DNA of 64,000 bases from Antedon mediterranea (GCF_964355755.1 NC_092678.1:20477365-20541364), one strand, 5' to 3'. Shown: positions 1 through 64,000, numbered from the stretch's first letter. Notes: generated from the sequence alone by a model not told the origin. Made by a program: numbers and translations.

Positions 1-406
1 TTTGTTACGAATAATTTAATAATACTTTTTTATATTTTTAATGTTTTTTATGCGTGCATTATGTATTTTTATACCGCTTTGTATAGCATTATAGTACTTT
101 TATATTTGAATTTCTTAGTTTGGATTGTCAGGCAAGCTGGCTATAATAATTGAGTTTACTTTTGACGTCCATAGCCGACGACGAAATTCTTTTCTTATCT
201 TGTATGTTATTGTATATTGTTATGGCTTAATAAATGAATGAAAAAAAAAAACCATTCATTTCAAAGGCCTAACTTAAGCTCAGGGTCAAACGGGTTGTTT
301 TCATTTTCTTGTTATTTAAAACAATTTTGTAAAAATGAAAATGAATACACAGAAATCTTCCATTTTTCAATACATAAGTATTATTAATTAATTAAAAAAT
401 ATATAC

Positions 407-1055
407 CCTTTCAATAATTTGCCCGAGTTGTTCCAAGATTGATTCAATACGTTGTTTATAGCTGTCATTTTCTTTTCTTAAATTCAGAATCATCTCCTTT
501 GCTTGTTTGAACTTTGCGTCAAACACTTCTACATTTTTTTCCTGATTAATTCTCATCACCTTTGTTTCTTCTATTCGTTTAATGAGACACAGATTTAGTT
601 TCTGTAGTTGTTCTAAAAAATAAAAGCGTTTTCATTTAAATACATTATTTTTGTTTTAAAGCCAACTACATCTACTAGTCATTCTCTTTTCTAACAGTTC
701 CTACGATTAGAGAATGTCCTTGTCATTCTCTTTTCTTATCTGATTAGATGAGATTTTGTTCCCTTCTCTAATCATTTCCAATGATTGGATGAGATTTTGT
801 TTGTGTGTGTCATCGTCATGGAGAGTTCGTCATAGGGATTTTCTTACCTTTAAGATTGGCATTTTCTTCTCTCAACATTTCCCATGATTGGATCAGATTC
901 TGTTCATCTATATTCGTGTGATGGTTCTCAGATAAGTGCTCTTCATTGATATCACCCACTAGTGGCTCCTTAGAGTAATTCAAAACAACAAAATCATTTG
1001 GAATGCTGGACAAATTTGCCTCAAACATCTGTTGATTTTCACCATCGTTATCCAT
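407..1055 (-). CDS. NEMO/optineurin (IKBKG/OPTN)-family protein, N-terminal two coding exons (1055-848, 612-407); gene continues beyond left edge
   Basis: ATG at 1055 lies in an exon with acceptor ttgtttacAG (exon starts 1067). Donor AAAG|gtaag at 848/847, phase-1 join to an exon starting 612 gives ...EQNLIQSWEMLREENANLK-E-QLQKLNLCLIKRIEETKVMRINQEKNVEVFDAKFKQAKEMILNLRKENDSYKQRIESILEQLGQIIER|gt. The pattern L.Q...L..EN..LKE.....N.....R.EE.......Q......F....K.AKE....L..EN matches the OPTN/NEMO N-terminal kinase-binding coiled coil as I recall it. Confidence 0.75.
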
Positions 1056-1765
1056 ATTTCTCTATTACTGTAAACAAAAAATTCAGTAGTATTGATAATA
1101 TATTATAATTTCATTTCAAAATGTTTTCTTAATTTATGACGTACTGTATACAATACAAACATTGGAAATAGTTATGAAAGTTAAAAAAATCAATACTGGT
1201 AAAAATGAAACATTGAAAGAAATTTATTCTCGGATGGAGCAGTGACCTCAATATTGTAAAAGAGATATAGCTATAATTAGATCATTAACTTTCTGAATAT
1301 TAATATATGCCAAATTTTAGAGTAGGCCTGTTGCAATACAGTTTCACCAAACTCTGTTTACATTTAAAAAGGTCAAAGCAGACTGACTGATTGCTTAATA
1401 ATGGTGATGATGTAATATACACAGCAGCAAATTTTGATTTTAATCTTTGGAATTAAACAAACAATACTGTAAGTTTCATATATGATTTGTCCTAAACCTA
1501 GACTACATAGGCCTAGTCGTTATTGGATTATTAAATTCTATATACAGTCTATTACTTCTTGTCCAAAAAAAAGTACCATAAGAAATGCTTATTAGAATCA
1601 ATACAACTTAATGAAATAGATACCAATTAAGTTAGCTAAGTATAAACTTATATGCCTTCTTCCTAGTACGTTTAGTAAGAATTACAATGTGTTAAATAGT
1701 CTAGGGCCTCCTAGGCCTAGCCTAGGCCTTCGGCTAGGCCTAGCTAGCCTAGCCTATATTAATCA

Positions 1766-1776
1766 GGGAATTTCCC
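1766..1776. promoter_or_regulatory. NF-kB consensus site GGGAATTTCCC
   Basis: Exact match to GGGRNWYYCC near the shared promoter, in the first intron of the NEMO/OPTN-like gene. Function untested. Confidence 0.35.
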
Positions 1777-1866
1777 GCAACAGGCACCGGTCAGTAAATC
1801 CGTGCGTCGCGTGAGGCGTAGGCCTATCCTAACTTTAAAACACTGCAAAAACTACCTACTTCTTAC

Positions 1867-2000
1867 CTGTATATTAAGCTATAAATGTAGTATTATGTTT
1901 AACATCCTTCTTTATTGCTCTCCGCTACAGAAATACGATTTGGTAATTTCTGGATTTCTAAAATACACAATTGGAAATTCCAGAATCTAATTGAGTAATC
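1867..2000 (-). other. Probable 5' non-coding exon of the NEMO/OPTN-like gene (upstream boundary approximate)
   Basis: Strong minus-strand donor ACAG|GTAAGA at 1867/1866. The downstream acceptor at 1068-1069 precedes the ATG, so an upstream exon is required. Confidence 0.45.
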
Positions 2001-2241
2001 TGTGTACGTGTGTGACGATGATTTTGATGATAATAATAATAACGTCAGGCATCAATGATTTTGCTTTTAAAAACTAAAGGTGGCGTCCTATTAGTAAACG
2101 TGTTGAGCATATCACGTGACTCTCTTTTCTGTCGGCTACTGATGGGTAGCAGAAGGTTCTGGTTTTCTTCGTAATTAGAAGTCAAAATTTAACAAAATAC
2201 AGGCATTTTCTTCATACTTTTTATAATTGGTGGTGTTAAAT
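2000..2241. promoter_or_regulatory. Bidirectional promoter region between the NEMO/OPTN-like gene and Sec61a; E-box TCACGTGA (2112-2119) followed by a polypyrimidine TCT/TOP-like start (ctctcttttct, 2120-2130)
   Basis: First exons of two divergent genes lie <400 bp apart; motifs read directly from sequence. Confidence 0.45.
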
Positions 2242-8556
<6,315 letters not shown>

Positions 8557-9573
8557 AATTGACCAATAAAAACTATTCATAAGACTATTATAATTAGGGT
8601 ATTTCCCTTATATTAATGTATGCGTACTGCATACATAATTAGGGAGTTGTTTTGTGTTGACATACTAATTAGGGGATTTCCCTATGCTATTATTTCACTC
8701 TCATTACTAACCCATTGATGTTTAGTTTTAGATGTTTCTTTTTAAATGTTTACCATCTTTTCGTTTTCACCATGTCAACTTTTCTTCGTTACCGACTCAG
8801 CTAAAAATGTTTCTGCAACATAACATGTAATATTTAAGATATTATTTCTTGCTCGGGATAATTATTTGAGATAGTAAAATTTTCATTCTAATCGGTAAAA
8901 CAAATCTTCTCTATGGAAACGTTTTGCCATGTGGCCGACGACACGCCCGTAAGGATAGCCAGTCCTCCCTCCAAAATACTGTAAACAAATCAAAATAAAT
9001 TTAATAATAATTTTACTTTAATATGCCCATTTTAGCACTACTTTACTTGTGTGTTATTCATGGCGTTGAGTAATTTTAAATATTGTTTAGTAATTAAATT
9101 CTTTTCCTTTAATTTTTTTGTTCTGTTCAAACATGAATTGACTTCCTTATTTAATAAATAATTTATTTGTTATGTTATTGTAAAATGTGCTACTTAAAAA
9201 AAAAAATTATCCCTACGCATATTTCTACCAATACTTATACGATCGCCATTTATATTCATGCGTTTATAAATTAAATTAAAAGAACAGAAAATGTTATATT
9301 TTTTGTGGAGTTGTTGGATATGAAAGTGATTTTAAAGAAAAAACAGGAATTAATGTTATGCTTTATACTATCTTCTTGCAAAATTAAATACAGTGTAAAA
9401 ACTATAAGAATAATAGGTGGTCTGCTACTGAAGGTTGAGCCATCTAGTTAATTTCACGACAGTAATATATAGTAGTACTGTAAATGCTGTATGTATCAAC
9501 AATTTATGGTTACAAAAGTCATGTTTGGAAATAAACTGATAACAAAGTTTTGAAATATGTTTTATGTTTATTC

Positions 9574-9823
9574 GTCCATATATGGACATGATAATGTCAT
9601 CACTACCATATGTGACAATATTGCTACCATATTTGGACATATCACACTTTTTTGTCACATAAGGTCTGTCTACACTTTCAAACTTTGTGTGACAACAAAA
9701 TGTGATGTGCTCGTATATGGACATGATGTCATATCACTAACCATATTTGACAATATCGCTACCATATTTGGGCATATCACACTTTTATTTTCAAACTCGA
9801 TTGCTAGTGCAACAGACAGAGCT
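9574..9823. mobile_element. MITE family A: full copy 9663-9823 (TAA TSD) abutting a partial copy 9574-9662
   Basis: TAA|GGTCTGTCTACACTTTCAAACT...CAGACAGAGCT|TAA; the preceding 90 bp repeat the internal core. Confidence 0.7.
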
Positions 9824-11171
9824 TAAAGAATTGTGTCGATATTTATTTTGTGCTTAAATTTCCATTTTTTTATTTTGAGGCGCAATTTATTTATTTCAAC
9901 AATATTTTACAGGGTAAAGCCGAAGCTAATCAATAGGGGGACCCTCACAAAAATACAATATGACAAGACAAAAACAACACAATTAAACAATTAAAATAAA
10001 GCAACACAATAATAAACAACAACATCCCATGAAAAAAATGATTAAACAAGAAATATTTCTTACAAAAAACGCTGATCGACATTTTAAAATTAATCATTGT
10101 TCTTTCTTCAGATAAATTTATTAAAAAGATGTCCCTTAATCCCAAAAATACATACATATCAAAGATAGTTCTTTAATTAAGAATCACATGCCCATTTAAA
10201 TATGGTCAATTTTGAACTTTAATGTGCTGCGTTTGTGACCTAAAGGCATGCAACTGAATACCCTCTAGAGACATTGTGATTTCAAGCAAAGAGTAATATA
10301 TATTCTTTGCTTTAAGTGAGAAAATTCTTTCCAGTCTGTCAACCAATCAAAGAGAATCCAAAATCGTTCAACCATAAACTCTCTTTTCCCATAGTTCAGC
10401 AGCTGGGATCTATAAATTATAGTTGAGTTTACAAATTAGCTAAAACGTCAGCCTCTAGTACTATAACTGCTGCTTGCTTTCAGCTTATAAATGAGTCATC
10501 TCTTGTGACGTAGCGGACTAGAGCAGCAGCGTGAAAAAAAATTGTGTATGTATTTAATAACTAAAACCTGTTTGATAGTTGGACGATGCTTAGCTAGTGC
10601 GGTTTCACCTTTTTCTATTAATATTCCTACGCCCCCCCCCCCCCCCCCCACTCCTCTTCCTTACAACACGACATGTGTCTTCACCCTATATTTCTGAATG
10701 TACCAGACGGCTATTCTGGGTTATGTTTATCCGTATCCATTAAAAAAAAAATGATTTCAAAATTAATATTTACTAGAAATGTTTGAGAACACTGCCTATT
10801 TCTCATGAGAATATGCTAAAAAGTCGCTGGTTAAACAGAATGTTACAATCCTTCTTCAATGAATATACACAAATATTGATTGATTTCGTCTATAATAATC
10901 ATTATTACCCTAGTAACACGGGATTTCCCCCATACCCATTGTGGAAGAACACTTACATATTCATAATGTTGTAATACATTTGAATTCTTTTGTTTTTATA
11001 ATGTTATTATTCAATTAACTTTATTGATTTTGGATAAAAACAATTATATTATAGGGTTTCTGTTTTTACGATACCTTAGACTGACATCGTTGTAGTAGAT
11101 TCAACACTTATAGTATGCGGCAAAATGATCTGTATATAAAATTAATTTTAACTCAATTTCTGTATTCCATC

Positions 11172-11405
11172 ATGCCTTGGAATTGTATCATTTGTATGAA
11201 TGATATAATTCTAGGCTTCTGGTAGTGCTCTGACTGCACATGTGCAGCTCACTTGGAGTGTATACTGAAATGGTATACCGAAAAGCGTAGTTGTCCACAA
11301 TGCAGACGACGTCACCGACGACGTGGACGTCCTCCCCGCCGAGCTCTAAGAGCTCCCCAACGAGCTTCTCCTCACTGGGTTGTAGAATTTGATTTCTATA
11401 CCTAG
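11172..11405 (+). pseudogene. Micro-RING (C4HC3) gene copy 1, single premature TAG at 11223-11225
   Basis: MPWNCIICMNDIILGFW*CSDCTCAAHLECILKWYTEKRSCPQCRRRHRRRGRPPRRALRAPQRASPHWVVEFDFYT*; GAG->TAG relative to the 15936 copy. Confidence 0.85.
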
Positions 11406-12698
11406 TAAATTAAAAATCCATTTTTTTTTAAAATGGATTTGAAAATTAACAAATATTAGAAATTTCCGAGAGCACTGCCCTATTAGAGTATTACTATGAG
11501 AACATGCTAATATATTCGCGCCATTTAGACAGGACGATTTTGTGAATAAAACAAAATAACCGGTACAGCATGTTACAATCTTTCTTCCATATTGACTTTG
11601 ATTTTATTGATACTATTTCAGCATTTTATATTCTACTTTGGCTATTCCCAAAATGGTATGGAAACGTCACAGCAATAAACACATTTTTACGAGAGGTTCA
11701 ACTGTAGTTATAATGTTAAACAAGACAACCAATGCTATGTAATCTTTCAGTCATATTTAGTTATTGTTTTCGAAAAGCACGTTTGGCTTATTGATGTACC
11801 CTCTTTATTGCCCTTTGTATTAGGCCTACTTGTTTTGTAATACAATTTTTGTCATAACTAAAAGTGAGTTCCATCACTTCTCCCCACTTCATACCACATA
11901 AGTCTTCATCTTATGTTCGCATGCATGTACCGAGAATAAGGCCTACCTCAAATTGTGCATTATTAGAGGATTAAACTCCATGTTCTCATGTTTCGGTTTG
12001 AAAACCATGCATAGAGCCTACCTTTGACAGTGTCCTTATTTATTTGACATTTCTCCTTTTGGAACACAGTGGTTAACCCGCACAAACTGCTGTGGGGTGG
12101 TAATTATACAAAACAGTTTAGTATTAGAAGTGTTTTTCTTCTACGCCTAGACGATTTTCCATATGCCCTTTTATAGGGGAATGCGCTTGTAGCCTTTTCA
12201 TAATGTAGTACTCTATTTTACACTATTACACAAAACATTTAAAAGAACGTGTAAAATGACGTTTGCCAGATAAGTAACATATTTGAAAATTGCAAAACAA
12301 TACAGAGTTTTTTTTTTATTAAGCGCGGAACATTTTCTTATGCAGGGCCGCATCTCTGAATGTCGCTCTATTTTTATCGTTTTGAATAATCAATTGTCCA
12401 CATAAATGTAATGGAATTCAATATGGTAGACGCGATGTTTTAAGGTTGTTTATGTAAACACAGCAATCCATGTAAAACCAAAGAAATACACCAGTGTGTG
12501 TTAAATCATATATAATTATCCAATTATGGACAAACAACAGCGCCCTCTAGTCCCTATTATGGACAGAAAGTAACCAATTGTGGACAGATTTCACCAACCC
12601 TATTTGCAAAAATATCAGATTATTATTTCGTATTGTTCTCTATACCCATGCACAATTAATGTCTGAATATTCTGATTGTTCTCACGGTATTTTCTTCC

Positions 12699-12908
12699 AT
12701 GCCATATATAGGAGACTTTTTGCATATTCATAATGTTTTACTAAATTGTAATAATTGTGTTTATGTAGTATGTTTTTATTTAATTATCTTTACTGGTTTT
12801 CCAAACAATTTTTTATATTATAGAGTTTCTGTTTTTAAGAGATTTTTGACTGAAACTGTAGGATTTTGTTTAACACTTATAGTATGCGGTAAAATGATCT
12901 GTATATAA
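12699..12908 (+). CDS. Hypothetical 69-aa hydrophobic ORF immediately upstream of a micro-RING copy (homologs degraded in other units)
   Basis: MPYIGDFLHIHNV...RVSVFKRFLTETVGFCLTLIVCGKMICI*. The same frame is recognisable upstream of the other RING copies but with stops or frameshifts. Confidence 0.3.
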   Translation: MPYIGDFLHIHNVLLNCNNCVYVVCFYLIIFTGFPNNFLYYRVSVFKRFLTETVGFCLTLIVCGKMICI

Positions 12909-12940
12909 CATTTATTTTAACTCAAATTCTGTATTCCACC

Positions 12941-13024
12941 ATGGCTAGGAATTGTATCATTTGTTTAAGTGATATAAGTCTGGGCTTCTGGAAGTGCTCT
13001 GTCTGCACTTGTGCAGCTCACTTG
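12941..13024 (+). pseudogene. Micro-RING copy 2, 3'-truncated
   Basis: CCACCATGG start; MARNCIICLSDISLGFWKCSVCTCAAHL, then homology stops abruptly. Confidence 0.8.
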
Positions 13025-13743
13025 CAATATGACTCATTGTTCTTATATTAATTATACATTGTTTCTTAATTCTTAACATTCCCTTAAATTGTAGAATGTT
13101 CCTATAGATACTATCCTACTGTGATTAAGGAATGAGTCATTTATTACACTAATAATCACTTATTACGTTAATAATCAAAATATGGATCGTTTTCAGTTGA
13201 AGATTGTAGGAATCCGTCAACGTTATTCCTTTTTTAGGCCTACTTTTTATTCCGTGCCAATGCACACAAAATAAAATGTCGCAAGTCATCTATATATAAA
13301 TTTACGTAAAGGCAAAATTCGGTAAATCGCGCCTTACTTCTAGAATTTTTACTCGATGGTATATAAAGTTGGTTCGTACTTTCGGTACTGATTTTAACCA
13401 ACTGATGTAACCCTGTTTACTAATTAAATTAAGTTAGATAATTAGTTATTGACGATTAAAACGAATTTAGGTTCAACGATTTGCCCCAAATAGGGGTGTT
13501 TTCCGATCGTGGTATACACTGTCTAATGGATGTCCATCTTGAAAAATACCCGCCACAAAAATGCGAGGAGGCTTCGCATTTTCCTATCTCCTCCTACGAT
13601 AATTGTTTTTAATAGCTGAAAACCGGTTGAACAGTTCGAGTACAGCATCATAATGTTGAAGACAGGCCGATTTTCTTTAAAAAATACTATTTTGATACAT
13701 TTAATATACGTTTTTACAAATGTATTGATTTGTGATGAATGGA

Positions 13744-14262
13744 ACATTCCAAATTATTTGGTTTAACCATAGAGGTTTAGATTTATGGGCCCCCTTGGAG
13801 ATTAAACATAAATAGTATTGCAATGCTGTACAATACTGTTAAGGTATTAACCACTTTTGATCGCAATTTGAATCGCAAATTTCTTACTGTGAGTGTTGGT
13901 ACTGTTAGATGTAATATAAAAATATATACAAATAAACTTTATTACTGTGAGTGTGGGTAGGCCCTACTGTTATATTGTAAACATATAATATACAAATAAA
14001 CATTCCAAATTATTTGGTTTAACCATAGAGGTATAGATTTAGATTTATGGGCCCCCTTGGAGAATAAACATAAATAGTATTGCAATGCTGTACAATACTG
14101 TTAAGGTATTAACCACTTTTGATCGCAATTTGAATCGCAAATTTCTTACTGTGAGTGTTGGTACTGTTAGATGTAATATAAAAATATATACAAATAAACT
14201 TTATTACTGTGAGTGTGGGTAGGCCCTACTGTTAGATTATAAACATATAATATACAAATAAA
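13744..14262 (+). repeat. Near-perfect ~257-bp direct tandem duplication
   Basis: acattccaaattatttggtttaaccatagagg starts at 13744 and at 14000. Confidence 0.9.
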
Positions 14263-14826
14263 TAAACGTTATTACTGACAGTTGCTTCTCAACGTTTGTA
14301 TTAATTAATAATTTAAAAATATATAAACGTCGTAGTGGTGTATCGTTACATGTACTTTACTATTTCAATCGACTATGACAGTGATAGTTTTAACAAAGTA
14401 CCGTATTAAATCGTAAATGTTTTACTGTATTTAGTGGTATATTATTTATAGGCCTATAACACATTAAAAACAATATTTCGTTACTGAGTGGATAAGAATA
14501 TATTTTAAAATGTTTCCTCTTTGTACCTATCTTCTTCCCCCATCCCTCAACTCTTAATGTTACATACAAAACACAAATTGGGTTTGTTTAAATGAGTCCA
14601 AATAAAAAAATTTGACTCATTTTGTTTCTCTCTCGGAAGTAATTCCCAGGGTGCTAATTTTGGTTGACTACATAAATCTTGTGTATATTTATTCGTTTCT
14701 GTAAACGACAATGTAATATAGTCCTGCGGTACGTACATTTGAAATCTCCATTTTTTTCTCGCTGGAAATAAATTCGAGAACCATCTGTGGGCACGACCTA
14801 GATGGTACGCGAGCGAAGCTAAAGTG

Positions 14827-14942
14827 TGCACGATGACGGCTCACTTGACGTGTATAATGCGTTGGTATACCGAAAAGCCTGCTATCCGCAATGCAGCGCC
14901 TCTTTCGTTCTTGTGTCACGCACATTCTTTCGACCCATTCTT
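14827..14942 (+). pseudogene. Micro-RING copy 3, 5'-truncated and frameshifted fragment of the 19502 subtype
   Basis: CTMTAHLTCIMRWYTEK, then a 1-nt deletion versus 19571-19688. Confidence 0.8.
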
Positions 14943-15935
14943 AGGCCTAGGCCTATATGAATAAAACGTATTTATATCCACACGTTATACATGTCACACG
15001 CATTATTTATTTTGTCTATTGTTGTGTCTCATAATGGTGTTTTAATGCCACTTTTCCCGGTCCCGAGGGTGGCCGCTTACGGGAGGTTCAACTGTAGTTA
15101 TATTTTAAACAAGACAACCAGTAATGCTCTTTCAGTCATATTTAGTTATTGTTTTCGAAAAGTACGTTTGGCTTATTGATATGCCCTTTAATATGTGTTC
15201 TGTATTAGGCCTACCTGTTTAATGTAATACAATATGTGTCATAACTAAAAGTGAGTTCTATCACTTCTCCCCACTTCATACCAAATAAGTATTCATCTCA
15301 TATACCGGAAATTAGGCCTATTTCAAATTGTGCATTATTAGAGGACTACTGTTAAGATCCATACTTTCCATATTTTGGTTGTAAATCATGCATATTATAG
15401 ACCCTACTTTTGACGGTATCTTATTTATTTGACATTTCTCCTTTTGAAGCCGCACAAACTGCTGTGGGGCGGTCATTATACAACATAGTTTAGTACTAGA
15501 AGTGTTTTTCTTCTACGCCTAGGCCTAATATAAATTATGTTTTATTGTATGTTAAACCACCAGAACGTATTTATATCCACAAGTTATACAAGTCACACGC
15601 ATTATTGATTTTGTCTATTGTTGTCTCTCATAATGGTGTTTTAATAGTATAACATTATTATTATATAGTTACATGGGGTTTTTCCCCCATGCCCTTATAG
15701 AGGAGACGACTTGCATATTCATCATAATTGTGTACAATTATTTTAATAATTGTGTTTATGATATACGTTGTTATTTAATTATCTTTAATGAATTTGGAAA
15801 TAAATAATTTTAATATAGTGTTTCTGTGTTTACGAGATTTTAGACTGAAACCGTTGTAGTAGATGTAACACTTATAGTGTGCGGAAAAATGATCTGTATA
15901 TTAAATAAATTTTAACTCAAATTCTGTATTCCACC

Positions 15936-16148
15936 ATGGCTTGCAATTGTATCATTTGCTTGAATGATATAATGCTAGGCTTCTGGGAGTGCTCTGACTG
16001 CACATGTGCAGCTCACTTGGAGTGTATACTGAAATGGTATACTAACATGCGGAGTTGTCCACAGTGCCGCCGACGTCCACGTAGACGGCGTCGGTGTTCT
16101 CGACGAGCCCTCCCTCACTGGGTCATAGAATTTGATTTCTATACTTAG
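15936..16148 (+). CDS. Intronless 70-aa stand-alone RING-variant (C4HC3) protein, putative E3 ligase, with Arg-rich tail
   Basis: C5-x2-C8-x10-C19-x2-C22-x4-H27-x2-C30-x3-W34-x6-C41-P-Q-C44-R; perfect Kozak CCACCATGG; ends HWVIEFDFYT*. Confidence 0.75.
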   Translation: MACNCIICLNDIMLGFWECSDCTCAAHLECILKWYTNMRSCPQCRRRPRRRRRCSRRALPHWVIEFDFYT

Positions 16149-16990
16149 TGTTAAAAATCCTTTAAAACTTCAATAAGGATTTTAAATGTACCTAATATTA
16201 GAAATTCACATAACTAGAGAAGAACTTTAGGAGACCTCTGTTTGTTTGTTTATTAATTCTTTTCCACACATCAATATACGTTTTACTTCAATATATTTGT
16301 GTAAAAGGGCATTCCCTAAAGTGTAGACTTTCCCGTGAAATAACGAGGCGCAAGATTATAAGATAGGAATTTACCACTGTAGGCCTATACTAGCTTCCAT
16401 TAACCGAAAACATAAATGTTGTTGTGGTGGTAAGGTGAAACATTACGGTACTTCTTTCCCCTCCTAATCTACAGCCAGTGCAATTACTTTAAAGCATTCG
16501 TGCTTTCTATATTTGGCCATAAAACAAACTTTAGTGGACCAGCGTATGTAAATCTGTAACATGCATTAGCCTCGAGGCCTAACACGCACCTACTTTCCAC
16601 CACTCCGTTCGCGAACTCCGCGCGCTGTGTAAATGGGAAAAGCCACGCGGTTTTTCGCTTACAATTACCGCTTACCGTTACCGCTCGTTTGTGTAAATTG
16701 GCCTTTAGGCCTACATGTTTAATGTAATACAATATGTGTCATAACTAAAAGTGAGTTCTATCACTTCTCCCTACTTCATACCAAATAAGTATTCATCTCA
16801 TGTACCGGAAATTAGACCTATTTCAAATTATGCATTATAAGAGGACTACTGTAGGATCCATACTTTCCATATTTTGGTTGTAAACCATGCGTTAACAGGC
16901 CCTACTTTTGACGTTGTCTTATTTATTTGACATTTTCACACAAACTGCTGTGGGGCGGTCATTATACAACATAGTTTAGTAGTAGTGTTT

Positions 16991-17103
16991 TTAGTCGCGT
17001 GGACGCGACTCTATAGTTCACTATGTCTGTCGGTCTGTCTGTCGGTCTGTCTGTCGGTCCGGTATGCATTGTAGCACGCGACTTAATGGCTGTTGGCCTT
17101 GTT
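16991..17103 (+). mobile_element. Short Helentron-associated (HINE/DINE-1-like) element
   Basis: 5' subTIR AGTCGCGTG with inverted CGCGACT, (GTCY)n microsatellite, 3' subTIR CACGCGACT, GGC..GCC stem-loop. Inserted in a T run without TSD (empty site at ~15502-15520). Confidence 0.75.
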
Positions 17104-17513
17104 CTTCTACGCCTAGGCCTAATATGTATATAAATTATGTTTTATTGTATGTTAAACCACCAGAACGTATTTATTTAGTTATACATGTCAGACGCATTAT
17201 TGATTTTTTCTATTGTGTTTGAATAGTATACTGTAATTGCTATGGTTACATGGGGTTCCACCCCCCCCCCCATGCCCTTATAGAGGAGACGACTTGCATA
17301 TTCATAAGTTTGTACCATTATTTTGTGTTGTGTTTATGATATACGTTGTTATTTAATTATCTTTAATGAATTTGGAAATAAATAATTATAATACAGTGTT
17401 TCTGTTTTTCCGAGATTTTAGACTGAAACCGTTGTAGTAGATGTAACACTTATAGTGTGCGGAAAAATGATCTGTATATTAAATAAATTTTAACTCAAAT
17501 TCTGTATTCCACC

Positions 17514-17703
17514 ATTGAATGATATATTGCTAGGCTTCTGAGAGTGCTCTGACTGCACATGTGCAGCTCACTTGGAGTGTATACTGAAATGGTATACTAA
17601 TAAGCGTAGTTGTCCACAATGCCGCCGACGTCCACGTAGACGGCGTCGGTGTTCTCGACGAGCCTTCCCTCACTGGGTCATAGAATTTGATTTCTATACC
17701 TAG
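17514..17703 (+). pseudogene. Micro-RING copy 5, start codon and first CxxC deleted, TGG->TGA
   Basis: Near-identical to 15936-16148 except for a ~23-nt 5' deletion and a nonsense change. Confidence 0.85.
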
Positions 17704-17970
17704 TGTTAAACATCCTTTAAACTTTATAAGGATTTTAAATGTACCTAATATTAGAAATTCACATACCTAGAGAAGAACTTTAGGAGACCTCTGTTCAGAG
17801 GATAGGAATTTACCACATATTTTTCCATTATTTTTGTTGCCGAAAACATAAATGTTGTTGGGGTGGTAAGGTGAAACATACGGTACTTCTTTCCCCTCCT
17901 AATCCACAGCCAGTGCAATTACTTTAAAGCATTCGTGCTTTCTATATTTGGCCATAAAACAAACTTTAGT

Positions 17971-18530
17971 ATCATATCATATCATATCATTTATTTAGCC
18001 AATATACAGAACAGTACAAAAAAAAAACAATACAAAAGTAAGTCAATGAGGCCGGACAACCTAAAAGTTATAAATAAAAATAACCGTCGAGAGGCTCTCC
18101 ACATCGAAATACTTACATAAAATGAATAATACATGGATTCTATTAAAATTGAGATAAAACTATAAAATTCAGCAATGGGTTTTTATAAAAAATTGTTAAT
18201 TTAAAAAGATAGAATTAAGAAAATATCTTTAAAATATACATATGTTCAGATTAAAACAGATTATTAAAATATTTCTTAAGGCTATGCTTAAAACAGTTTA
18301 TATTAATTAAAAGTTGGTTGCAGAGATCCGCAGGAAGATCTCTAAAATGTCTAACAAAAAAATTAAAGACAGAGTTATGAAATAAATCAGTCCGGGCTAT
18401 AAAATTATTGCGCAACTTAAGGTTATTAACATGTCTGCAATTAATAGATAAATATTTAAAAACTTTAACATCATATAATTTGTACATACCAGAGTGGACC
18501 AGAGTATGAAAATATGTACTTAGAAGCACC
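17971..18530 (-). mobile_element. 5'-truncated CR1/L2-type LINE remnant
   Basis: Minus frame ...ARTDLFHNSVFNFFVRHFRDLPADL...FKHSLKKYF resembles a CR1/L2 ORF2 C-terminus; the 3' end is AATAAA followed by an (ATGAT)n tail at 17971-17996. Confidence 0.65.
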
Positions 18531-18639
18531 AGATATAGTGCTTAAAGTCTGCGTAACATATGAATACATTTTGTATTTTGTAGGAGAGTATAAATTTCTA
18601 TTCAATTTATGTCTCTCTATCAGCCACTGTCAATGCTTT

Positions 18640-18945
18640 TATTTTATTTATTTTATTTTTTATTTTATTTTATGTCTTTAGGCAATGTGGCTAAGGATTA
18701 CCAATAGTGAATTAATCACTGTCCTATCAGATAGGTGGTAATCCCCCTGATACAGGGGCTATTTTGTGAACCAGTTCACCGGGGTAACCCTCTACTCTTT
18801 TCGAATAATGAACTGGGTTCTTTAAAGTGCACACAGGTTATAACTGTGTACATTGGACATACGGTTTATAGTCCTTATCCGAGAAGACTTGTTCCACCAC
18901 CAGAACTAGGAGTGAGTCGGCCTCGAACCCCTGCCGATATTGTTG
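18640..18945 (-). mobile_element. tRNA-derived SINE, probably Nin/Inv-domain type
   Basis: B-box-like GGTTCGAGGC on minus at ~18920-18930. The central ccctctactcttttcgaataatgaactgggttcttt...acggtttatagtccttatccgagaagact resembles the invertebrate Nin domain (from memory). (AAAAT)n tail at 18640-18672. Confidence 0.6.
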
Positions 18946-19501
18946 GCTCTTAAGGTACGGTAATCATGTAATAATGCGCATTGTGTACAATATTTTTCAA
19001 CCAGCAAAATCTATGTATAAATTAACAATAACTCATTAAGTTAATAATCAAAATATGGTTCGTTTCAGTGGAAGATTGTACGAATCTGTCAACGTTATTC
19101 CTTTTTTAGGCCTACTTTTTATTCCGTGCCAATGCACACGATATAAAATGTCGCAAGTCACAGTATTTTATTTCGTCTATTGTTATTTGTATTGTGTGTT
19201 TTCTAAAAATATGTGTCGGTGTTTATTGGGACTTTCCCCCATACCTTTTCAGAATGGATGCATACATATTCATAACATTAAATAATATAGCTTTACAATA
19301 TTTTGTTTTGTTTTTGATTATTGACCTTCACTGATATTGAAAAAAAAATTATTTTATGCACAATTACTATTTTCGAAATATTTTACATTGAAACTGTTGA
19401 ATAGGATCTAACACTTGTTGTGTTTGGTAAAATAAGCTGTATTTAAGATACATTTAGGCCTAAACATAACATCTGTACCTCGTCCCTCCGAAAGAAGGAA
19501 G

Positions 19502-19720
19502 ATGGCAGAGCAGTGTATTATCTGCCTGCAGGCTGTAACTGATCATCATAGCCCTATGAAATGCCCTCGTTGCACGATGATGGCTCACTTGACGTGTATA
19601 ATGCGTTGGTATACCGAAAAGTCTAGCTGTCCGCAATGCAGGGCCTCTTTCGTTATTGTGTCACGTATATTCTTTCGGCCCATCCTTCACTGGGTAGATG
19701 AATATGATTTTTATTCATAA
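19502..19720 (+). CDS. Intronless 72-aa stand-alone RING-variant (C4HC3) protein, divergent paralog
   Basis: C5-x2-C8-x12-C21-x2-C24-x4-H29-x2-C32-x3-W36-x6-C43-P-Q-C46-R; ends HWVDEYDFYS*; AAGATGG start context. Confidence 0.75.
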   Translation: MAEQCIICLQAVTDHHSPMKCPRCTMMAHLTCIMRWYTEKSSCPQCRASFVIVSRIFFRPILHWVDEYDFYS

Positions 19721-21379
19721 TTATCCTAGGAGATAGTGGAGGCGGTTTCATTGGAATTTTTAGAATTTCTTTAATTGTGTTTCCTTTGTAGGCGGCCTAA
19801 ATGAGCGACCGTAAATTGTACAGTAGATGTAAGCCCCTAAGTAACTTACTTTTTTTTCGTAGGCCTATAGTTTGTGAAAGCGAGCCCTGTATAATTGTTT
19901 ACCGTACGTTTAACTTAAAGCTATGTTTTTCAAAAAATCTGACACTCGATAAATGTTCAAAATGGTCTTAATTTATAGGATAATTATCTATTCTCATTTA
20001 GAGTATATGGGGTTTCGATCTCACGTAGATCATCAGTCTTCGTTGGCCTAAGTTTCACTGTCCGCATCGCTTCTCTAAAGTCTCTTCACGGATCAACGAA
20101 TAATTTGTCAACACATTTATTACTAATTAATCCTCTCTTTAATCAATGTTAAATGTAGGCCTAAACCCATTGGATTAACCACTCAAACACAGATCCGTCT
20201 TTCCCACCTCTGTAGGCTAGACATCCAGAGACTCACGGTTTCCCGCGGGGCACAGGCTCTCCCTCTTGGGTCTCAAGGATACGTCAACTTGACAGTTATC
20301 CAGCTTAAATGCCCAACAATTAACTGGTCAAACTACTTATTCTCTTCCCTCATTATGACGATGCTTTGAGAATTTATAGCTTTGGGGTTTTGTTTAAATC
20401 CTTCGCGTGATTATTATCAAATTTAGCCAAAGCCTTTTAATCACGTAAGACCTACTTTGTATTTTCAATTCCCAGAAAGAAACGGAGAATAAAATAATTG
20501 AGTGATTTCAAGTAATGCAAATATTACTAATGGTTTTAATGGTTTTAAATTTATATAGCGCAAAATACAAATAGTCTCTATGCGCTGTTTAGCACAAGTG
20601 TGAAAATGTTGATGTAAAATAAACCACAAAATAGCCTAAGAAAACCGAATAAATTGACCAAGACAACAGAAAAAAAGTCCGAAAACGGAATCTCACATCA
20701 CCACACTGTTTCACTAACTTGTCAAGACAAGCTAGCTATTTATTCACAACTGTCATAGTGATGTGAGCATCTGACTGTCCTGCCTAACAAAGAATAAAAT
20801 GTATATGAAAAAATAATGAATTCACACAGAACGAAACAAGTGAGTCTTCACTAAGATGTCGATATACATTTTTGGCCATTATATGTTTGTCGAATTTTAG
20901 TTTGATTTATTTATTAATTTTTCTTCATTTTACGCCTAATATGCGGCAGAATTTGTTTACATTTTTTGTATTTTGCCCCTTTGAAAGACAACGCTATTTG
21001 GTACGGTTTGGTTGTTTGTCGAAATTAATAAATAATAATAATGGCTTAATTTCATTTATTTATTACGTTTGTTATTAATTTATTAAGACAATTCCAATCT
21101 CGTGTTTAATCAATTGCTCAAACTTCAACCTGTTTAGTACAGCTTCTTAATATTAGTAAAAAGATAAATATTTTGGCACATATGGCGTTTCATACGTAAA
21201 AGTTACAAAACATAAATAGAAAAAATGTTACCAATAAATTAACAATAGCATCTTCTACAAACACATTATATGGTCTTTTATTTCTTAACTGTAGATTCAA
21301 AATAAAAAAAAAAACAAAACAAACAATAAGTCACTAATTGAAAGGAGACGAGTTGACATTCCTATGTGATGTGTGAACA

Positions 21380-21650
21380 TTACGTGCATGCAATCAGGTC
21401 ACAGATGGATATGCAAATCAGTTTATTTGATATGCTAATCACTATCAATTTAATACACTTTTGTCTTATGTACTGTATACAAATTGTGTTTACAAAATGC
21501 TTACGTAATTATAACTATACGAACCGACATTCTTGTGTGATTACGTGCAATCAGATCACAGATGAATATGCAAATTAGTTTAGTTGGTATGCTAATCACT
21601 ATCAATTCAATACAAATTTGTCTATACTGTATGCGAGTGTTTACAAAATG
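21380..21650 (+). repeat. Imperfect ~130-160 bp direct duplication, each copy with an octamer ATGCAAAT
   Basis: tcacagatg(g/a)atatgcaaat...atgctaatcactatcaatt occurs twice. Confidence 0.7.
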
Positions 21651-21829
21651 GTTACTGTTGTAATGTAGGCTACTGTTGTAATGTAGGCTACTGTTTTGGC
21701 AAAACATATTGTTTTTTAATTTATCGCGTGGATTTATCACTTTATATGGTTTTGTAAAGTAATAATGAGGACGTTTGGAATGTGGAATTATATAACATGT
21801 GAATTTAGAGCAATTAAGAAACATTTGGA

Positions 21830-22350
21830 TGTATAGGAATCATCAACAAGTGCGGTGACGTTTAAACATGTACGAATCAAGGACGGTGACGTTTGGATCT
21901 ATACGACTCAACGACGGTAACGTTTGAATTTATACGAAACAAGGACGGTAACGTTTGTATCTATACGAATCAAGGACGGTAACGTTTGAAGCTATAGGAA
22001 TCAAGGACGGGATCGTTTGAATCTATACGAATCAAGGACGGTAACGTTTGAATTTATACGAATCAAGGACGGTAACGTCTGAATCTATACGAATCAAGGA
22101 GGGTAACGTTTGCATTTATACGAATCAACGACGGTACCGTTTGAATTTATACGAATCAAGTAGCCTACGGTTACGTTTAAATCTATACGAATCAAAAACG
22201 GTAACGTTTGAATTTATACGAATCAAGGACGGTAACGTTTGAATATATACGAACCAAGTAGCCTACGGTGACGTTTGAATCTATACGATTCAAAGACGGT
22301 AACGTTTGAATTTAAAGAATCAAGGACGGTAACATTTGGATTTATATGAA
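21830..22350 (+). repeat. 31-bp minisatellite, ~16 copies
   Basis: Unit GAATCAAGGACGGTAACGTTTGAATCTATAC; two units carry a TAGCCT variant. Confidence 0.9.
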
Positions 22351-24290
22351 TTAACATTCTGGATATAATACTTGTGGATTTTATACCAATTGACTGAGGA
22401 CAAGGAGGCCTAAAATGGTGAGTGACACAAATTTATAAACCTTTACTAGTCGGATTGCTTTATCGTGAATAGGCGTTTGTTGTCATACATATTCGGCTCT
22501 CACTGTTTGAGACACCACTCAAAGGTGGTTCGGTCGGTCGGTCCAATTTAAAGCAACTAATGGTTTTATTTTCCTTCTGGATTTGTTTTCCTTATTGATT
22601 AGCTTTATTTGCTACTGTCTGTAGCCTGTCAAATATTTTTATTCTATTTTCCAATGACGTAGATAGCTAAATACTGTACGTCGCCCCCATTAGTTTGTTA
22701 CGACGTGTTCAGTTCCTGCGACCATTAGCACCCTTAAGTTACTGAATTTCTTGAAAATGTCGTTACATTCATTATACGCCCGCATCTGTCTTTCTTTCTC
22801 TTTCTGTTCTTTTTTTCCACATTAAGTAAAAATACATTAATTCGGATAATTTATTTAATTGTATTTACATTTGTCACCTTATCTCACCTTTGTAACCTTT
22901 TGTCATCTTCGTCACCTCTCAATGTCAATTATTGGTGACAATACGCCAATGTCACACGTTTATTACGTAATTAACCTAGTTTCTTGATTAGCCTACAACA
23001 CTCTTGTGAACTCTTATAGGCTCTATAGTATTGAGAACGCTTGCAGAAATCATATCGTTATTACACAATACCATTTACCCATTCAGTATTGATATAAGCT
23101 ATCATTTTTATGTATTGCCTTAGGTTTATCAACTCCAAAAATAATCTTATATCAGAGTAGAACTAAAAATAACGTTTCAACTCATTACATTTGCCTCATA
23201 GTGCGACGTGTTACCATCAAAACACGACCGATTGGGAACTACCCGATGTGTTGATAATTACAATGCAGCTGATAGTTGACACCCCTAATTCGCACCCCTT
23301 GATGACTACCAAGAGGGTTCAAGGCGGGCTTGAGAGGTCCCACCTACCCGTAGTCTATTTCCATCAAAGTATCACGATTATTAGTAATATTAATCCGCGT
23401 TGTCAAATCCCTAGACGGCTATTTATGTACCTAGAACATAGGTTTCCAGCTGCTAACTATTTATACTGTTCACAAACCTCAATGCTAAGTTGTGCCTTAA
23501 ACTATTTGTTATACTGAAACGTGGAGCGTTTATGATTTCATAAACCAAATAATCATGTTTAAACGTAAATATTAGTTATATAGTTTCATGTACAACCTGG
23601 TATCGCCGACGGGCGGTGGCTAGACTTTGTTCGTTTACCTTGAATATTTCGGTATTACAAAGAAATATTTTACCTATGTGAATTGTCTCTCTTTTTTTGA
23701 AGCACAGGTGTCCTAATTATATTTTACACAAATTTAAAAAAAAACAAATGTTATTGTTAAAAATGTTCGTAATGTTGTAGATCTGTGAGATTGTTGTAAG
23801 TAATGTTGAGGTGATCTAAATAATGTTAATTAACGTGTCTTATGACATTGAACAACGAAGAAGGAAATGATTCTAAGACTAGGGCCAAATTTAGTTGTTA
23901 ATGACCAAATAAGTTCAATAATAAGTCGAAGGTTAGATTTAGTTCAACAGATACATGAGTGTGTACATTTTAATTCAAGTAAATGTTTGTGGATTTATAT
24001 TTTTAGATTAGAACTGTGTGGAAGAAAAGTCAAATACAGTATAAGTTTTCATATTTATAGAAAGAAGTGCGTTTTTACATTTCATCTATAGTTTTAAGAA
24101 AAGAATAAAATACAGTTGTAATAGGAGTTAATGTACACAACTTGAATTCGCGTACAATCCAACCTGCATCAGCGATAGTGCAAATTAATATTTTGCACAT
24201 TTATATTTTGCAATATTTGGTTGTTTTTGTGGAAGATGGTATTGTTAATTTCCTGGTGAAATTGCTTGTTCTGTTGTATGTTTTGTCTAA

Positions 24291-24386
24291 TTCATTCATT
24301 CATTCATTCATTCATTCATTCATTCATTCATTCATTCATTCATTCATTCATTCATTCATTCATTCATTCATTCATTCATTCATTCA
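24291..24386 (+). repeat. (TTCA)n microsatellite
   Basis: ~24 units, followed by tttatttcgg typical of a minus-strand LINE tail. Confidence 0.95.
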
Positions 24387-24938
24387 ATCTTTTATTTCGG
24401 AAACTCTGGTCCATAGAAAGTAAATTACATATAAATGAAATAAATAAAATAAACAAAATTATTACTACTCATCTCAGGATGGCATTCCATCCGAAATAGG
24501 CCTAAAAGAAATGAATGAATGAATAAGCAAAACAAAAAAATACAAAGAATTACAAATTATAACAATTTTAAAATCTATTTTTTTTTAAATTTTTCTTCAA
24601 TTAAATTTATTAATATAGGCTAATTATAAAAAAATGAAAAATACAATAATATGCCTACTAAAATGAAAGGATGCGACATTGAAACATGAATTATTTTTTA
24701 AATTGTATCTTGTTTGGGCTTATACAATATTGATTATAATTATGTTAATTTTTAATTTAATTGGGTTGTTTCTTTTTTTTATGTTATCACAAACAAACCA
24801 ACTCATGTATTACAGTCCTCATTAATTATTAATATTCGTCTTTAGAACATAAAGGATTTCATCATTAGTACAGCCAAAGAATTAAAAAAAAGATTGAATT
24901 AAGTGAAACAAGATTGAAATAGCAAGGTCTTGACCACT

Positions 24939-25035
24939 AGTTGACCATTGATCAATGCTGTTTGACCAAGATATTCCTCAGGTGGCGGCCACTCGTCGAG
25001 TGACCAATTGAATTATAGATGACCAGTGGTCAACT
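24939..25035. repeat. Short inverted-repeat element
   Basis: AGTTGACCATTGATCA ... TGACCAGTGGTCAACT. Confidence 0.5.
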
Positions 25036-25645
25036 CTTTGACATGTTTTGATTTTTGCAAAATTGGTTGTTATTATAAGTGTTGCAGAAATCAATATAGG
25101 GGAACTAGTAGCCTAGCGAAAATGTTTTGCAATTTCTATGAAAAAAGGAATGTATATTTGAATATATCTCGCGTTTTGCTCTTCTCACATTATTTTTTTT
25201 AGTAAAAACATACTCCGCTGTGTCATGTGTGTTTCTGTATCATTTCAAAACGCGTCACCCGCTGTGACGCTAAAACGCGACACTCAAACGCGGACAAAAA
25301 CACTACCTGGGTAATTGCACTTTGTGTCGTTTATGCGAAGTTTTTCTAACCTGCGACGGATTATAAGACAATTCCAAGTATTTGTCTTCAGTGTAGGCTG
25401 ATATTGTTTCAGTCCCTTTGCCGACCTTGTACCCAGGCTTGTCCGCGACTTGACGATGGCACATCGTGAAATTCGATAGCCTACTTTGAGTGGACATTAA
25501 TTTTGAAATTGAAAACTATGATTCGAATACCAGGTGATGTACAGATGTTGTAAATTGCATAATTTGTTGACGGTGGGTCATCAGTGACATGACAAAATGC
25601 ATCCGTGTTGACGCTATTGACTTATGATCTAACGATTTGACACTT

Positions 25646-26070
25646 GGAAGTCAAGATCTTGTAAAATATGTTACGTGGCCGAGTTAATCTGGATTATTGA
25701 TTGATTTTGAAAAGGAATTTTAATTGGATAAACCTGGACATACCGATTATTAATGTATCATATGAACACATAATAATGTACGGAACGAAAGTAGATAAAA
25801 AACATTTTATTTAAACTAGTGTTGCCTTTCGTCAGAATACATGACTCCCCCCCTTATTTAAAGGAAGTCAGGATCTTGTAAAATTGTTACGTGGCCGAGT
25901 TAATCTGGATTATTGATATATTTTGAAAAGTAATTTTGATTGGATAAATAAACATGGTTTATTATTGTATCATATGATAATATAATAATGTATTGAACGA
26001 AAGCACGTACTGTAAAAACATTTTATTCGAATTAATCAAGTGTTAGCTTTCGTTAGAATACATGACTTAT
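25646..26070 (+). repeat. ~215-bp imperfect tandem duplication
   Basis: ggaagtca(a/g)gatcttgtaaaat..gttacgtggccgagttaatctggattattga at ~25647 and ~25863. Confidence 0.85.
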
Positions 26071-29000
26071 TCAAAATGTTAACGATGATGACGTCGACGA
26101 TAATATGAATGATGGTAACACTTTTTACAGAGAATCGTGTCGGAAATAACATACTGGAATATTTGAGGATAACAGATAGGCCTAAGCGAAATTTGCTTTG
26201 AAAATAACGAAAAAACACGAAATATAAAAAATAAGATAATGACGAAAATGTTGTAATATTTTAAGATAAAATAATTATTTAATATAATCCTAACTAAAAC
26301 AATAAACACTGCCTATGTTGCTGGAATATTATATGATTTAAAATTATTACATCACTACCTGTAGGCTGTTATTACAATAACCAAGGAATATTATCAAACT
26401 AGGTGTGGAGTATGCACATATTCCCAGTTTTTTTATATGAATAATATTTCTAAAAATAATGTTTAAATAAAAAAATCCCTTTTATATTAAATATTACTGT
26501 AGTCATTCCCCTTGGTCCTAAATGTCCCGTACTAGGCCGTTATATTATTGGTTACACTTTTATATGTGTAGTCTACTGCTGTATAGTCCTAAAAAAAAAT
26601 ATGGTAGAAAATAAAAAAATAAAAAGCATTGATGTAGGTTCTCTTAAAAATGTTGCGTTTAATTATAGGCTACATGATGGTGAAACAAGATGGGCACTTG
26701 TTTTATCCCACGGGTCAAAAGATGTTTTTTTGTTTAGTTAGCTCCCAGCCAAACCGACAGCTAAAACAACATCAGGCCTAGAGTCAAGTGGGAATTTCAG
26801 TAACATGTTTCCTACACACAGTTCTCCGAAATATTACTAAGTCACCTAAATATTCGTCAACAGCGTACCAATAGTCTCATGTTAACTGTACCAATAGTTT
26901 CCGGTAGCTTTACAGACAAGACCCACCTGTAGGCCTTACGAGAATATTGTGACAAAGTCCAAGTCGCCATAGTGTTAGAACTCTTCTGAATACTGCGCCA
27001 AATTCGTTGTTTCTTCTTGTTTACTAGGCCTAGTATCTCTAACAATTACAATAATGATTGCAGTCAATTGTTGTATTCGATTGGGAACTTTTGTTGTCAA
27101 TGTAAAGATTCGTTGAGTATTTTTGTATTCGAATTTTAAATTTTAAAAAACGGATTGTGCTTAGGTCCTAAAAGAAAATCATTCGAATAGAAAACATTAG
27201 CAAACACAAGATTTTTCGTTGAGGGAAATCTCAACGCTCAAAATAGTATGTTCAATAATTGTTGTCTTACGTGGGTTCATCCCACTTTTATTCCATAAAT
27301 ACATAATATAATAATTTTACAGTACAGTTCTTTTTGAGTTCATCTTTTTCATTGTTATCTTTGAACACTTAACTTTTTTTGTTTATTTACAGTTAAACAT
27401 ATTACCTTCTTTTTTTTTAATCCATAATTTATTTTCCAACTAAATATACATAGTTTATTTTCCAACTACTTTTATGTTCAACATACATTTCTACTACGGT
27501 TATTCTATTTACATATAGCATAAACATAATTTGATTTAAAAAAAATTATGTTTGTATCATCATACATATATTTTCTGCTTGAAAAAAAAAAAAAAAAATG
27601 TTCAATAATTACTCAACAGAAAAAACTTTACTCAACGATCAAGTCCCAATCGAATACAACAAGTGATTGTGAGCACTACGAAAAATTGTGTTTCTTTCAG
27701 ATGCCGCGGGTTAAAACATCATTTTATTTTCCATTCTGTATCTATAATATTTGTATCTGTTTTTAAATTAATTGTAATAAAGTTATTCTTAATGATTAAC
27801 TTAACCTTAGCTTTTGACCGATCGCCATAAATATTCCCCCACCCCACCCCACCCACAACAAAAAATGTAAAGGGTAGCTTCGGGTATAAAGTTCATATTG
27901 TGTATTATAAAATGTATAACAACAATGATGATACTAATCCCACCTATTTTTCGTCAAGAAGAACTTTCGTGTGTTTTTTAAGTAGGCCTAGTTAACAAAA
28001 CGTATTGAATGTTTTGTTACCTATCTCCCACATATTCTGTTTCAAATGAGTGCTCGTTATCCATGTTAAGTTAGCTCTTATAATTTTTCCAATTATGTGA
28101 AAAAAGATTGGAATAAGAAGACATGGTTTTATTTGCCAAGTTGATGCCAATTAAAACATTTTTGAACGCTGAACAAATTTGTTAAATTAACTTTAGATTT
28201 TTGTCTGCTGTAAAAGTTTGTATTAAGAAAAACCGCAGAAATGATAAAGTATATGAATAATATTACACGACGAGAAATTAGGCCTATGTGACATTTGGAA
28301 CATGTATTTCTCAACTAGGGTCAATGGTTAGACGGCCGGAGGCGTACACGGCTCCACAAGTCTTACTCTTCATAAAGTAAGAAATTACCAAAAGGTCCTA
28401 TGTGTATCATCAATTATGTTTGCCAATTTTGTTGTTATTGATATTAAAATATGACATTACACGATGCTCAGGCGGTTGTGCTGGTGGTAATGTATGTTTA
28501 GGGAATCATTACTTGTGATTGGATCAAAAAACAATTGTCATTGATGTGGTTGATGTGTACAGAGGGATTGCAAGCAAATCACCACTGACTTAGAACCGCG
28601 TTGGTTTCACAAAAACCTGTCCTCCAAAGCAATATTTGTGTCCAGTCATTTTCTTCAATGTGTTTTATTTGCATTTAAAAATCACATATTCTAAAGGTAA
28701 AATGGGACACTATTACATGTCATGTAATTAATTTAATATACATAGAAATAAGATAAATATTTATTGTCATGACCACAACAAGGTGAACATTAAATTTGTT
28801 TTCCTTGATACTTAAATTACACACACAATACAAAAAAAATAACAGTAAACACTTAATAATAATAATAATAATCAATAAATATCAATATAATATAATATAA
28901 TATAAAGACTAACGTTAAAAAAAGTACATGGTTACAAGATGGATAAAACACTTAACTATCTTTGAAATGTTGAGTTGGCGAAATGTATTGAGTTGATTTC

Positions 29001-29370
29001 CTACATCGAGTAGTATTGCATTTTAAAGGATGGATTCTACTAGGATTATTAACTACATATTTATTATGTAACGTTTATGAGCTACAGTATCCTCCATTAA
29101 TAATAATGTAAATAAATAATATAATATTTTACAATTTCTCTTTTACCTTGTTTTTTAAATGGTATATTATCGTATCGTATCGCTCACAAATATGACAGAT
29201 ATTCACCGTAGGGCGGGTAATCCCCATCCCTACTCCAGGGTGGTTTGAGTAAATGTCATCACTAACACACTTTTAGGTGTTGATATTATTGGGTGTGTAT
29301 AGATGTATTTCCAAATGAATAGTCCATTTCAATTACCAAACTACTATTCACCGACAGCCATTACTTTGGT

Positions 29371-29422
29371 TTTTAGTCGCATGGAAGCGACTCTATAGTT
29401 CACTATGTCGGTCGGTTGGTCG

Positions 29423-29473
<51 letters not shown>

Positions 29474-30036
29474 GGTCTGTCTGTCGGTCCGGTATCACTA
29501 TGCGTTTTATCGCTTTCTGACCTTATCTTGATATCAGTTTAATCTAGCTAAGTCAATTTTTCACAGAATATTCCTTATGGCCAGGAATCGATGTGGTTAT
29601 GTTTTCACGGTGCGCAATAAAAAATTACGCGGTCTACGCACGATTTAACGAAATCACGTTTGTAATCATATCTTAACAACCATGAATCACAATTAAATAA
29701 AATTTGGTACTAATAAATTTCAGGGCATAAATCATCATATGGCAATACAATTACTAGCGTAGCGCGTGTAACGCATGCGTACGCGCGCTTACAATTTTCA
29801 AAATTTATTTTCGATGAAATAAGAGTACATTTCAGGCAATTTTAAGCGTTTACAAAATTTCCATGAGTGCGCATATTTTTGCGCGCGCACTGCGCGTTAA
29901 ATGTTATTGCGCATTCTTTTTGCCCGATTTCTGTTTTATTGACTTACTTTTCAACTCGAAATTACGTTATACGAGCACGTCGTCCGGTATCACTATGCAT
30001 TGTAGCACGCGACTTAATGGCTGTTGGCCTTGTTTT
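29371..30036 (+). mobile_element. Long copy of the HINE/DINE-1-like element
   Basis: Same termini as 16991-17103, (GTCT)n at 29423-29485, ~490-bp extra internal segment. Confidence 0.75.
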
Positions 30037-31109
30037 ATCTGAGAAAGTAAATACGGTATTGATACTTCAGAATGTCCTATTTCAAAGATTGATTTTATTC
30101 ATTTTTTTACTGGACAAATAAAATAAATATGTTATAGTTTTTATAATTAGAACGGATGACTTTTTCCACTGTTTCTGTCGATTCTTCAAATGTCTTGTTC
30201 TTATACTAATTGAATTGGATTGATTAAGATTTTTCGATTCTATCTTTATTTCCGAATTTGACATCGCCCTCTATTATTGAGTAAAACTTCGCAAGATGAA
30301 CATTACTCCACCGTGCAGCTTATACAGTAATATAAACTCCGAGATACTGTTCTTTGATCATGGGTTTTCTGGGTTACCGTACTGATAGAGTAGAGGTAAA
30401 TGAATCAGTGAATGCAAATAGTTGTATGCGCGAGCAATAGTTGTTTGGCGTTCATACGTGTGTGTATAGTCATATGGTTGTTCTCCAGAACAATTAAGCT
30501 ATTATGTTTCCCCGATTTTAAATCCCTTATTTTATTACCAACTACTTCCTCTATTAAAGGAAGATTTTTTGTATATCTTGGCTTAGAGATCTTCCACAAA
30601 AACAACACTATTAGATAATTTGTTTATGTTGGGGTATAATTTTGCCTTTTGAATGAAATAACAATGTATTAAATGGTTGTCATCAAGCTTATAATTGCAT
30701 CAGGCCTTCAATGACAGGTGTAGACCAGACATGTCAACTCATATCAAATTAGACTCGTGTTTACAGAAACAATGTGGGGACATATGTGAGAAAACAGTGA
30801 AATATTCAGAGTAGCGACTGGATGCACATTGCATTGAAGCGGAAGACTTTAATGTTGTAATTAGCATGTTTGTTCTGAAAACTAATTATGATGTACCATG
30901 AAGTACAAGAATTGGATTTCAATGATAGAGATTTGATTAAATATCTGCAGTTTGTAGAGGCCATATAATACCTAAAGCTAGTAGGCTTATCTGGTACTGA
31001 TAATGCGCCCCATTTCCCATGCAGCAACTAAAAAATAATACAGCTCTATTTTGTACCAGCCGTAATTGAACACATTAAACAATATTTAAGTTTGAAAATG
31101 CTAATACTG

Positions 31110-31545
31110 TAGCATCACTCTTGTATGGGTGTGGGCAGTAACTTTCTGGTATCAGTTGCAACAACTCTATTAGTAGCAGCAGCTCTAGTTGTAGTAGCTT
31201 TAGTAGTGGCATTGACTCTAATATAGTAGGTGCAACCGCTCTATTGTAGCAGCAGCTCTAGTTGTAATAACTTTAGTAGTGGCATTGGCTCTAATACTAG
31301 TTGCAACCGCTCTTAGTAGCAGCCTTTCTGGTATTTATAGCAGTTTCAGCGTGGCATTAACTCTTGTATTAGGATGATACAATTAGTACAGCAGCTTTAA
31401 TAATAGCAATAGCAACCATAGTAGTGACATTGGCTCTTAGTAGTAGGCCTAGTTGCATCAGCTCTATTACTAGTAACAGCAGTGGTAACAGGCTTTAGTA
31501 ATGATAAAGCCATTACGAACAGCCGCTATTTTAGTTGCAGCAGAT
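31110..31545. repeat. Degenerate ~75-bp AGT/AGC-rich tandem repeat
   Basis: Recurring gttgcaac..ctctattagtagcagcagctctagttgtagtagctttagtagtggcattg(a/g)ctct. Confidence 0.6.
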
Positions 31546-33219
31546 ATATTCTTAATAGTTATCTGGAATTTTCATTCCATTTAATAGCCTGTATTACAGC
31601 TAAAGTAACTTTGACACTAAAGAAAACACAGACAGTATTCTATACAATACAATAAAATATTATCAATCTACTAGATGGTGTAGTAGTACAGTAAGTATAG
31701 CAACAATGAGAAGAGAGAACTATGTGGAGCCATTATTATAAACTGTTGATTGATATTGGAGTAAATTAAATAATTGCTATTAGTATCAATTAGGCCTATT
31801 TTAATGGAAGATGTTCATCTATTTTATAGACATTCGATAATAATAATAGCATTCTTGTCTTCTTCCAGTGGTGAGAAAATAACTGCATCTTCCATTGTTG
31901 ATTGATTGTATATAATCTTATAATGTAAATCATAACGGTGATAATTTTAAATTGAAATTTGTACAGTCAAGGTACTTTTTGATCGCCTTTGATAGTCCGA
32001 GCCTAAGGCCAACATGACTGTCAGGGATCTGTAAACTATCATGTTTCCTTTGCAAATTGGTATAATAATCACGATGAGAAAATGTTTTAGAAATAACTGC
32101 CCATGTAGCCAAAATATCTCGTCCAGGTGTGTCGACTATGCTGGGAAAACGATGGGTAAATGATGGTTGTTGGAGGTGATGTTACGACGCTTCAAAACGT
32201 TTTCATTGAACCTCAATGAGCTTCACCGCTAACGTATCTTAATCGTCTGCGACAAAAACACAGCTTGAATTAAGTACTGACATATGTTTCAGATATACAA
32301 ACACGTACTAACACCATGTAGCTATAGTAAAACGCTACGCTAGCTCTTAGCCATTGGCACTTTTCACCTGAGCTGAATCCGTACACCTAATAGCATTTTT
32401 GCCTAGGCCGCGCACCCGGGCACATACGACCGCATTGGTTTTAATCCCAGGAGGGGCCGTGTCAAAGAAATATTTTATCTGGCTTAGCGTACGCTAATGA
32501 TAAAATTAATTTCACACGTTCTGTGCGAAGACGTGCAATGTATGACATTCTTAGGAGCAATGAAACATTTCTTATCAATATCATACCATGATAACATTCG
32601 AATCAAAACATACTTGATTTTGTAGAGAGTGTAGTGTATCGCACCGAGATCTTAATTGCGTGTAAGATACACGATTCGATACCAATATCGACATGCTTGT
32701 ATGGTGGTCCATAAAGGTGAAGAAAATCGCAGTAGTTTCTCATTGGTCATGCCAACATTCACTTGATTTTAATTGGTCACCTGTTTAAGGACTCAATACC
32801 GGTGAGATCAAACAAAGAAGATGAGTAAATATTAGATGGGCATTAATATTACATGACAGAGAACATAATAATGTAAAATAAGTCACATACTGAATTCACA
32901 AACTTCGTTCAGACATAACATCCAATTGCTAGTGGTAATTGTAACAGCAGTTTTTAATATGTTAATTTGTTAATACATTATTCTCATTATTATGGTTATT
33001 AGTTAAACTAGCTTGATATTGTTATTTAAAAATTGAGGATCTTTAGATTATAGATTATTTTTAGCATAGCAATTCCAATCAACTCTGTTGTGTCCAAACT
33101 TTCTCCTTCAAACACTTTAGAACAAACTTTATTGTTTAAACACTTTGGAACAAACTTTATTATTCAATTGCCTTCCCTCTATTTAAATACAAATTTGGTA
33201 TCTTAATGTCAAAATTCCC

Positions 33220-33559
33220 TTAAAGATGTATTGTCCCCTTGAAAAAATAATTCTTAAAACAATTTTTTTTTTTGGAATATGCAATTTTATTTTTTTAATG
33301 TCACATATCCATTTTGACCAAAAATTGGATAGATAAAAATGTTATTACCTGAAGAAACTGTAATTTAAAGCACAAAATAGCCAATGGTTTTTTGTTGTTG
33401 AATTGAACCATTTATTTTTTCATTTTATAAGTGAAAAAAATTATTTGTTTAATTGTTGTTTTCTTGGAAAGTGATTAACTTTATTAAAACTACAAAATAA
33501 CCTATTCAAAGTCTGATTTAATTAATCTTCATTTTTCATGTTTTGGAGGACATCTTGAA
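33220..33559 (+). mobile_element. Non-autonomous TTAA-flanked DNA element (Kolobok-like), copy 1
   Basis: TTAA|AGATGTATTGTCCCC ... GGAGGACATCT|TGAA; homologous to 35714-36036. Confidence 0.55.
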
Positions 33560-33645
33560 ACCTACCACTAAACTAGTGTCCTTTTCAAGTTTTTTTCAAT
33601 ATTATTTTTGATAAATTACTTTTATTTATTCCTACACTTTCTTCA

Positions 33646-33715
33646 GTCGGTCTGTCTGTTGGTCCGGTATCACTTTGCGTTTTAGCACGCGACTTATCGC
33701 TGTTGGCATTGTTTT
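33646..33715 (+). mobile_element. 3' fragment of the HINE/DINE-1-like element
   Basis: gtcggtctgtctgttggtccggtatcact...gcacgcgactta..gctgttggcattgttt. Confidence 0.65.
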
Positions 33716-35016
33716 TTTGGTGTTAAGTTATCATTTCTCGTTGGTGGTGAAATCTTATTCTTTCAAAGAAAAATTGTCATTACTTTTTGATGTGTCATGC
33801 TTTTTATGTAGAAATGCCATTCCTTGATTATAGTAAATTGTCATTTTTACTTGGTGATTTGAATTTTGTTGAATTGTCCTAACTGCATGTGGATATAGTG
33901 AGTATTCATTTATTCTGCGAGAAATATTTTTTGTAGAATTAGAAGTTCAAGTTTCAGTGTGCCAGAATTCATTCAAAGTGTGCACAAAGTTCAAAATGTG
34001 TCATGTGACAATATTCAAAGGTGGTTTAAGGATGAAGACTTCCAACCAATCCATCCATAATTGTATTTTTTGTAACAGTGTCAAATAAGAAATCTTTATT
34101 CTCATGTATTTAGTATTTTGAAGATAATCATCAGTTCTCTCCTAAATTGTTACTTTTATCATTTTAAGCGGGTAATCAAACGTTGTCCATGTTTTAAACG
34201 CTTTTTTGTTTCGAAAAAAATTCACTTTAACAAAGTAATACAGTACACGGTGCTCCAAGTTCTAATAATTAGATATCACATACATATATTGATAGTTACA
34301 TTACTAAATAAAGATAAAAATAGAAAGCTCAACTTGTCATGGATTATGATATTTTCCAGTGCGGATTAATTTCATTTTCACTTCCTTTTCTCATTCTTCT
34401 CATGTTACATATATAGGCTTGATTGTGATGTTTCCAATTTCGCTTTCTCCAATGATGTTCAAACCTATCAATTAAATGTTTCTAATCATGAAGGATAATT
34501 GGGAAAAACGCTAATACGATTCTAAGGTCATATTTTTTTACCTTTTATGATCCGCATCCAAACCGATATTTGAAAGAAATACATAATTAAATTGACATTC
34601 AAATAGTTAGTGATAGCGGGACATGTAATATGGTAAATATAAACAGGCTATTTATTTTCAAATATATGACTGTGGTATGTTGGCGGCGTGTTCCCATGTG
34701 ATAACTTAGTTGGAGGATTAGTTCATTATTTTAGAGGGGTAACCAATGTAGGCCTACTTTTTGTTTCATGATTCTCCCACGAGGAGCACAGGCATGTTAG
34801 TTCATCCAAGTAAGCGGCAAACATTACCAACAACACGGTTGGTTTAGGTAATTTGTTGTGTTTATTAAACAAAATAAAATAATAAAACTAAGTTACTGAG
34901 CATAAAATATCTTTATTAATATTTCACTGGTAAATAGTAACAAAAAATACTTCACAGCTCCTCTTGTAATTTTACAAATACACAGTCATGGTTGTTTAAA
35001 TACCCTTTCTATCTAA

Positions 35017-35168
35017 GGCTCTGTGTCTACACTACCAAGCAATTTTGACCAAAAAAAAGCGTGTCGCGTGCTCTCATACGGTAGTGATATGACGTCATCG
35101 TGTCCATATTATGGGCACATCACATTTATTGTCGGTCGCACACAAAGTGTGATAGTGTAGACAGAGCT
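35017..35168. mobile_element. MITE family A copy with TAA TSD
   Basis: TAA|GGCTCTGTGTCTACACTACC...GATAGTGTAGACAGAGCT|TAA. Confidence 0.75.
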
Positions 35169-35713
35169 TAATTTTGTTATTTTTAACACAAATAATGTAA
35201 TAAAGTTTTTAGAAGATACTTGTATTAATAACTTGTATTGTATAAATATATGTATTTATTTGAAAAAAAAGAAGAAATATTTATAAATCTCCAGACAATT
35301 ATTTTTGGCTTTGTTTATAAGAATCAAATAGACATAGTTCGGAATTGCCTCAGTGCTATTAAGTCCCTGCTAGCCAGGCACGAATAAAATCCTTATCTCG
35401 TTCTGTTCGACTTCCCATTTTAAATTCAGTTAATTATATAAATTATATTAGTTTATAATTTAAAATTATTTTTAAAAGAATCGCTTAATAGAGGTTGTAT
35501 CTATTACAGTAAATCCTTGTAAAAACGGGATCATGCGGCCCTCAACTAGATGTGAAATCACGTATACAGGACGCTTGATATCTTTTCGGTACGGTAGGTG
35601 AAAACAAAATTCATTATTCATGATTCAAATAATCGCGCAAAAATATATAACGACAATTCTGACAATATGAAAGTATCTAAATTTTAATTAAACGCATACA
35701 CATTTTTTTTTAC

Positions 35714-36036
35714 TTAAAGATGTATGACCTAAATTGTCCCCTGAAAAAAAATCAAAATTTGTTGATTCTTAGTGTCACATAATAGTTATTTACTTTTACT
35801 AAAAAATGATTTACCTAAAAAACTGTAAATCAAGACAAACAATAGTCAGCTTGACTGGAAGTCAATGAGCTTTTGATTGAATTTTACCTTTTATTTTGTC
35901 TTTTTATAAGTGAAAACATTTTTTTTTTTTCTTTCTACGGAAGTGAGTAACTTGATTATAACTGCGAAATGGCCTTTTTCAAAGTGGTTTTTAAACATTC
36001 TTTTCATATTTTTTTAGAGACAATACATTTTTTTAA
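35714..36036 (+). mobile_element. Non-autonomous TTAA-flanked DNA element (Kolobok-like), copy 2
   Basis: TTAA|AGATGTAT..TTGTCCCCTG ... GAGACAATACATTT..TTAA; shared internal ttacct(g/a)aa(g/a)aaactgtaa and ttttataagtgaaaa. Confidence 0.55.
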
Positions 36037-39000
36037 ATGTATTATTACATTTCTATAAAGGCGTTAGCATAAATCAAACACCAGATTCCAGGTCCGGGAA
36101 AATGTTTAACCCTTTTAATTTTGTTCCTTTTTTACACAAATTTTCAACATTACTATTCGAATATCCGTAATTGCTGTGATTGCGATAATATAGGCCCTAA
36201 CAGAAAAGAACATCTGTAGACCTAAAAGGAAAAGGGGGGAAATTACAGACCCACTCGGAGCGTACATGGTGGCCTTGGCAAGCCACTACGTGTTGTAACA
36301 CATCATAAGCGCTGTTTGGTTTCAGATACATTATGAGATAAACGAAAGGAGGAAAAGATACTCTATGTGAGAGTACGAGATAAGAATTCACATCGTACAT
36401 TTTATTTTTACATTATATACAATCATGGTAATCAGTGTTGTCATAGGGCCTGGAGTTCTTTCTGTTTTTTTTGTTGGTTATTTTGTTTTCGTTTTTGTTT
36501 CGTTTATTTCATTTTTTTTGTCCATCTCAAATTTCTACTTTTTAACTTCATAAAATATGTAATATATATTTTATTCATATTATTATAAATGAAAGCAAGT
36601 AAATGTGATATTTTTATTAGAGTAGAATTCAAATAATGTTTACCATAGGCCTACTGATTGAATGCAAGTTTGTCCGCAAGAAACAGTGTAATGCGCAAGA
36701 AATACTGCGCATTAAACACACCTAAGCTTGTCTAACGCGCAATAAATACTGCTCATTATACACAATTGAGTTTTTTTAATGCACAATAAACACTAAGTCA
36801 TTACAATACACACTCGTTACGCGTTATATACACTAGACCAACTTAAAGAAAAAAAATAGTGCAAAGAAATACATTTTTAGGAGTTTATTAATTTATAATT
36901 CAAAGTACAATATTTTGATAGCTTGGAATTACGTTTTTTCTCCAATAAACTATCAAATTACTATCTCTCGCTAGTTTTGCAAAATTTAAATTTTTTTCCC
37001 AGTTATAAATTCTAGAGAAACTTTACTAAAATTACATCAATCTACAGCTATAAATAGAATCACAATTTGCCCACTATAGAATTATGTAGTTTTATTGATA
37101 AAAGAAAATTCATTCAGTTAATTCAAATAACTACTTAATTACTAAGTAATAATGAGACCGTCGTTTTAGTGGAATTGACAATGCAATTGTTGACTTTGTT
37201 ATATTTTGAACGATTGATTTTTGTAGAGAGCATAATGGTAATTTGTTTTTGACCGCAATGATTTGAGGGCATAGTATATACTTAAAATTAGGACAAGACA
37301 GTTGAGATAACGATCTAGAAGCTACCACTCGTCTTTATTAGCACGAGGGCTGTGTTGATTTGTGAGGTATCTAAAAAGAGTAGAGAATTCGATTATCTGT
37401 TAATCATTCTGATACCTAGTGCACCTGTAGAGAAATTACCTAACGATTACTAAAAATTAACTCTTCATTCGCTGACAGACCATAGCGGCGTGTTGCAATC
37501 AGCGCTGATTTAATTATCAGTCGCAAATGACTGCTTGCCTACCTCTAGACTCAGCGTCCAGCGATGGGAGGGAAGATGCCAACACATATTGTAGATACCA
37601 AACTAGGTTAGTGCATGGAGTATACTCCATGGTTAGTGACACTTTGTTAGCAGCGCAGGCTCACACCTTTCAACGTTTTCGTCACCGCGCCAGGGGTCTC
37701 GGTTCAAAAACAGCACAAGGGTACAAATCGCAACTGCAATAACTGTTGGTAATTTACAGCAATCAAAATGTAAAAGCAAGCTTACGAAGCGACGCTCGGT
37801 ACAGCCAGTCCCCGCGCTGCTACGCTGAACCACGGGTCAGAGCGCCCCTGTAAGAACACGTAAAAGTCAGAAATAAGTTTGACACTGCCTAGCTGAAAAG
37901 ACCCTAATACAAACATCGGTTTAAGTCAGTGACTTGCATAATGCAAATGAGTACTGCCACCCCGACATCACCAGCCTTGCACTTTTCAAGCCCCGCACCT
38001 GCTTATCTTCTTCCAACATTAAAAATCTCATTTTCTACGGCGAGAAATCAGTGTACCTTTTGACATAACCCAGTATGCACATACGCTAGTTCAAACGAAC
38101 AGACAGTAAATTGCAAATTCCTTGAGAACTTTGCCTCTGCTCTATGCCACGTCTGATCTGTGGGGGGAAATTACACCTGGTGCGGGCAAACGTGTCCTTT
38201 TAAGGGTTGAGGCTCGTTCAACCTTCATGTATGCTTCTGTTAGTAACGAAACTCTTGTAAATTCGTGGTTTAAGCCTAAATCTGATTGATTAATGATTTC
38301 TGATCCATAGAATTGGAGCGGATGCAGTTGTATGTGTCTAGGAAGTTTCGTTCTACTAATTGTACAGTAGGCCTACTACAGAACTCAGCGTGACAAATTT
38401 CACGTGGTATATAATATAGTAAGCCTATAATTTAAATTTAATAAGAATGAACTAATACATTATTATAATTTCAACAATAAATGCCTCTATTTATTATCAT
38501 TTTAATATCTGCTCTAGTGTTTTACCCGGAACAATTTAACATAATAGTTGCATAGTTTATAACCTTTATTAATGGAGGCAAAGAAAAATAAAAGGAGGAA
38601 AGAAACATTATACTGCTAAAAAAAATATAAAGATTCTTTATTTTAGGAATATCTATACGTAGACTAATCTTACTCGTTAAAATGTGAGCTTGTATGTAAC
38701 TTTTTTTTTAACATTTTCTTATCTTTATCTACTTGTTATTAGGCCTATACATACGACCTTCATTGTTAATTGTGTCACATTATATGTGACACCATATATA
38801 CATATGAGTGCCAATTTAGTGAATATTACATTCAAAAAAGTGACAAAATCGAAACAGTACATGAAATTCGATGTTGACGCAACAATAAAAAATCACTATA
38901 CAACTTTCACTATTAACAACAATTATACACACGCTTCATACATGCTGTTTTTTTGTCAGTTCACCAGATGTCCGAACAATCCGGCTGTTGACGGTCATCT

Positions 39001-40829
39001 GTCCGGCCATGTTAAACGTGTGGTCATCTCCAGATCGTCCCGTTAGTTTCCTACCGAGAGACAACCGATTATTTATAATCTTTCTACTGACTACTTTGTC
39101 AAAATATAATTTAAATAACGCTATCTGATAAAGGTGCTTTGTAAATTAATAAGACGTGCATATTTGCACACGTATCATAACCAACCACCCACCCATACTT
39201 TATACTGTTAATCACAATATAATTACTCTATCATTACCGCCATCAAAGCAGATATTATGTTTCATCACCGTTTGTTTTTTGTGTACAAGATTGATCCGAT
39301 CGTTTTTACCTATGATAATTGACAAAAACTCTAAAGAGGGCGCTTCTCAATACAAAAATCTATAGCTTATTCTATTTCTTAATATTCCGCTCGATTTAAG
39401 TTTGAATAGAGTTGAGTGAAGGTATGCTATCCCAACAAAGAACAATCAAAGAGGATGCGTCTCATACTAAAATGTATAGGTTGTTATTCTGTGTGTAAAT
39501 ATTCCGCTCGAGTTAAGTGTTACTATCTAAATGTTAGTACCGTTAAAATAGTTTCTATTTGCGCATGTCTCCTGGTCATTTAATGTTATTGTGTTCAGTT
39601 GAACTATTTATTGCCAATTTTGCATTGAAGCAATAATCGTAAGAATCATTTATTTAAAGTGAATTTTACTTAAAAACGTTGTTATGGGAAAGTAAAAGTT
39701 TGTATCATTAATTTCCGACAACGTTGGTCAGTTTCAATACTAATTTTGCCTCGGTATATTTGAAATAAACAAACTTTATTGGGCAATTATAATAATTTAG
39801 AAATAATTATATCCTAAGTGACCTTTGACATCCCAGGGGAGGTAAAATGATGGTGACAGTATTGGACGGCAATATCCTCATTTTACACATATGCATCCTT
39901 TATTCATTACTAATATTGTTGACGATGCTTTTTATTAAATTTATTATCAATTATTTGTAACAATAACATTTTGTATTGCCCATGATTCATCAACATTAAT
40001 GTATAGTGCCGCATTTTATTGAAAAGTGTTGTTGTATTCTAGGCAATTCTAGTATTCCTTATTAGAAAACTAGTTTGTTCTGGACATGCTTGGTCAACAC
40101 AACGATTTTGGATTAAATTATGCTTATATATTCATGTTTATGTAAGATCGTACCCTTTTTAACAATTTAGAAAGTTATGCAAATTACCATGGTTATACAG
40201 TACCAGTTAGGCATCATACAGTACCTCATAGGTTATACTTTTTATAACAGGACACAGAAACATTAGCTTCCGATATTTAATGAAATGTTAAAACGGTTGG
40301 CCTAAATTCTGGGCTTGGATCATCATCTGACGCACCAAATTCTAAAAAGCTCTGCAAAGTTAGACTAATTTTAGTTGAATGTGGAAGACATTGTTGTAGT
40401 GATCACCATGTCCAACAAAGAGGTTTAACTATACTGATTAGTAAAAATGTAGGCTTAAACATTATTGCAATCTTTCCCCTGTGATGTGTGCATAGAAACC
40501 GTTATATCCGCTTCTGCCCTCCACTTCATTCCGTTTTAAATATTAACAAGGGCTAAACAATTAGTTTTGTGTAGCCAACACTACCCCAGGTGGATAAGAT
40601 CCGGTAATTCAGGAGGAGCACCAAGGCCACGAGGCCTGGACACTAGCTCCGGCCATGGTGGACATTTTAATAACATCCTGTATTATACTAATCAAATAAA
40701 ATAACTTTTGTTAAATTAAACCGCGCTTTGAACAACCTTGGTACTTTCAACTCTGTTCATTTTTATGTCAATATCTTTTGAAAAAATTACGTTTTTTGTT
40801 CGACTGTATATTATTTAAAGCCTAAAAAT

Positions 40830-41075
40830 ATTGCATATTATTATAACTATGGCATTTTATGTGTGTGTAGGCACTCGAGTTTAAGTTAGCTTGGTTAGAT
40901 CTCATAAAAACTACAAATTATAATGGTAATTTTTCTAAAACCTAATAAATATTGCATATTCTATAACTATATGCAATTTTTAGTGTGTAGGCACTCGAGT
41001 TTAAGTTTAGCCTGGTTCTAGATCATTCTCATAAAATCTACAAACGTCTAATGCTGCTTTTTCTAAATGAGCGAA
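40830..41075 (+). repeat. ~120-bp tandem duplication
   Basis: tattgcatatt..tataactat...gtgtgtaggcactcgagtttaagtt occurs twice. Confidence 0.8.
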
Positions 41076-42269
41076 CATTAGATATGTTTGAACAACAATT
41101 GTGGAACAACTACTGGATGCTAGACTGTGTAAAAATAATAATGTTAACAAATAACTCTAGCGATGGGGTTGTAATCCCGACTAAAAAAAGAAAAAACAAA
41201 GAGAAGGTAGGCTAAAAATTTAAATTAACAGGTTCACTTTTGTGGGGCAACGAAGAATATTGCCTAACACTTTTGGTTTGAACGGTTTTCCTAATTACTT
41301 TTCTCGGAATAATTAAACAATAATTGAATTGTTGTATGAAATCCAAAGACTTCTGACATGGTTATTCCTCTAGTAATTTGTTAAATTCAATGTTTTATAT
41401 CCTTATTTTATCAAAGCATTACACCAATAACTTCCGGACAACTCCGGAAAATCAGTCCAGAATTTTGTCTATAATCGGAAAGACATATGGGAAGTCGTCC
41501 AACCCTAGGTGTGGAATGACCCATTATTAACTGAAAGGTTGTTCACACAAAATGTAGGAGTGCTTATGAAACATTTGGTTCCTCTCATGACTTCAGTTAT
41601 TCGAAGAAGGCGCTTACAGTTAACCAATATATCTTTTAGATTTTGTAATGAATTATATATAGAGATATTCAAATTATCCTTTACGAAGGAAAAGGTTTTT
41701 CTGAAAACTCACATTCTGGCTGTTTCCAGTGTATCTTCGTTGATATTCAGTAGGCCTACCTTCAGTATTGAAATTTCCCTACGATTTATATAGAAATATT
41801 ATTGTTACAGACTACAATCTAGGATAAGTGTTAAGTACAGTATATTAATCAAAATAAACTCGTCAATCTAATCTCTAACAATACCCTTCCTTCTCAACTG
41901 TTGATAGTAAGAAGCGGATCTTGTTTGAGCATATAATCTGCATTATGGCATATCCACGACCAATCCATTCCTTGTTGAAAATATAGAAACGACCAATTGA
42001 ATATTCGTTGGAGAGCAAAGAATTTTACCGAAAATACGGAATACTATTAATTCAATCTCTGAGAAAAATATGGAAACGAATCAATCTTTGTTGATGAATA
42101 GAGTGAACCAATTCACTCTTCCCTGAACAATAAAGAAGACCAAATCAATCTTGTTGAACGACAAATTCAATCGAAAAAATTCAATCGAAAATTTACTTTT
42201 TAGAAAAACAAAACAACAAATTCATCACATAATCATTAAACACATTTTAAATTTTCATTTTGTAATAAC

Positions 42270-42275
42270 TTTATT
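42270..42275 (-). terminator. Candidate GATA polyadenylation signal (3'UTR ~2.1 kb)
   Basis: AATAAA on minus, with a GU/U-rich tract (minus tttgttgttttgtttt, 42204-42220) downstream; alternative AATAAA at ~43255-43260. Confidence 0.4.
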
Positions 42276-44407
42276 TTTACAGCATCGTAAGTACACCAAC
42301 CAAAATCCTAATGAAATTTAAATGTACACACAGATTTGGAAATAATGACTTATAGGCTAATAATAAGTCGTTTTCTGGTACCCGTATTGTACCGAAGCGA
42401 TTTAAAATTCTAGTATAACTTGAACTGGTAACAGTCAAGTTATTTAAAACATTATTTTCAAGTTTGAAACTGCTATTTTCTCACACGTTAACAGCTGTTT
42501 GCCAGTTTAAATTTTAAGAATGTTGACAGCATCTTAATTGCAGGTAAAAAAGATTAAGGTAATCTTTACTTTCTTGTGTAAACGGAATATATTTTAATCA
42601 ATGTTTCTTAAGTTTTGTTTGTAAAGAGAAAATATAATAATAATTGGAACATAATAAGATTATGATGGTACCAGTAAGAAACAAAATATTTGTATCCGGG
42701 CAAAATTATCTCTGAAATAACGCTGATCCTAAACACTTCAGTGACGAAGTTAAATTATGTATTTTAATACGGCAAACCTCTTTTTGGAAAATCTATTCAG
42801 AGAACACTTTCTCCCGAAATAGAAGTAATGTTTTAACACCTATCCAGGGGACACTTGTTTGGGTCCCGAAGGTGTTCCCTTAATAGAAATTGTAATTTCC
42901 AGGCAAAAATGAACAATAAAGGTTAAATGGACAACATTGTTTGTCTCACACCGTGTATTAATGTGTATTTACTAAGTTTTGTTGAACACGACAATTTCAT
43001 TCATCAATATAATTCACAAAGTAAACACAAGTTATTTTAAAGGGATACACACGCACAATTTCCACTTTTAACATTACTAGTGTAATTTAGCATTTAGGCA
43101 TAGAAAAAGAATACGACATTTTTCAAGATTATAAGGTTATAACGGACGAATAATAGGATGCATTTCATTGGATAATACTCTTATAATAGGCCTATGTCTT
43201 GTTGATAGAATAACTACAGCAGTGTGTTTGCTAACTTTAAATAAGAAAGAAACATTTATTCTGGTAATTGTAACAATGTAAAGGTGATGGCAAAGTAAAA
43301 ATTAGGGACGCAAGAAAATTTTTTTAATTAATTTCAAATTTTGCAAACTGGATTTTTCTTTTTATAATTGTGGAACAAATTAGATTGATTCTAGAGGATT
43401 CATTAGGGAAGATTTCGCGGATTGTTCAGAAATAATTATGTCAAGTTCATTCAAACTGTTTGATAATTTTTTTTTTATCAACTTGAACACAAATATTGCA
43501 CCAATTTTGTGACTCTTATTCCAACCAACACCTATTGTTAAAAATGTACAAACCGTAGCCTAAAAATTATCCAGAAAGTTATTGTCCATATAAGTATAAC
43601 ACTTATACTTTTTTTTTAAAGTCCAGCTTTTTAATACTTTCTTGTAAACCAATTATAGGTATACTTGCTAGGAAACTTTAATCCACGAATTTCAATTAAT
43701 TCAATATTTTGATAAGTTTCCCATTCTGTCCGTCAATGCGGACAGCGTAAATACAAAGTTGGTCAAGCATGCTCACTACGCGCGCGTGCATTAGAAAATA
43801 AGGTTAAAGTTCAATTTCAATTCGTGGATCAAAGAGTCCTTGTTAATTATCTTTAAACCTTTTTACGGTTACAGAACATAAATATTTAAATTTACAACAT
43901 TGATGGAAGCTATGATTCACATCATTCCGAAACATTCCGAAACTTTCCGAAGCATTCCTCCGGTCAACTGGCAGGTAAAAATATTAATATAAAATGTCAA
44001 CTAGCCTTAATTACTTAAACTAATTTCTTGCTCATACAAAACATACAAATTAATTTTCTTCCTGAAAGCAAACTGCTCCGAATATTTAAACTATGTACAT
44101 ACACTTTAAGGTTATTTTTTGTTCAATATTGTATACTGTAAGCTATAAAGTAGTCGGCTCTGAAGAATGCTGAAAAGCATTGTTTTGTGGAGTCCATTTA
44201 TTTTCATTTATTCGCTCAATTTCAATTCTTCATTAACGGAAATGTCAAAAGGTCATCTCATAATGATTTCAATTTTCCCGTGACGTCTTAGCACCGTAAA
44301 TGTTACTGTTTTAAAATATCACACGTTTTAGCTTTACTGTACTGTCAAGCGTTTGACGCTCTTTCTACCGTACCGCATGTAAGCCTATAACTTCTAGGCC
44401 CTGCAAG

Positions 44408-62765
<18,358 letters not shown>

Positions 62766-64000
62766 AGTTATCGGCAACCGAGTCACCTTCGCCTGACAGA
62801 GGCGTGCTTTCGTGTTCTCTCTTACCGCGTCAGGTGAATACACGTTCGTCCACGTGTGTCGGGTGCATACGCGTATAGTTACTTAATTTCAAGTACAAAC
62901 TAATTCTACCAATCACAGTCCAGTATCGTCAAGTACAAACAAAGTGTAACTGAAAAAAAAAAATTAGACAAATAACTATTAAGGATATATTTTTTTTAAT
63001 CTAATATTGACTATTTATATTCACTTCCTATCATTTCAATAATTACAAATTGCTAAACTAATTCAGGAAAAGTATGGATTGCTTATCGGCTAAGTGAATT
63101 AGGCTGGTTTAAGTACCCCTTACCAAATCCAGGGATATTAAAATCCATGTGTGTCGTAAAAGGTCAATTATCGTTGACGTAACAGCATTGTTACATAAAA
63201 TACACACAAATACAAACATCTAAGGAATCAAACACGTTAATACTATCATTTTGAAGTTTGGTTTATGTTCCGAAAAAAATGAAACACAGCCTGTTACAGA
63301 CCACCTTGGAAATTACCAGGACGAAACCGCAGTGTGTACAAGAGTGACCAAAATACGATGCTAACAATCATAAAAATATGCCTAACAATTATTTAATAAA
63401 TAAATGATCAATAAACACAAATTTTTAGTACAGTAGCAGGTTTTTAAAATTCAGTTCGTCCCAGGTTGATGAAAATGCTCAACAATAAGAATAAAAAAAT
63501 AACATTTATAATAAAAAATATCTTATTAATCTTTTTATGATCTGCTCGATGAATTAAAATGCACTATTTTGGGGACTTATTCCGTGAACAAGGTTTTATT
63601 TAATTGTTATCTTGCACGAAACAATTTTTAAATTACCGTAATTTATTCCTTTCTCGTTAAATAATTGTTATGCACTTTTAATGTTGGGAACGTAACTGTA
63701 ATATTCTGGTATCTTGCACGACATATGGCGTGTCACCGTTCAGAACAGTTTTTTCAGACTTTTTACATAATTTTATAAATACTGTAGTTTCGATAAATGT
63801 TTTATATTAGCTCGTACGAATACGTTATAAAATGTTATACATGTTGTAGAAAATAATGATTTAATAACACATGTGATTCGTTTGTCCTTGAAGTAGTTTC
63901 AACTAGATTGTTGTTGTCGTTGATAAAGTGTTAGAAACTTCAACTAAATTGAAAATAAACTAAATTTGAACACATCAAGTAGCTAATTAAGACGCGAAGA

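What the first reader, a model, noticed from the sequence alone, without database searches (positions are those of the whole stretch)
10730..19730. Tandem birth-and-death array of intronless ~70-aa stand-alone C4HC3 RING micro-genes
Seen: six same-strand copies (11172, 12941, 14827, 15936, 17514, 19502) in two diverged subtypes; two are intact and four are broken by a nonsense codon, truncation or deletion. The intact pair differ widely in the loops but keep all 8 metal ligands, the helix Trp, CPQC+R and a terminal HWVxE(F/Y)DFY(T/S)* motif, which points to protein-level selection. Two copies have a perfect CCACCATGG start. Known: CxxC..CxxC-x4-H-x2-C..W..CPxC spacing is that of listerin/LTN1, FANCL and NSE1-type RINGs, which normally sit inside much larger proteins; Arg after the last Cys is the E3 'linchpin'. 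Inference: an unannotated microprotein E3-ligase or E2-decoy family, below usual gene-caller length limits, amplified beside a NEMO/OPTN-like gene. It may be host-derived or of viral/transposon origin.
Basis: partly seen in the sequence, partly recalled or inferred. Interest (0 to 1): 0.85.

Follow-up and report, generated by a model that had tools for sequence, protein, structure and literature searches.

The report
Feather-star RING-only microprotein gene array
A feather-star genome carries six tandem copies of an unannotated tiny gene for a 70-residue RING zinc finger, two intact and four broken, and the intact ones likely act as minimal ubiquitin ligases.

Summary
Six same-strand copies of a short C4HC3 RING reading frame lie at the stated places: two intact (15936, 19502), four broken. 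The host is a crinoid close to Antedon (GATA exon 99% identical to A. mediterranea). The array sits between Sec61-alpha and GATA1/2/3; the NEMO-like exon is 10 kb away, beyond Sec61-alpha. The copies show purifying selection (dN/dS 0.21 and 0.49; all eight ligands, Ile, Trp, Pro, linchpin Arg and the tail HWVxExDFY kept at 39% DNA divergence). Both intact proteins fold as RINGs. One RNA run holds unspliced, low-depth contigs over copies 1, 4 and 6, and in that run copy 1 lacks its nonsense codon; the depth is no higher than Sec61-alpha intron contigs, so expression is only weakly supported. Copy 4 cannot be an internal coding exon. No close relative was found in any collection. The RING scores as RING-H2-like, not specifically listerin/FANCL/NSE1-like. 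Best reading: a lineage-specific birth-and-death family of RING-only E3 ligases whose conserved aromatic tail likely docks a partner. Activity is untested; viral origin is a lead only. New variant of a known kind; interest 0.48.

The parts
11172..11405 (+). Copy 1, type A, 77 codons; nonsense at codon 18 in the window; 7-codon insertion in the linker
   Evidence: X1 contig 11131-11429, depth 6.3, unspliced, frame open there
12941..13027 (+). Copy 2, type A, first 29 codons only (pseudogene), CCACCATGG start
14827..14945 (+). Copy 3, type B fragment, 5' part missing, 1-nt frameshift; 91% identical to copy 6
15936..16148 (+). Copy 4, intact type A, 70 aa: ligands C5 C8 C19 C22 H27 C30 C41 C44; I7, W34, P42, R45; Arg-rich linker; tail HWVIEFDFYT
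   Evidence: in-frame stop 30 nt upstream with no AG up to codon 8; X1 contig 15945-16107 depth 4.85
17514..17703 (+). Copy 5, type A, 96% identical to copy 4; start deleted and nonsense codon (pseudogene)
19502..19720 (+). Copy 6, intact type B, 72 aa: ligands C5 C8 C21 C24 H29 C32 C43 C46; I7, W36, P44, R47; hydrophobic linker; tail HWVDEYDFYS
   Evidence: (zf-RING_2 34.9 bits, above cut-off); X1 contigs 19490-19664 (0 differences, depth 4.1) and from 19710 across the stop (depth 2.4)
10898..11171 (+). About 270 bp of upstream sequence duplicated with the reading frame (homologues 5' of copies 2, 4, 5, 6); likely promoter/5' UTR (inferred)
   Evidence: 77-79% identical among type A lineages, 96% copies 4/5, 61-63% type A versus copy 6
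13150..13288 (+). Spacer block duplicated with type B (homologue 19023-19160, 92%), marking a recent duplication of the B unit
11687..12150 (+). Spacer block repeated between type A units (homologues 15077-15522 and 16705-16992)

Best explanation
The array is a crinoid gene family, expanded and pruned by tandem duplication, whose intact members encode 70-72-residue proteins predicted to fold as a zinc RING and likely to work as minimal RING E3 ubiquitin ligases. Shown: six copies, two intact frames, conserved ligands, purifying selection, RING fold in two models. Inferred from established RING biochemistry: I7, the helix Trp and the CPxC Pro bind an E2~ubiquitin conjugate and the Arg after the eighth ligand holds it closed for transfer. 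Inferred, weaker: with no substrate-binding domain, the conserved 10-residue aromatic tail (HWVxExDFY, kept at a fixed 16-residue distance from the last Cys in copies 4, 5 and 6) docks as a strand on a partner, either a second RING (as dimeric RNF4/IAP/MDMX-type ligases use an aromatic residue of the partner to prime ubiquitin) or a scaffold that brings the substrate; the linker differs by subtype (Arg-rich in A, hydrophobic in B) and would set location or target. Odds by step: real selected genes about 0.8; E2-binding about 0.7; catalytically active rather than decoy about 0.5 overall.
For: Selection: copy 1 v copy 4 dN/dS 0.21 (pN/pS bootstrap 0.12-0.49); copy 4 v copy 6 dN/dS 0.49 overall, 0.41 RING core, 0.15 tail, 1.9 linker; chance of keeping 8 ligands under neutral change 0.0024 to 0.00005 for 25-39% divergence (observed ORF identity 61%). 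6 of 9 Arg positions shared by copies 1 and 4 in the linker use different codons. Fold: pLDDT 83-93 per block over residues 1-50 in both models; best PDB fold matches RNF165 and RNF12 RING-E2~Ub complexes, rmsd 1.3-1.7 A. Residues: hydrophobic before the second Cys and Arg/Lys after the eighth ligand are the E2-binding and linchpin positions (PMC13061254 section 10); in the archaeal stand-alone srfp the equivalents I30, W58, R69 are needed for activity (PMC5654768 passages). Stand-alone: copy 4 has an in-frame stop 30 nt before the ATG and no AG up to codon 8. RNA: X1 shows six GT..AG joints over Sec61-alpha that three other runs lack, and unspliced contigs over copies 1, 4 and 6. Host context: between Sec61-alpha and GATA1/2/3, no transposon or viral Pfam domain above cut-off in 187 of 187 six-frame stretches scanned; X2 contigs at copy 1's flank and copy 6 have depth 217 and 290, like Sec61-alpha contigs (221-260), against 10^5-10^6 in repeat bins.
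Against: No activity data. RNA support is one run, one study, contig depth 2.4-6.3, the same as two Sec61-alpha intron contigs (4.5, 7.4), so DNA carry-over or read-through from Sec61-alpha (ending 2-3 kb upstream of copy 1) is not excluded; contigs give no strand. Several dN/dS intervals reach or pass 1 (core copy 4 v 6: 0.35-1.01; core copy 1 v 4: 0.04-1.45; copy 1 v 6 core 0.41-1.65), and the copy 1 v 4 signal leans on the linker alignment. The ORF is no more conserved in DNA than its upstream flank (61% v 62%). Four of six copies are broken, and X1/X2 alleles carry several amino-acid changes (L28F, D21V, Q43R, and changes in the tail), which fits relaxed constraint. The tail is low-confidence and unstructured in both monomer models (pLDDT 43-65) and lies 26 residues after the last Cys, about twice the distance recalled for RNF4/IAP/MDM2 tails (recalled, not from a call). 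Type A scores under Pfam's zf-RING_2 cut-off (19.4 v 27.3 bits). Copy 6 has AG dinucleotides between its upstream stop and ATG that the X1 contig spans by only 5-12 nt.
Confidence: 0.5

Rival explanations
1. The proteins are made and bind E2 or a larger RING ligase but act as decoys or dominant-negative regulators: having no substrate domain, they would soak up or discharge E2~Ub or poison a RING dimer through the tail.
For: RING-only architecture with 4 residues before the first Cys and 26 after the last; few lysines (1 in copy 4, 2 in copy 6; sequence); rapid turnover typical of conflict genes (inference).
Against: The linchpin Arg is kept in all five copies that reach it or its position in-frame (copies 1, 4, 5, 6; copy 3 is frameshifted there); the archaeal stand-alone srfp is an active ligase on a substrate (PMC5654768).
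Confidence: 0.17
2. The array is a decaying relic: once selected (in a virus, a mobile element or an ancestor), now drifting, with the RNA contigs due to read-through or DNA carry-over.
For: 4 of 6 copies broken; RNA depth equal to intron background; non-synonymous alleles in X1 and X2; ORF and flank equally diverged between subtypes.
Against: Low dN/dS between copies 1 and 4, which duplicated in place with their host flanks (79% flank identity); two intact frames in AT-rich DNA after 39% divergence; copy 1 open in X1.
Confidence: 0.16
3. The frames are coding exons of a larger spliced gene (alternative RING-encoding last exons).
For: Copies 1 and 6 have AG dinucleotides between the upstream in-frame stop and the ATG; a Caenorhabditis brenneri protein carries the same C4HC3 spacing at the end of a 505-aa chain (P0022).
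Against: Copy 4 (and copy 2) cannot be entered by canonical splicing before the first CxxC; both subtypes keep ATG exactly four codons before the first Cys in a strong Kozak context; 9 of 9 X1 joints in 10850-19849 lack GT..AG ends and none touches a RING frame; a length-free HMMER search of 1.84 billion proteins found no close long relative.
Confidence: 0.07
4. The copies are cargo of a transposon or provirus that multiplied locally, with no host role.
For: Intronless; Atlas neighbours are mostly viral small RINGs (9 of 10 rows for each protein, scores 0.88-0.93); high-copy repeats are interleaved.
Against: RING-bearing contigs are at single-copy depth; no transposase, integrase, polymerase or capsid domain above cut-off in 8.6-44.3 kb; no relative in viral or metagenome contigs; units are irregular segmental duplicates.
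Confidence: 0.1

Closest known systems
Archaeal small RING finger protein (srfp) of Ca. Caldiarchaeum subterraneum and Nitrososphaerota 80-aa RING proteins (cluster of P0059)
   Same: Stand-alone short RING; same E2-contact Ile and Trp and linchpin Arg (PMC5654768 passages); P0059 has the same CxxC-x11-CxxC-x4-H-xx-C spacing, 33% identity to copy 6
   Different: Archaeal proteins have a ~29-residue N-terminal extension and a 9-residue tail, and srfp sits in a Ub/E1/E2 operon; here a 4-residue start, a 26-residue tail, and an animal tandem array. No evidence of direct kinship (tree unresolved)
Small RING proteins of Nucleocytoviricota and Preplasmiviricota
   Same: Size 71-170 aa and RING-first layout; top Atlas clusters for both proteins (0.91, 0.93); best BFVD fold matches E 4e-4 to 9e-4
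   Different: Shared features 164 and 152 of 256, under the tool's 170 guide; identity 20-40% in the fold matches; tail not matched; no viral contig encodes a relative
RING-H2 ligases RNF165/Arkadia, RLIM/RNF12, RNF38, ZNRF1, plant ATL/RMR
   Same: Best profile and fold matches; W-x6-CPxCR ending
   Different: Fourth ligand is Cys not His, with CxxC spacing; those are domains of long proteins with substrate-binding parts
C4HC3 RINGs of listerin/LTN1, NSE1, FANCL, MARCH (RING-CH)
   Same: Ligand order C4HC3; listerin matches at E=0.0034
   Different: Lower scores than RING-H2 profiles; all below Pfam cut-offs; no HEAT/RWD, winged-helix or transmembrane parts in 70 aa
APC11/RBX1/RBX2 (smallest animal RING subunits)
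   Same: Nearly RING-only proteins that get substrates through a scaffold
   Different: They bind 3 zinc ions (PMC13061254) and use an N-terminal strand to enter a cullin (recalled); here no N-terminal arm; zf-rbx1 17-19 bits and zf-ANAPC11 15.8 bits are under cut-off

Membership tests
RING finger (cross-brace) domain | Eight zinc ligands in RING order and spacing | tested here: met
   8 of 8 in both intact copies, C4HC3
RING finger (cross-brace) domain | Profile score above a curated RING cut-off | tested here: inconclusive
   Copy 6 passes zf-RING_2 (34.9 v 27.3); copy 4 does not (19.4)
RING finger (cross-brace) domain | RING fold (two loops, short strands, central helix) | tested here: met
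   AF2 models pLDDT 78 and 77; copy 6 model matches RING structures, rmsd 1.3-1.7 A
RING E3 ubiquitin ligase | E2-binding hydrophobic residues and linchpin Arg/Lys | tested here: met
   I7, W34/36, P42/44, R45/47 (positions defined)
RING E3 ubiquitin ligase | Stimulates ubiquitin transfer from E2~Ub | not testable with these tools
   needs an in vitro assay
RING E3 ubiquitin ligase | Substrate-recruiting domain or partner | tested here: inconclusive
   no second domain in 70-72 aa; conserved tail of unknown partner
Dimeric RING with C-terminal aromatic tail (RNF4/IAP/MDM2 type) | RING dimer formed through the tail | not tested
   complex-prediction queue was full; no job ran
Listerin/NSE1/FANCL/MARCH orthologue | Family profile above cut-off and the family's other domains | tested here: not met
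   RINGv 17.8/21.6, zf-RING-like 16/26.6; no other domains; listerin 16th of 30
APC11/RBX cullin-RING subunit | RING-H2 with third zinc site and N-terminal cullin-binding arm | tested here: not met
   ATG four residues before first Cys; profiles under cut-off
Endogenous viral element / transposon cargo | Neighbouring viral or transposon hallmark genes, or high copy number | tested here: not met
Endogenous viral element / transposon cargo | Phylogenetic nesting inside a viral clade | tested here: inconclusive
   130-row, 51-column tree has 0 branches at 95 or more; quick method only
Birth-and-death multigene family | Tandem paralogues of different ages, intact and pseudogenised, not homogenised | tested here: met
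   pairs at 96%, 87-91%, 78-86% and ~60% identity; 4 of 6 broken

The most novel reading that the evidence does not exclude
A small RING gene captured from a large DNA virus or polinton-like element was domesticated inside the ancient Sec61-alpha/GATA123 block of feather stars and became a fast-turnover family of the smallest animal E3 ligases, with two subtypes aimed at different compartments (Arg-tract type A at nuclear or nucleic-acid-bound targets) and a shared tail that plugs into one partner.
Probability: 0.22. Interest if true: 0.75.

Novelty: new variant of a known kind. Interest (0 to 1): 0.48.

Why it matters
Animal RING ligases are almost always long proteins or cullin subunits; a selected family of 70-residue RING-only genes, absent from the protein collections that do hold this genus's annotated proteins, would show that gene-length filters hide a class of ubiquitin-system microproteins. 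The proteins are small enough to make and assay at once, and the two subtypes are a natural experiment: same RING surface and tail, opposite linkers. If the viral lead holds it is a case of a domesticated viral ligase in an echinoderm.

Tried and rejected
No whole genome is held, so copies elsewhere in the genome and orthologues in other crinoids could not be sought. Word-based protein searches at near length: none for copy 6, 0 of 52 candidates for alignment A2. HMMER over 1.84 billion proteins: 158 hits at E<=0.001, the 150 listed are generic RINGs at 28-49% identity, mostly over the core; 28 of 150 match the C4HC3 spacing pattern, a few of them RING-H2 with an extra Cys. 18 of these hits were looked up: one archaeal cluster and one C. 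brenneri protein carry informative names, the rest none or 'hypothetical', so their viral nature is not shown. Viral contigs: no relative for copy 6, P0097 or A2; metagenome contigs: none; alignment A1 was too diverse to scan with. Tree of 130 RING cores unresolved and did not even join the two subtypes. Sequencing-run search: no RNA holder listed on record; X1 was treated as RNA only because of its Sec61-alpha splice joints. In X1 the bins over copies 2 and 5 and most unique spacer bins had no cover; contigs show presence only, so this is not used as evidence. Homodimer prediction: queue full, no verdict. Rfam 8500-44400: 0 matches. NCBIfam: nothing above cut-off. Earlier findings: 3 of 3 look-ups empty. 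Literature: no description of this family in listings of searches (0 papers; 2; 2; 0; 6 listed of 7; 10 listed of 58); only listings and abstract starts were seen for these, and subscription papers and supplements were not searched. Poly(A) signal: ATTAAA just after copy 1's stop, none of four common hexamers within 400 nt after copies 4 and 6, uninformative. GC and CpG content of the frames resemble host exons, which neither supports nor excludes an old viral origin.
Full report
Setting. The window is AT-rich animal DNA (GC 26-38% in 2-kb bins). A long exon at 57413-58051 (-) is 99% identical to GATA-binding factor 2-like of Antedon mediterranea and 90% to that of Anneissia japonica, so the host is a comatulid feather star in or near Antedon; the species was not determined. 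A spliced Sec61-alpha gene lies at about 2240-8560 (+) (exon match to Sec61-alpha E 6e-26; joints). A NEMO/optineurin-like exon lies at 392-628 (-) but scores only E=0.027, under cut-off. The array therefore sits between Sec61-alpha and GATA1/2/3, a linkage also listed for the vertebrate GATA123 paralogons (PMC2857956, passages incl. the Figure 6 legend). No whole genome was available.

The observation. tblastn finds six copies at the stated places and nothing else credible; 20 shuffled windows give no hit. Type A: copies 1 (11172), 2 (12941), 4 (15936), 5 (17514). Type B: copies 3 (14827) and 6 (19502). Copies 4 and 6 are intact (70 and 72 aa). Copy 1 has a nonsense codon at position 18, copy 2 stops matching after codon 29, copy 3 lacks its 5' part and is frameshifted, copy 5 has lost its start and has a nonsense codon. 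The duplicated unit includes about 270 bp upstream, shared even between subtypes (61-63%), and several spacer blocks; pair identities of 96% (4/5), 87-91% (3/6), 78-86% (1/2/4) and about 60% (A/B) show duplications of at least four ages. This is birth-and-death by local segmental duplication.

Selection. Counting codons (Nei-Gojobori, Jukes-Cantor; bootstrap on pN/pS): copy 1 v 4 dN/dS 0.21 (0.12-0.49); copy 4 v 6 0.49 (0.49-0.97), split as RING core 0.41, tail 0.15, linker 1.9. Keeping all eight ligands through 25-39% neutral change has probability 0.0024-0.00005. In type A the Arg tract is kept through synonymous change (6 of 9 shared Arg positions use different codons). Against: samples are small, most partial intervals touch or pass 1 (copy 1 v 6 core 0.41-1.65; copy 2 pairs up to 1.4-1.9), and ORF and upstream flank are equally diverged in DNA between subtypes (61% and 62%). 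Overall, protein-level selection on core and tail is well supported; whether it still acts on every intact copy is less sure.

Stand-alone or exon. Copy 4 has an in-frame stop 30 nt before its ATG and no AG from there to codon 8, so no canonical upstream coding exon can join it and keep the first CxxC; copy 2 is alike apart from an AG in codon 3. Copies 1 and 6 do have upstream AGs. Both subtypes start four residues before the first Cys in a good Kozak context, and end at the same place after the conserved tail.

Expression. Five runs hold the region, none on record as RNA. X1 behaves as RNA: six GT..AG joints across Sec61-alpha introns at depth 1960-2760 that X2, X3 and X5 lack. In X1, contigs cover copy 1 (11131-11429, depth 6.3, through start and stop without an intron), copy 4 (15945-16107, 4.85) and copy 6 (19490-19664, 4.1, no differences; and from 19710 over the stop, 2.4); 9 of 9 joints listed in the array lack GT..AG ends and lie away from the frames. 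The copy 1 contig does not carry the nonsense codon, keeps the frame and all ligands, and has two other amino-acid changes, two silent changes and a 3-nt deletion: copy 1 is probably intact in that animal, or the contig comes from a very close paralogue. Caveat: two Sec61-alpha intron contigs have depth 4.5 and 7.4, contigs give no strand, and this is one run. Expression is weakly supported, not shown.

Not a transposon or provirus as far as tested. X2 contigs at copy 1's flank and over copy 6 have depth 217 and 290, like Sec61-alpha contigs (221-260), while interleaved repeats reach 10^5-10^6 (the tool warns that summed depth is not a copy number). Pfam scans of 115 stretches (42 aa or more, 8.6-22.5 kb) and 72 stretches (52 aa or more, 22.5-44.3 kb) gave no family above cut-off except the RING of copy 6.

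What the protein is. Copy 6 passes Pfam zf-RING_2; copy 4 hits it under cut-off. Both models are confident over residues 1-50 and disordered in the linker and tail. The copy 6 model matches RNF165, RNF12 and other RING-H2 ligases and many giant-virus RINGs about equally. A family profile ranks RING-H2 proteins first and listerin 16th of 30. The residues that RING ligases use on E2~Ub are all present: Ile before the second Cys, helix Trp, Pro, and Arg after the eighth ligand (PMC13061254 section 10). The archaeal stand-alone srfp needs the same Ile, Trp and Arg and ubiquitylates a substrate in vitro (PMC5654768 passages), which shows that a RING-only protein can be an active ligase. Dimeric RINGs prime ubiquitin with an aromatic residue from the partner (PMC8897509 passages); the conserved aromatic tail here could do so, but it lies farther from the RING than recalled for those proteins and the dimer prediction could not be run.

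Relatives and origin. No close relative exists in the collections searched, although they hold annotated proteins of Antedon and Anneissia. Distant look-alikes with the same spacing occur in archaea (P0059 cluster), a nematode (P0022) and unnamed metagenomic proteins; P0097 (59 aa) is the closest in layout, 38% over the core only. The Atlas lists viral small RINGs for 9 of 10 rows for each protein, at scores and feature counts the tool rates as leads, and it warns that such rows are no sign of transfer. A tree did not resolve anything. I put host-derived origin (truncation or retrocopy of a RING gene, then fast divergence) at about 0.6, viral or mobile-element origin at about 0.3.

Verdict. 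Real, selected, unannotated RING-only gene family in a feather star; most likely minimal E3 ligases that rely on a conserved tail to dock a partner (0.5), less likely decoys (0.17), a decaying relic (0.16), element cargo (0.10) or exons (0.07). It is a new variant of a known kind: tiny stand-alone RINGs are known from archaea and viruses, and I found no description of such an array in animals in searches (listings only; supplements not seen). Interest 0.48.

Noticed in passing
window 392-8560 and 44411-62882: NEMO/optineurin-like exon head-to-head with Sec61-alpha, then GATA1/2/3 tail-to-tail about 36 kb on: tight linkage in a crinoid of genes linked in vertebrate GATA paralogons (SEC61A per PMC2857956; OPTN/IKBKG linkage recalled, not in that paper's text).
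   Followed up: partly
window 11223-11225: The nonsense codon of copy 1 is absent from the X1 contig, suggesting a segregating null allele.
   Followed up: partly
window 16111-16133: An X2 contig at about half depth carries four differences near the tail of copy 4 (three change amino acids), matching neither copy 1 nor copy 5: a divergent allele or a seventh paralogue.
   Followed up: partly
window 11115: Copy 1 has an extra in-frame ATG 57 nt upstream that would add 19 residues; this site differs in runs X2 and X5.
   Followed up: partly
window 21785-22316: 31-bp minisatellite, about 17 units, 2 kb downstream of copy 6.
   Followed up: no
window 3770-3922, 4522-4620, 5987-6156, 6831-7003, 9576-9837, 35082-35170, 61936-62102: A high-copy interspersed element with inverted ends (MITE-like) sits in several Sec61-alpha introns and elsewhere; depth up to 10^6 in DNA runs.
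   Followed up: no
window 13250-14800, 16550-17150, 18650-18950: High-copy repeats inserted between RING units, including a 262-bp tandem duplication at 13743-14262; they may have seeded the unequal crossovers.
   Followed up: no
window 37480-38400: GC-richer non-coding stretch downstream of GATA1/2/3 with no Pfam or Rfam match; possible conserved enhancer (inference).
   Followed up: no
protein P0097: 59-aa stand-alone C4HC3 RING with an aromatic end (WIYVYD) on a 34-kb unnamed contig; nearest layout to the crinoid proteins, context not obtainable.
   Followed up: partly
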